From Elainellaceae cyanobacterium (GTDB lineage: Bacteria; Cyanobacteriota; Cyanobacteriia; CAZCXK01), in NCBI GenBank assembly GCA_051117555.1, contig JBNPEG010000013.1, positions 51,267-115,266 of the forward strand: 64,000 nucleotides of DNA. The letters are read 5' to 3'. Shown piece after piece: positions 1 to 64,000 of the stretch. Below the pieces are notes generated by a model. That model saw only the letters and a list, made by a program, of their open reading frames with translations, did no database searches and was not told the origin of the DNA. Position numbers and translations under genes: made by a program. Positions within the stretch are counted from its first letter, which is position 1. Each line of letters opens with the position of its first letter.

Positions 1-339
1 CCAACCCGTGATATCGCGTTTACAGTTGCTCAGGCGGATGCAGATACTGCCTATGAAATCTTGGATGCCCTTGCTCCTGAATTGGGGTGTCGTGAAATCG
101 CCATAGACCGGGCGATCGCCAAGGTTAGCGTGGTGGGTGTGGGTATGATCGGAAGCCCCGGCGTAGCTGCTCGGATGTTTAACGCGCTTGCTGACGAGTC
201 GATTAACATTCAGATGATTACAACGTCTGAAATCAAGATCAGCTGCGTCGTTGCCGAATCCGATGGAATACAAGCCCTTCAAGCCGTTCATGCGGCATTT
301 AATCTATCGGGTTCCCAGACCCTTCAGGTTCCTGCTTAA
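1..339 (+). CDS. lysC: Aspartate kinase, C-terminal ACT domain (5' partial)
   Basis: Frame open from base 1; AKVSVVGVGM..PGVAARMF.AL....INIQMITTSEIKISCV is the typical aspartokinase ACT motif. Confidence 0.92.
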   Translation, partial: PTRDIAFTVAQADADTAYEILDALAPELGCREIAIDRAIAKVSVVGVGMIGSPGVAARMFNALADESINIQMITTSEIKISCVVAESDGIQALQAVHAAFNLSGSQTLQVPA

Positions 340-371
340 ATGCGTACGACATGATTTATAGCATCTAAGAC

Positions 372-980
372 TTAGTTGTCTGGTGAGGATAAATCTCCAT
401 TAGGTTCTTCAGGCAACTGATTGAGATTCTCTGGCAGAGAATTTTGATCAAATTCGAAGGGCTCGACAGATCCGGGCTCATTCAATGAATCGTCTGGGCT
501 ACCAAATGGATCAGCCGGTAGCGGCTGTTCTAGATCAAAATTAAACTCCGGACTCTCAAGTTGATTTTCGTTACTCGATTCTGGCAAGGTTGCCAATGCG
601 ACGCGATCGCCCCCAACCGAGCGCAGCAAGTCTAGTACCTCGACTACATCTGCATAGCGAGCCGATCGAGAGGCATATAGAACGACTAGTCCGTCTGGGC
701 TGTTTAGACGATAATCGAGCAGCAATTGAGTCAGCTGGTTCCGAGCAATCGGCTCTTGTTCGACATAGATCTGCCCAACCGGATCAACGCTGACCACAAG
801 CATTTCGCGCATTTGAGTGGTGCCCGTGGTCGCAGTGGGCAAATCGACATTGATTCCCATTTGCCGAGTCAATCCGACTGCCGCCAGAATAAAAAAAGTC
901 AAGATGCAGAAGATGACATCAATCAGCGGAATGATTTCAATCCGCACCTCTTCACTGGGCGCATCTAAATTAATTTTCAT
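372..980 (-). CDS. exbD: ExbD/TolR biopolymer transport protein with acidic C-terminal tail
   Basis: IIPLIDVIFCILTFFI TM motif; downstream of exbB-like gene. Confidence 0.88.
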   Translation of the reverse strand: MKINLDAPSEEVRIEIIPLIDVIFCILTFFILAAVGLTRQMGINVDLPTATTGTTQMREMLVVSVDPVGQIYVEQEPIARNQLTQLLLDYRLNSPDGLVVLYASRSARYADVVEVLDLLRSVGGDRVALATLPESSNENQLESPEFNFDLEQPLPADPFGSPDDSLNEPGSVEPFEFDQNSLPENLNQLPEEPNGDLSSPDN

Positions 981-1028
981 AACATCCTGATGTTTCGATA
1001 CTGCTAATTGCTACCAGAAATAGATGGG

Positions 1029-1062
1029 CTCGATTTTTTTTCTCGATTTTTTTCTCGATTTT
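1029..1062. repeat. Short tandem repeat CTCGA(T)n x3
   Basis: ctcgatttttttt ctcgattttttt ctcgatttt. Confidence 0.8.
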
Positions 1063-1105
1063 AGATTCTTCAATGCCCAAACGCCTTAAATCTTGAATAG
1101 CCTAC

Positions 1106-1142
1106 ATTGCTCAGCCAAAAGATTGCTCAGCCAAAAGATTGC
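1106..1142. repeat. 16-bp tandem duplication ATTGCTCAGCCAAAAG x2.3
   Basis: Read directly in the exbB-exbD spacer. Confidence 0.9.
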
Positions 1143-1796
1143 CTAAGTGTTGGATGGTTCTTTGCTCCGACTCCGGCTAGACCAATTTTTGCGATATAAG
1201 AGCTCTAACTCATTTCCAGACTGTCTAAATAACTTAACCTGACCTGATACGAGTCCTTGAAACAAGCGATAAAACACCAAAGTGACAATCGCAACGATGA
1301 GACCTGCCGCAGTGCTGATCAACGCCTCTGCAATTCCTAATGTTACGCCTGCTGTCGACGACGTTCCTAAATCACCCAATCGAATAGAGCCCAGAGAGTT
1401 AATCAGTCCCAAAACCGTCCCCAATAGACCTAGGAGAGGAGATAGCGCAATAACTGCTTCTAAGATCTTGTCACCGCGCCGCATTGTTGCTAATTCTTCA
1501 TCGGCGGCAGTCTGTAAGGCGAGCTGGAAAATTTCAGGTTCGGGGTCGTCTAACTCTAGAGCCGAATATAGAAATCTCCCGATGGGCTGATCCCCGGATT
1601 TTCGCGCGATCTCGGTCGCTGCACTCCACTCTCGACGAGCTGCCTCCAAGATGCGCCCGACGATTTCACGCTCGCGAGTGAGAATCTTCGACCAAAACCA
1701 AACTCGTTCGATAATGGTGCTTAACGCCAAAACCGATAGGATGAGCAGGGGCACCATAGCGATGCCACCCCTAGTAAATAACTCAATGATGTTCAC
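1143..1796 (-). CDS. exbB: MotA/TolQ/ExbB proton channel protein
   Basis: [12 protein letters not shown] and [13 protein letters not shown] motifs; GTG start at 1796 chosen from upstream GGAGG (track start 1844). Confidence 0.88.
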
Positions 1797-2116
1797 AGCG
1801 TGTCTTTTCCTCCGTACATGCTCGCAGCACTCCAAGCTACTCAATTCGTTAGGTCACATTCATGATTCAATCAACCATCTTATTGGAGAAGCTTGACATA
1901 CTGCTCAATCTTTATAGCGGAATCTTTAATGTCCTTATTAGAGTTCTAGGCTTTATATGCGGCATCCGAAAACTAAACTCGTGAGGTTAAAATTTCTGAA
2001 GCTTCATCAAAATGAGGCTCGGTTCTACTGGGATGATAGACCATCACCATTCAAATGTTCATTCCCTGGGATTCAATCCATTCGCTAGAGTTGAGATGTA
2101 GACGGAGGACGCTCAT

Positions 2117-2425
2117 ATGCAACTATTTGGCTGGTATCGCCACCTCATTCGTAATCCTCGTTATCGGTGGTGGATGATTATAGGTAGCTTGATCTATCTG
2201 CTAAGCCCCCTCGATATTTCTCCTGATCTACTTCCAATCGTTGGTCAAGTTGATGATGTCGTGGTTATGACGTTGCTGTTTTCTGAGGTGTTCCGTCTGG
2301 TTCTAAACCGAGGACAGATTGTAGAGGGCGATCGCTCTAGTGAGCAAAATCCGAATCGCACCTCATATCAAAGTGCTGAAGACGACGTCAAAACGGTCGA
2401 TGTGAAAGCGGTTTCAATGGACTAA
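2117..2425 (+). CDS. YkvA/DUF1232 family membrane protein
   Basis: YLLSPLDISPDLLPIVGQVDD motif; GGAGG RBS. Confidence 0.85.
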   Translation: MQLFGWYRHLIRNPRYRWWMIIGSLIYLLSPLDISPDLLPIVGQVDDVVVMTLLFSEVFRLVLNRGQIVEGDRSSEQNPNRTSYQSAEDDVKTVDVKAVSMD

Positions 2426-2526
2426 ATCGTGTTTATGTATTCCCACTTCTAATCCGCGTCCGTAGTATTAGGGAAATGCCGCATTAGAATAAGAAGAATG
2501 TTCGATAAGAGTTTTGCAAGATTTTT

Positions 2527-3615
2527 ATGTCAGTTTTAGCGCCAATTGCCGTTCTTGCACTGTTGATTGTGGTTCACGAGTTGGGGCATTTCATGGCAGC
2601 CCGGCTCCAAGGAATTCACGTCAACCGGTTTTCGATTGGGTTTGGGCCTGTCCTTTGGAAATATCAAGGCATTGAAACCGAATACGCGGTTCGCGCCATC
2701 CCACTGGGCGGGTTTGTTGGGTTTCCTGACGACGATCCAGATAGTGAAATTCCAGATAATGACCCAGACTTACTGAGAAACCGTCCTATTCTAGACCGGG
2801 CGATCGTAATCAGTGCGGGAGTCATTGCAAATCTTCTGTTTGCATACCTCGTATTTGTGGCTCAATTTGGTGCGTTGGGGGTGCCGCAAGCGTCTGAACC
2901 GGGTGTCTTAATTCCACAGCTTGCATCGGAGATTAATAGCGTTGCAGCAGAAGCAGGAATTGAGCCCGGAGATGTTGTGCTCAGCGCCAATGGCAACCCC
3001 TTTGATCAGTCTCTTGATGTCATCGAAGATTTCAAGACTACGATTGAGCAGAACGCGGGCAACCCGATTCGGCTTGGCATTCAACGAGATGATGAACGCC
3101 TATCTATTACTATTGTTCCTCGTGAGAGTGCTGACGGTCGCGGACAAATTGGCGTTGGGCTAAGCCATAACGGAACGATTGAATTTCGACGAGCAAGTAG
3201 CATTCTAGAAGTGTTCACGTTGGCAGCAAACGAATTTCAGAATATTTTTGTGGCCATCTTGCAGGGATTCAAGACGCTGATAACAAACTTCTCTGAGGTT
3301 GCGGGTCAAGTTGCAGGACCAGTTGGTATCGTCGACCAGGGTGCCAAGTTTGCTCGTGCTGACATTACCAGTCTATTTCCGTTTACGGCTGCAATTAGTA
3401 TTAACCTAGCAATCATTAATATCTTGCCTCTTCCTGCTCTTGACGGGGGGCAGCTCACCTTCCTGTTAATTGAAGGGCTTCGAGGTAAGCCTCTCCCCAA
3501 TCGCATTCAGGAAAATGTTATGCAGACTGGCATTGTTCTATTGCTTGGTTTGGGGGTCTTACTCATTGTTCGGGATACGACTCAGTTAGATGTGTTTCAA
3601 AATATTTTTCGGTGA
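2527..3615 (+). CDS. rseP: RIP metalloprotease RseP (M50, PDZ)
   Basis: HELGH zinc motif, NILPLPALDGG, central PDZ-like region. Confidence 0.93.
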   Translation: MSVLAPIAVLALLIVVHELGHFMAARLQGIHVNRFSIGFGPVLWKYQGIETEYAVRAIPLGGFVGFPDDDPDSEIPDNDPDLLRNRPILDRAIVISAGVIANLLFAYLVFVAQFGALGVPQASEPGVLIPQLASEINSVAAEAGIEPGDVVLSANGNPFDQSLDVIEDFKTTIEQNAGNPIRLGIQRDDERLSITIVPRESADGRGQIGVGLSHNGTIEFRRASSILEVFTLAANEFQNIFVAILQGFKTLITNFSEVAGQVAGPVGIVDQGAKFARADITSLFPFTAAISINLAIINILPLPALDGGQLTFLLIEGLRGKPLPNRIQENVMQTGIVLLLGLGVLLIVRDTTQLDVFQNIFR

Positions 3616-4310
3616 GCACCCGTAAGTTGCCTGCTAAAAAACAGCGATCGCTGGAGATTTTAGTCCGGCTCAAGCGCACCTATCCGGATGCGACCTGCTC
3701 ATTGACGTATCACACTCCGGTTCAGTTGTTGATTGCGACCATGCTGTCAGCTCAATGCACGGATGAGCGAGTCAATCAAGTGACGCCAGAGCTGTTTCGT
3801 CGGTTTCCAGATGCCGAGGCGATCGCCAGTTCTGATCTCAGCGACATCGAAACTCTGGTTCGCTCGACAGGGTTTTACCGAAATAAATCGAAGAATATTC
3901 AAGCCACGTGCCGTATGCTGGTCTCCGAGTTTGGGGGAGACGTGCCAATGCTCATGGACGACTTGCTCAAGCTGCCAGGAGTTGCCCGTAAAACAGCCAA
4001 TGTAGTCTTAGCTAATGCCTATGGCATCAATGCCGGAGTAACCGTTGATACTCATGTTAAGCGACTGAGTACTCGGTTGGGCTTAACCAAGCAGACCGAT
4101 CCGGTTCGTATCGAGCGAGACTTGATGAAACTGCTACCGCAGCCTGATTGGGAGAATTGGTCAATTCGCTTGATTTATCACGGTCGTGCCGTTTGCACCG
4201 CTCGAAATCCGGCGTGCGATCGCTGCATCTTGGCAGATTTATGCCCGTCTGTTGATGTGTCAAAAATTTCGCCGTCTGCGCCTCCAGCAATCACCTTTTC
4301 TCAATCCTAA
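3612..4310 (+). CDS. nth: Endonuclease III
   Basis: LSAQCTD, HhH LPGVARKTA, VDTHV, C-x6-C-x2-C-x5-C FeS motif. Confidence 0.95.
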   Translation: MSTRKLPAKKQRSLEILVRLKRTYPDATCSLTYHTPVQLLIATMLSAQCTDERVNQVTPELFRRFPDAEAIASSDLSDIETLVRSTGFYRNKSKNIQATCRMLVSEFGGDVPMLMDDLLKLPGVARKTANVVLANAYGINAGVTVDTHVKRLSTRLGLTKQTDPVRIERDLMKLLPQPDWENWSIRLIYHGRAVCTARNPACDRCILADLCPSVDVSKISPSAPPAITFSQS

Positions 4311-4495
4311 AATTTATACTGAGGGGGCTCAAAGCTCCGTATATCAAGGATTAGAATTGACAAACGAGCAGCATGTCTCCAGTGGTCTTACAAAATGGTC
4401 TTACAATAGGCGGATGGCGATCGCTCAAAGTTTCGCTATTATAAGAAATGCTGTCTAAATTTCCGAATTGCTGTCCATAGTTGGGAACGGAGTCC

Positions 4496-4798
4496 ATGGC
4501 TAAGAAAAGTATGATCGCGCGGGACGAAAAGCGCAAAAAAATTGTCAAAAAGTATGCGCAGAAGCGCAGCGAGCTAAAAGAACAATTTGCAAACGCTGCG
4601 TCCCAGCAAGAAAAGTTAGAAATTCATCGTAAAATTCAGCAGTTGCCGCGTAATAGCGCTCCGAGCCGAGTTCGCAATCGTTGCTGGCTAACGGGTCGTT
4701 CTAGAGGATATTATCGCGACTTTGGATTGTGCCGAAATGCGCTACGTGAAATGGCTCATCAAGGTTTGCTTCCGGGTGTTGTAAAGTCAAGTTGGTAA
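4496..4798 (+). CDS. rpsN: 30S ribosomal protein S14 (long form, 100 aa)
   Basis: [10 protein letters not shown]...[12 protein letters not shown]...[14 protein letters not shown] at 4496. Confidence 0.97.
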
Positions 4799-4917
4799 AT
4801 CATGGAAGCGATTGCTGATACCGGTTGCCGGTAGTATAGATTGGGCTTGTGCCCTGCTTGATGCGGCACTTGATTTTATTCGCTCAATCGTTTCGCTCAG
4901 TCGACATCATTTTTTTA

Positions 4918-4957
4918 ATTGAGCCCATGTGCCCCGATATCGGCATGTGGGCTCAAT
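4918..4957. terminator. Hairpin downstream of rpsN
   Basis: ATTGAGCCCATGTGCC ... GGCATGTGGGCTCAAT inverted repeat. Confidence 0.65.
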
Positions 4958-5218
4958 GAGTAGACATCCCTCTCCCATCGTGTCAGTCAAAGAATATCTG
5001 AAACGCCGAAAATTTGTTGTTGGGCAATGCTCAGTTGAATCTACGGGAATTGAACTTCAAGCGTGAAATTAGTTGTGAAGTTTCTATTCTCTATTCGGGT
5101 TAAAACAGGGCTATAACGACTCGGATGCGCGTTAAGCGTATCTGCGAGAAGGAGGGACATACTGTGTCTACATCTCGGCACTCAACTCAAGAGCGTGTCG
5201 GTATAATCCGGTAATTTT

Positions 5219-5554
5219 TTACTGCCCACAGCAGCGATCAATCCCAAGGCTATCTAGCAGGAGATCGCTGACTGCATTGGCGACAGCAAACTCGCTGTAG
5301 AAGCTTTTCGAGAAATCAAACGCTTGCATCTCAGTTAGAATTGCAATCACAAGAGCACCGACGTCATTCTCGCCCTCTAGGCGCTGGCGGATAAAGACTT
5401 GAGACGCTTGATGTGCGATCTTTTGATTGACAGGTTCTGGAAGAAATTCACGATCGAGCCAGGTATGAAGCGCGTCTCGAAGCCATACTCCCTCTTGATG
5501 AGCGTCTTTGGGAGGCGGCAAGGTGATGGGAGGAATCGGTTCAGACATTGGCAT
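5219..5554 (-). CDS. Conserved hypothetical protein
   Basis: Protein-like ORF (WLDREFLPE..., AVANAVSDLL); resembles a conserved cyanobacterial/plastid family, function unknown. Confidence 0.7.
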   Translation of the reverse strand: MPMSEPIPPITLPPPKDAHQEGVWLRDALHTWLDREFLPEPVNQKIAHQASQVFIRQRLEGENDVGALVIAILTEMQAFDFSKSFYSEFAVANAVSDLLLDSLGIDRCCGQ

Positions 5555-5699
5555 CTAATCGATTAAAATATCTTCTACACGCGGCTTGGCGATCGCAAGC
5601 ACTGTAGTCAAGTTTTCAGGTACGGTATCTAGGAACTGTACTATCACTATACAACTCATAGACGAGCCTCTCCAGTTCCTGGTTTTTTAACAGAGCCAT

Positions 5700-6278
5700 A
5701 TGCAATTTAATGTTCCTGCTATCGTCGAAGGATACGCTCAAGGCTACTTCTTGATGGCTGACGAAAGCGGCACGCAACTGAGCTGGTATTCGAGCCGAGA
5801 AAGAGCCCTCATTCCGCTCGACCATCGGTTTCGATATCCGCGATCGCTCCAGCGTGTCCTGAATCAAGACCGCTTCACCGTTGCCGTCAACCGTGACTTC
5901 GAGGCGGTCATAGACGGCTGTGCCAATCGAGATACAACCTGGATTTCGTCCGAACTTAAGGAAATCTACAAGGCACTTTATCGAACGGGTTGGGCCTATA
6001 GCTTTGAGACGTGGCAAGGCGACGAGCTAGCAGGGGGGATTTTAGGGCTAGTGATTGGGGGTGCATTTATCGGTGAGTCGATGTTCTATCGAATTCCGGA
6101 CGGGTCTAAGGTGGCGATGGTCAAGTTGGTTGAGCGGCTGCGATCGCGCCAGTTTGTCTTATTCGATGCTCAGATGAATAATCCTCATCTTAAGCGATTT
6201 GGGGCGTATATCATGGCAAATGAAGAGTATCAGCGACTGCTAGAAAAAGCAGTACAGCGACGATGTACTATCAAATAA
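5700..6278 (+). CDS. aat: Leucyl/phenylalanyl-tRNA--protein transferase
   Basis: [38 protein letters not shown] motifs. Confidence 0.93.
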
Positions 6279-6343
6279 ACTTTCTCAAATCAAGAGCGCG
6301 TGTTTGTGTTTAATCCCGTTTGCACACCGCTCTATTGTTAGTA

Positions 6344-7252
6344 TTAGCGCACTGCAAACCGACGCACTGCTAGCAAACTGCCCATTAACCCCACCGATCC
6401 TCCGAGAGCAAGCAATGTTAGCGGAAGTAAAATCGTTTGTTGGGGCGTTAATCTTAGACCATCGGCAAGAAATTGAATGAAATCAGGCTGCTGAGTCACT
6501 AATCGGCTTACAAATCGTTGAATGCCGATGATAAATCCCCACGAAATCATAGCGCCTGCAAGACCAAAGGTGATGCCTTGAAGAATGAATGGAAAATAAA
6601 TCCAGAGGGCTGTAGCTCCAACAAGCTGCATTACTTCGATTTCACGCCGTCGAGCCATCACAATCAGTCGAATTGTAGTAGTGATCACGGCGATCGCTGT
6701 TAACGTGAGGACGGTCGTAATGATAAAGCTGACCCAATTAAGCCCCTGGTTAAGTTGGGCAATCCGTCTGACGGCTTCATCTACATATTGCACATCATCG
6801 ACGCCTTGCATCTGTCTCATCTTTTCTGCTAAGGCAGGCACGACCTCTGAATTAGATGCTTTGACTTTCAGCTCATCCACTAAGGGGTTGCCATTAAGTT
6901 GCTGTGTTGCCCCTGGAATATCAGAGAGGCCCATATCATGAATCAATTCTTCCCATGCCTTTTCCTTAGAAACTGCGGTGACGGCTGTAACTTCTGGCAT
7001 TGATTCGACAAATGGCTGCAAATTTTCGGCTCGCACTCCCGCATCTAAATAGACCGATACCTCAAGCTGGCTGCCAAACTGGTTTAGGAGTTGCTCAAGT
7101 TGCCAGGAGGCGTGCAGGCTGATTCCAAATAGAAATAAAAGCACCGTTACCGTGCTCACGGCTGCCCAGTTCATCCATCCGCCCCGCTTTAGACCCAGTA
7201 ATGTCTCTCGAAGCAAATAGTCGGCTTTCGTGATAAATTCTAGCAACCGCAC
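6344..7252 (-). CDS. ftsX: Cell division permease FtsX
   Basis: TIRL...RRREIEVMQLVGAT...PF.L.G signature; TM pattern. Confidence 0.88.
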   Translation of the reverse strand: MRLLEFITKADYLLRETLLGLKRGGWMNWAAVSTVTVLLFLFGISLHASWQLEQLLNQFGSQLEVSVYLDAGVRAENLQPFVESMPEVTAVTAVSKEKAWEELIHDMGLSDIPGATQQLNGNPLVDELKVKASNSEVVPALAEKMRQMQGVDDVQYVDEAVRRIAQLNQGLNWVSFIITTVLTLTAIAVITTTIRLIVMARRREIEVMQLVGATALWIYFPFILQGITFGLAGAMISWGFIIGIQRFVSRLVTQQPDFIQFLADGLRLTPQQTILLPLTLLALGGSVGLMGSLLAVRRFAVR

Positions 7253-7262
7253 ACCTCCGTCC

Positions 7263-7302
7263 TATGACTATTATGACTATACGGTTAAAAATACGGTTAA
7301 AA
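7263..7302. repeat. Adjacent short tandem duplications (TATGACTAT x2; ATACGGTTAAAA x2)
   Basis: Read directly upstream of ftsX. Confidence 0.8.
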
Positions 7303-7499
7303 ATCAGGACTTATCTTATCTCGCTATTCGCTAAATGAACAGACTCATTCAGCCGGTTAACTCAATGCGTGGTTTCTTGCCATTAAAAGGCGAGGCGATC
7401 GCATCATTTCGGATACCCACCATAGTCTGAGACGACATGATTGACTAATATAGAAATACATCACACGTTTAATTGCTGCTGTTCATCAATACAAGCTCT

Positions 7500-8066
7500 A
7501 TGACTTCTCAAATTCTGGTTGAAAAGAAAAAGCTGGCCAAGCCTCCATTAGAGCTACATTATCTGGGCGATCGCTTACTGCGCCAGCCGACAAAGCGCAT
7601 TGCTAAAGTTGATGATGACGCACGGCAGCTAGCTCGTGATATGTTGCAAACGATGTATAGCGAAGATGGCATTGGTTTAGCAGCGCCCCAGATTGGCATC
7701 AATAAGCAGATGCTAGTCGTTGATTGCGAGCCTGATAACTCGGCAAATCCGCCGTTGGTTTTAATTAATCCGGTAATTCGCAAATCCAGTCGAGACGTGT
7801 GCGTTATCCAAGAAGGCTGTCTCAGCATTCCAGGCGTTTTTCTAGATGTGACACGCCCTGAGGTTATTGAGGTTGCCTATAAAGATGAAAGCGGTCGCCC
7901 TAAACGGTTGACGGTCAATGGGTTGCTTGCCCGCGTGATTCAGCATGAAATTGACCATCTAAACGGGGTTATGTTTGTAGATCGAGTCGACAATGCTCTA
8001 GCCCTCAATCAGGAACTGGCAAAACACGGATTTTCGGTTGAAGCCGTAAAGCCATTTGAAGGCTAA
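7500..8066 (+). CDS. def: Peptide deformylase
   Basis: GIGLAAPQIG, EGCLS, QHEIDHLNG motifs; ATG at 7500 preferred over TTG 7473. Confidence 0.96.
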   Translation: MTSQILVEKKKLAKPPLELHYLGDRLLRQPTKRIAKVDDDARQLARDMLQTMYSEDGIGLAAPQIGINKQMLVVDCEPDNSANPPLVLINPVIRKSSRDVCVIQEGCLSIPGVFLDVTRPEVIEVAYKDESGRPKRLTVNGLLARVIQHEIDHLNGVMFVDRVDNALALNQELAKHGFSVEAVKPFEG

Positions 8067-8231
8067 ATTTGAACTTGATTGATCTGAGGTGTTGACGTCT
8101 CGGCTTTGTTGGTTAAGCTAGTTAAGGCGATTCAAGTTTAAGAATGCTCATGATAGGCAGGGAAGATTCTTCTCCTGCCGTATGAGTGTGATTCTCACTG
8201 ATTACACTACATTGCATAAGGCTGGCTGTTT

Positions 8232-8426
8232 GTGACCCCTAAAAGCGGTTTGTTTCTCGCAGGCTCTTGTATAATGGCGATCGCCGCCGTCGGTTCAGTC
8301 TTTGAACTCTCCTCTGGAACACCACAGCTCGGCAGCTCGATTACAACTGTAATTTTGATTCTAAGTATTCCGTTGGCTGGCATTCTTTTTTATGCGGCTG
8401 TGCGAGATGCACGCGCGAATCAGTGA
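8232..8426 (+). CDS. Small two-TM membrane protein
   Basis: 64 aa, two hydrophobic helices. Confidence 0.65.
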   Translation: MTPKSGLFLAGSCIMAIAAVGSVFELSSGTPQLGSSITTVILILSIPLAGILFYAAVRDARANQ

Positions 8427-8556
8427 GCGTGAATATTAGTCATAATCTGAAGTTCCTTGCTTATTACTAGCAATATCGTCCTGGGTGCTACTCCGCATCT
8501 AACGTTGCCGGTTTGCTGTTCATTCTGCTCACATCCTCGCTACGGCATCCTCAACG

Positions 8557-9951
8557 ATGACCGAACCTTATCATCAAACTACAGCTTTGCTTTGGCGGCT
8601 TTTCCCCGGGAGCCGAAAGCGATCAGAATACCACCATCTATCATCTGATAGAGAGTTTACGGTGGGACGCGACCCTCGATGTGATGTAACCTTCGATTAC
8701 TTGATTCATAGCGAGGTGTCTCGTCAACACCTAAAAATTTGCTCCTTGCCCAACGCTTTCGGACTGTGGCAAGTTTGTGATCTCAACAGTTCAAATGGCA
8801 CGTATGTTAATGGCGAGCGCGTGCGTGATTGCCGTATTTTGAATCACGGCGATATTATTTCACTCGGTCGTCGAGGTCCTCAATTTATCTTTGAATTGCA
8901 GTTTTATCAACCGTTTCAGCAAGACCCTTCCCATTTTCTTGACTCTCCTGAACTGACCACAAAAGCATCGACAAGCCGTGCTATCTCTCGATCTGGATCA
9001 CGTCCATCTAATCCGTTTAACGCGACTGACCCCGCAACTCTAACTCAGCTCTTCCCTATCATTTCTACAGGGCGCGAGCTGGCGCAAAAAGCTCACTTGA
9101 TACCGGTCATCATTACCATTTCGTTTGTTGTTCTGATGTTTGCCGCTGTGGGTCAGACAGAATGGTTTAACTTTTTGTTAGCAGCCTACATATCAGGGGC
9201 TGCTTATTATTTTGTGTATCGTCTTTGCGATAAGCGAAAGCCATGGTGGCTCATTGTCGCGTCAGCAACGATAACCGCGCTTTTATTGGTCAGCCCACTT
9301 CTTCAAGGATTTTTGTGGTTTTTTCGAGGAGTATTACCTGGGCAACCTCAAAGCGATTCAACCTCAGTTAATCTCATCAGCTTAGTGTTCCAAATGTTCA
9401 TTGGAGCTGGGCTGATGGAAGAACTCATTAAGGCAATTCCGGTGCTCTTGGCCTATGTGATTGGGATGACTGTAAAGTCAACTCATCGTCAAGAGCAAAT
9501 TGGGATTCGTGAACCTTTAGACGGTATTTTGCTAGGTACAGCCTCGGCAATCGGTTTTACACTAGTCGAGACGTTGGGTCAATACATTCCTGCTATGGTC
9601 AACAGTGTCGCAGCGGGAGGGGAGACAGGAGATCTGATGGGACTACAACTTCTGATTCCTCGCATTCTTGGCTCAGTCTCAGGGCACATGGCATATAGCG
9701 GGTACTTCGGTTATTTCATTGGGCTGAGCGCATTTAAACCCCGCCAACGATGGAAAATTTTAGGCATTGGCTATTTAAGCTCATCGGTCTTGCATGCCCT
9801 CTGGAATGTGATGGGGTTCATTAACCCCATCGTTTTAGCTTTAGTAGGCGTGCTTTCATATGCATTTTTAGGCGCAGCCATTCTTAAAGCTAGAACGTTT
9901 TCTTTACATGAGTCGCAGCAAGGGGATAGTCACTCTACACACATGCCTTAA
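8557..9951 (+). CDS. FHA domain + PrsW-family intramembrane glutamic protease
   Basis: FHA GR..SR.H..D..S.NGTYVNG; PrsW EELIK, F...E, H and HALWN motifs. Confidence 0.88.
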   Translation: MTEPYHQTTALLWRLFPGSRKRSEYHHLSSDREFTVGRDPRCDVTFDYLIHSEVSRQHLKICSLPNAFGLWQVCDLNSSNGTYVNGERVRDCRILNHGDIISLGRRGPQFIFELQFYQPFQQDPSHFLDSPELTTKASTSRAISRSGSRPSNPFNATDPATLTQLFPIISTGRELAQKAHLIPVIITISFVVLMFAAVGQTEWFNFLLAAYISGAAYYFVYRLCDKRKPWWLIVASATITALLLVSPLLQGFLWFFRGVLPGQPQSDSTSVNLISLVFQMFIGAGLMEELIKAIPVLLAYVIGMTVKSTHRQEQIGIREPLDGILLGTASAIGFTLVETLGQYIPAMVNSVAAGGETGDLMGLQLLIPRILGSVSGHMAYSGYFGYFIGLSAFKPRQRWKILGIGYLSSSVLHALWNVMGFINPIVLALVGVLSYAFLGAAILKARTFSLHESQQGDSHSTHMP

Positions 9952-10033
9952 CAAGAAAAACGGGATTTAGAGAAAAATGAAATTTAGAAACATCCCTACT
10001 GACCCGCGCAATCACAGCATTAGCGATCGCCAC

Positions 10034-10687
10034 TTACTGCTCTGATGAATTTCTAGCCGGAAGTTGGGCAATGGCATATCGAGCGATCGCCAAACTGAGT
10101 CGAGCCTGCTCTACACCCGACAAGTCAGTCCAGGCGGCATAGCGGACCGATCGAAGCGCAGCTTCGAGTTGATCTGTGTTCGAGCCTCTCATTGAGAACG
10201 CCAAGGGACGTGCTAAAACCTGCAAATCATCATCCCCCCAATTGGGCAATAGATCATTGACACACCGAACAAGCTGTTCTGCTAAGGACAAATTTGCTGT
10301 CAATACGCGCTGAGCCTGCTCAGCAATGCTGAGCAAAACCGGTTGAGGGACTCGAGTCCCGAAGCGGGATACTAGCTCGGTGTGAAGTTCTTGAACTTGC
10401 TCAGGCGAGGATGCTGTGTCCCAGATTTGGTCTAATTGAGCGAAAAAGCGTTGACTCCGACTTGCGATGTCCTCTGTTGGCCAATCCGAAGCAACAGACT
10501 GCTCTAATTCTTCGAAATACGCATCTGCTTCTACTTGGCTTGGTTCCCACGGATAGGAAGAATCAACATTAAAGATAAGCTTCACGAGTTCTAGCTCTGC
10601 TTCTGCTTGAAATCGAGAAATCGGGGTGTTTGAGGAATCGCTGTTCATCGGGCTGCTCCTAAAATATGCATCAACCAAACCTGACAT
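10034..10687 (-). CDS. Conserved cyanobacterial hypothetical protein
   Basis: Helical protein (YPW.P..., DLQVLARPLA..MRG, EQARLSLAIA); likely start 10648; co-oriented with CHAT gene. Confidence 0.7.
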   Translation of the reverse strand: MSGLVDAYFRSSPMNSDSSNTPISRFQAEAELELVKLIFNVDSSYPWEPSQVEADAYFEELEQSVASDWPTEDIASRSQRFFAQLDQIWDTASSPEQVQELHTELVSRFGTRVPQPVLLSIAEQAQRVLTANLSLAEQLVRCVNDLLPNWGDDDLQVLARPLAFSMRGSNTDQLEAALRSVRYAAWTDLSGVEQARLSLAIARYAIAQLPARNSSEQ

Positions 10688-10748
10688 CAGTAGCTACACC
10701 ATCGCATTAAAGCGTTCCGTAACTCATACGTAATTTACGAAAATTGTT

Positions 10749-12419
10749 TCAGGTTTCAGGGGAGGATGTTGACCCATCGATTACAAATTCAAGCACTTGG
10801 CTTTGAGAACTTCCAAACTTGAGCTGAGTTTTTGACTGGAGCTGAACCTCTTGCCGATGCACTTTCTGCCATCCGTTGACGCCTAAGACCAAGGTGCCAA
10901 AGCGAGAGAAATCTCGTAAATAAAATGAGGGTTCCCGTTGCCCTGCTAAAAATGTATCTCGATAAAAAATCTCGGCGTGCTTTCGAGAAACGCCCGGATC
11001 GTGCAAGACCAAATCATTTCCTTCCCATTTTCCGACTCGCATGATGCCACCTTGAATTCGCCATACCTGAGGATGTGAGCCCAGAGAACGAATCGATGCA
11101 GCCGGAGTGTTGCGACCAATCCAGGTGGATGAATTGACAGGAATCTCAGTGACTCCTTCCGAAAGCGGACGCATTAATTCTCCATTAAACTCTGGGTGCA
11201 TATAAAGCACGGGCAGAGTCCAAGCAGGCTGATTAAATTTATAGAGTGTCAACAAATGCTGACGGGCGATCGCCACTGCCCGATCGACGGATGACCGATC
11301 AACCAGCGCTTGGGCAAAGACGTCGATAAAACTCAATGCTTCTCGGTCGGCAATAGAGTCCCGCATTGCCAGCACGGCTGGAACTCCGTGGTGAATCAGA
11401 ACTTCAGCCAGACTGCTGCGCGGAACCGCGTCCTGAGAGACACGATCAGATTGAGCGCCCCAGCAGGCATTGAAAACTGCTAGCTTAACTTGACAGCGTG
11501 TCAGGACCTGTGCCAATTCCGTGCCATTGATGGTGGCATCCGGTCGAAGAAATAGCAAGCCCCCACTTGGAGCAGGTTCGCCATGACCTGAATAGAATAA
11601 AACATTATAGCGACGAGTTTCGAGTTGGTCGATGAGTTCTGCTTCAGTGGGTTGCACGAGCGTTGTCACAGAAGACAACATCGGCGAATCAAAGTTTTCT
11701 CCATGTCGCGATGTTGACTGTTCTAAAATCCCAGTGAGCGTTTCCGCTTCCTGTTCAAGTTCAAGGACGGATTTGGCTGCACCAACATCTGCTGAGGGTC
11801 TAGCGATCGCTTCATCTTGACCCAAAACCAACAAAATATCGAGGGACTGATCTGATCGTAAGGGGGGTAAGGGATCAACTGCGCTTGTCGTGCGACTAAA
11901 TAAAATCTGCTGACTCAGAGAGACGGCTTGTTTACCCGGCTCCGGCTGCATGATTTCCCAGGGAAGGCTAATCAAATTTGGATCTCGAATCTCCAGGCGT
12001 AATCGCAGGGGTTTACCCTGACCAATTGCGATTCCCTGGCTTTGGCGAAAGCTGCCTTGGATCGGTCCATCAACGAGCCATTGCCAAAGGCTTACTCCTA
12101 AATACTGCATCAGGCGACTGCTGTAACTCGTCGTCTGCCCCGATGGCATCATATCTGTACCATTGAAGACAGGCGGCAGGACAGCAAAGGCATCCATGTT
12201 GAAGGCAACCTGAGACATGCCATCAGAGTTTTGAGTTGTAGCGAACATGCTCTGCCATGCTTGCCAAGCCTGTGTTAGCGAATCAGTCCACAAACGGTCG
12301 TAGTGAACATAGCCCTCTGGTGAAGGGGCACGCAACACCCAGATTGCGTAATGGTCTGGATCGGCAGCTTGTAAGCGAGCGATCGCCAGGCTTAAGCAGG
12401 GAATCTCAAACAACGGCAT
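10749..12419 (-). CDS. CHAT (caspase-HetF) domain protein with C-terminal FHA domain
   Basis: LPWE, FYSGHG (His) and VFNACW (Cys) dyad; C-terminal VG....DL......VSRKHA..D.SRFGT FHA-like. Confidence 0.85.
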   Translation of the reverse strand: MPLFEIPCLSLAIARLQAADPDHYAIWVLRAPSPEGYVHYDRLWTDSLTQAWQAWQSMFATTQNSDGMSQVAFNMDAFAVLPPVFNGTDMMPSGQTTSYSSRLMQYLGVSLWQWLVDGPIQGSFRQSQGIAIGQGKPLRLRLEIRDPNLISLPWEIMQPEPGKQAVSLSQQILFSRTTSAVDPLPPLRSDQSLDILLVLGQDEAIARPSADVGAAKSVLELEQEAETLTGILEQSTSRHGENFDSPMLSSVTTLVQPTEAELIDQLETRRYNVLFYSGHGEPAPSGGLLFLRPDATINGTELAQVLTRCQVKLAVFNACWGAQSDRVSQDAVPRSSLAEVLIHHGVPAVLAMRDSIADREALSFIDVFAQALVDRSSVDRAVAIARQHLLTLYKFNQPAWTLPVLYMHPEFNGELMRPLSEGVTEIPVNSSTWIGRNTPAASIRSLGSHPQVWRIQGGIMRVGKWEGNDLVLHDPGVSRKHAEIFYRDTFLAGQREPSFYLRDFSRFGTLVLGVNGWQKVHRQEVQLQSKTQLKFGSSQSQVLEFVIDGSTSSPET

Positions 12420-12523
12420 GTATGTACAACGTAAACCTCATGAATTCGCGTATTTACTTAAAAGTCTATCGGGTCTGATAGCAGAGGTGAAAGTTAAAAG
12501 AGTACCAAAATCATGGATCGATG

Positions 12524-15079
12524 TTAACGACATTCACCGAGTTGGGATGCAGTCAGATTTGGGTTAGGCAATACAAGTGGAGACACTTGAGTTTCTTGAA
12601 TCCACCCAACATCACCGGGTTCTAATAATCGAGGTGATAAAGGAACTGAAGCACTTGGATTGGGTTCTGGAGAATCGGACGAGGATGACACACTATTGTC
12701 AGGAACATCTGTCAAACCCGGGACAGAGCATACTTTCAGACGAACCCATCGCCCTTGCTCTTGAAATTCCTGCTTTCCTAATACCTGTAAAATACTCCCT
12801 GCTGGAATCGTACCCGCAACGAGAATCTCACGATTATCTACCGAATCGCCAGACTGGGATGGCAATGAATTGGTCGCATTGGGAGAAATTGGGCGCCTCG
12901 AATGAGATGCCGATTCGCTCGGTGCTGCGGGAAATGAGCGATCGCCAGGATGGGGAACCAATTGCAATGGCTGGTCTAATGTTAAATCATCTGCCCCGGT
13001 TGATCGGCTCACCTGGATTAGAGAACCGACATCAATAGAGATAGGACTGACAGTGGGGCTGGGATCAGAATCAGGCGGTAGTGTAACCTCTGATACTGGG
13101 TCTTGAGAGATCTGACGGATATTAAATAATGAGCTGAGCCGATTGCCCAACGAGGGGATCAAGAGATAAATCAATGTTCCGCCCAACCCCACCAGTAGAA
13201 TAATTCCAAGCAGCAGGGGAGCGACTCGTTGCCGTCTAGATGGCGTCGATGAAATCACTTGAGTAGTGTCTGCAGACGAAACGGGCTCTTTAGTCGGAGA
13301 CTCGGATTGAAACTCGGTTTGAGCAGATGGAGGCGATTGAATTTGGGTGGGCTGGGATGCCTGCACCCGAGTTTGGGGTGAGACGGACGTTGGCTGACCA
13401 ACCTGGTCAGACGGAAGGGCGATCGCCCGCGTTTGCCTCGGTTGATAGTAAATCAGCCCGACCGTGACATTATCGTAGCCATTGTGGGTATTGGCGATCG
13501 CAATCAGCTGTTGAGCGACGTCAGCCAAATTATATTTGTTCTCAATCGCAGGCAAAATAACGGTTTCCCAGAATGTCTCGACGCGATCGTTATCGCTTAG
13601 ACCATCTGAACAAAAGAGAAAAATGCTGTCTTCATCAACCAGGAAACGTTGAACCGTTGGATGGAGTGAAACAGATGGCCCCATTCCCAGCGCCTGCACT
13701 AGTGATCCTGAGCTGGGGTGCTGGAGGGCGCTACGGTAGGTGTTGTAGCCCAGTCGAACCTCTCGGGAGGCAATGTCATCATCCTGAGTAATCTGATGAC
13801 ATCCCCGGTGAGTAATCCAGTAGGCTCGACTGTCGCCGATATGGGTGACATACAGCTCAGACCCCAACATCAAACCCATGACAAGGGTTGTTCCCATCCG
13901 CTCTCGCTCGCGTCGATGCTGCGCGTCGTTATGTTGGCTAATCAAGTCATTCGCCACGCACACGCTCGTCGACAACTCTAGCTGCAGTTGATCGGAGGCT
14001 AAGGTTTCAAATTCAATGTGCTCTAGGCGCTGTTTGATCGACTCAATTGCCAAGTGGGAGGCTACGTCTCCGCCTTGATGCCCGCCAATGCCGTCACACA
14101 CAATCAGAAAAGCGTCTTCATGACTGACATCAGAGCGATCGCTAATTGAATATGTCTTTTGGGTGCCACTTGGGGGGTAACATGCGTCCTCATTTTGGTG
14201 GCGACTTGGGCCCTGATCGGTATAGCTGACAACCTCTACCTGTTGAGATTGAGACTGTTCTGCAATCCTCACCGCCTGATCGAGTCGATCGATCAATTGC
14301 TCAGGCTGATGAATTTGCCCTCGGATCATCAGTTGGCAAAGCGAGATTAAAAACGATGAAATCTCAGGCTCAGCGTCTTTTGCCAAGCTCAACCAGCGAT
14401 GCCCAAGTTGGTCTAGGGACGGAGCCGGATTGCCCATATCGGATCGCAGTTCGAGCAATCGGACAATGGATCCCTCAACTCGCAATAAATCTGGAATTAG
14501 AACACTCGATGCCGCCTGTTCGTCAATGAGAGGTTGCCATAATCGGGCAATTTGCCAGAGCCAGTTTAATTGACGCATTGCGGAGGCGCTTAGCCACGCA
14601 TCAACCAGAGACGGCAGACATTGCACATCCGATGTGCGGGATTTTGACACGCTGGTAGTATCTGAGTCGTCAAATCTCTGATGCTGTGTTGATGGCTGAG
14701 TAGACTTAGATAAACTCTCTGCAATAGGGGCATGCTCCAAGACGATAATCTCACCCGCTGCGTCTGATTCAGATTCGATTGGGATGGCTCCATATATCTG
14801 AGGAACATGTAATTGGTAGGGAGAGAGCCGCAAATATGGAAGCAGAGCATAAGAGATTTCACGGGGCTCATCCGGTGGTAACCCCGGTTTAGTATCCAAA
14901 AAAATGCGATCGCCCTTATACAAATAGCGATTTAAAAAAATTTCACCAGCAGCACACGCCCTTCCCTCCAAATTGAGCGCCCAAAGGTATCGCTTCACGA
15001 GAGGGGTTTGACATTTTTGACAGAATCTGCTGCTCTCTGAGTTAGGAGCTTGGCACGTATAGTTAGAACAATAGAGCAT
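12524..15079 (-). CDS. PP2C Ser/Thr phosphatase with N-terminal Zn-ribbon/kinase-like region and TM anchor (PrpJ-like architecture)
   Basis: C-x4-C..C-x2-C N-terminus; R..NEDA, VCDGIGGH, MGTT, HIGDSRAY, CSDGL, DNVT; one TM helix. Confidence 0.88.
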   Translation of the reverse strand: MLYCSNYTCQAPNSESSRFCQKCQTPLVKRYLWALNLEGRACAAGEIFLNRYLYKGDRIFLDTKPGLPPDEPREISYALLPYLRLSPYQLHVPQIYGAIPIESESDAAGEIIVLEHAPIAESLSKSTQPSTQHQRFDDSDTTSVSKSRTSDVQCLPSLVDAWLSASAMRQLNWLWQIARLWQPLIDEQAASSVLIPDLLRVEGSIVRLLELRSDMGNPAPSLDQLGHRWLSLAKDAEPEISSFLISLCQLMIRGQIHQPEQLIDRLDQAVRIAEQSQSQQVEVVSYTDQGPSRHQNEDACYPPSGTQKTYSISDRSDVSHEDAFLIVCDGIGGHQGGDVASHLAIESIKQRLEHIEFETLASDQLQLELSTSVCVANDLISQHNDAQHRRERERMGTTLVMGLMLGSELYVTHIGDSRAYWITHRGCHQITQDDDIASREVRLGYNTYRSALQHPSSGSLVQALGMGPSVSLHPTVQRFLVDEDSIFLFCSDGLSDNDRVETFWETVILPAIENKYNLADVAQQLIAIANTHNGYDNVTVGLIYYQPRQTRAIALPSDQVGQPTSVSPQTRVQASQPTQIQSPPSAQTEFQSESPTKEPVSSADTTQVISSTPSRRQRVAPLLLGIILLVGLGGTLIYLLIPSLGNRLSSLFNIRQISQDPVSEVTLPPDSDPSPTVSPISIDVGSLIQVSRSTGADDLTLDQPLQLVPHPGDRSFPAAPSESASHSRRPISPNATNSLPSQSGDSVDNREILVAGTIPAGSILQVLGKQEFQEQGRWVRLKVCSVPGLTDVPDNSVSSSSDSPEPNPSASVPLSPRLLEPGDVGWIQETQVSPLVLPNPNLTASQLGECR

Positions 15080-15385
15080 GGCTGTGGCACTTTGCCTGAA
15101 GCCAGAAATATAAGGGGGATGGTTTTACCAGAATAGCTTAGTAGACTACCTGTATAGAACTATTGCTCCCAAATCAACCAATCAATTTGAAGCGGCTGCC
15201 CTTTCAACCATAGAATCCATCAAGCGTCGGGGCTGGTTAACGGGCACAGTCCCAGACACGGATTGCAAATTCCCCTATCTGGCCATTTGCAGACTGAGAT
15301 GCTTCTCAGACTTAAGTGGCGATTTTGAACATAATCTCTCCAAACAAGTTCTCCAGGTTGATCAGAAGAGCATCTCAAAAGATCG

Positions 15386-15739
15386 TTATTCTAAGTGGGA
15401 ATCGTCACTACCTGAAACGCGAGGTAATCCAAAGCTGTAATTGCGGACTCTACTCTTTAGGTTATAAGCCAGCTTCCCATCATGGAGGAGCGATCGCACG
15501 AAGTGTTCTAAATCTGAACCAATCCTGCGCAAGTTGTAGTCAGTTAGTTCAGCACCTTCATAGATATCAACAAGCTCGTCAAACTTTCGGTAAACGTCTT
15601 GAAGAGCCTCATCGTTCCAATTCAACTCATTATCTGGATCAACATCTAGGGTTAGCTTATCTACGCTAGGAACGAGCTCATCTTTCTCAAGCTCAGCGCT
15701 ATAAAGGCGGATATGACGGGTTGTAGACTTGAGCAGCAT
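15386..15739 (-). CDS. ndhM: NDH-1 subunit M
   Basis: MLLKSTTRHIR, LTLDVDPDNE, YNLRRIGSDLEHF. Confidence 0.95.
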   Translation of the reverse strand: MLLKSTTRHIRLYSAELEKDELVPSVDKLTLDVDPDNELNWNDEALQDVYRKFDELVDIYEGAELTDYNLRRIGSDLEHFVRSLLHDGKLAYNLKSRVRNYSFGLPRVSGSDDSHLE

Positions 15740-16170
15740 ATAAGTATCGAGAGGAATACGGCAGCTAAAATCTTATTGTATAGGCTTATTGAGGCGATCG
15801 CGCTCGTCTAGGCATTCTCCACTCGTTAGTATTTCTAATTGTCTAGATTAGGACTCACGAAACTGGCAATGCACCCCTTATTCCCCTTTCAACTCCTTGG
15901 GTGATCCATAAGACGTAATGCAATCTATCAGAAATCAACATTGAGCCTATTCATTTAGCCGTCTCAGTTCAACGATTCGATGAAAGCGCCAAGGTTCTCA
16001 GTCAACTCACTCTCATTCGGTTTGCTTCAGGAACTCAGCGTGCTCAAATTAAATCTAGTTAGACTAAAGATGCTGAGGTTCATCAATACCACAAACTTTG
16101 GCAAGCTTTCTCATAGAGAAAGTCAAGTTCCAGCAGTTCTTAAGACTAAGCTAGTTGCAGCGGTGCAAAG

Positions 16171-16863
16171 ATGAGCTCAAAAAATTTACCTCGAATTGCC
16201 AAGGGTGCACTCGCTATCGCGATGCTCTTGATGCTGTTTTCTCTATGGCGCAATGCGTCTCGCCTTATGGGAAATTTCAGCTCGGTGTTCAATCTACAGA
16301 CATCTGAGCCAGCCATTGATCCGCGATCGCTCGTCATCGACCAGGTTCGAGGTGTGAGTGAGCTGACAACGGCTGTTTATGCAATGGAATCGGTTGTTCC
16401 CGCAAGTCGCGATCGCACCCTCGGAAATTACGTAATCGGTCGCACCACACTGCTTTACATTGCCTATGGAGAGGTTCGGGCAGGAGTTGATCTCAGTGAA
16501 ATTAATGATGGAGATATCCAAATCAATGACGAAGCACTTGCCCTACGCCTTCCTCCGCCCGAAATCTTAGACAGCAAAATCGATGTTAACCGCTCCCGAG
16601 TCTATGATTATGATCGCGGATTTCTTGGGCTAGGCCCCGATTCAGCGCCTCAGCTCCAAGAACTTGCACAACGCGAAACACTCCAGCGTATCGTCGAAGC
16701 TGCGTGTGATAATGGGGTTCTCGGTGAAGCAAATGAACGTGCCGAATCCGTCGTTACCCAACTTTTGACAACTGCTGGTTATCAAACGATCACAATCGAA
16801 ACTCAACCTCCCCCCCCTGATACCTGTGAAGTTTCTGGTTCTGTTGCGTTAGATAGCCAGTAA
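16171..16863 (+). CDS. DUF4230 domain protein
   Basis: N-terminal TM; ELTT, LLYIAYGEVRAGVDLS, LPPPEI motifs. Confidence 0.8.
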   Translation: MSSKNLPRIAKGALAIAMLLMLFSLWRNASRLMGNFSSVFNLQTSEPAIDPRSLVIDQVRGVSELTTAVYAMESVVPASRDRTLGNYVIGRTTLLYIAYGEVRAGVDLSEINDGDIQINDEALALRLPPPEILDSKIDVNRSRVYDYDRGFLGLGPDSAPQLQELAQRETLQRIVEAACDNGVLGEANERAESVVTQLLTTAGYQTITIETQPPPPDTCEVSGSVALDSQ

Positions 16864-17140
16864 ATGTCTATAGCACTCTATATGCGCAATACCCTAGCTT
16901 TGTAGAGATTTAAAGAACTGAATACAGTAATTTTTAATGGCATCAAGTGCGGGATTGATAGCGCAGGGAGCATGGACTCAAACCATCCTACTCAACTTGA
17001 GCAAACGCTACTACATAGTAAAAATACGGATGTTTTTCCTAATAGTTTAAGGGATTAAAAAATAGAAAAAATACTGAGATTATTAAGACATTTGATGGGC
17101 ATTCTGAAGCTGTGTAATAGAGCAGCAGAGGAATGAGTTC

Positions 17141-19915
17141 ATGCCTAGAGATCGTGCAAAAAATTTCCTAAAACGAGCAAAAAAAGTTACTCTAAATAAT
17201 TCTTCAAGCAGATTCAAAGACTTCATTGGCGATGGAGATGATGACGATTTGTATCGGGTTAGAGTAACAAATCGCAGCAGTTTTGACCTTAAACTTTCCG
17301 GACTAAAGTCCAATGCTGATGTTGAAATCTACACATTAAAAGGCTCGAGGCGGAAAGTCCTTAGACAGATTGGTACAACAGATTTTAGCGATTTATCCAA
17401 GCAAGATATTCGAAAAAATCTTCAGATGCTGACTCGTTCTCGCAAAGGCGGTAAGCGAAACGAAGCCGTTTCAACCGAACTCGATGCAGGTGAATATTAT
17501 GTTCGGGTTAAGCCTCGCAACAGTAAGCGTCACAGTACGAAATATCAATTGCTCTTATCTGCCGAGGATATCGTTGTCCCCGCACCCATTGGGGGGAGCA
17601 ACCTCCCTGATGGGACGACTACTCCTGATGTCACCGCTCCTCCAACTAGCTCACCCCCCCCTGCCACATCTCCTACTGACACGGGTATCACCGTTCCACC
17701 GTCTGATGGAAACAACACGCCTTTAGACGCTCAGTTGATTCAGGTTGACTTTAGAACTAGACAATATACAGGATATGTCGGAGACACGGATACGGATGAC
17801 TATTTCAAATTTTCACTTCAAAATGGTGGAGATTTTACTCTGACCATGTTTGGCTTGAGCGCTGATGCGGACGTCGAATTGCTAGGCAGTGACGGTCAAA
17901 TTCTCTCCCTTGATACTCAAAACCGTTCAGCACTTTCAGCGCTCATCGGCACTAACAATGAGACGATTAACTATCGTTTGGATGTCGGCGGAGATTATCT
18001 CATCCGAGTTTATCAAGGGATTGCAGGGCAAAATACCGATTACACGTTTGATGTCGCAGTTGTTCCAGGCCCTGATGGTGCAGGAAATACCCCTGAAACT
18101 GCCCGTGTTCTGCGCGGCACCGATGGGGAAAGGGGGTTTGTCAACGAGTTCCAAAATACAACACTCACTGAGTTTAAACGCTTTTCAGATTTTGTGGGAG
18201 GAGCTGATTTAGCTGACTACTACAAAATTACGTTTGAAGCAAACGATTTCTTCTTGAGCCTCGATTTGAATGACCTGCAAGCTGATCTCGATATCGAACT
18301 CCTTGTAGAAAAAGGCGGTACGTTGCAAGCGGTTGCGAACGGTAAGTCTGAGAGGTCAGGCACAGCATCAGAAGCATTTGGTGGAAGCTTTGCACCTGGA
18401 ACTTACTATCTAAAGGTGGCACCCAAGAGCGGAAATCCTGATATTGGCTCTTTTTACAATCTAGACATATCGGGCGTGTTGCTTGATGGCATCCCCGCTT
18501 TGACGCGCGATATCAAAATTGATACATCAGGATCAAGCAGCCCCTCATCCGACGTCAGAGAGATTACCGGTGTTACCAGCGGTGAGGTTTATTTCGTTGC
18601 GAATGACGGCTCCGGTGAGGCAATTTGGGTGAGCGACGGAACGTTTGATACAACGAATAAGTTAGACACAGGTGGCAAAACCTTCACCCAAATCTCAAAC
18701 TTAACAGATGTTGGTGGCGTTATTTTCTTTGCAGCCGATGGTGGGGATGGCAATGGCGTCGAGCTTTGGCAGGTTGACGGTGGTGCAATCAGTCTAGTTG
18801 CCAATATCAACGAAAATACGGCGACTACCGGCGGTAATGCATCGTTTATCTCCTCTAACCCAAGAAATCTTGCTAATTTCAACGGTACGCTGTACTTTAT
18901 AGCTGCATCTGATGGGGTCAATGAACAGCTCTATAAGTACGCACCGAGCGATGCAGCCCCGCAAGCCATTACGACTCAAGATGTCTCAAGCGTTGCTGAA
19001 CTCACTGATTTTGATGGCACGCTTTACTTCACGGCGACTAATAATATCAATGGACTTCAGCTTTATCGTATCAATAGCAGTGGTGCTGCTGAAATCGTCG
19101 ATATCCCCGTTCCGACCAGCCAAGGAGATCCGAGTACCTTTCCGACAGACTTGACAGTCGTTGAAAAAGTGGTCGGAGGAGCTGTTGAAAAAACTCTCTA
19201 CTTCACGGCGGTTGGTAATTCGGGTGGTACTGACACAGGACGCGAAATCTGGAAGATTACCAGTCCTACTGGCACTGCTCAGATGGTGGAAGAAATTCGT
19301 TCTGGATTTGAAAGTGCTGAACCGATGGAGCTAATCGCGTTGAACGATACGCTATTCTTCGTGGCTCAACGCTCTGCTGGTGGTAATCAAACCGAGCTTT
19401 GGAAGCTAGAGGGAGATACTCCCGTGATGGTGACGAATAGCACTGGAGTAGTAGGCTATCAACCTGACCAACTGACTGTTGTTGGCAACACGCTGTATTT
19501 CACGGCTGAAGACAGCAATGGCCGCGAACTCTGGAAAACTGATGGAACGACCTTTTCCCAGGTTTTGGATATTAATCTAGGTTCTGGCAGTTCGACGCCA
19601 CAAAACCTCATTGCTGTAGGCGATACCCTATACTTCACCGCAGATAATGGCGTCACGGATGGACCGGATGCGATTGGGCGCGAACTCTGGAAGACAGACG
19701 GAACAGCAGAAAACACTGTCAATGTTGATGACATTTGGGTTGGTACTCAAAGCTCGATTCCGAGCAATCCAGAGTTTGTCAACGTTAATGGACGACTCTT
19801 CTTTACGGCGAGTAACGGTAACGAAACGGTAACTACAATGGTTAACGGACAAGATGTTGTTGTTGGGAAGGGGGTTGAGCTATGGGTTGTCGGTCAGGAG
19901 ATTCCTGCCTTATAA
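17141..19915 (+). CDS. PPC-domain / ELWxxDGT-repeat protein
   Basis: Three PPC-like units (DDLYR/DDYFKF/ADYYKI...L.ADADVEL...G.Y.IRV), P/T linker, repeats ELWKTDGT and TLYFTA. Confidence 0.8.
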   Translation: MPRDRAKNFLKRAKKVTLNNSSSRFKDFIGDGDDDDLYRVRVTNRSSFDLKLSGLKSNADVEIYTLKGSRRKVLRQIGTTDFSDLSKQDIRKNLQMLTRSRKGGKRNEAVSTELDAGEYYVRVKPRNSKRHSTKYQLLLSAEDIVVPAPIGGSNLPDGTTTPDVTAPPTSSPPPATSPTDTGITVPPSDGNNTPLDAQLIQVDFRTRQYTGYVGDTDTDDYFKFSLQNGGDFTLTMFGLSADADVELLGSDGQILSLDTQNRSALSALIGTNNETINYRLDVGGDYLIRVYQGIAGQNTDYTFDVAVVPGPDGAGNTPETARVLRGTDGERGFVNEFQNTTLTEFKRFSDFVGGADLADYYKITFEANDFFLSLDLNDLQADLDIELLVEKGGTLQAVANGKSERSGTASEAFGGSFAPGTYYLKVAPKSGNPDIGSFYNLDISGVLLDGIPALTRDIKIDTSGSSSPSSDVREITGVTSGEVYFVANDGSGEAIWVSDGTFDTTNKLDTGGKTFTQISNLTDVGGVIFFAADGGDGNGVELWQVDGGAISLVANINENTATTGGNASFISSNPRNLANFNGTLYFIAASDGVNEQLYKYAPSDAAPQAITTQDVSSVAELTDFDGTLYFTATNNINGLQLYRINSSGAAEIVDIPVPTSQGDPSTFPTDLTVVEKVVGGAVEKTLYFTAVGNSGGTDTGREIWKITSPTGTAQMVEEIRSGFESAEPMELIALNDTLFFVAQRSAGGNQTELWKLEGDTPVMVTNSTGVVGYQPDQLTVVGNTLYFTAEDSNGRELWKTDGTTFSQVLDINLGSGSSTPQNLIAVGDTLYFTADNGVTDGPDAIGRELWKTDGTAENTVNVDDIWVGTQSSIPSNPEFVNVNGRLFFTASNGNETVTTMVNGQDVVVGKGVELWVVGQEIPAL

Positions 19916-19946
19916 CCAGTAGCGATATCAGCACAATCTAGGACAC

Positions 19947-19987
19947 AAAACAGCGATCGCCCCGAATATAAGGGCGATCGCTGTTTT
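19947..19987. terminator. Bidirectional terminator-like hairpin with HIP1 in both arms
   Basis: AAAACAGCGATCGCCC ... GGGCGATCGCTGTTTT between convergent genes. Confidence 0.8.
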
Positions 19988-20047
19988 ATTAACCATCAGG
20001 ATAGTCAATCTTAGCTATCCGGTTACGCATTTTCTTTGCGGAGGTTC

Positions 20048-21256
20048 TCAATGATGATGATCATGAGGGTGACCATCATGATGATGGTGATGACCATGCC
20101 CATGGTCATGCGTGTGAATGGCACGAGGTTGAACTGTTGCAAGCTGCGGATTGACCACCATCGCTTGCTCATTTAGCAAGTCGGCAATATGTGTATTTGC
20201 CCAATCTGCCGCCATTTTGAGAAATTCAGGATGGTCATTCACACAGGGCATTTGCACATAGGTCACATCGGGTCGTTGACGCTGAAGGCTACCCATAATG
20301 TGCTCAACATCGAGCAGCGTTTCATGATTTTCGGTTGCAAACCCAATTGGCATAAAGACAAGCGCAGTTGCACCTAAATCCATTAGGTTCTTCCCGGCCA
20401 ATTCAGCATTCGGCTGAGTCCATTTGATTAGCGGAGTTTGGTGATTGAGCCAGCCTACTGAGATTAGGGGAAAACGATAGATGAGACGTTCTCGAACTCG
20501 TTCATAAAGAGCTTGACTCTCCGTGATGCCAGACGTAAAGCCCTTCGCCTCATGAGGACAGCCATGATTCATTAACACGATGCCAATCTGAGACGGAAGA
20601 TGAGCAACTGCAAGATCCTGCTTGATTTTGTCTTCAACCATTTGGGCGACAAGGCCAATATAAGCTTCCTCGTCATAGAAAGACGGGATGTAGCGTATAC
20701 CCTTTACCCAATGCTCAGTTCCCTCGGCAAGCTCTGACAACGCAGCGTTAACTTGCTCGACTGCAATACCGCTCGTGAAAATTGAATCGACGACAAGGAG
20801 TGGATAAATCAACAATTTATCGAACCCTTGCGCTTTAATCTCGGCAAGCACCTGATCAGGAAGATGCGGTGCGCAGAAGTTAAATGCCTTAAATACTTTG
20901 ACGCGATCGCCCCACACCGATTGCAAATTTTGTTCGATCCCAGCACGTTGCTGTTCAAAGATTGCGTTATGAGGAGAAATAAAATTTCCGTGCTGGTGAC
21001 TCCATTCATGGAGATCAAACTTAGCTAGAAGCTTGGCCAGAGGCGGATAAATCCAAGTTGGAACGGGAGCAAATTTCGCAGTCAGCAAGTTGAGCGCCTG
21101 CTCATTATAGTTCGCAAAGTCTTCGTAGCTCTCAACCTCGCCATACCCCATCAGCAAAACCGCTACTCGGTCATCCGTAGATCCAGAATTAGGGGTTTGA
21201 GCAGAATTGGGATTTTGATCTAAAGACTTCTCAGGGGTCGCAACCACGCTTTGCAC
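20048..21256 (-). CDS. Ferrochelatase-family protein with His-rich C-terminus
   Basis: VAVLLMGYG, SP, P.....FTSG, NHG.P, W..P, F.TENHETL.D; tail HTHDHGHGHHHHHDGHPHDHHH. Confidence 0.8.
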   Translation of the reverse strand: MQSVVATPEKSLDQNPNSAQTPNSGSTDDRVAVLLMGYGEVESYEDFANYNEQALNLLTAKFAPVPTWIYPPLAKLLAKFDLHEWSHQHGNFISPHNAIFEQQRAGIEQNLQSVWGDRVKVFKAFNFCAPHLPDQVLAEIKAQGFDKLLIYPLLVVDSIFTSGIAVEQVNAALSELAEGTEHWVKGIRYIPSFYDEEAYIGLVAQMVEDKIKQDLAVAHLPSQIGIVLMNHGCPHEAKGFTSGITESQALYERVRERLIYRFPLISVGWLNHQTPLIKWTQPNAELAGKNLMDLGATALVFMPIGFATENHETLLDVEHIMGSLQRQRPDVTYVQMPCVNDHPEFLKMAADWANTHIADLLNEQAMVVNPQLATVQPRAIHTHDHGHGHHHHHDGHPHDHHH

Positions 21257-21569
21257 CTCGGTATTCAGTCGAATAATGTTCTTTTCAATAACGTCAGGAC
21301 GTTGTAGTCATCTAGCTAGGCAGTTCGCTAAGTCATGCACGTTGACCTGCATATTGAATAGCGTTCGACATGAGCGTATCAGCACTATGACGAATTTGAC
21401 TACTATGGCCCTCTGTCATCTCACATAGGATAACATCCCCCCAATAGGGATGTGGGCAAAATCTAGATGGAAAAAGCTTTAGAAAAGACAAAATGTATGA
21501 CTAAGAACTTTTTCTCGTTACGATAACGCCGACCGAGGCCGATATTTTACAGTCAATCGCCTGCTCAGG

Positions 21570-22376
21570 CTATAGAACTAAAGACATAGCTGGCTCTGCG
21601 ATTAACACATTGCGAGCGGCAGACAACAAATCTTTATGGATGCGAGTCGGATGAAATCTAGACAAATACGCTTTGCTACGGATACCGCAGGTTAAGGCAA
21701 ACGTGGGAATTTCGTGAGCTTGCCCCGCTAGAACATCTGCCTCGGTATCGCCAATCATCCAACATTGTCCTTGTGCCGTAGATACGCCGTGGTGGGCGAT
21801 CGCCGTTTCGAGTAGGTGAGTTTTGTGCGTTGCACAATTCTGATAAGCAGATTTGCGATCTTGAGACCCATAGACGCCTGCAAAGAGATGCAACAAACCA
21901 TGGTGTTCTAGTAAACAATTCAACTGGGTTTGATGACGTAGGCTAACTAGTATCAGCTTGACATGATGCATATAAAGAAGCTCAAGCGCGCGCCTCACAC
22001 CTGGCTGTAACTGGTCTTGATGAAGCAAACTCGGTTGATTCACAATCGCTTGAACTTTCTCAAGAAATATATCAATCTGACTGCCTTGCAGCCCTGAATG
22101 CGCTGCAATATCAGAATCTGGGATGCGATTGCACTTCATTTGCCAAAACTGATGTTTTGTAAGGCGATGCAGCGATCGCCCCTGATGCTGACTTTGAAGT
22201 ACCGAGTTCACGTGATCTAATGCCGAGCAGTAGGTACTGTAGTATCGTTCAGAAACGTCGACAATCGGCCCATCGAAGTCGCAAAAAACGGTGCGTGGAC
22301 TCTCTGTCCGCAAGGGAGCATTGCTCTGATAGCTCTTACGGCGTTCTAGATAGTGACATGCTGCGGCGTTGAGCAT
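21570..22376 (-). CDS. HAD-superfamily hydrolase
   Basis: DFDGP motif I; MIGDTEADV motif IV. Confidence 0.85.
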   Translation of the reverse strand: MLNAAACHYLERRKSYQSNAPLRTESPRTVFCDFDGPIVDVSERYYSTYCSALDHVNSVLQSQHQGRSLHRLTKHQFWQMKCNRIPDSDIAAHSGLQGSQIDIFLEKVQAIVNQPSLLHQDQLQPGVRRALELLYMHHVKLILVSLRHQTQLNCLLEHHGLLHLFAGVYGSQDRKSAYQNCATHKTHLLETAIAHHGVSTAQGQCWMIGDTEADVLAGQAHEIPTFALTCGIRSKAYLSRFHPTRIHKDLLSAARNVLIAEPAMSLVL

Positions 22377-22621
22377 TGTAGGAAAGATTTAGAAATAATT
22401 AAGTGCGTAATTCTTCTTTACATTAAAGAATTAACCAATAAGTCGTCAATGATTTGAGGCTGCTAAACAGTTAGAAAAACTTATATATATAATCGGTTTA
22501 TCAGACGTTGTGTCGTCGAGCAACGAATATATAGCGGTAGGTGCTTGGGTCAAGTGCCCAAGGGGCTGTGGCGGTTGCTATCAGTATGAAACGTCATGAA
22601 ACGTCTCGCAGCCGATACTCT

Positions 22622-23074
22622 TCACTCAGCTTCCCGCTCCAGAAGCAGGGTTACAGGCCCGTCATTTTCGATAAACACTTGCATCATGGCACCAAACTGC
22701 CCCGTCTCCACCCGTAACCCACTTGTTTGTCGCAGCATGTCGACGAATCGGTCATAGAGTGATTCTGCAAGGTGCGGAGGGCTTGCTTGGTCAAACGAGG
22801 GGCGTCGTCCTCTACGACAGTCACCATAAAGAGTGAATTGACTGATTACGAGTATCTCGGCGCCAATATCGCGAACTGAATACTCAAAGCGATCGCTCTC
22901 TTTGCTAGGAAAAATCCTCAAGTCCAAACATTTACGCACCATCCAATCAAGTTCAGCCTCGGTATCTGATGCAGCCACACCTACCAAAAGGTTTAATCCT
23001 CGTCCAATCTTGCCAACACAGGTACCCGCAACGGTGACTTGGGAGGAGGAAACTCGTTGAACAACTACGCGCAT
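22622..23074 (-). CDS. dtd: D-aminoacyl-tRNA deacylase
   Basis: [25 protein letters not shown]. Confidence 0.96.
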
Positions 23075-23105
23075 ACGAATTGTGGAGTACTACTCGACTT
23101 ATGTC

Positions 23106-23921
23106 TTAAGAATTACGGCTCAGTGCGGTCATCATAGCGTGCTGACTAACCGCTTGATAGATTCCATCTAGATGTTGGCGAACGGTTTGTGCATCTGTTG
23201 CGGCGAGCGGCATCTTACCTAAAACATCCAAGATCGTTTGTCCGCCAGAGGGTGTGATGACCACCAGACTTGGATCAAGGGGGGCAGAATAGTCCCAAAA
23301 GTGATGGAGAGTCAGCGAATGTGGCACTGCGTCCTCGTCTGACGTAACAGGTTGGCTCTCTTCGGTTTCAAATGATTCGGAAGCTGACGATGCCCCGCTT
23401 CGCTTTTGCCTTAGTGCATCCAAAATCTGGGCACGAGTTCGCCCCCGAAGTTGAAATAGCACAAAGGGATCCTCTCGGAAAAAGTCACCGAGCTGATAAT
23501 ATACGGCGGCGATGTGTTTGCAAGGATTTTTGGGATCGGGACAGCTACATCGAGAATGAACATCTGACAAGGCAAATGGGAATAAGCTCACTCCATTTGA
23601 AGTAAAGACCTCTTCGATATCATCAGGCATTTCACCCGCCAAAAGCTTGGCAGAATATACAGCCTTCTGAGCCATCGTATCAATGACAAAATCCCAATCT
23701 TCGTCGCTGAAGGGATCTATAGAAATCGAGAGAGTATAGGGCTCTGGAGCGGTTCCTTGAACTTTAGCTTGAACCTTTTCACCCTGAAAATCGATGCTGA
23801 GAATGTTGCCCTCTCTAGCGTAGATACGACCTCTTTCTAGCCGCTTCTTAAATCGGTAAGAGTTGAGCAAATCAACCCACCGCTGTACCCACCATTCTTG
23901 ATTTTCTAACTCGTAACTCAT
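23106..23921 (-). CDS. SWIM zinc-finger protein
   Basis: RLERGRIYA; CSCPD...PCKHIAAV; DPF.LF.LRG. Confidence 0.88.
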   Translation of the reverse strand: MSYELENQEWWVQRWVDLLNSYRFKKRLERGRIYAREGNILSIDFQGEKVQAKVQGTAPEPYTLSISIDPFSDEDWDFVIDTMAQKAVYSAKLLAGEMPDDIEEVFTSNGVSLFPFALSDVHSRCSCPDPKNPCKHIAAVYYQLGDFFREDPFVLFQLRGRTRAQILDALRQKRSGASSASESFETEESQPVTSDEDAVPHSLTLHHFWDYSAPLDPSLVVITPSGGQTILDVLGKMPLAATDAQTVRQHLDGIYQAVSQHAMMTALSRNS

Positions 23922-24286
23922 CTACTACAGACCTGGGCTAACGTTTGTCCAGAGGTTCCAAGCGCATCAAGCGCATTTGTCTGAGCAGTTTGAAGCGTAT
24001 CTCCCAATCCCCACGCCATTGACTGGTCGTTGTGAACAAGTGCTGCGCATTGGTTCTTAAACCAAATCCGAATATTGCAATCTGATTGACCGCATTGCCT
24101 GAGAGCTTCTCGTTCGGCGACGACTCTGCTGCCATAATCAAACGTTACGCCCCATGCCCCAGTTGTGGGAGACATGGCGATCGCCCCAAACCTATCTGCC
24201 GCTATCGCAGGAAACGCAGCAATACTGCTACCTAAGGTGATCAGCACCATTACAGCACTAAATCGGTTGTATCGCTTAAAATTCAT
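23918..24286 (-). CDS. Secreted DUF4189-like protein
   Basis: Signal peptide; FGAIA...A...AL..C....C.I..WF.NQC.AL. Confidence 0.75.
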   Translation of the reverse strand: MNFKRYNRFSAVMVLITLGSSIAAFPAIAADRFGAIAMSPTTGAWGVTFDYGSRVVAEREALRQCGQSDCNIRIWFKNQCAALVHNDQSMAWGLGDTLQTAQTNALDALGTSGQTLAQVCSR

Positions 24287-24438
24287 TGGAATCTGGACTT
24301 CAACATATGTAAACAGGGAAAAACAGGGGAAAGGAATAGAGCGATCGCGCTCTTTAGCCGCCGCGCGCTGTCTTAACTACTACTCTAACAAGAGGACTTC
24401 ATTCATCTGTTCTGAGGTTCCTCAACCGTCTACTGATT

Positions 24439-25638
24439 CTATTCTGGTTTCTTAGACTTGCTTGACGAAGGATTGCCAGCGATCGATTGCTCTGTTTTCG
24501 TCAAAATATCGGGAACTAAGATTTCGCTGAATCCAGCAGTAAAGGCGAGCACAATATACAAATATTTTTGAGGAGTGCCCGATTGAATGCTGGGAAATGC
24601 CACAATATTGGTCTCAAACAGCGCCACAATGAAAATCGCAAATGCAGTGCCGATGATCGGCTTAAAAAATCCAGAGAAAAAGGGAGCCATCGATTTTGCC
24701 CGATTTTGAGCATCAACCGAGCGCAACCGCACCATGACGCTTACTACGCTGCCAATACTGCCAGAGACGACGACGAGAAAAAATCGCTGCACTTCTTCGC
24801 GGGTAAATAAGGGTTGTTCAGAACCAAGCCCCCCACCCCTGTCTGCCGGTTGAACCTCGATCCGACCGGAGGCTGAGGGAGCAGGCGTAATAATCCCTGA
24901 CTGGGGAGATCCAGATTGCGGAGGTTGCCCCGAGGTGACCGTATTGTCCTCAATATCGTCGGTAGGACCCAAGGGCGATTCTTGAGCTTGCTGAGCTGCA
25001 AGGTCAAACCCTAGATCGAAGCCGAGGTTGAATCCAGCACTGTAGTCTTCTTCGATACGCGATCGCACAGAAACAAACAGCAGCGTCGCCATGACAGGGG
25101 TAATCACAAAGATGATAAAAAACCATGTCAGCCCCGATATGAGCTGGCTAGCAGGCGAGCCATTCGCACTCAAAATTGCCCAAAGAGGCGATCGATAATA
25201 GCGAATCTCCCCTGCAATGCTCTTCCGAATTTTGCGGGCTAGGAGCACATTGCCCGGCATCTCTTTGGGAGTTGAGAACCCCGGTAATTTTCTCAGCCAA
25301 CGACGAATGCCAGTTTCATACATCGGTTTTGCTGGCTCGCTGTCAATCCCATCCTTGGATTCGGGGTCTGCCATCAACAGAGAGGCGGCAAAACGCGCCA
25401 TATGCAGCAGATCGATATTGTTAGTCAAATCAATATACGGCAGCAGCTCGAGCAGTACCCCGAGTTCTCGATAAACAGGCTCGCTTAGCCGCTTGGAGAA
25501 AATTTTGTCTTGAATAGTTTGGATGAGATCTTTGACTCCCTGACCAATTTGTTGATCAATATCATCGACCTCCATAGCAGAGTCTAGTGGGGCGTCTGAA
25601 TTCGAGCGGTCTGAGTCATAGAGTGGCTGGTGGGTCAT
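24439..25638 (-). CDS. Hypothetical multi-TM membrane protein
   Basis: About 4 TM helices; GSIGSVVSV..R, KPIIG, AFTAGFSE. Confidence 0.65.
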   Translation of the reverse strand: MTHQPLYDSDRSNSDAPLDSAMEVDDIDQQIGQGVKDLIQTIQDKIFSKRLSEPVYRELGVLLELLPYIDLTNNIDLLHMARFAASLLMADPESKDGIDSEPAKPMYETGIRRWLRKLPGFSTPKEMPGNVLLARKIRKSIAGEIRYYRSPLWAILSANGSPASQLISGLTWFFIIFVITPVMATLLFVSVRSRIEEDYSAGFNLGFDLGFDLAAQQAQESPLGPTDDIEDNTVTSGQPPQSGSPQSGIITPAPSASGRIEVQPADRGGGLGSEQPLFTREEVQRFFLVVVSGSIGSVVSVMVRLRSVDAQNRAKSMAPFFSGFFKPIIGTAFAIFIVALFETNIVAFPSIQSGTPQKYLYIVLAFTAGFSEILVPDILTKTEQSIAGNPSSSKSKKPE

Positions 25639-25754
25639 AGTAGCCTGCCTCCCTCAGCGTACTGGTTGCTCTAAGGCTAATCCGTGGATACACGGTGAAG
25701 ATGGCTGGTTACGGATTTGGAAACCCAAAAATCTGATTTGTCAAGGCAGAAATT

Positions 25755-27566
25755 CTAGAAATTTTGCTGGACGTATTCTAGAATACCACGGGCGATCGCC
25801 TGAGCCATGCGACTTTGAAACCCAGGATCGGCTAGTAGGGGAGCGTCTTGGCCTCCCGTGACGAATCCGGTTTCCAATAGCACTGCGGGCATAGATGTAT
25901 TGCGAATGACATAAAATCGAGCCCGCCGAACACCGCGATCGGGGCGTCCGGTCAGTTGCACCATGTTGCGGTGAATAATCTGCGCCATGCGATACCCCCG
26001 ATCGGAATAGTAATAGGTTTCGATGCCATTGACATCAGGGCGGCTCAAATTAATCGCATTGGCATGAATACTGATAAAAATATCTGCATTCACCCGCTCA
26101 GCGATTTGCACGCGAGGTTCTAAGTCAAGATCGCGATCGTCTTGGCGCGTCATGACAACTGACATCCCCTGCTGCTGAAGGATTTGCACGACTTGCCGTG
26201 AAATGGGTAAGACTACATCTTTTTCTCGCAAGCCACCAATGCCAACCGCTCCTGGATCAGGCCCCCCATGCCCTGGATCAATGACAATCACCACTTGACT
26301 ATTCGGTATCGTGGAGGGCACAGTAGGCAGCGTGACCGGATTTCCAGGCGAATAGACAGGCGGCGTTGGCGTAACGGGAACCGATTGCTGAAGCGGCAGC
26401 GCCAGGAGTTGCTGACTCGGTTGGCTAATTTCGCCAATCTGCGCCCTCGCCGCAGGCTGTAGCGAAATAATGACCGTATCGTTTTCTTCCTGGCGCAATC
26501 GCACTCGCAAAAGGGGGCTATTTGCACCAAGGCGTGGATCCGCAATCTGGTCTGCTAAGCGAGCATTAGGAATTGTAATTTGATAATCTGTTGTAGCTCG
26601 ATCCCAACCGCCGGTAAAGGTCTCTATAGGGCGATCGGCTCGAATTAAAAGCTGAGTTCCGCCGTTTGCCAACTCGATGGACTGAATCGTTGCGGGTTGT
26701 TGAACTGGCTCAGCGGCTGTGCGAGGAATCTGGAGAGAACTGGGAGGGCGATTTTGGATTGGTTCTCCTCCTTGAGGAATTACGACAACCCCGCCAAACG
26801 TGCTCACCGTAGCCTGTAGATCTACCTCTCGATCTGCCAAGTCCAGCGTTACCCTAGCCCGTGGGGGCGACTCGTCTTCTTGACTCAGCTCAATACGATT
26901 GACTCCAAAGCTATCGAGGTTCAGCTCTCGCTGAGCGAGTTGGCTGGACAACGCCGTATCTTCAAAATCAATCGTGACTTGTTCTTGTCGGCGGTTCCGC
27001 TCAACCTCGATCTCAGGCGTTGCGCCGCTCGTCCGCACAAAAATACCATCTGGCGTAACCCGGATACCCTCTAAAACCGTTGCTGCTCCGGGTACGATCG
27101 GTGATGTGTCTCCCGATGTAACCATTGCTAGAGGTGAAGACTCGTCTGTTTCTGCTACTGATTCATCAAGCGGCTGAGGATCTGGAATTTCGACCACCCA
27201 CTGAGTTGGAGTCGCGCCACGCACCCGGACTTGCTGCGGATCAATGGTATAGCCTTCATTAAGCTCAACCACAATTCGAGTCGTTTGCGCATCAAATTGT
27301 CCTACGCGGACTTCTCGAATCGCCCCTTCTCCGGCTTGATTCACCAATGGCTGACCAAAACTCGTTCCGGGCAGGTCAATCACCAAGCGCGTTGGATTGG
27401 GAATGAGTTGGGCTCTAGGTTGGACGGCGGTATCGGTCGTAAAAATCAGGCGATTTTCATCCGCATTGAAACGCCAAAATTGCAATCGTGCTGCCTCAGC
27501 AGGAGAGGACAACAGCAAAACGCCTATAACACCCAATAAACTTGGGAAAATCCCGTGCAATCTCAC
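25755..27566 (-). CDS. amiC: N-acetylmuramoyl-L-alanine amidase with AMIN domains
   Basis: Signal peptide; PTRLVIDLP AMIN; IDPGHGG, EK, FISIHAN, PAVLLETGF (Amidase_3). Confidence 0.9.
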   Translation of the reverse strand: MRLHGIFPSLLGVIGVLLLSSPAEAARLQFWRFNADENRLIFTTDTAVQPRAQLIPNPTRLVIDLPGTSFGQPLVNQAGEGAIREVRVGQFDAQTTRIVVELNEGYTIDPQQVRVRGATPTQWVVEIPDPQPLDESVAETDESSPLAMVTSGDTSPIVPGAATVLEGIRVTPDGIFVRTSGATPEIEVERNRRQEQVTIDFEDTALSSQLAQRELNLDSFGVNRIELSQEDESPPRARVTLDLADREVDLQATVSTFGGVVVIPQGGEPIQNRPPSSLQIPRTAAEPVQQPATIQSIELANGGTQLLIRADRPIETFTGGWDRATTDYQITIPNARLADQIADPRLGANSPLLRVRLRQEENDTVIISLQPAARAQIGEISQPSQQLLALPLQQSVPVTPTPPVYSPGNPVTLPTVPSTIPNSQVVIVIDPGHGGPDPGAVGIGGLREKDVVLPISRQVVQILQQQGMSVVMTRQDDRDLDLEPRVQIAERVNADIFISIHANAINLSRPDVNGIETYYYSDRGYRMAQIIHRNMVQLTGRPDRGVRRARFYVIRNTSMPAVLLETGFVTGGQDAPLLADPGFQSRMAQAIARGILEYVQQNF

Positions 27567-27947
27567 AGTTACGGCTTCTCCTTACGGTTTCTGGAACGTC
27601 ACTGCCCTGAACAGCACAAAACTGGGAGTTCGCAGTGCAAATGCAGGTCAGTCAACTTTGGCGACATAAAATGTGTGTGAATGTTAGACCCGCTTCATAG
27701 ACGAGATGATTTTACTTCGTAGCTCAATATACACTAGCCGAAAAACGTATCTCAGAAGTTTTTTCAAAATTGTTTGAATAGCTCTCCCAATCTCGACAGA
27801 ATCTCAATAGAATCTCAGCGGACAACGTAGAATTGGGCTGGGCTTCAGCATTCAGACACATCTTTCTATGACTAAACGCAACGACCAGGATCGTTTGTCA
27901 ACTCTGGTTAGGTTCGCATGTTTCTCTTAGGATGATGAATAGTCGTT

Positions 27948-29108
27948 TTGGAGCTTCATCCAAGGATTAGTCTGCCTGTGACTAAATCGAGCGCATCAAC
28001 GCCCCCGCAAGAGTCTCTATCTCGCACACCCCTTTATCCGCTTCACATCGAACTGCAAGCCCGAATGACTCCATTTTCAGGGTGGGAAATGCCTGTGCAG
28101 TATAGCGGAATCCGTCCTGAGCATGACGCAGTTCGGCAAACGGCGGGCATGTTTGATATTTCTCACATGGGCAAATTCTATCTGGTAGGCAAGGCGGCCA
28201 TCGATCAGCTTCAGATTCTTGTTCCGTCTGATTTGAGCCGTTTAACGCCCGGCGAGGCTCAATATACGGTTTTAGCAAACTCAGACGGTGGCATCATCGA
28301 TGATTTGATCATCTACTATCAGGGCAAAAGCGCCACAGGCGAGCAAACGGTGATGGTGATTGTCAATGCGGCGACCACTGAGAAAGACCGAGACTGGATG
28401 CTGAGTCATCTGGATAGAGATCAGATTGAATTTCAAGACCTGTCATCTCGGAAAGTGTTGATTGCAGTCCAAGGGCCTGAGGCGGTTGCCAAATTGCAAT
28501 CTCTGGTGGACGAAGATTTATCAACCGTTGGGCGCTTTGGGCATTTAGAGGGAACTGTGCTCGGTCGGCCTGCATTTCTGGCTCGAACTGGATATACCGG
28601 GGAAGACGGCTTCGAGGTGATGGTTGATCCGGAGGTAGGACAAGACCTTTGGCGATCGCTCCTGTCGGCTAGCGTAACCCCGTGTGGGCTGGGTGCACGA
28701 GATACCTTGCGGTTAGAAGCAGCCATGGCGCTTTATGGACAAGACATTGACGATACAATCACTCCCATCGAAGCGGGGCTAAGCTGGCTGGTGCATCTCG
28801 ACAACAAAGGAGACTTTATCGGGCGTTCGGTGATTGAGCGGCACAAGAAAGAAGGCCCACCACGCCGACTGGTGGGGCTCCAAATGCAAGGGCGCAACAT
28901 TGCTCGTCATGGATATCCGGTGGTGTATGGGGGCGATCGCCTTGGTGAGGTCACGAGCGGCACGCTCTCTCCAACCTTGGGATACCCGATCGCGCTAGCC
29001 TATGTTCCGACAGAGCTATCTAGCGTTGGGCAAGAGCTCGGGGTTGAAATTCGCGGCAAAACGCATCCATGTAAGGTGGTTAAGCGGCCATTCTATCGGA
29101 GAGCGTGA
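27948..29108 (+). CDS. gcvT: Glycine cleavage system aminomethyltransferase T
   Basis: [44 protein letters not shown]; start may be GTG 27978. Confidence 0.96.
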
Positions 29109-29142
29109 AAAACAGACCATCAACTTCCATCAATCTTTAAGA

Positions 29143-29209
29143 TATAGCAATTTGCAATTGCGTCAATTACAGAAATGGTGGTGTGAGACGCGCCGCGCCC
29201 CACACCACC
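29143..29209. repeat. MITE/REP-like repeat remnant with hairpin
   Basis: TATAGCAAT.. end plus GGTGGTGTG...CACACCACC hairpin similar to the one in 35107-35198. Confidence 0.5.
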
Positions 29210-29232
29210 GTGCTTAGCTCAAGCGCATACCG

Positions 29233-30180
29233 CTATATTTCAGCAGGAAATCCGGCAATTTCAGTGACCGTATAAAGCGGGCGAGCTTTCACTTCTTCAT
29301 AGATACGCCCGATATATTCGCCTAAAATGCCGATACAAATGAGCTGGACTGCCCCAAAAAAGAGAATTGCCATGATGATTGTGGCATAGCCCGTCAATGG
29401 CGAGTTGGGTTGAAGAAAGCGCCAATAGACAACTAGCACCATCATCAAGAGAGCAACGGCTGCTGAAAATAAGCCGATATACGTTGCAATGCGCAGCGGA
29501 ATTTTTGAAAAGGAAACCAAGCTATCGATCGCCAGCGCAAGGGATTTGCCAAACGTATATTTAACGGGTCCGGCGTATCGAGGCGAACGATTATAGCGCA
29601 CGGCTGTTTGTCGAAAGCCAATCCAGGCGCGTAATCCTCGAATATATCGATTGCGTTCAGGCATCGCGTTTAGTGCATCCACGACCCGCCGATCCATGAG
29701 ACAAAAATCTCCGGTGTCCGTAGGAATGTCTACATCAGCGAGTCGCTGGAGGAGGCGATAAAACAAATGAGCGGTGAGACGTTTGAACCAATTCTCCCGC
29801 TGCCGAGTAGTCCGCTGAGCATACACAACCTGATATCCGTTTTGCCACTGATGCAGCATATCTGGAATTAGCTCTGGAGGATCTTGCAAGTCGGCATCTA
29901 GAACGACCACAATCTGACCCCGTGCAAAATTAAGTCCAGCCGTGACAGCCGTTTGATGACCGAAGTTGCGGGCAAAATTGAGATAGCAAACCCTGGAATC
30001 GTGGTGTCTCAATTCTCGAATAATGAGCAAGGAGCGATCGCCACTGCCGTCGTTAACGAAGATAAATTCAGCGATTCCCTCTAATCGATTGATGACATCG
30101 CAAAGCCGTCGATAGAGTTCGTGCAATGAGTCTTCTTCGTTATAGACCGGGATCACGAGAGAATAGCTCACCTCACTCAT
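29233..30180 (-). CDS. GT2 polyisoprenyl-phosphate glycosyltransferase (GtrB-like)
   Basis: [32 protein letters not shown], two C-terminal TMs, [12 protein letters not shown]. Confidence 0.9.
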
Positions 30181-31949
30181 GGATGGGGCCCCGCGACATT
30201 GTGCCAGCGGGTCAGTAAGGGAGCTGCATTCAGCAATGTTTGAGTATACGGGTGTTGAGGATTCGAGAAAATTTCATCGGTAGTTCCGTATTCAACAATT
30301 TGACCCGCTTGCATCACTGCAATGCGATCGCAAAAGTATCGGGCAACCCAAAGATCGTGGGTGATAAACAAATAGGTCAGGTCGAACTCTTGCTTTAGCT
30401 CTAGCATGAGTTCTAACACTTGACTCTGAATGCTGGCATCGAGCATGCTCACGGGTTCATCGCAGATAAGCAATTTAGGTCGAGTGATGAGCGCCCGGGC
30501 GATCGCCACTCGCTGCTGCTGCCCGCCGGAAAGCTCATTTGGATAGCGATGATAAAACTCATCCGGTGGCGTCAACCCAACTCGCTCTAGCATGGCGTTC
30601 ACGTGGGCAGCGATGTTGTCTCCGTGTGCCAACTGATGAATCAGCAATGGACTGGCAATGCCTTGTCCCACAGTCATGAGTGGATTTAAGCAGGCATGGG
30701 GATCTTGAAAAATCATCTGCATCTGCCGACGCTGTCGCCGCATTTCATCTGGCGATAACGCTGTTAGGTCTTGTTGGAGAAACTCGACGGTGCCTGATGT
30801 GGGGTGTACGAGCCGCAAAATTGTCCGCGATAATGTGCTTTTCCCACAGCCCGACTCACCCACCAAGCCCAAAATCTCACCCGGAAAAATATCAAGGCTG
30901 ACATCATCGACGGCTTTAATTGTGCGATCGCTCGTCTGTGAAAAGAGCCGAGCGATAAAATTTTGCTCTAAGGTGTAATGCTGCTTGAGATGGCGAATGC
31001 TCAGAAGCGGTGGAGAAGACGATGAAATGGATGAATTAGCTGAGCGAATTTGAGGTGACGATGGGGCGATCGCTCCATCACGCGCTCTGCTGCCTTCTCT
31101 GCCCTCGCTGCCGCTTTCTCCGCGTTGGAGGTGTAGTGCGGCGGATAACAGCGATTGGGTATAGGAATGTTGGGGGTTGGTGAGGACAGACTCGACCGTT
31201 CCAGTTTCAACGATCTTACCGTCATACATGACAGCAATGCGATCGCAATATTCGCCGACGAGCGTCAAATCATGGGAGATTAACATCAACGCCATCTGAC
31301 GCTCCCGGCAGAGGCGGGTCAGTTCCTTTAAAATCTGTGCCGAAACCGTGACATCTAAGCTAGTCGTGGGCTCGTCTGCAACAATCAACTTTGGATTTAG
31401 AAGTAACGCTAGGGCGATCGCCACGCGCTGCCGCATCCCTCCGCTAAACTCGTGAGGATATTGTCCCCACCGACTTGCCGGAATATTCACAGCATCTAAA
31501 ATCTCAATGCCACGCTGCCTGGCATCTTGGCGAGAAAGGTGAGGGTCATGAGCGAGCAGAGTCTCAATGCAGTGGTTGCCAATGGTCATCAGCGGGTCGA
31601 GGCGCGTCATTGGGTCTTGAAAAATAAGGGCGATCGCTTCTCCGCGAAATGTGCGGAGCGCATCAGCCGATAGATCAAAAACCGATTGCCCCTTAAATAA
31701 AACCGTTCCCTCAATGTGAGTGGATGACGGCAATAGTCGCATCGCAGCGCGTCCGAGCGTGGATTTTCCGCAGCCTGATTCTCCAACTAATCCAAGCCTT
31801 TCTCCAGGCATCAGAGTTAGCGAGACATCATCGACTGCCCAAGTCTGAGGTGACGCAGCGACTGACTGCTTAGCAGATGACAGATTTTGAGGACTCGTTT
31901 GCGGATAAGCGACCCGAACGTGTTCGATGCAAAAGAGAGCATTGCTCAT
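30177..31949 (-). CDS. Double-domain peptide ABC transporter ATP-binding protein (DppD/F fusion)
   Basis: Two GESGCGKST Walker A motifs; SGGMRQR and SGGQQQR signatures; HPYT. Confidence 0.92.
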
Positions 31950-32171
31950 GAAGATCCAGGTTTTAAACCTGCACTAGCACGGCTATCGACGGTGTGTCGC
32001 TCTATTATATGGGGTCAGTTTACAGAAGAGAATCCATACTCTGCTCATATCCAGTTTTAGCTAGCAAATTATCCTGATGAGCCGCGTTTTGGCTGAAAAA
32101 TTAGGCAACTGAGGGTAGATAGATCAAATCAATCCTGTCTCCCAATTGCCATGCTTGGCTAAGACACATTC

Positions 32172-33575
32172 ATGAAGTCTAAACGTCGCGTTTCCCTGAT
32201 TCCCCTTTTGTCTTCGCTTTTAATTGCAGCACTTGCCGCTGATTTGCAAGTGAGAACGAGAGGAAAGGGCCTATTCATCCTGCTCTGCACCGCAATTATG
32301 ATGGGCGGGATCTTTGTTGTTTCGCCCCATCCGTCTCTATCACAGCCTGCGCAGCCTGAGACAGCGACTCCTTCACAAGAGTCAATCATGTTGGGTTTTC
32401 TAGACGAACATCCCTATGAACTCCAGCATTGGATTGAAGATGTTGTTCAGGAAAGCAGCGCTATTCAGAATTCATTTCAGTCTAAACTCGACCAACGATT
32501 TGGACTAACTCTCGATTTGCTGAAAGTTCTCAGTGCTGAGCTAATCATTATTTTGCCAGCCATTATTGGGCTATTGGCGCTTCTGTTTTATCGCAATGGT
32601 AAAAAGATTGCAGATGACGTCACCCATCAACTCCATGATGAAGAACAACGGATTGAGCAAAAATTAACTGATTTGCAAGATCAATCGTCTCAATTAAAGC
32701 GTGATTTAGAGCAACTCCAAATTGAAATATTTCATCGCTCATCCGATTATCCCTATCCACTGACGCTAGAAGGTTTAGGAAATCAGCGCGTCATTCAAAA
32801 TTTTTCCCGTTTTAGTGCCCCTCGACCTGCCCTCGAATCGGGACGTAGCCGCGAATCTGAATCGCTTTCCTCTAGCTTGGATCAAGATGTCGTGGCGCTG
32901 AGCTGCCCGATCGAGGTTACGACTGAGACGCTAACCGATAAATCAGATAGTGTTGTTCAAGACCCAGCACCCAGTACCGAATTGCCTGAGTGGTCGAGTC
33001 CTGAGGTATTGGAACAGGATGAATCAGCAGAATGTTTGGATTACCCGGCATCCATGGAGGCTGAACCTGAGACTAAATTGCTGGGTTCCTGCAATTCAGA
33101 TGCATTAACTGAGGCCGAAAATTCTGATTTTGACGATTCGCACGAGTTGGCAAATGATGATTCTGCGGAGCCTCCTGATGTAAATTCAATGCCTGACGAT
33201 ATTCTGTCTGAACTCGTCGAGGCGGATGTGGTGACGGGGCATGAAGAATCAGTCGAAGCCTATATGAAACGGGGTAATGCATCGTTTCTGCGATATCAGT
33301 ATCGGGAAGCGATTGCGTGGTACGAACGGGCGATCGCCATTTCTCCCGACCATTATTTAGCCTGGTTTGGCAAGGGGTTTGCACTTGCCCAATTGCATCA
33401 GTATCAGCAGGCACTTGCAGCCTATGATCGCGTTATTCAGAACCGGGAAGATTATCACTTAGCCTGGTATAACCGGGGCAAGGTTCTCGAAGAACTCCAG
33501 CAATTCGGAGAAGCACTTGCCTCGTATAATCGAGCCCTTGAATTGAAGCCGAACTGCTTAGATGCTCCGCTATAG
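32172..33575 (+). CDS. Membrane-anchored TPR protein
   Basis: N-terminal hydrophobic segments, coiled coil, acidic linker, about 3 C-terminal TPRs. Confidence 0.75.
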   Translation: MKSKRRVSLIPLLSSLLIAALAADLQVRTRGKGLFILLCTAIMMGGIFVVSPHPSLSQPAQPETATPSQESIMLGFLDEHPYELQHWIEDVVQESSAIQNSFQSKLDQRFGLTLDLLKVLSAELIIILPAIIGLLALLFYRNGKKIADDVTHQLHDEEQRIEQKLTDLQDQSSQLKRDLEQLQIEIFHRSSDYPYPLTLEGLGNQRVIQNFSRFSAPRPALESGRSRESESLSSSLDQDVVALSCPIEVTTETLTDKSDSVVQDPAPSTELPEWSSPEVLEQDESAECLDYPASMEAEPETKLLGSCNSDALTEAENSDFDDSHELANDDSAEPPDVNSMPDDILSELVEADVVTGHEESVEAYMKRGNASFLRYQYREAIAWYERAIAISPDHYLAWFGKGFALAQLHQYQQALAAYDRVIQNREDYHLAWYNRGKVLEELQQFGEALASYNRALELKPNCLDAPL

Positions 33576-33653
33576 AGCATCCCCATAAGCATAGCTACGT
33601 TTCTTTGCTGAACACCCTAAAGAAGAATGTCTCTAAATCAAAGAATTTCAAAT

Positions 33654-33678
33654 CCCCGGCATCTTTGAGATTCCGGGG
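33654..33678. terminator. Hairpin between convergent genes
   Basis: CCCCGG-CATCTTTGAGATT-CCGGGG. Confidence 0.45.
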
Positions 33679-33771
33679 ACTTAGGGGATCTATAAAGAAG
33701 AAACCAATCGTGTTTCAGCGCTATTCTATAAACACCCTATAAACCCAGGGTGTTTACGAATGGGCAAGCCG

Positions 33772-34968
33772 CTATTTGCGAATGGGGGTTCCACATGGAT
33801 AGGTCGCCACAGGCTCTCTCCCGGCGGTAGGTTTTCTCTGAGTCGGTTGAATAAAAGACCGTTCAGATTGCTGCGCCTGCGCGGTTAAGTAATCACGTCG
33901 CAGCGTTTCGAGCCATTCTTCACGACGGTCATACAAGCGCTTTAAGGGTCTGGGCGGGCATTGGTTGATGACATATGCCGTCAAGATAGGCAATGCAATG
34001 GTGTTATCGGTGTAACACACAATCGTGCTGGGAAGTTCATCTGGGTCAACTTTTCCCCAGCTTACGGCTTCGCTCGGAGTAGCCCCCGATAAACCGCCCG
34101 TGTCAGGGCGAGCATCCGTAATTTGAATAAAGTAGTCATGCCCGCGTTCTTCTAGCCCCAGCACCTCATGGATTTGAGGCTGAGTTTGTAAGAGAAAGTT
34201 TTTAGGACTCCCACCGCCGATGATAATAGCAGCACTCTTTCCTTCTCCGTCTGGCGAATCAGTCTGGCGCGCACTGTAGGCGATCGCCGCCGTCTCATTA
34301 ACATCGATGGATGGATCGATAACCAACTCGGAGCCTTCTAGCGCCAACGCTGCAACATTCATCCCAATCGAACTATCGCCAGGTGATGACGTATAAATCG
34401 GGACGCCACACTCATAAGCCGTTGCCAGCAAACTAGAGTTTTTTACCCCAATCTGCTGTTCAACGTGATGCACGGCCTGCCCTAACAGATAGTGGAACTC
34501 TGCCGTTCCCATACGCTTTTGGAATGGCTCAGCCTTGATCACGTTGCGAATAAACGCATCAGTTTCTAATAAAACATCGTAGCCAAATACAATATCGTAG
34601 ATGCGAATACGGCCTTCTTGCCGAAGTTTGACATCATCTACAAACGGATGGCTAGAGTATAAATCGAGCCCCAGTCCGTAGTGGATATCGTGATAAAGAT
34701 TAGCTCCAGTGCTGATGATCCAATCAATCATGCCACTCCGAATTAGAGGCGCAAGAACAGAAATTCCATATCCTGCAGGCGTCATCGCGCCAGACAAGCT
34801 TAGCCCTACGGTGACTCCCTCTCTCATCACGTTTCGGCTCAGCAAATGACAGATTTCCCGTAGGCGAGCCGAGTTATAGGCTGTGAAATAGTGATCAATC
34901 AAATCAACTACGCTGACATTCGCGGAAATTGGATCGGGCGCGATTTTGCGGCTAGGCACTTTAGACAT
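33772..34968 (-). CDS. Deoxyhypusine-synthase-like protein (cyanobacterial homospermidine synthase type)
   Basis: [52 protein letters not shown] 34968 follows AGGAG (track start 35049 runs through a tandem repeat). Confidence 0.88.
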
Positions 34969-34991
34969 GGAAAGACTCCTATCGTAAATAT

Positions 34992-35019
34992 TGAGTATCA
35001 AGATGAGTATCAAGATGAG
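34992..35019. repeat. 12-bp tandem duplication TGAGTATCAAGA x2.3
   Basis: Read directly. Confidence 0.85.
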
Positions 35020-35106
35020 CGTTAGAAGATTGGGGTTGATGGAAGACAAGAGCCGTCATCCAAAATTCAAACGCGCATGCTTGAGAACCTGAAAAATTAG
35101 GCAGTC

Positions 35107-35198
35107 TACAGCAATCCCAAATGGGTTGTGAGTGGTGGGGCAGGCGCCACCCGCCCCACCACTCACACACAATTCACAAGCGATTTAGGGTCGCTATA
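35107..35198. mobile_element. MITE-like element with imperfect terminal inverted repeats and internal 15-bp hairpin
   Basis: TACAGCAATCCCAAATGGGTTGTGA ... TCACAAGCGATTTAGGGTCGCTATA; internal TGTGAGTGGTGGGGC/GCCCCACCACTCACA. Confidence 0.65.
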
Positions 35199-35221
35199 TG
35201 ACGTTGCTAATAGAAATCAAC

Positions 35222-35450
35222 TCTGCCGATAGAGGAATTTTCATTAAGTAACCTCTATTCACTTGGAACCGAGGGCTAGGCAATGCTCAAATCGAAGCCC
35301 CTTGTATAGGTACGACATTACAGGCATGACACTCCACATGACCCTGTCAGGCTCAAAGCCAGGGGCTTTTTATCGGCAAAACGACCGTCTTAGACCTGGG
35401 CAATATTGAGCTAACCCACACCATCGGCCTGTCATACGCCATATGACAGC
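35222..35450 (-). promoter_or_regulatory. Candidate structured cis-regulatory RNA upstream of the homospermidine-synthase-like gene
   Basis: Nested complementary segments (35411-17/35273-79, 35406-11/35285-90, 35361-68/35295-302, 35429-36/35442-49) and competing pairings (35371-78/35224-31 vs 35229-35/35252-58). Confidence 0.5.
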
Positions 35451-35979
35451 GCAACCAGGAACATCTAATTTCGGCTAAATTCTTCAAACTCTGATCGATC
35501 CAGTTTGCGAGGGACAGAGTGATGCATATCGGGATAGAACGTCAACATCATGCACCAACCCCTGCAAACCCAGACTTGCAGATCGATCAGCCTATACTGG
35601 GCGCCTCGCACCGGTCTACCCAAGATAGAGCAGGGTCGCACAGGCGTCTTCGCTTTAAATTCATCTCCAGAAACCAAAGCGGTTTCCAGGGATACTCAAC
35701 ATGGGGATAGCGATTCAACGGTCTACGCAACCTTATAAATACAACTTTTTCAATCTAGCATTTCTCGCTCACATCGGCTCGGTGAGATTACTCAAAGTTT
35801 TTACGCGTCCCAATCAATCTAAAGCTATAGCCTTACGCTCTCGCGTTAGGACGCCGAACGTGTAAAACCCGTGCGGCAGGCGGGTCCTTTACACAAATCT
35901 GAGCCCATAGGGCTATGGCAATTTGCAATTGCCAGGAATATCTCTAGCCCTAATGTTATAGAAGTTAATTTAGGACACC

Positions 35980-36015
35980 TTGACAATTCACCCTAATTTC
36001 CGTAACAATAGATAC
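35980..36015 (+). promoter_or_regulatory. Sigma70-type promoter with overlapping NtcA box
   Basis: TTGACA 35980-85, -10-like TAACAAT 36003-09, GTA-ACAATAGA-TAC (GTA-N8-TAC) 36002-15. Confidence 0.6.
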
Positions 36016-36023
36016 AGAAATAA

Positions 36024-36140
36024 ATCGTTCATCTCCTCTCGCTTCTGTTGCGAAGAGTCTATTTCTAAGGAAATTTACTGCCAGAAGCAAATCAGAGGCA
36101 AATAGGAGACGGAAGTAGGGATTAATCCCGAAGGAACGCG
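36024..36140 (+). ncRNA. Glutamine riboswitch (glnA motif, class I) with extended P2
   Basis: ATCGTTCATC ... GACGGAAGTAGGG-ATTAAT-CCCGAAGGAACGC matches the glnA RNA consensus; TCTCCT/AGGAGA P2 base. Confidence 0.88.
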
Positions 36141-36177
36141 ATTCATTACTTCTGTCGTAATCGAGAGGCGATTTCTT

Positions 36178-36354
36178 ATGTCATTACATTATCGTGGAGT
36201 TACCTACGACCGCTCCCCTGCAGCGCTAGAAACCACAGAAAGCGAAGTTGTCGAGCATTATCGCGGAGCAACTTACAGAATGAGGAAGCCAGTGAATGCT
36301 CCTGATCAGCATCCTGGTATTCGTCTAAAGTATCGCGGTGCTTGGGTTCAGTAA
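36178..36354 (+). CDS. DUF4278-type small protein (58 aa), not in ORF track
   Basis: MSLHYRGVTYDRSPAALETTESEVVEHYRGATYRMRKPVNAPDQHPGIRLKYRGAWVQ; three YRG motifs; GAGAGG RBS; downstream of glutamine riboswitch. Confidence 0.88.
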   Translation: MSLHYRGVTYDRSPAALETTESEVVEHYRGATYRMRKPVNAPDQHPGIRLKYRGAWVQ

Positions 36355-36458
36355 TGCAGAGCTAGAGAGTCTGGATCACGATTGCATTGACGTCCTAGCA
36401 TTAAAGTCGTGACGTTAGGCTATCGATGTTAATCTGCAGCACTCTCAAAAGCCAACTT

Positions 36459-36493
36459 ATAACAGCATCCCTATAGACTAGGGATGCTGTTAT
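36459..36493 (+). terminator. 15-bp hairpin after DUF4278 gene
   Basis: ATAACAGCATCCCTA-TAGAC-TAGGGATGCTGTTAT. Confidence 0.75.
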
Positions 36494-36716
36494 GCTAATT
36501 TGCACCAGAGACGTATAGTCTTATGGGCTTGGATTTGTGTTCAGACTCCCCGCGACGTATGCGTCTAAACGCGTTCGATATTCTAACGTGAGAGCGCAAG
36601 ACTATAACAAGACTATAATTCGTGGTGAGTGAGAGGCCAGAGCTTTTACTCATCCAACAATTTTAGGTATAGCGTAAGCAAGTAGACGATACTCGGCGCT
36701 GATATAGTGTGGCTCT

Positions 36717-36902
36717 ATGGGTAAGAATATTGGATTTGTGCTCAAAATTTTAGGAATTTCAACCATCGCAGCGATCGCCATTAAATATGGTGCACCGTAT
36801 TTAAACATCCCAGCAACTCCTGTCACCGCGATTTTGATCGTCTTATTGCCTAGTATGATCATGGCTGCTCTGCTGAGTTGGCGAGTTAAGAACCGCGAGT
36901 AG
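36717..36902 (+). CDS. Small two-TM membrane protein
   Basis: 61 aa; FVLK......AIAIKYG..L......AI.IVLLP pattern. Confidence 0.6.
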   Translation: MGKNIGFVLKILGISTIAAIAIKYGAPYLNIPATPVTAILIVLLPSMIMAALLSWRVKNRE

Positions 36903-36956
36903 TAATATCTCAAGGCTTCCCTACATAGCTGCCAGTCCACTGGTTTAGTTCAACCT

Positions 36957-38165
36957 ATGCCCATCCGTACGATTGCAGACATTAATGAGAAAATTGAGCA
37001 TCAAAAAGCCACGGTCTTGACGGTGGAGGAACTAAAGGCGCGAGTGGCAGAGGTAGGTGTGGCTCAAACGGCTCGCGAGGTGGATGTCATTACGACAGGG
37101 ACGTTTGAGCCCATGGAGTCATCGGGGGCCATTTTGAATTTAGGACATACCGATCCTCCTATCAAAATTCGACGGTGCTGGATGGATGGCATCTTGGCAT
37201 ACTCTGGCTTTGGAGCCGTTGATTTGTATATTGGAGCGACTCAGTCCGCTGAATATTCTGGCATTGCGGATGTCCCGGATTTGTCCGATGAATCACGGGA
37301 ACGGGGGGGAGGACACGTGATTGCAGACCTGATTGCTGGGAAGCAGGTGCGCCTACGAGCCATTGGTCAGGTTACAGACTGCTATGCTCGAGCATCCTTT
37401 GAAACAACGATTACTCGAGACACTATTAATCAGTTTTATTTATTTAATCCCCGAAATTTATATCAAAACTTTATAGTTGGTGTGAATGGGGGCGATCGCC
37501 CCCTATGTACTTATTTGGGGCCTTTGCAACCGCGTTTAGGGAATGCCGTCTATGCTAATTCAGGGGCAATCTCGCCCCTGCTTAACGACCCTGAGCTCAA
37601 TCTAGTCGGCATTGGAACGCGAATCTTTATGGGCGGAGGCATTGGATATGTTGCTTGGGAAGGGACTCAGCACTTTCCGCTCCAAAAGCGGCTTCCCAAT
37701 CAAACCCCCATTGGACCCGCTGCAACCTTAGCGCTTATCGGCGATGCTAAGCAAATGAGGACCAAATGGGTTCGGGGGTGTTATTTCAAAGGGTATGGTC
37801 CATCGCTGATGATAGGAATCGGGGTGCCTCTCCCCATTCTCGAAGAGGACGTTGTCCGTCATTGTTCTGTCCATGATCGAGATTTGGTTGCCCCAGTCGT
37901 TGATTTTTCGATTCCTCGACGAGTGCGTCCTACGTTTGGACTGGTCAGTTACGCACAGCTCAAGTCAGGACGGATCACCATTGATGGCAGAGCCGTTCGC
38001 ACAGCTCCCCTAACTAGCATTTATCTGTCTCGGCAGATTGCCGTCGAGCTAAAGCAGTGGATTGAAGCAGGCTCTTTCCTGCTCACGCAACCGATCGCCC
38101 CCATCCCGATGGATCGAACGTTTGTTGCCCAAGATCAATGGAGCACTCAAATTACTCTGGAGTAG
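36957..38165 (+). CDS. DUF39 homocysteine-biosynthesis family protein (no CBS domains)
   Basis: RTI.DINEKI, VDVITTGTF.PM.SSG, GGGHVI.DL..GK, DCY, NPRN.YQN, GTRIF.GG..GYV...GTQH. Confidence 0.85.
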   Translation: MPIRTIADINEKIEHQKATVLTVEELKARVAEVGVAQTAREVDVITTGTFEPMESSGAILNLGHTDPPIKIRRCWMDGILAYSGFGAVDLYIGATQSAEYSGIADVPDLSDESRERGGGHVIADLIAGKQVRLRAIGQVTDCYARASFETTITRDTINQFYLFNPRNLYQNFIVGVNGGDRPLCTYLGPLQPRLGNAVYANSGAISPLLNDPELNLVGIGTRIFMGGGIGYVAWEGTQHFPLQKRLPNQTPIGPAATLALIGDAKQMRTKWVRGCYFKGYGPSLMIGIGVPLPILEEDVVRHCSVHDRDLVAPVVDFSIPRRVRPTFGLVSYAQLKSGRITIDGRAVRTAPLTSIYLSRQIAVELKQWIEAGSFLLTQPIAPIPMDRTFVAQDQWSTQITLE

Positions 38166-39546
38166 ATTGAGAATCATTCTGGCGACGTTTGACTGGACGT
38201 GCTGTGGGTGAACTGCGACCTGACGAGGGGCGATCGCTAGGCTGTTGACCATCACGAGGGCCGCTGCGAAAGCGCTTGTTAGGTCGACTGGGTTTACCCT
38301 TATAAGAACCTCTCTTGCCACCGACTCTACCCGGGCCACCACCACTGCGACGGGATTTGCCACTCCGTTTACTGGGAGGCACTAAGCCAATCATCATGCC
38401 ATCTTGCACCACCAAATCATTGCCTTGCCGTTGGACGTGCAAGTCCCAGAAGTAGCCAATCGCTTTTCTGTCGAGAGTCCCTTTCAATGTCAGATTAAAT
38501 GTCTTAGCTGGCTTTGTGCCATGGCGGGGCGCTTGACAGATCTTGACCTTGATTTCGTCATCCTCTTTAGACTGCTTAACTACTTCTCCCCGAATTGAGA
38601 AATACCCATCCTCAATTTTAGGAGGCATTGAGACGCTAGATTTTAATACGCTGGGTTTCTCAGGTGTGATGCTTGGCTTGGTCGGGGGGCGCTTAAGCTC
38701 CGGAATTGCTGGTGTGTGAAGTTCTTCGCTAGATGAATCTTCTACAATAGTTTGGTCTGTTTGAATGTCGCTGGCTTGATTGTCAGCATCACGCTCATGA
38801 GTCGACGGCACTGACGATTGATCTGAGGCACTCTCGACAGGCACTTCAGCGTCTGCTTGTTCCGAGGGCGTGTCAGTTTGGTCTAGAGCCGCATCACTAG
38901 GGTGCCCCTCGTCAGGCTGGCTCTCATCTCCGTCGGAGGCATCCTCCTCGGAAGAATCTTCATTCGAAAGGGCGTCTATATCATCGGACGCGTCCTTGTT
39001 TAAGTTTTCGGGTTCCCAAACTCCAACAACTTGAACATGAAGCTGTTCGTCTTTGTTCCGAGTTCGAGGATAGACGACCCATAAGTGGGGCTGTTCTAGG
39101 TCTAAATGTTTCTTGACTAGGCTCATTACCCGTCCCAGAAGAACCGCATCAATGGGATAACCATCTTCGGTTTCCATTTGACCCCGCGTAAATTGTTCGT
39201 CTGAGGCTATGTACTTTCCTTTCATTAAGCCAATGGCTCGATACTGCATCGGCTCACTCGCAGGCGGGATCGGTTGCTGACGAGGAATATCTGATGAGTC
39301 GGGCGATGGATTGTTGGTTTGGGAAGTTGTCACGTCTTTAGAAGATGTCTGAGACGATGCCGTTTCTGGGGTAGATGAGGAAGCGGAAGAGAGCATGTCG
39401 GTTGATTGGTGTGAATGCTGATCCATGTCGGTTTCTGCTAGAGCGTTCGGCGAAGACGGCAATCGGTCAGGCCGAGTATCGGGCCGATTAGCAGAGGATG
39501 AAGCTGACGTAGACGGTTGAGAAAACCCATTCTCGGAGGAATTCAT
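38152..39546 (-). CDS. Conserved hypothetical protein with disordered regions and basic C-tail
   Basis: Globular cores QPIPP.SEPMQYRAIG...WVVYPRT...GVWEPE and YFSIRGEV; overlaps convergent gene end by 14 nt. Confidence 0.75.
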   Translation of the reverse strand: MNSSENGFSQPSTSASSSANRPDTRPDRLPSSPNALAETDMDQHSHQSTDMLSSASSSTPETASSQTSSKDVTTSQTNNPSPDSSDIPRQQPIPPASEPMQYRAIGLMKGKYIASDEQFTRGQMETEDGYPIDAVLLGRVMSLVKKHLDLEQPHLWVVYPRTRNKDEQLHVQVVGVWEPENLNKDASDDIDALSNEDSSEEDASDGDESQPDEGHPSDAALDQTDTPSEQADAEVPVESASDQSSVPSTHERDADNQASDIQTDQTIVEDSSSEELHTPAIPELKRPPTKPSITPEKPSVLKSSVSMPPKIEDGYFSIRGEVVKQSKEDDEIKVKICQAPRHGTKPAKTFNLTLKGTLDRKAIGYFWDLHVQRQGNDLVVQDGMMIGLVPPSKRSGKSRRSGGGPGRVGGKRGSYKGKPSRPNKRFRSGPRDGQQPSDRPSSGRSSPTARPVKRRQNDSQSTPE

Positions 39547-40010
39547 AAAACCTACCTTCCAGCGGAAATTTTCCGCTCAGCATTAGCCGCTAGAGCACAG
39601 TAAACACTAGGTTAACATCTACATCTGATTCGGCTTCGACTGTCTGAGCGGATTTCTTGAACCACCAGACTGTTTGAGCCCTGCAAACCTTCTAGATTAA
39701 TTTAATGTAATCAATCAATTTGGGAATTACATAACCGATAGTTAATGCCTTGCCCAACAGGGCTAGACAGAGAAAGGTTAGAAATCAAACGACAGAGATA
39801 TTAAACCCAGCTAAACGGTGATCTAGCCAAGTATCCTCTTTTTGTTTATACAGTAAGGATTCTCGTTTTCAGGCATTTTTCGGGAGAATTATCCAATTGG
39901 ATTCATATATTAAGCCGTTCAAAGTGCTGTAAATAAAGGATTACTCAGCCAAATAGGCTGGGAAATTCCGGATGTAACTCATAGATGTGACTCATAATGA
40001 CAGATAGAGT

Positions 40011-40925
40011 TTGGACAATCGCGTGTTAGATAAACGCAAACGCTGGCTGGTTAATATCATTCTTGGAATAGCGGTACTTTCCTTTGCTGGAATTGCGCTA
40101 GTTTTGCCGCTCAGTCAGATTTTTCAAAATGATCAACAAGCGACTGGATCTGCGACAGAAACCCAAAGCTCGGATCTGGCGGCTCAGGCTAGGGGATATG
40201 AGCTGGTTCTAGAGAGGGAGCCTAATAATGAAACGGCTCTTCGGCAATTGCTGAGCATCCGGATTCAGCAACAGGATTTAGAGGCGACCATCCCGCTGTT
40301 AGAAAGGCTAGTTGAGCTTCGCCCTGAGCAGACTGAATATGCGGTCTTACTGGCGCAGACGAAGCAGCAAGCGGGCGATCGCGAGGGGGCTGCTCAGATA
40401 TATCGCGATGTGTTGTCGTCTAACCCAGGCGATATGAATGCCCTGCAAGGTCTAGTGGTGCTGTTGCTACAGCAAGAGCGTCCTGAGGCCGCGATTGGTT
40501 TATTGGAGGATACGCTTCGCAATGCTGACGAGATTAATCAAATTCAGCCGAATAGCCTTGATGTAACATCCGTACAGCTTTTGTTGGGACGGGTCTATGT
40601 TGAGCTTGGTCGAGATGCAGAGGCGATCGCCCTGTATGATGAAGCCATCCAAAATGACCCGCAAGATTTTCGTCCAGTTTTGAGTAAAGCGCTTATTTTG
40701 CAAACCCAAGGACAAAATGACGAAGCAGAATCGCTTTTTACCCGAGCAGAATCACTCGCCCCAGCCCAATATAAAGATGAAATCAAGCGACTTGCATCCG
40801 GCGAAGATCCTACGGCTGAGGGTACAACACCTCCGGAGTTAGACTCTGGCGCACGTGAAGGCGATCCAAGCGAGGCGGTTCCGGTTTCCCCAGACGACTC
40901 ATCTTCGCCATCGCCGTCTGACTAA
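40011..40925 (+). CDS. Membrane-anchored TPR protein
   Basis: N-terminal TM; GYELVL.REP.N..AL; TPR repeats; DFRP.L.KA. Confidence 0.8.
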   Translation: MDNRVLDKRKRWLVNIILGIAVLSFAGIALVLPLSQIFQNDQQATGSATETQSSDLAAQARGYELVLEREPNNETALRQLLSIRIQQQDLEATIPLLERLVELRPEQTEYAVLLAQTKQQAGDREGAAQIYRDVLSSNPGDMNALQGLVVLLLQQERPEAAIGLLEDTLRNADEINQIQPNSLDVTSVQLLLGRVYVELGRDAEAIALYDEAIQNDPQDFRPVLSKALILQTQGQNDEAESLFTRAESLAPAQYKDEIKRLASGEDPTAEGTTPPELDSGAREGDPSEAVPVSPDDSSSPSPSD

Positions 40926-41099
40926 TAACCGTCTTAACGAAAAATTGGGTTGGCACACCAGGAATTGCATTGTTCCTGATGTCCTCGGGCTGTTTGAGAG
41001 ACATCCTTACAGCCTCACTCCAGATTGGCTGACAAAACTTTTTGCAGCGGCAGTTGTAGACGCATAGCGGCTTCTCGCAGAGTAACTGCTGCTATACGA

Positions 41100-41212
41100 G
41101 CAAAGCCCGCCTGCACGGGTTGGGGTTTGAGACACACCCGTCTTCTGGATGCCAGCGATGCATTCACGGAGTGAGGGCAGGAACTGGCGTTCATTCAGAT
41201 GGTTAGATGTCG
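41100..41212 (-). ncRNA. PsrR1 (SyR1)-like small RNA with terminator; 5' end uncertain
   Basis: Minus strand ...CCAGTTCCTGCCCTCACTCCGTGAATGCATCGCTGGCATCCAGAAGACGGGTGTGTCTCAAACCCCA followed by CCCGT-GCAG-GCGGG-CTTT; core resembles PsrR1 homologues as recalled, not aligned. Confidence 0.6.
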
Positions 41213-41632
41213 ATTAGATGAGTTGATTTTTGATAAGTTCATTGCAATCTTCGTCAAAAAATCCAAGGAAAATGGGGCAAATTATTCGATTCGATTTCGT
41301 TATTACCTTGGAATTCTATGAGATATCGTTCTGAACTTCGGATTGGCATTTAAGCCAATGGCGCTGATATCTAGCTCGTTTGAAACCCACTGATAATCTG
41401 GCATGGAACTGTTTAATGAGATTTTGGTCGACGATTTTAAGCAATGATTGAAGTCAGAACTCTGTAAAAAAAAGTCGCAACCTAACCATGACTGCGAATA
41501 CGATGCTTAAATAACTACTAAGAACGTGGAATAAACTGCTAATTTTAATGGAAATGTGACTCCTAGCTAGGCTAACCCTTTCAGTTGGTGTGAATGTAAA
41601 TCGAAATGGGCATTTCTTAACAGAGGTCTGCG

Positions 41633-44600
41633 ATGGAATTTTGGGAATTCCTTATTCAAAAAGAGGGCGATCGCTCGTGGCTCCCCCTAGAAGCTCCTGA
41701 ATCAGAGATTTTAGAAGGTCGCTATCGCGTCATCGCCCGATCGAGCCGAACGAATGTGCCAGTCGAAATTCAGGTTAGCCATCTCGATATAGAGTCTAGT
41801 TCGCCCAAGCGCCGTGTTCATACGCGATCGAGTCTGACCAATCCGGATGGTCTGATGGTCGTCATTCCATTTACGCTGCTCAAGCCCGGTCTGCTCGAAC
41901 TGCGCTGTACGAGCGACCTCATGAGCGAAATGATGGGCGATAGTTGGCAATATTCTGTCAAGCTCCAAGTTCTCTCTCAACATTCCGAAACTGATTTGAT
42001 AGAGCTTTGGGACCCTGATCCGAGCGATCGCATCCATGACGTCTCAACAGTTTTAAGTGCTGATTCAAATTCAAATGCTGAGCAGAATACAGAGCGTCAA
42101 GAAATCGTCTCTAATCAAGCTGACTTAGCAGATGCAAGCGCATCGAGTTTACCCGAGGACGATATCACCGCTTCTGATCGTGCTGAGTCTGCTAGTGCAG
42201 CAGAAACTCAGCCGGACTTGTCTGCTTCGTCGGAGGCGGCGATCGCCTCTGAGCCCTCTCCTACAGAAACCTTGGGCGCATCTCTTGAAGCAGCCCATGA
42301 TCCGTACGTCTCAACCTCTGAAAATTCTAGTGACGACGCTCTTCCAGACAACTTGCTTGATGAATTAGAGCGAGAATTGTCTCAGCCTATCGATGAGGAG
42401 ACCGCGGTCGACGATATTGACGACCTGATGGCTGCCTTCGAAACGCTCCATGACCCGCAGCCTTCACCCGATACCGAAGCTATCCAGGCTGACGATCCTG
42501 ACCGTAGCCTGACTCAGGATGACGCGGATCTACTGTTCGGTCATGAATTTGCGACGGATGACGATTTAGCTGACGATTTGAGCGCGCCTAGTGCGACTCA
42601 TGTCAGCGGAGAAGGAGGGCAATCCGACGACGCATCTGCTGAAGAGCCAGACGCTCTGGATAGCCATGAATCGAGTCCTCCTGACACCGAGCTGTTCGAT
42701 GCTGATTTTCCTGAGACTGACCTCTCGATCGAAGACGATATTGATGCCTTAACTCAGGCGCTCGATCAGGTTGATGAGTCATTTGCTATTAACCCAGATG
42801 CGATCGCCCACCTCAGTCATGACGCCCTCTCATCAGCCGAGATGGGGAATCTCGATCAAATAGCTAGCGAAATGTCGCAGCTTTTTAGTGTCGCTGAGCA
42901 CATGGCTGAACAAGTCATCGCGTCGATGGCCGAGACGTTTGACCAGCTAACGGCGGATGCAGAGTTAGCTGCTGTAGACGATGACGCGCCATTCGAAGAT
43001 AGTCATAATGCGCTTGTCGACGGTGAAGGGACGATATCCCTCGACATTACCCTCGATCAAGAGACATACAGTATTCAACGAGGGCAGCCCCTTCATCTAT
43101 CGGGGGTGGTTAATGGGATGCACGAAGGTGCGGATAGTCTCGACGGCGCGCCCCTCATGCTGCGAGTTCGGTTGACCAATCCTCAAAATGCTGATGTGCT
43201 GAGCGAGACAGACTATCCGCTCGATGTTCAATCGTTGCCCTCTGCATTTGCGTGTTTAGTGGATAGTCTTGATAGCAGTCAGACCCACCTGATCGTGGGA
43301 CAGATTTTTCTTTTGAGATCAACTGGGGCGGAGACTCCTGAGATTCTAACCAACGGGGTTCCATCCAATCGGGCGATCGCATCTCAGTCATTTAATATCA
43401 CGATTGACCTCGAAGAATTGCTTGATGTCGTTCAGCAACCTCCAGTTGAGTCTCCATTTGAAGAGGAAACCTCACCCGCTGCATCACCTTTAGATTCAGA
43501 GTCGTCTCGCCCTAGCATTGAGAAATCTGAACCCACCCCTGGCGATGGTGTGCCGGCTTCTGATGACGAGGCTCAATTTCGAGATAGCACACCCGACGAG
43601 GCTCCACTCTTGCCGCCTCAGCTTCGTCACCCCCATTCCCAACGAGAAAGACCCAAATCTCCAGAACTTCCCTCCTTTGCCCACAATCCTCCCCCTGCCC
43701 ATCAGCATGAATCAGCACTGCAAGCGATTCAGAATTACCAGGCAGCTAATCTGAGACGCGATGACACCGCATCAGAGCCATCAGCAGATTTGTTTGAAGA
43801 CGAGAACTTGACTGAGCCGATATTGCTAGGTAACGAGTCTGATGAGCCTGCTAGCCCGTCAGATGAGGAAATCGTTGACGATTTTGAAATGCCTGAATTT
43901 CTTGCGGGATTGGAGGATGACATCGCTACTGCTGGGGAAACAGAGCGTCCAGAGATAGCCAGCACTCATCCGGTAGTGGAGAGTCGTGAGGCCGATGAGG
44001 ACGAGATATTCAGCAATCCTTTTATAGCCGAATCTAATCCGACCTATTCTCATCCAGTAGACGAGAAGACATCCGACGAAAACGTTTACGAAAATGAACG
44101 GTTCAGTGACCTAAGTACTGACGATAGTGGGGTTCATAATCTATCCGATGACGCGTATGATGAGGCATACGATGAAGCAACACTGCCCCAGTCGACTGCT
44201 GAGGACGACAATTACGAAGCGTTTTTTGATGACGAGACTGCTGATGGGGATGAGGCAGACTACCAGGCAATTTTTGATGAAAATGTGCCTGAGCCTGAGA
44301 TGGATCCGTTTGAGATTGACCCATTTCTTTATAGCAATGGTGATGCCGACTCGTCCCAAGATGTCGATGACTCCCTAGCATTTACCGAGGCATCAAACGG
44401 TTCATTAGCGTCTACTGAATTATCGGACTCATCCGAGGCATCATCGGCTGAATTTTCTGAATCATCAGCTGAATTTTCTGAATCATCGACTGGTGAGCCA
44501 TCCAGTCCGTCATCGATTGAAGTTAGTCAATCGCCAGCGCCCAGCAGCGATGATTCGTCTCGACCGACGGGGTCAAAAGCGGCTGAAATCATGCCCGAAT

Positions 44601-45640
44601 GGTATTCGGATGGGCCTTATTGCTTGTTGCCAGGGGCTGAAAGCACCAGCTACGGAGCGTCAGAATGGGCGCTTCAGACGCTGGCACGCCGACAGGGAAT
44701 CCTTCCAGAATCAGCCGATGCGTCCGTTGCAGATGGAGGAACTGATAGGGTGCTGGCCGATGTATCTGATGCTGAATCGACCGAACCGCGATCGCCCGGC
44801 GCTGATGGAAATCTGGATTCAGATCTGGATTCAGATCCGGATTCAGATATCAATGACTGGGACGCTCTCGTGGCAGATAGTTCGGATTCGTCTATTGTGC
44901 TACGAAACCCAGAATCGGTATCAGATAGCGAGTTGAGCGTATCGGATACAGACGAGGGATCGTTGGATCTCGCTGAATCTGAGTATGACTCATTCGGAAT
45001 GCTTGATTTACAAGATCGATTTATATCGCGACTGAGTGCGCTAGCATCTGACCAAGAATGGGCAGAGGACGATACGTCGCCTGTATCAATGGACTCATCG
45101 GCTGACGCGGATGCGGCTCGGTGGGAGGTTGTTGTCGACGATGAACAACCCGCCTATCAATTGGGGGCGGGAGTTCATCCATATGGCGTATCGACGTTGG
45201 CAGGCGCTGCACCGATTGCAAAAGATACCTCTGACTCTCGGGGTGTATTTGATGTCAAAGATTTGCCAAGTCCTGAGTTAGAACTGCCCGACGGAGAATT
45301 GATCGCGGGGCAGCCCATCAGCATTACGGTCAAACTAGTTGAAACGTCGTCACGGTTTTATGTGAAGCTGTGGATTCACGATTGCCAAACTCGTACCATG
45401 GTTGATGGTCCCCGATGGCTGGTTGACTTGACATCGAATGGACAGGGCGAGGTTGAAGCAAGTACCCAGCTAACAGTCCCGTTTGGTTGTTTAGAAATTC
45501 AATTTGAGGCGATCGCCATTGAAATGGCAACCCAGCGTGAGAGTCATAAGACGATTGCCGTGCGTGCTGTAGTCCCGCCCGATTTACCGTCTTATTCCTT
45601 TGATTCGTCTGCATTCGATGTGTTTGATGAGATTGATTGA
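41633..45640 (+). CDS. Large, highly acidic protein with folded N-terminal, central and C-terminal domains
   Basis: 1335-aa ORF; MEFWEFLIQKEGDRSWLPLE N-terminus and YVKLW..D.QTR..VDGPRWL C-terminus; D/E/S-rich linkers with internal repeats. Confidence 0.75.
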   Translation: MEFWEFLIQKEGDRSWLPLEAPESEILEGRYRVIARSSRTNVPVEIQVSHLDIESSSPKRRVHTRSSLTNPDGLMVVIPFTLLKPGLLELRCTSDLMSEMMGDSWQYSVKLQVLSQHSETDLIELWDPDPSDRIHDVSTVLSADSNSNAEQNTERQEIVSNQADLADASASSLPEDDITASDRAESASAAETQPDLSASSEAAIASEPSPTETLGASLEAAHDPYVSTSENSSDDALPDNLLDELERELSQPIDEETAVDDIDDLMAAFETLHDPQPSPDTEAIQADDPDRSLTQDDADLLFGHEFATDDDLADDLSAPSATHVSGEGGQSDDASAEEPDALDSHESSPPDTELFDADFPETDLSIEDDIDALTQALDQVDESFAINPDAIAHLSHDALSSAEMGNLDQIASEMSQLFSVAEHMAEQVIASMAETFDQLTADAELAAVDDDAPFEDSHNALVDGEGTISLDITLDQETYSIQRGQPLHLSGVVNGMHEGADSLDGAPLMLRVRLTNPQNADVLSETDYPLDVQSLPSAFACLVDSLDSSQTHLIVGQIFLLRSTGAETPEILTNGVPSNRAIASQSFNITIDLEELLDVVQQPPVESPFEEETSPAASPLDSESSRPSIEKSEPTPGDGVPASDDEAQFRDSTPDEAPLLPPQLRHPHSQRERPKSPELPSFAHNPPPAHQHESALQAIQNYQAANLRRDDTASEPSADLFEDENLTEPILLGNESDEPASPSDEEIVDDFEMPEFLAGLEDDIATAGETERPEIASTHPVVESREADEDEIFSNPFIAESNPTYSHPVDEKTSDENVYENERFSDLSTDDSGVHNLSDDAYDEAYDEATLPQSTAEDDNYEAFFDDETADGDEADYQAIFDENVPEPEMDPFEIDPFLYSNGDADSSQDVDDSLAFTEASNGSLASTELSDSSEASSAEFSESSAEFSESSTGEPSSPSSIEVSQSPAPSSDDSSRPTGSKAAEIMPEWYSDGPYCLLPGAESTSYGASEWALQTLARRQGILPESADASVADGGTDRVLADVSDAESTEPRSPGADGNLDSDLDSDPDSDINDWDALVADSSDSSIVLRNPESVSDSELSVSDTDEGSLDLAESEYDSFGMLDLQDRFISRLSALASDQEWAEDDTSPVSMDSSADADAARWEVVVDDEQPAYQLGAGVHPYGVSTLAGAAPIAKDTSDSRGVFDVKDLPSPELELPDGELIAGQPISITVKLVETSSRFYVKLWIHDCQTRTMVDGPRWLVDLTSNGQGEVEASTQLTVPFGCLEIQFEAIAIEMATQRESHKTIAVRAVVPPDLPSYSFDSSAFDVFDEID

Positions 45641-45822
45641 GGCAATCGTAAATAAATTTAACTCTAATCTCTGAAATCTCACGAGTGAAAGGGCGATCGC
45701 CCGTGGATTCAGCCATTCAGATTGCTACTTTTGTTAAAAATTCTTAGTAGTTAGAAATTTAGAACTCAATTCGCAGTACAGTCATGACTATTGACCCGTA
45801 CTGTTCGTAGGAAAATTTGGTT

Positions 45823-45939
45823 ATGTCAGCTTCATTTTTGCCATCAATTATGGTGCCTTTGGTTGGGCTGGTCTTTCCAGCTGTCGCTATGGCACTCCTA
45901 TTCATTTACATCCAGAGAGAAGATACCGCTGGAATCTAG
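45823..45939 (+). CDS. psaI: Photosystem I subunit VIII (not in ORF track)
   Basis: [38 protein letters not shown]; directly upstream of psaL. Confidence 0.95.
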
Positions 45940-46039
45940 CGTCTTCAGCCTTAAAACCCCCAATCTTACGTTTTCTAAACGTTTTCCAATTTTTACATCT
46001 CTATTCTCATTTTGTTGATCCTTAGGGAGATAAACGAAT

Positions 46040-46519
46040 ATGACAGATTATGTCAAACCTGCTGGCGATCCTCAAATTGGCAACCTGGCGACCCCAATTA
46101 ATTCGTCTGCATTTACGAAAGCATTCATCAACAACCTGCCAGCGTATCGTGCCGGATTGTCGCCCCAGCGTCGTGGGCTAGAAATTGGCATGGCTCATGG
46201 CTACTTGCTATATGGTCCCTTTGCATTGCTTGGCCCCTTACGGAACTCCGAAATAGGCGACTTCGTAGGGGTTGCTGCTGCAGTTGTGCTTGTCTTAATT
46301 CTGACAATTTGTTTGTCGATTTACTCTAGTACAGGGGTCAGTAAACCTATTTCAACCATCACAAATCCTAATCCACCTGAGGCGTTGAGTACCTCAGAAG
46401 GATGGAGCGAATTTGCGGGTGGCTTTTTGATTGGGGGTATGGGCGGCGCCATCTTTGCGTATTTGCTGATTGAAGTCGTTAAGTCGGATGCGCTGCAATC
46501 CATCAGTATCTTTAGTTAA
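46040..46519 (+). CDS. psaL: Photosystem I subunit XI
   Basis: GNLATPINSS, NLPAYR.GLSP..RGLEIGMAHGY, GPLR, GW..F..GF.IGG.GGA. Confidence 0.95.
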   Translation: MTDYVKPAGDPQIGNLATPINSSAFTKAFINNLPAYRAGLSPQRRGLEIGMAHGYLLYGPFALLGPLRNSEIGDFVGVAAAVVLVLILTICLSIYSSTGVSKPISTITNPNPPEALSTSEGWSEFAGGFLIGGMGGAIFAYLLIEVVKSDALQSISIFS

Positions 46520-46774
46520 GCGATCGCTCAACCATGGCTAAAACCGGGGGATATGCAACGATAGCCTTATTCCCAGGTAAACCACACCTCGCTCGAAATC
46601 CGCAGTTTCTCTAATAAAGATGTCCTGATTGACTGACAAATCTTTAACGTATGGCGACTGTAGACTCTTAGTAACCTCGATTGCCAGCATATAGAGTTTT
46701 GTCAGTTAATCAGGCAAATGCCTCGAAAATTCTTGGTGATTAAGATTGAATAGTTTATGAATGTGGTCCACACG

Positions 46775-46803
46775 CAATTTACAAGCGATTTAAGATCGCT
46801 ATA
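46775..46803. repeat. Right end of the 35107-type repeat
   Basis: CAATTTACAAGCGATTTAAGATCGCTATA vs CAATTCACAAGCGATTTAGGGTCGCTATA at 35170-35198. Confidence 0.7.
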
Positions 46804-46960
46804 AGTAGGTGGACATAAAAAAGGTGATCTGTAGGGTGCTGTTAGGCGTAGCCGTAACGCACCGGGTTCAAGAGTTTTAGCCCTTTTAAGAATTTGCACT
46901 ATTTTAGGCGTGTTACAACACTACAAATAAGTAGGGCTTTCCACCTATAAAAAGAATCGA

Positions 46961-46993
46961 AAAGAGCCGCTTATTCTAAGTAAGCGGCTCTTT
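46961..46993 (-). terminator. Terminator of psbEFLJ
   Basis: AAAGAGCCGCTTA-N7-TAAGCGGCTCTTT. Confidence 0.8.
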
Positions 46994-47044
46994 CTATCGG
47001 TAACAATGCGAAACTATTAACACGCAAAATTTTGAAGACGAATC

Positions 47045-47164
47045 CTAAACGGATGAACCGAGCCCTGCATAAGATCCGTAAAAGAACAGACCCAAAACTG
47101 CAAGAACGCCTAATCCTGCAATAGTAGCTACGAGCCAGAGGGGAATTCTGCCATTCGCAAACAC
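47045..47164 (-). CDS. psbJ: Photosystem II protein J (GTG start; not in ORF track)
   Basis: [48 protein letters not shown]. Confidence 0.95.
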
Positions 47165-47337
47165 GTTTTGACTCCTCAAAAACTAACTAAAGGTCATCAG
47201 AAAGTAAAAAAGATGAGCTGATGTGATCAATTTCAACTATCAAAATGCCACGTCAGCTCACTTTCTATCCAAGAAAAGGCTAATATCTACTAGTAATTAA
47301 CTAGCCAGAATCCAAAATTCTAAATTCTAACTCGCGA

Positions 47338-47463
47338 TTAATTAAAGAAGTAGCTCGAGAACAAGATCCCAAGAACAAAGACCAAAAGTAAACCGAGATA
47401 AAGGGATGTCCGGTTAAGCTCTACTGGCTGTTTGTTGGGATTTTGATTCCTAGAAACGGGCAT
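47338..47463 (-). CDS. psbL: Photosystem II protein L (not in ORF track)
   Basis: [41 protein letters not shown]. Confidence 0.96.
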
Positions 47464-47472
47464 GAAATCCTC

Positions 47473-47613
<141 letters not shown>

Positions 47614-47663
47614 CTATCACCTTAATAGACTCATCAGACAAAACTAGAACTGACAAATTGGAG

Positions 47664-47912
47664 CTATTTGTCATCAAATTTTTGAATTTGTTGACCTGCT
47701 TCAAATCGGTCGGAGACGATGGGTAGTTCTTGACGTTCTTGAGTGTAATATTCATTGGGTCTTGGCGTACCAAAGGCATCATAAGCTAGCCCTGTACTGA
47801 CAAAAAGCCACCCTGCGATGAACAAAGCAGGGATCGTAATACTATGAATTACCCAATACCGAATACTTGTGATGATATCTGAAAAAGGTCTTTCTCCAGT
47901 TGTGCCAGCCAT
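47664..47912 (-). CDS. psbE: Cytochrome b559 alpha subunit
   Basis: [26 protein letters not shown]...[11 protein letters not shown]. Confidence 0.98.
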
Positions 47913-48092
47913 TCTCTTGTTCCTCCCAAAGAATCAGTTAGCGTCTCAATTTATATCATACGAGAGTGCTTGAAGACTCACAAGCGAACCATCAGTTACT
48001 AATTTTTTTTACACCACAATTCAAACCCTTTGATCGGCGTTTTGAAATTCTCGATAGGTCTAAACTTGGGTATCAACACTGGTGGCGATTAC

Positions 48093-49118
48093 CTAATGGA
48101 TCACAGTTGCAACTTGGGGTTCACCTTCATATCGGAGCATTGTTCCCCGCTGACCCAATACAAATCCATGATTGGGAGAGAAGAAGACAATGCGATACAG
48201 ATTGGACGGGATATCCTCAATGGCGCGATCTTTTTGCCATGTCTCACCTCCGTCAAAACTACATAATAAGTTGGCGCTGCCTCCAGCAACCCAGACCTCA
48301 TCAGGAGTTCGATAGGCCAAATCCAGTAGCCCCCAACTGGTCGAGAATTCAGGATTCATGGGTTCATGCCAGTCGTCTAAGCCGTCAGGTTCGCTAAACT
48401 GCACGATGCCGCCACGCGCTAGAAGCCAAAGCCTGCCGTGATCTCCATATCCCATATTTTGAAGACGACGAGAGCTGTTTCGATTGTGTTGCTCCCACGC
48501 ACTGTCACCAGGTTCCCACGTCGAATAAAAGTTTCCACGCGCTGAAACAGTCACATAACGGCCTTCGGGCGATCGCGCAATGTTCCGAAACCGACCGACT
48601 GCTTCTTCTACCCTAGCCTGCCAGCTTTTTCCATCATCGTTCGTCCGATAAATAGCCCCCACATCGGTGGCCATCTCTGCCGAATGCTCTCCCAATGCTG
48701 TAATCAAACGAGTGGTTCCGGGGAGTTTTTCACTTAAGGAAATCCGCGACCATGACTCACCTCCATCTGTTGTATGCAACAAGATGCTAGGCTCTCCGAC
48801 AACCCACCCTTCTTGCCCCGAAAAGCTGACTGAAGTCAGGGTGTACGACTGATCCTCTCCCAAGTTGAGAATTCTCGGCTCCCAGGTTTTTCCACCGTCT
48901 CTCGATTCAAGCATGGTAGATTGCTTACCCACAAGCCAGCCGTGCTGTAAATCATCGGTAAACCCGATATCAAGCAGCGTACTTTCGGTCGGCAATTCGA
49001 CAGGCTGCCAGGGGTTGTATTCCAGTGACGGCAAATAAGCATTTGCACATCCTGTGCATAGAAATACAGCCACTAAAGCGATCGCAATACGTTTGAGAGG
49101 CGTAAGAAGTGCTTCCAT
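48093..49118 (-). CDS. ycf48: PSII assembly factor Ycf48/Hcf136 (lipoprotein)
   Basis: BNR repeats (DGG.TW), [19 protein letters not shown]; lipobox-like LCTGC; ATG 49118 preferred; rubA-ycf48-psbE order. Confidence 0.94.
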
Positions 49119-49273
49119 TCGATTCTGATTTATCACGTCGGTCAGCAATTTGGGTGAAACTAGGGGATTACGGTTACGGTGCAATATCGGTTCTGATATA
49201 GACAATTTTGGTGCAGACAACTGCCCGGCTCGGTGGAGTACTAGACTTAATCAAGTCTTAGCGAATCAAACGC

Positions 49274-49639
49274 TTAGCGGAGACCATATAGGCTTAAGAA
49301 GAATAGAAATCCTAACGCTAGAGCGCCAAAGATGAGAATATTTTTTTGACCTGGAGTTAGGGTGTTGACACCAAACCCGTAGCCCAGATTTTCCTTAAAG
49401 CCAGACGGACTTCCGACCGGACCAATATTGCTAAACTGCCGTTGGCTTGCGCCACAGACCGGACATCTCCAATCGTCAGGTAGCTGTTCAAATGGGGTGC
49501 CGGGCTCTACTTGATCTCCGTCTCCCTTTTCTGGTTCATAAATGTAGCCACAGGCGCGGCACTCAAAGCGATCCAGGTCTGGAGATTCCGGCGATTCAAT
49601 CGCCTCTTCGGCATTAGGGTCAGTTGCTTCAGCGCTCAT
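49274..49639 (-). CDS. rubA: Membrane-bound rubredoxin
   Basis: CRACGYIY...WRCPVC; C-terminal TM. Confidence 0.94.
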
Positions 49640-49857
49640 AACTCAAAAGAAATGCAGCAGCAAGTTTAAACATATACATCAAACAAATACCGACCCTATT
49701 ATATTAGAGACGGTATAGATATCTTAACCTAATGAGCTACCTCAAGAAAATTGATTAGGATACTCAAGCACAAATTGCTGTAAGAACATCAGGGGCGTAT
49801 TCAGACAGCGCTCTTCACTCCAAAATTTTAGGGTGCTGGTTAATGGCTATCACGAGT

Positions 49858-49951
49858 TATAGCAATCCTAAATCATTCATGAAATGGGAGTGCGGGCATC
49901 TTGCCCGCGTTGGCAACGCCTCTCCATCAGGAGAAGCAAGACGCTCGCACT
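49858..49951. repeat. MITE-type end plus REP-like hairpin
   Basis: TATAGCAATCCTAAATCATTCATGAA followed by AGTGCGGGCATCTTGCCCGC ... GCAAGACGCTCGCACT. Confidence 0.65.
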
Positions 49952-49971
49952 GCACGCGATCGCCTCTTTAT

Positions 49972-50721
49972 CTATCGCTCGATCTGATGTGGGTGTGCTT
50001 CAATTAGGGACTTGATCAATGAACTCAGCCGATTTTCAATGTGCTGTCTCTGGTGGATTAGTTGTTTAAGTTTTTGATAGCGGGCGATCGCCCGGCTGAT
50101 TTGTGGAAGCTGGTCTGGAGGGCAAACACGACTGCATAATTGACCATTCACATCATAATTACACAGTCGATAGCCCATCCGATTAGCAGAGTCTGACTCT
50201 GAAACAGGGAGAAAAGCCGTCGGTGGTTGATGGGGAAAAACGGGAGAGGCGGGAGAGGCGATCGCCAGTTGTGTCGTTGATTGAGTCCTATGGGCTTCCA
50301 ACCATCCATCCACAATAGGCCCTTCTTGATAGAGCGCCTGAATTTGTGCTTGAAGCTGCCTTAATTTGGCTTGCCACGTGACGACTAAACTTTCGAGTTC
50401 TTTGAGTAATCCCAATGCGAGTTCGGGATGAGTTTGATGGGTCGATTTGGCCAGTGCTGAGCTAGGGGAAACAGGCTGATTTGGCAGTTCACCCAGAGGC
50501 GCGCGCATAGCAGGTTGCGCGTCAGCGCTGTGGATAGCCGACGAGCGAACCAATGATTCTTGATTGCTTGGCTGAATCTTAAATGAGCAAATGGATGAAT
50601 CAGACGCGAGCTGCTTGAGTGGGATAGTTCGCGATGGAATTGGCTTACCTCGATCGTGACGATTGAGTTGATTAAGTGCTGTTTCTATGCGCCTAAGGTC
50701 TGTTTTCACAATCAACACCAA
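49972..50721 (-). CDS. Hypothetical coiled-coil protein
   Basis: IQALY.EGPIVDGWLE, YRLC....G....R.CP..QLP.IS.AIARYQKL; start uncertain. Confidence 0.65.
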   Translation of the reverse strand: MVLIVKTDLRRIETALNQLNRHDRGKPIPSRTIPLKQLASDSSICSFKIQPSNQESLVRSSAIHSADAQPAMRAPLGELPNQPVSPSSALAKSTHQTHPELALGLLKELESLVVTWQAKLRQLQAQIQALYQEGPIVDGWLEAHRTQSTTQLAIASPASPVFPHQPPTAFLPVSESDSANRMGYRLCNYDVNGQLCSRVCPPDQLPQISRAIARYQKLKQLIHQRQHIENRLSSLIKSLIEAHPHQIER

Positions 50722-50917
50722 ATGCTTTGTACTGTCACTGCACTGTCATAATCAATCTGACTATACGATAAACCCTATGGGCTCAGATTTGCAGGTAGAA
50801 CTCCCGCGACACGCAGATTCTATCTACGTCCGACATCCTAATGCGAGAGCGTAAGGCTATACTTCATGATGTAATCTTAACGGCATCGATTCCAAGGGCG
50901 CCGATCGTCAATCTTAA

Positions 50918-50951
50918 AACGTCGCTGATCGAGTAACGTCGCTGATCGAGT
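50918..50951. repeat. 17-bp tandem duplication AACGTCGCTGATCGAGT x2 immediately before cobU ATG
   Basis: Read directly. Confidence 0.9.
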
Positions 50952-51545
50952 ATGGATGATTCGTCATATCCCTCTTCCCACGTTGTTTTAATTACTGGGC
51001 CATCTCGGTCTGGCAAGAGCGAATGGGCAGAACTGCTGGCTGCTCAATCTGGAAAGGCAGTGACGTATGTTGCAACAGCGTGTATTGACCCTGCTGATGT
51101 AGAGTGGCAGACAAGAATTATTCGTCATCAGCAACGGCGTCCCCCCACCTGGAAGACGCTATCAGGGTCTACTAACCTGACGTCGATTATTCAACGCGCT
51201 ACAGCTGATCAGTGTATGCTGATTGACTCATTAGGCACATGGCTTGCCAACCGTCTTGACCAGACTGATGACGAATGGGCGCATGATTTGGCTGCATTCA
51301 TTCACGCATTGAGCCATGCGGAAGGCTTGATGATATTAGTGGCAGAGGAGACGGGGTGGGGGGTGGTGCCGGCCTATCCATCGGGGAGAAAATTCCGCGA
51401 TCGCCTAGGAGATCTGACTCGTCAAATCGGGGCGATCGCCACATCCGTCTATCTGGTCACTGGGGGATATGCGCTGAATGTGAGTGAGCTAGGCACTCGA
51501 TTGCCACCTATTAATTTAGGGAAGCATCATCCTTCTCAGTCTTGA
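50952..51545 (+). CDS. cobU: Adenosylcobinamide kinase / adenosylcobinamide-phosphate guanylyltransferase
   Basis: LITGPSRSGKS, YVATA, RI..H..RRP, ETGWGVVP, FRDRLG. Confidence 0.93.
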   Translation: MDDSSYPSSHVVLITGPSRSGKSEWAELLAAQSGKAVTYVATACIDPADVEWQTRIIRHQQRRPPTWKTLSGSTNLTSIIQRATADQCMLIDSLGTWLANRLDQTDDEWAHDLAAFIHALSHAEGLMILVAEETGWGVVPAYPSGRKFRDRLGDLTRQIGAIATSVYLVTGGYALNVSELGTRLPPINLGKHHPSQS

Positions 51546-52573
51546 ATGGGAAAACGCTTGAATTTTCCTTTATACAGGTAAACGCCGTAGAGCAGCTTTT
51601 CTAAAGAGTAGGTTTTAGACTGCACCCAATCTTTAAAACGCCATTTTTGATCACGGATAGAGTGCCACACTGAGTTTTTGGGAGAATGCTCGGCTCGTTC
51701 TAACTCATCGATGTAGCCCAGCTTAATCATGGCATCGCCAGCAATCCAGTAAAATCGCTCCATCTGAGCATCGCTCCATGAACTCCAGCGCTGACGAGGG
51801 TCGAAATTTTTGGCGTCGCTGACCCGTTTCCAGCCTCCCGTGTTGTAAAAGGCGGATGACCCCATGACGGGTAACTGTTCGACCTTATTAAAGTCATAGG
51901 CAGAGGCATTCACACCTGCGAATTCAAAAATTTTTGTCAGTGTTTCTGGGATATTGTCTAAAACGTCTTCATATTTAACGATCAGGTATTGAGACTGAAC
52001 GTCTTGATGGGCTTCCTCAAAATCGATGATCGTTTGAGCTGCCGCCGCCCACCGCTGCGCTGCGTCTTCATAGCTGTACCCAAATGATTTGACAGCCGAC
52101 TCGACGACAGAGCGTCCATCTCGAATCAAAATAATAAGCTGAGCGTTGGGAAATAGCTTAAAAAAGTAGTCGAGGTTCCGAACATTGGGCGTTTTAGTAA
52201 TCACTCGTCGGCGATCGCCCGGTTGGTCAAAATAGGAGATCAGTCCATCTCCTAGACTCTTACACAGACGATATTTCAGCGTCTGATAAACGTCTTTAGT
52301 CATGGGAGGCTCGTCTTGGTGACTCCAAAATTGCCCCCAGTAGTTACACACGACATCTGCATATCGCATTAGCAGGTTGGAGTGAAAAACGAGATAGTCT
52401 TCGACCATGTGTTCGTCTGTGACGCAATTGCAGTCTGGATGCAGACGCAGCAGGTTATAGACATAATTTGTGCCGCTTCGAGGCATAATCCCGAGTAGAA
52501 ACACGGGATCTTTGCGAGCATTCTGCTCTTGAGGGGTATCGAATTGATCGGTCGCTGATTCAGTGAATGCCAT
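51536..52573 (-). CDS. PAPS-dependent sulfotransferase
   Basis: PVFLLGIMPRSGTN (5'PSB), KTP, IRDGRSVVES (3'PB), VKYED. Confidence 0.88.
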   Translation of the reverse strand: MAFTESATDQFDTPQEQNARKDPVFLLGIMPRSGTNYVYNLLRLHPDCNCVTDEHMVEDYLVFHSNLLMRYADVVCNYWGQFWSHQDEPPMTKDVYQTLKYRLCKSLGDGLISYFDQPGDRRRVITKTPNVRNLDYFFKLFPNAQLIILIRDGRSVVESAVKSFGYSYEDAAQRWAAAAQTIIDFEEAHQDVQSQYLIVKYEDVLDNIPETLTKIFEFAGVNASAYDFNKVEQLPVMGSSAFYNTGGWKRVSDAKNFDPRQRWSSWSDAQMERFYWIAGDAMIKLGYIDELERAEHSPKNSVWHSIRDQKWRFKDWVQSKTYSLEKLLYGVYLYKGKFKRFPIQD

Positions 52574-52671
52574 CTAATGGGTCCCTTTGGGTGTTAACAG
52601 GTCATGAGGGTTGACGATACGACCAATTAAATTGAAAGGAAGGGGCGATCGCTAGCAACGCGAAATTAAAC

Positions 52672-53817
52672 CTAGCTCCCCAACAATGCATCAATCAGCG
52701 CCGGATTTGCAATTCGCTGATCATTAACCTTTTTTACAATATTAAATCCTCCGCCATATGCCCACACTGTCCAGCCAATGTCGTATTGCTCAAATAACCG
52801 GCGAACATCGGCATGCCACTGGGCGCGGTCGGCCTCGGGCGCAAACGGTCGAAATACTCCAAACTCATTACACGTCACAGATGCGTGGTGCTTCGTTGCC
52901 CATGCTGCGGCTCGACTGATCAAATCATCGAGGCGTTCAGCGTTCCATCGATAGTCGCCGTAGCTGCGAAGCCGTTGTCGGGCTTGCTCGTCCTCAATCG
53001 ATGACAAAATGGGCGCGATCGCCTGTGGGCTAGACGGAAACGGAATATCTCGATAATGACTCACAACATCCCAAGTCCAAGTCGCTCCTTGATGAGTAAA
53101 ATGCTTGGGCTCATAAAAATGAAAGTTGTACACCACATTGGGATCAGAAACAGGCTCTAACTCCTCTAAAGCAGCGATCGGAATCCATGTATCCCCGACA
53201 CGCTGATTCGCAGACGCAATCAGCGTGTTTTCAGGAGCACCTGCCCGCATTGCCGCCAAAAGTCTCTCCTGAATGTCGTACCAAATCTGCGGATCTTCGG
53301 TAGCAGGCTCATTCATCACCTCAAGAAAAACCAGTTCCGGATTTCGATGGCTTAGATGCTCCGCTAGGGTTTGCCAAAATTGGGCAAATTGATCCACGAG
53401 AGTGGCATCCTCATAGAGTCGACCTTTAAAGTCAGCCTCGGCATGAAGATCTACAATAACGGCCAACCCTTCTTCCAAAATCATGTCGAGGGCAGCATCT
53501 ACGTACGGCAAGTTGTCAGGATTTAAGCGAGTTGGGTCACTCTCGTCAAACAAAATTTCTGGATCAATCGGCAACCGCACATGCCGAAAGCCCAACTCTT
53601 TAACTGTCTGCACATCGTCAGCAGTAATACGGGTTTGAAAGGTTTCATGAGTAAGCTCAGTTTGTGAAAACCAACGGTTCAAATTCACGCCTTGAGACAA
53701 TCGTTGCAATCTGAGATCGCTAACGCTTAATGACTTTGGGGAAATCAACGACAACATCCCCAATATCAAGCCAGTGATGATTGCTAGGAACAAAAAGCGT
53801 CGTAGGTTCATGCCCAA
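52672..53817 (-). CDS. Glycoside hydrolase family 5 with N-terminal signal/TM
   Basis: GVNL..WF, HVRLPI, VIVDLH, EVMNEP (acid/base), FHFYEP..FTHQGA, NEFG (nucleophile). Confidence 0.88.
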   Translation of the reverse strand: MGMNLRRFLFLAIITGLILGMLSLISPKSLSVSDLRLQRLSQGVNLNRWFSQTELTHETFQTRITADDVQTVKELGFRHVRLPIDPEILFDESDPTRLNPDNLPYVDAALDMILEEGLAVIVDLHAEADFKGRLYEDATLVDQFAQFWQTLAEHLSHRNPELVFLEVMNEPATEDPQIWYDIQERLLAAMRAGAPENTLIASANQRVGDTWIPIAALEELEPVSDPNVVYNFHFYEPKHFTHQGATWTWDVVSHYRDIPFPSSPQAIAPILSSIEDEQARQRLRSYGDYRWNAERLDDLISRAAAWATKHHASVTCNEFGVFRPFAPEADRAQWHADVRRLFEQYDIGWTVWAYGGGFNIVKKVNDQRIANPALIDALLGS

Positions 53818-53823
53818 CGTCCT

Positions 53824-54852
53824 CTACTGCTCTTGTTGAATACGAAGCTTCTGAGTTGCACCCGTGATTTTGAGAGCCCATCGCTGAATCTGATGATAAA
53901 AAGCCATCGGCAGCAGCCTCATCAGATAGGCCGCCATACCTGTCAACATGGTTCGTCTGGGTTCCTTAATGACCATTCGCCAATTGCTAGTTAATGCGCG
54001 ATGAAATAAATCTACCGCTGCCTGTCCATCCTTCAGTGTTACAGCTCGACGAGCCAGATATCTGAGCTGGTAGGCTCTAGAAAGACTCTCATAGGTTGCA
54101 AAGAGTTCAGGATCATAGGGACGTAATTTTTCAACCATCGCTTCCCAGGATTTCATCTTGGGTAGTAAGTCAGCCGACAGCCCGCCCGAATTTACCCGAT
54201 ACAATGTCAGCGCTTCAGGAATGCCTTCGATTTGCCAAGGAGTTTGAATCACAATCCGAAGCCAGCATTCAATATCTTGCGATAAACGAAACCGATTATC
54301 AAAGTAACAGTCTAATGATTCGCCGTTGACTTGATCCTGAAATTTGATTCCTTCAAATACTTCACGCCGGAAGACCGCGGCTGAGCCATTACTAATCGGA
54401 TTTCGGCAAAAGACATCTGCCTTAGAGATGTCTTTGAGTTTCGGCATTTGATAAATATCGAGTCGTTCTCCGTCTTCATCAATGAAAGCAGACCGACTAA
54501 AGCTGACTCCTACCAATGGCGACTGTTCTAGATGGGCGACGTGCTTTGCTAGCTTCTTGGGCTCCCACAAATCGTCTCCATCTAAAAAAGCAATATAGTC
54601 TCCGCTGGCATTCCGAATTCCTGTATTGCGAGCGCCTGCCAATCCTTGATTCTTTTGATGAATGATTTTAATTCGAGGATCATTAAATTGCTGGCAGATT
54701 TCGACACTCCGATCTGGAGATTCATCGTCAATGATCAGCAGCTCAAAATTGGAATGGGTTTGAGCTAAGACAGATTCTACAGTATCTGCAATATATTTCT
54801 CGACATTGTAGGTCGGAATGATAATAGAGACTTTCTTCATGTCAAGAATCAC
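53824..54852 (-). CDS. Glycosyltransferase family 2
   Basis: VSIIIPTYN, IIDD.S.D, GLAGARN.G, FLDGDD; ATG at 54840 likely. Confidence 0.9.
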   Translation of the reverse strand: MILDMKKVSIIIPTYNVEKYIADTVESVLAQTHSNFELLIIDDESPDRSVEICQQFNDPRIKIIHQKNQGLAGARNTGIRNASGDYIAFLDGDDLWEPKKLAKHVAHLEQSPLVGVSFSRSAFIDEDGERLDIYQMPKLKDISKADVFCRNPISNGSAAVFRREVFEGIKFQDQVNGESLDCYFDNRFRLSQDIECWLRIVIQTPWQIEGIPEALTLYRVNSGGLSADLLPKMKSWEAMVEKLRPYDPELFATYESLSRAYQLRYLARRAVTLKDGQAAVDLFHRALTSNWRMVIKEPRRTMLTGMAAYLMRLLPMAFYHQIQRWALKITGATQKLRIQQEQ

Positions 54853-54962
54853 CTCTAAGGTAAACGTTTGATTGACGATTTAGGACTGGATTGTTAGCCA
54901 TTGAACTCGATACATTGCAATTTTAGATGAGCTGATTTGTGCTACGTCTCTAGATTGAATGT

Positions 54963-55907
54963 TTATGTTGCCTTGAAAGCAGATTTACGCGTTAGAAGAC
55001 CTAACCCATAGACAGCCAAGCAGGTTAATACGGTTCTTCGGGGTTCTTTAAGGATGATTCTCCAATCTGCCTTAAACGCACGGTTGATATATTGCTTACC
55101 TACCTCAGGATGCAACTTTAAGCGAATTGCCCGGCGCGCAAAATACCGGAGATGGACGGCTTTCGCAATAGAATAATGCTGATGAACAAGCTCCGCGTCA
55201 TATTGTTTTGCTTTTTCGAGCATACAATTCCATCCGTCCTCCATTCTGTAAAGATCTGATGAAAGCCCGCCGTCATTGGTGCGGTAGTACACCAGGACGT
55301 CATTGATGCCTTCGATGCGTTGCTGCCCGATCAGCATGATTCTTAGTAAATAGTCGATGTCTTCTGAATAGTTCATCTCTGGATCAAATCCACCAAATTT
55401 TTGAAAAATTTCTCGGCGAACCATCCAGGTTGACGTCGTAGTCGTAGGATTTTCGTAGAGCAAATGCTCAGGTTTGATGTGAGCCAATCGACCGTTTGAT
55501 AATTGGTCTGTGGGAGTGCTATCAAATCGCATAAATCTGGCTCGACAAAAACAGACCGCAATATCAAGATGGGCATTCATCCATTCAACTTGAGTTGCGA
55601 GTTTGTGAGGCAACCACCGATCGTCTGAATCAAGGAACGCAATTAGCTCACCGTTAGAAGCGTCTACGCCACGATTGCGAGCACGGGATACTCCTCCATT
55701 CGTTTGAGATACTCGGCTCACTCGTTGATCTCTCTGACGGTATGCATCAACAATTTCGGCGGTAGTGTCGGTGGAGCCATCATCAATCACGAGTAGCTCA
55801 AAGTGGGAATAGGTTTGAGCAAGAACCGAATCGATTGTCTCAGCAAGGAATTGTGAGGCGTTATATGCCGGGATGATGACTGATACGAGCGATGGGGTAG
55901 GATTCAT
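54963..55907 (-). CDS. Glycosyltransferase family 2
   Basis: VSVIIPAYN, DDGSTD, ARN.G, FLDSDD, ED. Confidence 0.9.
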   Translation of the reverse strand: MNPTPSLVSVIIPAYNASQFLAETIDSVLAQTYSHFELLVIDDGSTDTTAEIVDAYRQRDQRVSRVSQTNGGVSRARNRGVDASNGELIAFLDSDDRWLPHKLATQVEWMNAHLDIAVCFCRARFMRFDSTPTDQLSNGRLAHIKPEHLLYENPTTTTSTWMVRREIFQKFGGFDPEMNYSEDIDYLLRIMLIGQQRIEGINDVLVYYRTNDGGLSSDLYRMEDGWNCMLEKAKQYDAELVHQHYSIAKAVHLRYFARRAIRLKLHPEVGKQYINRAFKADWRIILKEPRRTVLTCLAVYGLGLLTRKSAFKAT

Positions 55908-55960
55908 ACTGTCTGTATTTGAACTCGATTAATCGATCTCAAACCGTGGGGTGTTCAAAC

Positions 55961-57244
55961 TTATCTAGCCGCATAGCCAACTTTACGGTAGAAAACATAC
56001 CAGGTTGCCCATACGGTAAACATGGGAGGGAAAACCCAATGAACTACGAGTACCGCAGTAGCGACTCCAATCGACTGACCCTGTACCCCTATTAAGAGAG
56101 CGCCGCAAAATAGGACAGTAAAGATGACACTCCAACGTAGGTTGATGTAGGGTTTATCAATAGAATTTAGCAACTGATTGGCTGCCACTTCAAAGGGGCG
56201 TGGAATTGCTGACAAACATATTCGAATGAGAATTGGAATAGCAGTTACCCACTCACTACCAAATATGATTGGAACATAGAAAGATGCAAGACTCGATTGC
56301 AGGATTACGAAGGGAATAATAATCATGGCAATGGTCTTTAGACTTTTGAAGTAAGTTTCTTTAAACCTATCGAAATTCAAACGAGCAGCGCACAGATGAG
56401 GATAAAGCGCGACGGTAATAGATTGAATAATGGTTAAACTAATGCCCAGTCCAGCGTTGAACGCAAAGAAATACTTTCCAAGTTCTTCAACCCCTAAAAA
56501 GCGTCCAATAATGAGGTAATCTCCATTTTCTCGTAACGTTTTCAGAAGATTGATCCCCATAATATTGATGCCAAAATTAAAGATCTCACCCCATCGCTGA
56601 GTCGTAAATCCGCCGGATGGCCGCCACGGTTGATGCCTTAGATAAATATAAATTTCGATGAAAGGGGTAACGAGTTTAGGGAGCACGATCGCCCATAGCC
56701 CCAGTCCGGAGAGTGCCAAAGCGGCAGTAATGATATTGCTAGACGCTAATGTTGATGCATGACTGAGCGCTGTGACCTTTAACCGATTTTCTCGCTGCAC
56801 CAAAATAGACTGGATTCTGCCAAACGGACTGATTAAATACACAATTGCAATCGTGCAAATGGGAAGGATGAGGCGATCGTTGCCATAAAACTTAGCGATT
56901 GGAAAGGCTAACCCGATTTGAATACAGAATAGAGTTAAGAAAATCAGCCAATTCAGCCAATAGGCTCCGTTGCAAATTTCCTCTAATTCTTCATCATCAG
57001 ATCGAATAATCTTACCGCCGATGCCAAACATGGTCAGAATGCGCGTAAAGTCATAGGTCGTTAACACGAGTGCCGCGAGTCCAAAGTCTTCTGGAGTCAG
57101 AGTTCGTGCTAATACGACTGTTGTTAATAATCGAGTCACCCGATTAATAACTTGGGCGCCACCCAACCAGCCGATATTTTTGATGAAATTATTTGAAAGT
57201 ACCCTCCTCTGAAGGAAGTTAATCAGTTCTTTGCCTAGATTCAT
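55961..57244 (-). CDS. Wzx-type polysaccharide flippase
   Basis: LAR.LTPEDFGL, D..IIGRFLG...LG.Y, many TMs. Confidence 0.85.
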   Translation of the reverse strand: MNLGKELINFLQRRVLSNNFIKNIGWLGGAQVINRVTRLLTTVVLARTLTPEDFGLAALVLTTYDFTRILTMFGIGGKIIRSDDEELEEICNGAYWLNWLIFLTLFCIQIGLAFPIAKFYGNDRLILPICTIAIVYLISPFGRIQSILVQRENRLKVTALSHASTLASSNIITAALALSGLGLWAIVLPKLVTPFIEIYIYLRHQPWRPSGGFTTQRWGEIFNFGINIMGINLLKTLRENGDYLIIGRFLGVEELGKYFFAFNAGLGISLTIIQSITVALYPHLCAARLNFDRFKETYFKSLKTIAMIIIPFVILQSSLASFYVPIIFGSEWVTAIPILIRICLSAIPRPFEVAANQLLNSIDKPYINLRWSVIFTVLFCGALLIGVQGQSIGVATAVLVVHWVFPPMFTVWATWYVFYRKVGYAAR

Positions 57245-57285
57245 AATTGTTGGTAAACCAGTAATAATTGAATCTCATCCATGCC

Positions 57286-57316
57286 TAGCGATCCTAAATC
57301 GCTTGGGATTGCTGTA
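57286..57316. repeat. Collapsed palindromic copy of the MITE-type ends
   Basis: TAGCGATCCTAAATCGCTTGGGATTGCTGTA. Confidence 0.55.
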
Positions 57317-57396
57317 CAGCCCTGTAATTCTTTTATGAAATACTCTAGGCTTCGGGGTGGCTGTGATTTGATAGCTCACGCTCTACGTCTATTTAA

Positions 57397-58413
57397 CTAA
57401 CGGACTTCTTCTTTAACAGGATGATTGTTTTTAGAAACCAGCGGAAAATTTCTGCCTAAAAACTGCAAGATTTTTCTAGATAGTTGTTTAGGAAGAATCA
57501 TGTTAATCAATATTTTTAGACCAATCCGTGGAGTCTCAGGTTTCAGCAAGCTTTTGGGATATAGCCGAATAGACTTTACATAATTCTTTCGAGCCTTTTT
57601 AACTCCTTCATTTCCGGAGACATGGTCCAAACACAATTTGGTAAAAAATCTGTAGGTATTCGATAGTGCCTGATTTTTAAGGAACCGAAGTTCGTCTGGT
57701 GCGGCCTGAAACCCTCGGTTAATGACGGTTAAGATTGCCTGTTCCATCACATCAACTTTTGCTGTCATCGAGGTTGATGATTTCCGGTAGAGAACCTGAT
57801 ACTTAGGCACCCGAGCGAACGGATAGCGTGCTGCTAGTCTAACGTTATATTCCCAATCTTCAGCAGATTTGAGCGTTGCATCATATTCGCCGATCTCATC
57901 GATGACCTCTCTGCGAATCATGATGTTAGAACCACTCGCAATAAAATTTTTGACGAGCAACTGAGGATAAACGTTGCCGTGATGAGGAAATGGTTCACCT
58001 GCGTATAGAAATTGGCTGTCTTCGTCAATAAAGGCTGTCCAACTGTATGCCACTCCTGCTTCCGGATAGGTTTGAAGCGCATTAAGCTGATCTTCAATCT
58101 TATCGGGGGTCCATAAATCGTCTGCATCAACAAACGTCACGAATTTGCCTATAGCATGCCTAATGCCACGATTGCGGGCTTCTGGCAATCCGGCATTCTC
58201 GAATGAATAAATTTTGATGCGAGGATCTGGAATTTGGCGAACAACTTCGACCGTATTATCTGTAGAACCATCATTAATAACGATCAGTTCCAAATCGGAA
58301 AAGCTCTGGTCTAAGATTGACTGAATGGTTTCAGTGATCGTCTTTTCGACGTTGTATGCAGGGATAACGACAGATACGTGTGGCATTCGAGATCCTCGTG
58401 CGTGCGACATCAT
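57397..58413 (-). CDS. Glycosyltransferase family 2
   Basis: VSVVIPAYN, NDGSTD, ARN.G, FVDADD, EDW; start may be 58386. Confidence 0.9.
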   Translation of the reverse strand: MMSHARGSRMPHVSVVIPAYNVEKTITETIQSILDQSFSDLELIVINDGSTDNTVEVVRQIPDPRIKIYSFENAGLPEARNRGIRHAIGKFVTFVDADDLWTPDKIEDQLNALQTYPEAGVAYSWTAFIDEDSQFLYAGEPFPHHGNVYPQLLVKNFIASGSNIMIRREVIDEIGEYDATLKSAEDWEYNVRLAARYPFARVPKYQVLYRKSSTSMTAKVDVMEQAILTVINRGFQAAPDELRFLKNQALSNTYRFFTKLCLDHVSGNEGVKKARKNYVKSIRLYPKSLLKPETPRIGLKILINMILPKQLSRKILQFLGRNFPLVSKNNHPVKEEVR

Positions 58414-58494
58414 TAAGTCATTAGGGGCTTGAGTGAAGCCTGACTGCTGCTTATCTCGTAGCAGGATAGGATTTTAATCAGTTAGACAAGGAAA

Positions 58495-58525
58495 AGCAGC
58501 AGCTTAGGGTTGTTAAGCTGCTGCT
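58495..58525. terminator. Intra-operon hairpin
   Basis: AGCAGCAGCTTA-N7-TAAGCTGCTGCT. Confidence 0.6.
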
Positions 58526-58541
58526 CTACTATACGCTACGA

Positions 58542-60209
58542 TTAGCTCAAGACTGCTGTCTTTTTGAGAATCGATTTACCATCAAAATGATCAGGAATAG
58601 GAACCTCCATGAGGTCTAGGAGGGTGGGTGCAAGGTCGACAGCATGAGCGTTGTCTAGCGTGAGCCCTGGCTCGATTTCAGGACCGCAAGCAATCATGAA
58701 TCCTCGGGAACGATGGCTACCAGTGCGTCGGTAGGGAACCGGACCAATTCGACCGAATTTGGGGCTATCAATTACATCCGCTGGGGTGTCATCCCAGACA
58801 ACCACTAAGTCTGCATCTGGCAATTTAGGATCGCGATCGCCCGCTGATTGTCGTGTGCGGACTACTTTTTTAACAACCGAGGCTCCGGTTCGAGGATTTC
58901 TGAGTTCGTGAAGATGTGCCGTAATCTCATCACAGACAGCATCATAGTCAGATGCAGACACAGTACCTGACGGCTCTCGACCTTCGAGGTTAATACGGAT
59001 ATAGCCTTCTGAAAAACTCGGAATTGCAAATGCTTTCATTTGGTGCCAATAGGGCTGATACCAAATTGTCGGCTGCCAGCTTACCGCCCCCCTCGGGCGG
59101 GCAAAGCCGGTGAGATTGGAATAGGTCTTGCCAGCTAGCTTATACAGTTTGGCAAATCCGCGGTCTAGTTTTTGGTTGAATTTTTCAGGCACCCAGCGTC
59201 TAAACCACCGCTTAATCGGGTTTTTATCATGCCATTGGCGCCAGATTTCAGTTTGCCAATTTAAGGTTTTTGGCAAGTTTATCACGGGGAGCGGCGCCGT
59301 TTTGGGATTGCCAACGGGGAGTTTTGCCTTGCCTGGAAAGCTATAACGATACAGCAGTTCGGGCAGCAGCAACATACTAGAGACATCAGTTGTATTGCTT
59401 CCGCTTCCATGAGCCGCAAAGACGACCAGGTTGGCTGACTCAGGAGCCGATTCTAGAATTTCTCCAATTGCATGATCGACGGCTTCAAATACGTCCAACA
59501 TGGGGTCGGTTGTGAAGCCGTTAACGCGATGATGGTGATAAAGCGGATGGTCAGCCTGGCTTAAGAACCAATAGTCATGACCTGCGGAATGGGTTTCTCC
59601 GAAGATAGTCAAGAAGAGATCCCAATGTTCTTGTTGAAGGAGATCGCGACAAATCGAAATGCGATGATTAATTCCAGTATGTAGAGATTTTTTGAGGCGA
59701 GTTAAATAGGCTTCGTCCCACCAGTCACCGTGATCATTGTGGAGAGCCGGATGTTCACCATACCTGCGGAGAATGTCAGGTAAGATATTGTCTGGTTTTG
59801 AGTGGCTCCGAGTTTGGGGTGAATGTGCACCCCATGCCAAGACTTGGATGCCGTTAACGTTATCTGACAAGGGAGCCTGAGGCATATCAAAGACAGCAAC
59901 TCGGCATTCGTCGCCTAGGGCATAGAAGGGCTGATATTCTTTAAAGTCATAGGCTTCTACGAGTCGAGCGTTATAGGTGCCTTCGTCAAATCCGATCGGT
60001 GTCCAATAGCCAGTTTTGTGAGGCAAGCACCCTGTGAGAAATGTTGTCCAGGGTGTTTCAGCCTTATAGTATTCAATATTGTCGAGACGACAGTAGGTTC
60101 CTTGCGATCGCAAGCGGTTGAGATTTTTGAGATATCCTTGAGCCATCCAATTCTCAAGAAGTACCGGATCGGCAGCATCTAATCCGATAGCGATGACAGG
60201 TTTTTTCAT
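58542..60209 (-). CDS. Alkaline-phosphatase-superfamily (phosphodiesterase/NPP-like) protein
   Basis: VIAIGLDAA, WTTFLTG..P..TG, H..GH, G.H...G, DLAPT.L..M; ATG 60209 with GGAG RBS. Confidence 0.8.
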   Translation of the reverse strand: MKKPVIAIGLDAADPVLLENWMAQGYLKNLNRLRSQGTYCRLDNIEYYKAETPWTTFLTGCLPHKTGYWTPIGFDEGTYNARLVEAYDFKEYQPFYALGDECRVAVFDMPQAPLSDNVNGIQVLAWGAHSPQTRSHSKPDNILPDILRRYGEHPALHNDHGDWWDEAYLTRLKKSLHTGINHRISICRDLLQQEHWDLFLTIFGETHSAGHDYWFLSQADHPLYHHHRVNGFTTDPMLDVFEAVDHAIGEILESAPESANLVVFAAHGSGSNTTDVSSMLLLPELLYRYSFPGKAKLPVGNPKTAPLPVINLPKTLNWQTEIWRQWHDKNPIKRWFRRWVPEKFNQKLDRGFAKLYKLAGKTYSNLTGFARPRGAVSWQPTIWYQPYWHQMKAFAIPSFSEGYIRINLEGREPSGTVSASDYDAVCDEITAHLHELRNPRTGASVVKKVVRTRQSAGDRDPKLPDADLVVVWDDTPADVIDSPKFGRIGPVPYRRTGSHRSRGFMIACGPEIEPGLTLDNAHAVDLAPTLLDLMEVPIPDHFDGKSILKKTAVLS

Positions 60210-60307
60210 ATTAACTCCAGGATGAAATAGACAAATGATGATTTGAAAATGGTTAGTTTGGTGTAAAGAATCTATCAACTTAACGCCAGAAAATTAGTTC
60301 AAACTGC

Positions 60308-61354
60308 CTACTTCCCGGTTCCTATAGCAGGCGACTGAATGTTGTTGAACAGCGCATTAGCTGGGTTAAGCGGGTGATTTAAGGTATTCCACGAAAGAGT
60401 TCGCAACCAGACTTCGTGTAGATACCCAATGCTTTGGGTAGTCTTGATGAGCGCTATTACTCGCAACTGGGGATTAGGAAGAGATTTGAGCAGTATCCCC
60501 ATCTGGATGAACGGTCGGCCATGCCGAACCAATCCTCCGATGATATGTTTCCATTCCCAGACAAGGGGTTTACCCAACAGACAACTGGTTAACGCTGACG
60601 ATCGCCCTTGCCAGTAGCTACGTCGTAGCATCCAGTTTAAATTCATGCGAGCTTCAGGAATCCAATGCTGGACAGAGGCTCGCGGTTCATAGTAGAGAAG
60701 TCCTTTGCCCTGCTCGATTAGAAGACGATACACCAAATATTCTTCACCTGACCGCAAGCTTTGTCCTTCTCTGCCCAAGCATTCGATAAAACCGCCAATT
60801 TGAAGGAGTGCCGACCGTTGGAATGCCATATTGGCACCAAAGGGATATTTGGGAAGCTTGAGCCATCGAGATCGGCACTGGTAGTCAACGATGCTGAATA
60901 AGTAGAAGGTCTTTTGAGGCATCCAATCGGGTTTTGCGATATCCCAAAGTGGATGAATAGGACCGCCGACACAAATAGGCTTAGGCAAGGTCGTTTCAAA
61001 TGCGTCTAAAAGAGCCGCAACCCAGTTCTCGGATGGAATTGCGTCGTCATCTAGATAGGCAATGTAGTCTGCTTTAGCCTGCTGAAGCGCCGTATTTCTG
61101 GCTTTTGATAAGCCTTGCACAGGTTCGTAAACGTACCGTAGATTAGCCAATCGGTTTTGATAGGTTTTGCAAATCTCCGCCGTATTGTCAGTAGAGCGAT
61201 TATCAATCACAAGGATTTCAAATGTCTCCAGAGAAACAGACTGCTCTGCCAACGCATCAAGCGTAAAACATAGGCGGTCTGCGCGGTTATAGGTACAAAC
61301 GGCTACGGAGATACGAGGATGCAATGTCCCTGTGGGTGATGCGTGATCGTTCAT
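60308..61354 (-). CDS. Glycosyltransferase family 2
   Basis: ISVAVCTYNR, DN.STD, GLSKARN, YLDDDA, GANMAF. Confidence 0.9.
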   Translation of the reverse strand: MNDHASPTGTLHPRISVAVCTYNRADRLCFTLDALAEQSVSLETFEILVIDNRSTDNTAEICKTYQNRLANLRYVYEPVQGLSKARNTALQQAKADYIAYLDDDAIPSENWVAALLDAFETTLPKPICVGGPIHPLWDIAKPDWMPQKTFYLFSIVDYQCRSRWLKLPKYPFGANMAFQRSALLQIGGFIECLGREGQSLRSGEEYLVYRLLIEQGKGLLYYEPRASVQHWIPEARMNLNWMLRRSYWQGRSSALTSCLLGKPLVWEWKHIIGGLVRHGRPFIQMGILLKSLPNPQLRVIALIKTTQSIGYLHEVWLRTLSWNTLNHPLNPANALFNNIQSPAIGTGK

Positions 61355-61356
61355 GG

Positions 61357-62679
61357 TCAGGATGCCTCAACTAAGTTCTTGGAATTAGATGACGTCTCTA
61401 GCTGTGCAGAGTATTTGGTCGCGGATAATGCCTTCCAAATCATCTCTTTGTACATCCCCGCAATGTCTTGCCAGGTAAGCACAATATTTTTTTCTGCTAG
61501 GACTGAATGCTCTAAATCTTCAGATAGTTGGTTTGCCATTACTGCTAACGCGGCACGGCTGGGCAGTTGTTTAAAGAAGTTGGCGTAGTTTTCGGTTTGG
61601 TTTTCTACCATAAAGCCATACGCTCCGCCATCTAACAGGTGTTGCATCCGGTCGCAGGGAATCGACAGCACAGGGCGCGCACACGCCAGATATTCACAGA
61701 CCTTTAAGCTGGCGGATGTAAAGACTCCACCTTGAAACAAGGACTTATTATAGGGAGCCACACACAAGTCCGATGCACCAATGTATAAGGCTGCTTGTTT
61801 CTGCGAGAGTCTACCGTGGAAGATAACTGGGGCAGAATACTTTTGGGCGATCGCTTCTAGTTCATGGCGCTTCGTGCCATCTCCGATCACGTGAAGCTCA
61901 ACATTCTCAGATCCAACGGTACCTAATGCTTTGATAAGCGGGCCGGGTTCTTGAATGAATCGTCGCAGCGACCCCACATATGTCAGGATAGTCTGTTGTG
62001 GACTAATCCCGAGTTGATCACGGCATGTCTGCTGATCCCGAGGGAAAAAGATTGTGGGATCAATCCCATTGGGAATTGAGCATACCGATTTATCTGCGAT
62101 GGGAAGACGCTGTTCGAGCAGATAGGATTTCATGTGATCGGTTTCAAGAATGACACCGCTGGCAGAAGTAATCCAGTGTCGCCTGAGAGTAGGCAAAATG
62201 CGATCTAGAGTGGCTTTCATCAAGCCTTTAAATAGATTAGGCTGCTTACTTCGATTATAAAATTCAGCTTCAAGGACAAATAGGCTAGGAACACCGTGAC
62301 GCTCAAAGGCGTTAGAAAATGCTCCAACTAATGACCATTGCCGCTCAATCACGACATCAAATGCTGAGGTATGACGCTGTGCAAATATATTTAAAAGCTG
62401 ACTAAACTTCCATGCGCTAAAGATATTCATCGGCATGAAGTAGGGTTCTGTCCAGTGACGCTCTTTAGCCGATAATTGAGACTCGTCTAAGATGGTTAAA
62501 TATCGCCAGTCAAATGTGGGGGGGGTAACGGTTTTTCGAAAAACGAGGGTGATATCAAAGTCTTGTTCAAGATAGGGAAGGAGGGGTTCAATATTTGAAA
62601 CCATCAGTGTCGCATCAGGGCGATAGTTGATTCCAGGGAGTGCAATACAAACCCTGGGGCGTTGTTTTTTAAATACCAT
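61357..62679 (-). CDS. Glycosyltransferase family 4
   Basis: IPNGID...F.P, YVGS, IGDG, KVCEYLACARPV. Confidence 0.85.
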   Translation of the reverse strand: MVFKKQRPRVCIALPGINYRPDATLMVSNIEPLLPYLEQDFDITLVFRKTVTPPTFDWRYLTILDESQLSAKERHWTEPYFMPMNIFSAWKFSQLLNIFAQRHTSAFDVVIERQWSLVGAFSNAFERHGVPSLFVLEAEFYNRSKQPNLFKGLMKATLDRILPTLRRHWITSASGVILETDHMKSYLLEQRLPIADKSVCSIPNGIDPTIFFPRDQQTCRDQLGISPQQTILTYVGSLRRFIQEPGPLIKALGTVGSENVELHVIGDGTKRHELEAIAQKYSAPVIFHGRLSQKQAALYIGASDLCVAPYNKSLFQGGVFTSASLKVCEYLACARPVLSIPCDRMQHLLDGGAYGFMVENQTENYANFFKQLPSRAALAVMANQLSEDLEHSVLAEKNIVLTWQDIAGMYKEMIWKALSATKYSAQLETSSNSKNLVEAS

Positions 62680-62755
62680 TTATATTTTCCTCTCAGGCAG
62701 AGGTTTGTTGAAAAAAGTAGACAGTATTGACAATCAGTAAACATGGGCCTGTTTG

Positions 62756-63547
62756 CTAAGGGGTAAGGGTCAAATCAAAATCTGGATCATTAATCATTGA
62801 GCGATCCAATGAATTTTGTGAGGTGTCTGTCAAATTAGATGTATCGTCAGTGTCTTGGACCTCAGACGGCTGACGCTGTCCCACAACTTTGGCAGGAACG
62901 CCGACAGCGATTGAATAGGGGGGGATATTTTTTGTCACAACGGCTCCAGCACCAATGACGCTGCCGGTTCCAATCGTGACACCATCCACGACTCTAACGC
63001 CTGTTCCTAGCCAGCAATTTTCCTCGATCGAAATACCTTTATAGCTATTTCCCTGTTGGTTAATTTTGCGGTGTGGGTCACCGAAGTTATGGTTGTTGGC
63101 ATAAATGCCGCAATGAGAGGCAATCAAACAATCGCTTCCGATGTTTAGTTTGGAGCCAGATAGGCAGGTATAAGGACCGAAGTACGTGCGCGCACCAATC
63201 TCGATGGCTCCCTTGCCATGAGACTTGATGTCAACGCCCTTATCACAAGTAACGCGATCGCCAATTTGGATACAACTATGGGGGCCCATTCGTCGGAGAC
63301 GAACCCCTCGATGCAAACTGACGCGATCGCCCATGTGAATTCGGTCGAAACCCAGAAATTCGACGCCAGGTCGAATAACCACACCTGTGCCCAACTCAGC
63401 AAAGAAGGGACGATACATCGTGTTTCGGAGGCGCCTTCCGATGAAAGATGGAATTCCTCCTAACAGCCCAATTGCAAACCGACCTGCATACTTTTGCCAC
63501 AAACGGGACAAACGATGAGACTTGTGAGAGCCTTTATAGTTGTCCAT
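62756..63547 (-). CDS. Hexapeptide-repeat O-acyltransferase
   Basis: Left-handed beta-helix repeats, [32 protein letters not shown] 63547 preferred. Confidence 0.88.
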
Positions 63548-63875
63548 AACCCCATGACCTACTAAAAAGCAAAAACTATGATGAATCAGAAACAAAACGG
63601 ATTAGATTGCTAAAGATCTTTCAATGGTTCAGACTTGAGTTTTGCAAACATTTATATTTCCGACTCACATCCGACACTCTGAAAGTCAGAGCTAAGGTCG
63701 CTTTTCATTACAGTAGTGTGTCTGATGTGGAAAAAACATAAACGACTCTATAAGATTGCCGAATCATCTATAAATCTTTTATGAAGCACTCGAGTCGTCG
63801 GTAGTGCATATAGCCATGCTGGTTAGACCCGTCAGCTTTCGTTAATACCCCGGTAAATTGGCTTAGACGCGACAC

Positions 63876-64000
63876 TAAGGAACGGGAATTAAATAATCTG
63901 TAATTCTGGTTTGGCTGTGTAATTCCATTGTGGTAAAACTTCATCGAAGACAATCTTCATGTTGGCTTTGAAATCTTCAGCAACTTTTCGACCCGTTTTA
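63876..64000 (-). mobile_element. 3' end of an ISAzo13-family insertion sequence (partial)
   Basis: Transposase C-terminus ends in an IR-like segment CTAAGGAACGGGAATTAAATAA (63876-63897). Confidence 0.7.
63889..63999 (-). CDS. ISAzo13-family transposase C-terminus (partial, not in ORF track)
   Basis: KTGRKVAEDFKANMKIVFDEVLPQWNYTAKPELQII*; TG.KV...F...M.I.FD..LP.WNY is the recalled C-terminal motif of this family. Confidence 0.75.
   Translation of the reverse strand, partial: KTGRKVAEDFKANMKIVFDEVLPQWNYTAKPELQII

Follow-up and report, generated by a model that had tools for sequence, protein, structure and literature searches.

The question raised by this locus is whether the gene for a deoxyhypusine-synthase-like (DHS-like) enzyme in an Elainellaceae cyanobacterium is preceded by a regulatory RNA and, if so, which nucleotides constitute it. 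An earlier note on the window (the whole stretch of 64,000 nt that was analysed) had placed a switch-like leader with ykkC-like words at 35222-35450 on the minus strand. We report that a large structured RNA, conserved among cyanobacteria, is present at approximately 35746-35492, 42 nt upstream of that stretch, such that the general idea of a structured leader in front of the DHS-like gene stands while its coordinates do not. With a probability that we put at roughly 0.6, the RNA at ~35746-35492 represents a new riboswitch-like cis-regulator of homospermidine synthesis, and 35222-35450 is spacer.

The DHS-like gene (start codon ATG at 34968-34966) encodes a protein that matches the Pfam DS family (PF01916; E 4.3e-69) and the NCBIfam family NF001980 'homospermidine biosynthesis protein' (576.7 bits, cut-off 450), and it is referred to as speY-like below. 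In nitrogen-fixing cyanobacteria the major polyamine is reported to be homospermidine, for whose synthesis SpeY is reported to be essential in Anabaena (background and cited references in the available sections of PMC13625781). The flagged stretch, 35222-35450, is situated between the DHS-like gene and an intergenic region that is shared with a glutamine riboswitch on the plus strand.

For the ykkC question, the region 34800-35900 was scanned against Rfam at E ≤ 10, which gave eight weak matches with no riboswitch among them and none inside 35222-35450. A search of the whole genome with the covariance model for guanidine-I/ykkC (RF00442) gave nothing at E ≤ 1; in a control search the model matched in 4 of 14 control genomes, in one of these above the cut-off. 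The Infernal/Rfam check for ykkC-yxkD that had been suggested thus gave no family for the stretch and, since the scan returned no riboswitch and the genome no RF00442, the ykkC-like words, permuted or not, are accounted for as a chance resemblance. Guanidine-I riboswitches are likewise cis-regulatory leaders, tied to the metabolism of guanidino compounds, and cyanobacteria use them upstream of genes for sll1077-type guanidinases (PMC8390497, in the parts available). At the present locus no association with a guanidine carboxylase, guanidinase or exporter was found, and the gene downstream is the DHS homologue of family NF001980. Neither the flagged stretch nor the conserved RNA matches guanidine-I in sequence or structure; the latter also differs by its length of ~255 nt, its GNRA hairpin, its 17-bp interrupted closing helix and the gene family with which it is associated.

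All helices that the earlier note had named in 35222-35450 could be read in the minus strand at their given positions. GGGUUAG (35417-35411) faces CUAGCCC (35279-35273), AAGCCCCU (35368-35361) faces AGGGGCUU (35302-35295), and the GCUCAA/UUGAGC helix, the AUAGAGG/CCUCUAU hairpin, the inner ACAGG..CAUG stem and the 8-bp hairpin at 35449-35429 are present, as are the complementary letters of the proposed alternative pairing, UGCCGAUA (35378-35371) and UAUCGGCA (35231-35224). Most of these helices are contained in the minimum-energy fold. The fold energy is -75.4 kcal/mol vs -70.1 ± 4.3 kcal/mol for dinucleotide shuffles (z -1.23), and 23 of the 200 shuffles folded as well or better.

Conservation was studied with a query of 711 nt (35760-35050) against 41 related genomes. 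Among the 38 genomes from other genera no match covered 35222-35450, which aligned only with two genomes of the same genus and which in the three-genome alignment is visibly more variable than the 300 nt upstream. Superimposing the proposed structure on the three sequences gave 95.0% of 120 cells paired and two double changes, counts that were equalled by 207 of 500 shuffles; because one of the three aligned rows had served to derive the structure, the slid control is biased. In the congeners the changes within the 5' hairpin and the inner stem preserve pairing by G-U. Both congeners have lost the greater part of the 3' arm of the AAGCCCCU/AGGGGCUU helix, G002 more than the other; the missing cells were counted as gaps. 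As for two conformations, the words of the alternative pairing exist as claimed, but only 83.3% of 24 cells were paired and 322 of 500 shuffles did equally well. The expectation of conservation and covariation in the leaders of relatives was thus not borne out for this stretch, with no match beyond the genus and pair counts within the range of the shuffles. That 35222-35450 is itself a circularly permuted ykkC-like element, or a new two-conformation riboswitch, draws on the existing helices, on their pairing in the three genomes and on the G-U-preserving changes; with the modest fold score, the missing family match, the restriction to one genus, the lost helix arm, the shuffle counts and the lack of a second genomic copy of the upstream RNA model described below, we consider it largely refuted and very improbable. 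Our reading of the stretch is that of a fast-evolving, variable spacer and not a regulatory element, in which the local hairpins may or may not matter.

In other genera the matches to the 711-nt query were confined to its positions 27-201 (~35734-35560) and to a dispersed repeat at 35202-35105. Of 401 genomes of the class, 55 have a blastn match to the conserved core, usually a single one, and a 27-nt IUPAC pattern derived from it was present in at least 119 stretches among 185,579 species genomes. Eighty pattern loci were fetched: 75 belong to cyanobacterial records or MAGs, all with the whole element, and the other five are non-cyanobacterial chance matches without it. Carriers include Leptolyngbyaceae, Oculatellaceae, Elainellaceae, Thermosynechococcaceae, Pseudanabaenales, Chroococcidiopsis and others. 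Among the records with a pattern match are ones from Thermosynechococcus and Leptolyngbya, a few of these being isolates. A speY orthologue follows downstream on the same strand in 104 of the 109 loci that are distinct after removal of duplicates; four of the other five lie at contig ends. The fifth (L050, contig C75 of genome G390) has a full-length RNA with a U-rich terminator-like tail and no speY within 1588 nt downstream, and its genome (380 contigs, 95% complete, 5% contamination) has no speY among the matches listed; the copy may be a true orphan, or speY may be missing through a gap in the assembly.

A covariance model of the 3' half of the RNA, R1, has one match only in the present genome (35490-35643, 108.2 bits), and it has matches in 71 of 151 sampled cyanobacterial genomes. 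In 20 R1-positive genomes that were compared by eye the match is on the same strand as speY and roughly 70-600 nt upstream of it. Conversely, 20 of 75 speY-positive genomes lack an R1 match (counted by eye in G000-G149, taken as the 151-genome sample), and the element is therefore common and not universal.

An NF001980-type speY (E ≤ 1e-60) is absent from sixteen of the R1-positive genomes, which comprise 8 of the 9 in family f5 and all 8 in family f20. Behind the RNA we find here a second DHS paralogue, NF002699 '1,9-bis(guanidino)-5-aza-nonane synthase' (583-600 bits, cut-off 500), which is ~30% identical to speY (one locus). Going by the NCBIfam names, both families serve homospermidine synthesis. 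The long form of the RNA precedes the NF002699 gene by 226 and 280 nt in the two f5 genomes checked. A short form 36-90 nt before the NF002699 gene is present in all eight f20 genomes and, as a second copy of the RNA, in G064; here the R1 matches span 57-84 nt only and the domain is closed by a simple hairpin. In the two short forms compared, homology can still be recognised in the 5' half. Inspection of one short form (L188) by eye revealed a CUUCCU/AGGAGG hairpin that might cover the ribosome-binding site. Rfam at E ≤ 0.1 returned nothing over the NF002699-linked loci except a spurious miRNA match. The small genome G064 has both forms (L193 and L184/L194), the longer before its NF001980-type speY and the short one (78 nt) 64 nt before the NF002699-type paralogue, behind which a SufE gene is located.

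The architecture of the RNA in this genome is given in Table 1. In 99 of 105 loci, vs 10 of 310 control windows, an extended -10 box precedes the UGAYCG motif by a distance that hardly varies (mostly 150-172 nt), and from its position here, 35760-35752, the 5' end of the transcript is predicted to be near 35746. In the 101 loci that have a good match, a non-conserved sequence of 25-144 nt (median 75) separates the 10-nt strands of the closing helix. For this reason the helix was missed at first: RNAalifold on the MAFFT-aligned core returned small hairpins only, and the helix was seen once ~110 nt from the UGAYCG motif onward were folded. In the present genome UGAUCGAUCU pairs with GGAUCGAUCA, and GGUUUGC with GCAAACU; a complement to UGAYCGRYCU that scores at least 8 of 10 is present 25-144 nt downstream in 105 of 105 loci.

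Table 1. Positions of the conserved RNA, its parts and the neighbouring features in the window
Feature	Position	Strand	Evidence or remark
Extended -10 promoter TGCTAGATT (consensus TGNTANNNT)	35752-35760	-	99/105 loci
Conserved structured leader RNA, long form, upstream of speY-like gene	35492-35746	-	blastn, R1, structure counts
5' motif GGUUGC	35732-35727	-	
5' motif UUGAA, after GGUUGC	35718-35714	-	
Short long-range helix GUUG/CGAC	35719-35716 with 35638-35635	-	
P1 hairpin CUGGAAACC/GGUUUCUGG (this genome)	35667-35689; 35689-35681 with 35675-35667	-	covariation
Mini-hairpin, 2-bp stem and tetraloop	35652-35645	-	
P4 helix UUGGG/CCCAG, around GNRA hairpin	35597-35623; 35623-35619 with 35601-35597	-	
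GNRA hairpin U[GCGA]G	35610-35605	-	invariant in aligned loci
Closing helix, 5' strands UGAUCGAUCU and GGUUUGC	35589-35580 and 35570-35564	-	
Conserved 9-nt bulge GCAAGUCUG, 5' side of closing helix	35579-35571	-	
Variable insert hairpin within closing helix	35509-35563	-	
Closing helix, 3' strands GCAAACU and GGAUCGAUCA	35508-35502 and 35501-35492	-	
GAGUUUGAAGAAUUUAG, site of terminator-like hairpin elsewhere	35475-35491	-	stem absent in this genus
Genus-specific spacer with local helices (flagged stretch)	35222-35450	-	fold, alignment, shuffle tests
Palindromic dispersed repeat, MITE-like, in spacer	35105-35202	-	absent at site in both congeners
speY-like DHS homologue, 398 aa	33772-34968	-	Pfam and NCBIfam
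Glutamine riboswitch RF01739	36024-36142	+	52.2 bits
DUF4278 protein, 58 aa	36178-36354	+	PF14105, E 3.8e-19

Over 58 non-redundant sequences 90.7% of the 2650 cells of the whole model are paired, and moving the partners by 1-3 columns (slid controls) lowers the paired fraction to 26-43%. There are 131 double-change cells vs 48.6 ± 8.6 in shuffles (0 of 500 equal, a statistic that is inflated by kinship), and 16 of the 46 model pairs have double changes (6 of 500 shuffles equal). The closing helix contributes 17 pairs with 96-97% of the cells paired and compensatory changes in 10 pairs; its columns 188-290, e.g., hold CG in 32, UA in 22 and UG in 4 sequences, with none unpaired. In window numbering, 35586/35495 and 35582/35499 are among the covarying pairs of this helix. 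P1 (9 pairs) is paired in 89.1% of the cells with three pairs changed on both sides, and P4 in 89.3% of the cells. The GNRA tetraloop was counted in the 101 aligned sequences that were left after removal of eight divergent rows: 72 have GUGA and 29 have GCGA, and every one of the 101 closes the loop with U-A or U-G. The G-U pairs are consistent with the minus strand only. For the RNA of the present genome the fold has a z of -2.23, which 2 of 200 shuffles matched. A conserved aptamer-like structure with covariation is thus found in the upstream RNA and not in 35222-35450.

The helix P3 (CNGC/GNNG) and a pseudoknot between the 5' end and the bulge (~81% of the cells paired, no compensatory changes) are weakly indicated by the alignment and we claim neither. 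A local hairpin, GAYCU/AGGUU, rivals the closing helix and is 94.5% compatible, the changes being almost all one-sided; it could represent an alternative conformer.

A protein-coding origin of the conserved block was also considered. The three overlapping ORFs (62-70 aa) are non-protein-like and the one scanned had no Pfam match; this reading was rejected because the variation fits base pairing and there is no visible three-base periodicity. The block was likewise rejected as a 6S RNA gene, the real one being located on contig C120 (94.7 bits).

Downstream of the closing helix, a perfect short hairpin followed by a U tract within 48 nt is present in 49 of 105 loci, compared with 31 of 209 control windows (15%) and 11 of 105 shuffled tails; this stricter test was used instead of a loose terminator scan, which gave scattered positions and was uninformative. 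In the present genus the terminator stem is missing (35491-35475), and the U-tract/AAU..UAG motif is kept. After the U tract many loci of different families have a common motif such as UUUGAACUAAAUAG or UUUUAAUUGAAUAG (identified by eye); this AAU..AAUAG-like motif is often present within the first 40 nt after the hairpin (loci L022-L143), and the present genome retains UUUGAAGAAUUUAG despite the loss of the stem. We detected no consistent anti-terminator partner, the duplex energies being -4.44 kcal/mol for the true arm and -4.25 kcal/mol for the shuffled arm with scattered targets.

For the long form the distance from the closing helix to the gene start varies between 153 and 1000 nt (median 344, n = 100), which is long for a riboswitch; in the present genome it is 523 nt, including an inserted repeat. 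No conserved small ORF or leader peptide was found in the spacers, the largest cluster (9 of 104 loci) reflecting close kinship. The inserted repeat is ~95 nt long with a strong GC hairpin at its centre, and at least 12 other copies with 90-96% identity are present in this genome (13 of 211 first-look candidates were scored). Many copies are also listed for the two congeners, and the insertion in the spacer is seen only in this genome. The weak miRNA-like Rfam matches near speY are explained by this repeat.

On the other side of the shared intergenic region, the glutamine riboswitch is preceded by a sigma-70-like promoter (35980-36009) and is located upstream of the DUF4278 gene, an arrangement that we take to resemble one known from cyanobacteria. 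The DUF4278 gene is adjoined by a plus-strand gene for a homocysteine-biosynthesis sulfur-incorporation enzyme (36957-38165; PF01837, E 1.6e-147). The glutamine riboswitch resembles the conserved RNA in being cyanobacterial and nitrogen-related. It is 280 nt away on the other strand and differs in being a known family with a much smaller and unrelated fold.

Taken together, the conserved promoter, the large covarying fold in which many unpaired bases are invariant, the occurrence as one copy per genome, the strict linkage to two enzyme families and the short forms abutting the ribosome-binding site are best read as a cis-acting leader, most likely a metabolite riboswitch. The chief competing explanation is a terminated small RNA, i.e., an independent gene with its own promoter and terminator that simply stays beside speY and whose product acts in trans or by binding a protein. 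The extended -10 promoter in 99 of 105 loci, the terminator-like hairpin and U tract right after the domain in 49 of 105 (the stem being absent here), the long and variable distance to speY and the failure to find an anti-terminator would all suit such a gene. However, the short forms start 36-90 nt before the NF002699 genes and leave little space for a separate promoter, the L188 hairpin covers the ribosome-binding site (one sequence, by eye), and the motif that is kept after the terminator suggests that read-through matters. Moreover, linkage to two paralogous families across many cyanobacterial families is hard to explain without a function in cis, and we therefore regard a separate small RNA gene as unlikely. 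Somewhat less likely still is a cis leader that is read by a protein, e.g. SpeY or an RNA-binding regulator, or that responds to general cation/polyamine levels. The size of the RNA (~190-255 nt), its many invariant unpaired nucleotides, its GNRA loop and the failure to find a clear expression platform logic agree with this, but the association with one enzyme family and the single copy fit metabolite feedback equally well.

For the riboswitch-like leader the following mechanism can be proposed, in which transcription start, action in cis, ligand binding and the direction of the switch are what we infer. Transcription would start at the extended -10 promoter at ~35746, placing the ~255-nt structured RNA, down to 35492, at the 5' end of the transcript, where it would act in cis on the downstream DHS-like homospermidine-biosynthesis gene. 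Binding of a ligand of the pathway, be it homospermidine, agmatine or bis-guanidino-homospermidine, to the conserved multi-helix core would make the 17-bp closing helix more stable, and this in turn would decide whether the hairpin just downstream forms. In the long forms this hairpin would be the terminator-like one and in the short forms one that possibly masks the Shine-Dalgarno sequence. SpeY enzymes join two agmatine molecules into bis-guanidino-homospermidine, from which a ureohydrolase then makes homospermidine (PMC13625781, available sections), and homospermidine or its guanidino intermediates are for that reason obvious candidate ligands. The suggestion of the earlier note that a guanidino compound or a polyamine is sensed is thus plausible. 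The more specific proposal, in which homospermidine or its guanidino precursors would be the ligands of a new riboswitch class that feeds back on both SpeY-type families across cyanobacteria, is tentative, and we consider it somewhat less probable than not.

With respect to known systems, Rfam 15 has no match for the conserved RNA. The spermidine riboswitch is a comparable polyamine-sensing class that controls polyamine-related genes (Salvail et al. 2023, PMC10853860, in the parts available); it differs in being a variant of the SAM-I fold, and the region of the conserved RNA has no match to the Rfam SAM clan at E ≤ 10. The terms cyanobacteria, homospermidine and deoxyhypusine synthase do not occur in the available text of that paper. 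The potE and odc1 motifs are, in the sections of PMC8632094 available, orphan structured leaders upstream of polyamine genes, and potE is also similar in its location ~200 nt from the gene with no obvious expression platform. These motifs differ from the present RNA in bacteria, genes and structures, and odc1 is there a uORF motif, whereas the spacers following the conserved RNA have no conserved ORF. A full-text search of literature drawn largely from non-subscription journals gave no RNA element before bacterial DHS/SpeY genes, and the conserved leader looks like an undescribed orphan riboswitch candidate.

In the parts of the literature covered we found no description of how homospermidine synthesis is regulated. 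The leader RNA provides a concrete and testable candidate for this control, and it is also a candidate for a new ligand class among riboswitches. If true, it would be, as far as the literature searched goes, the first dedicated sensor of the homospermidine pathway.
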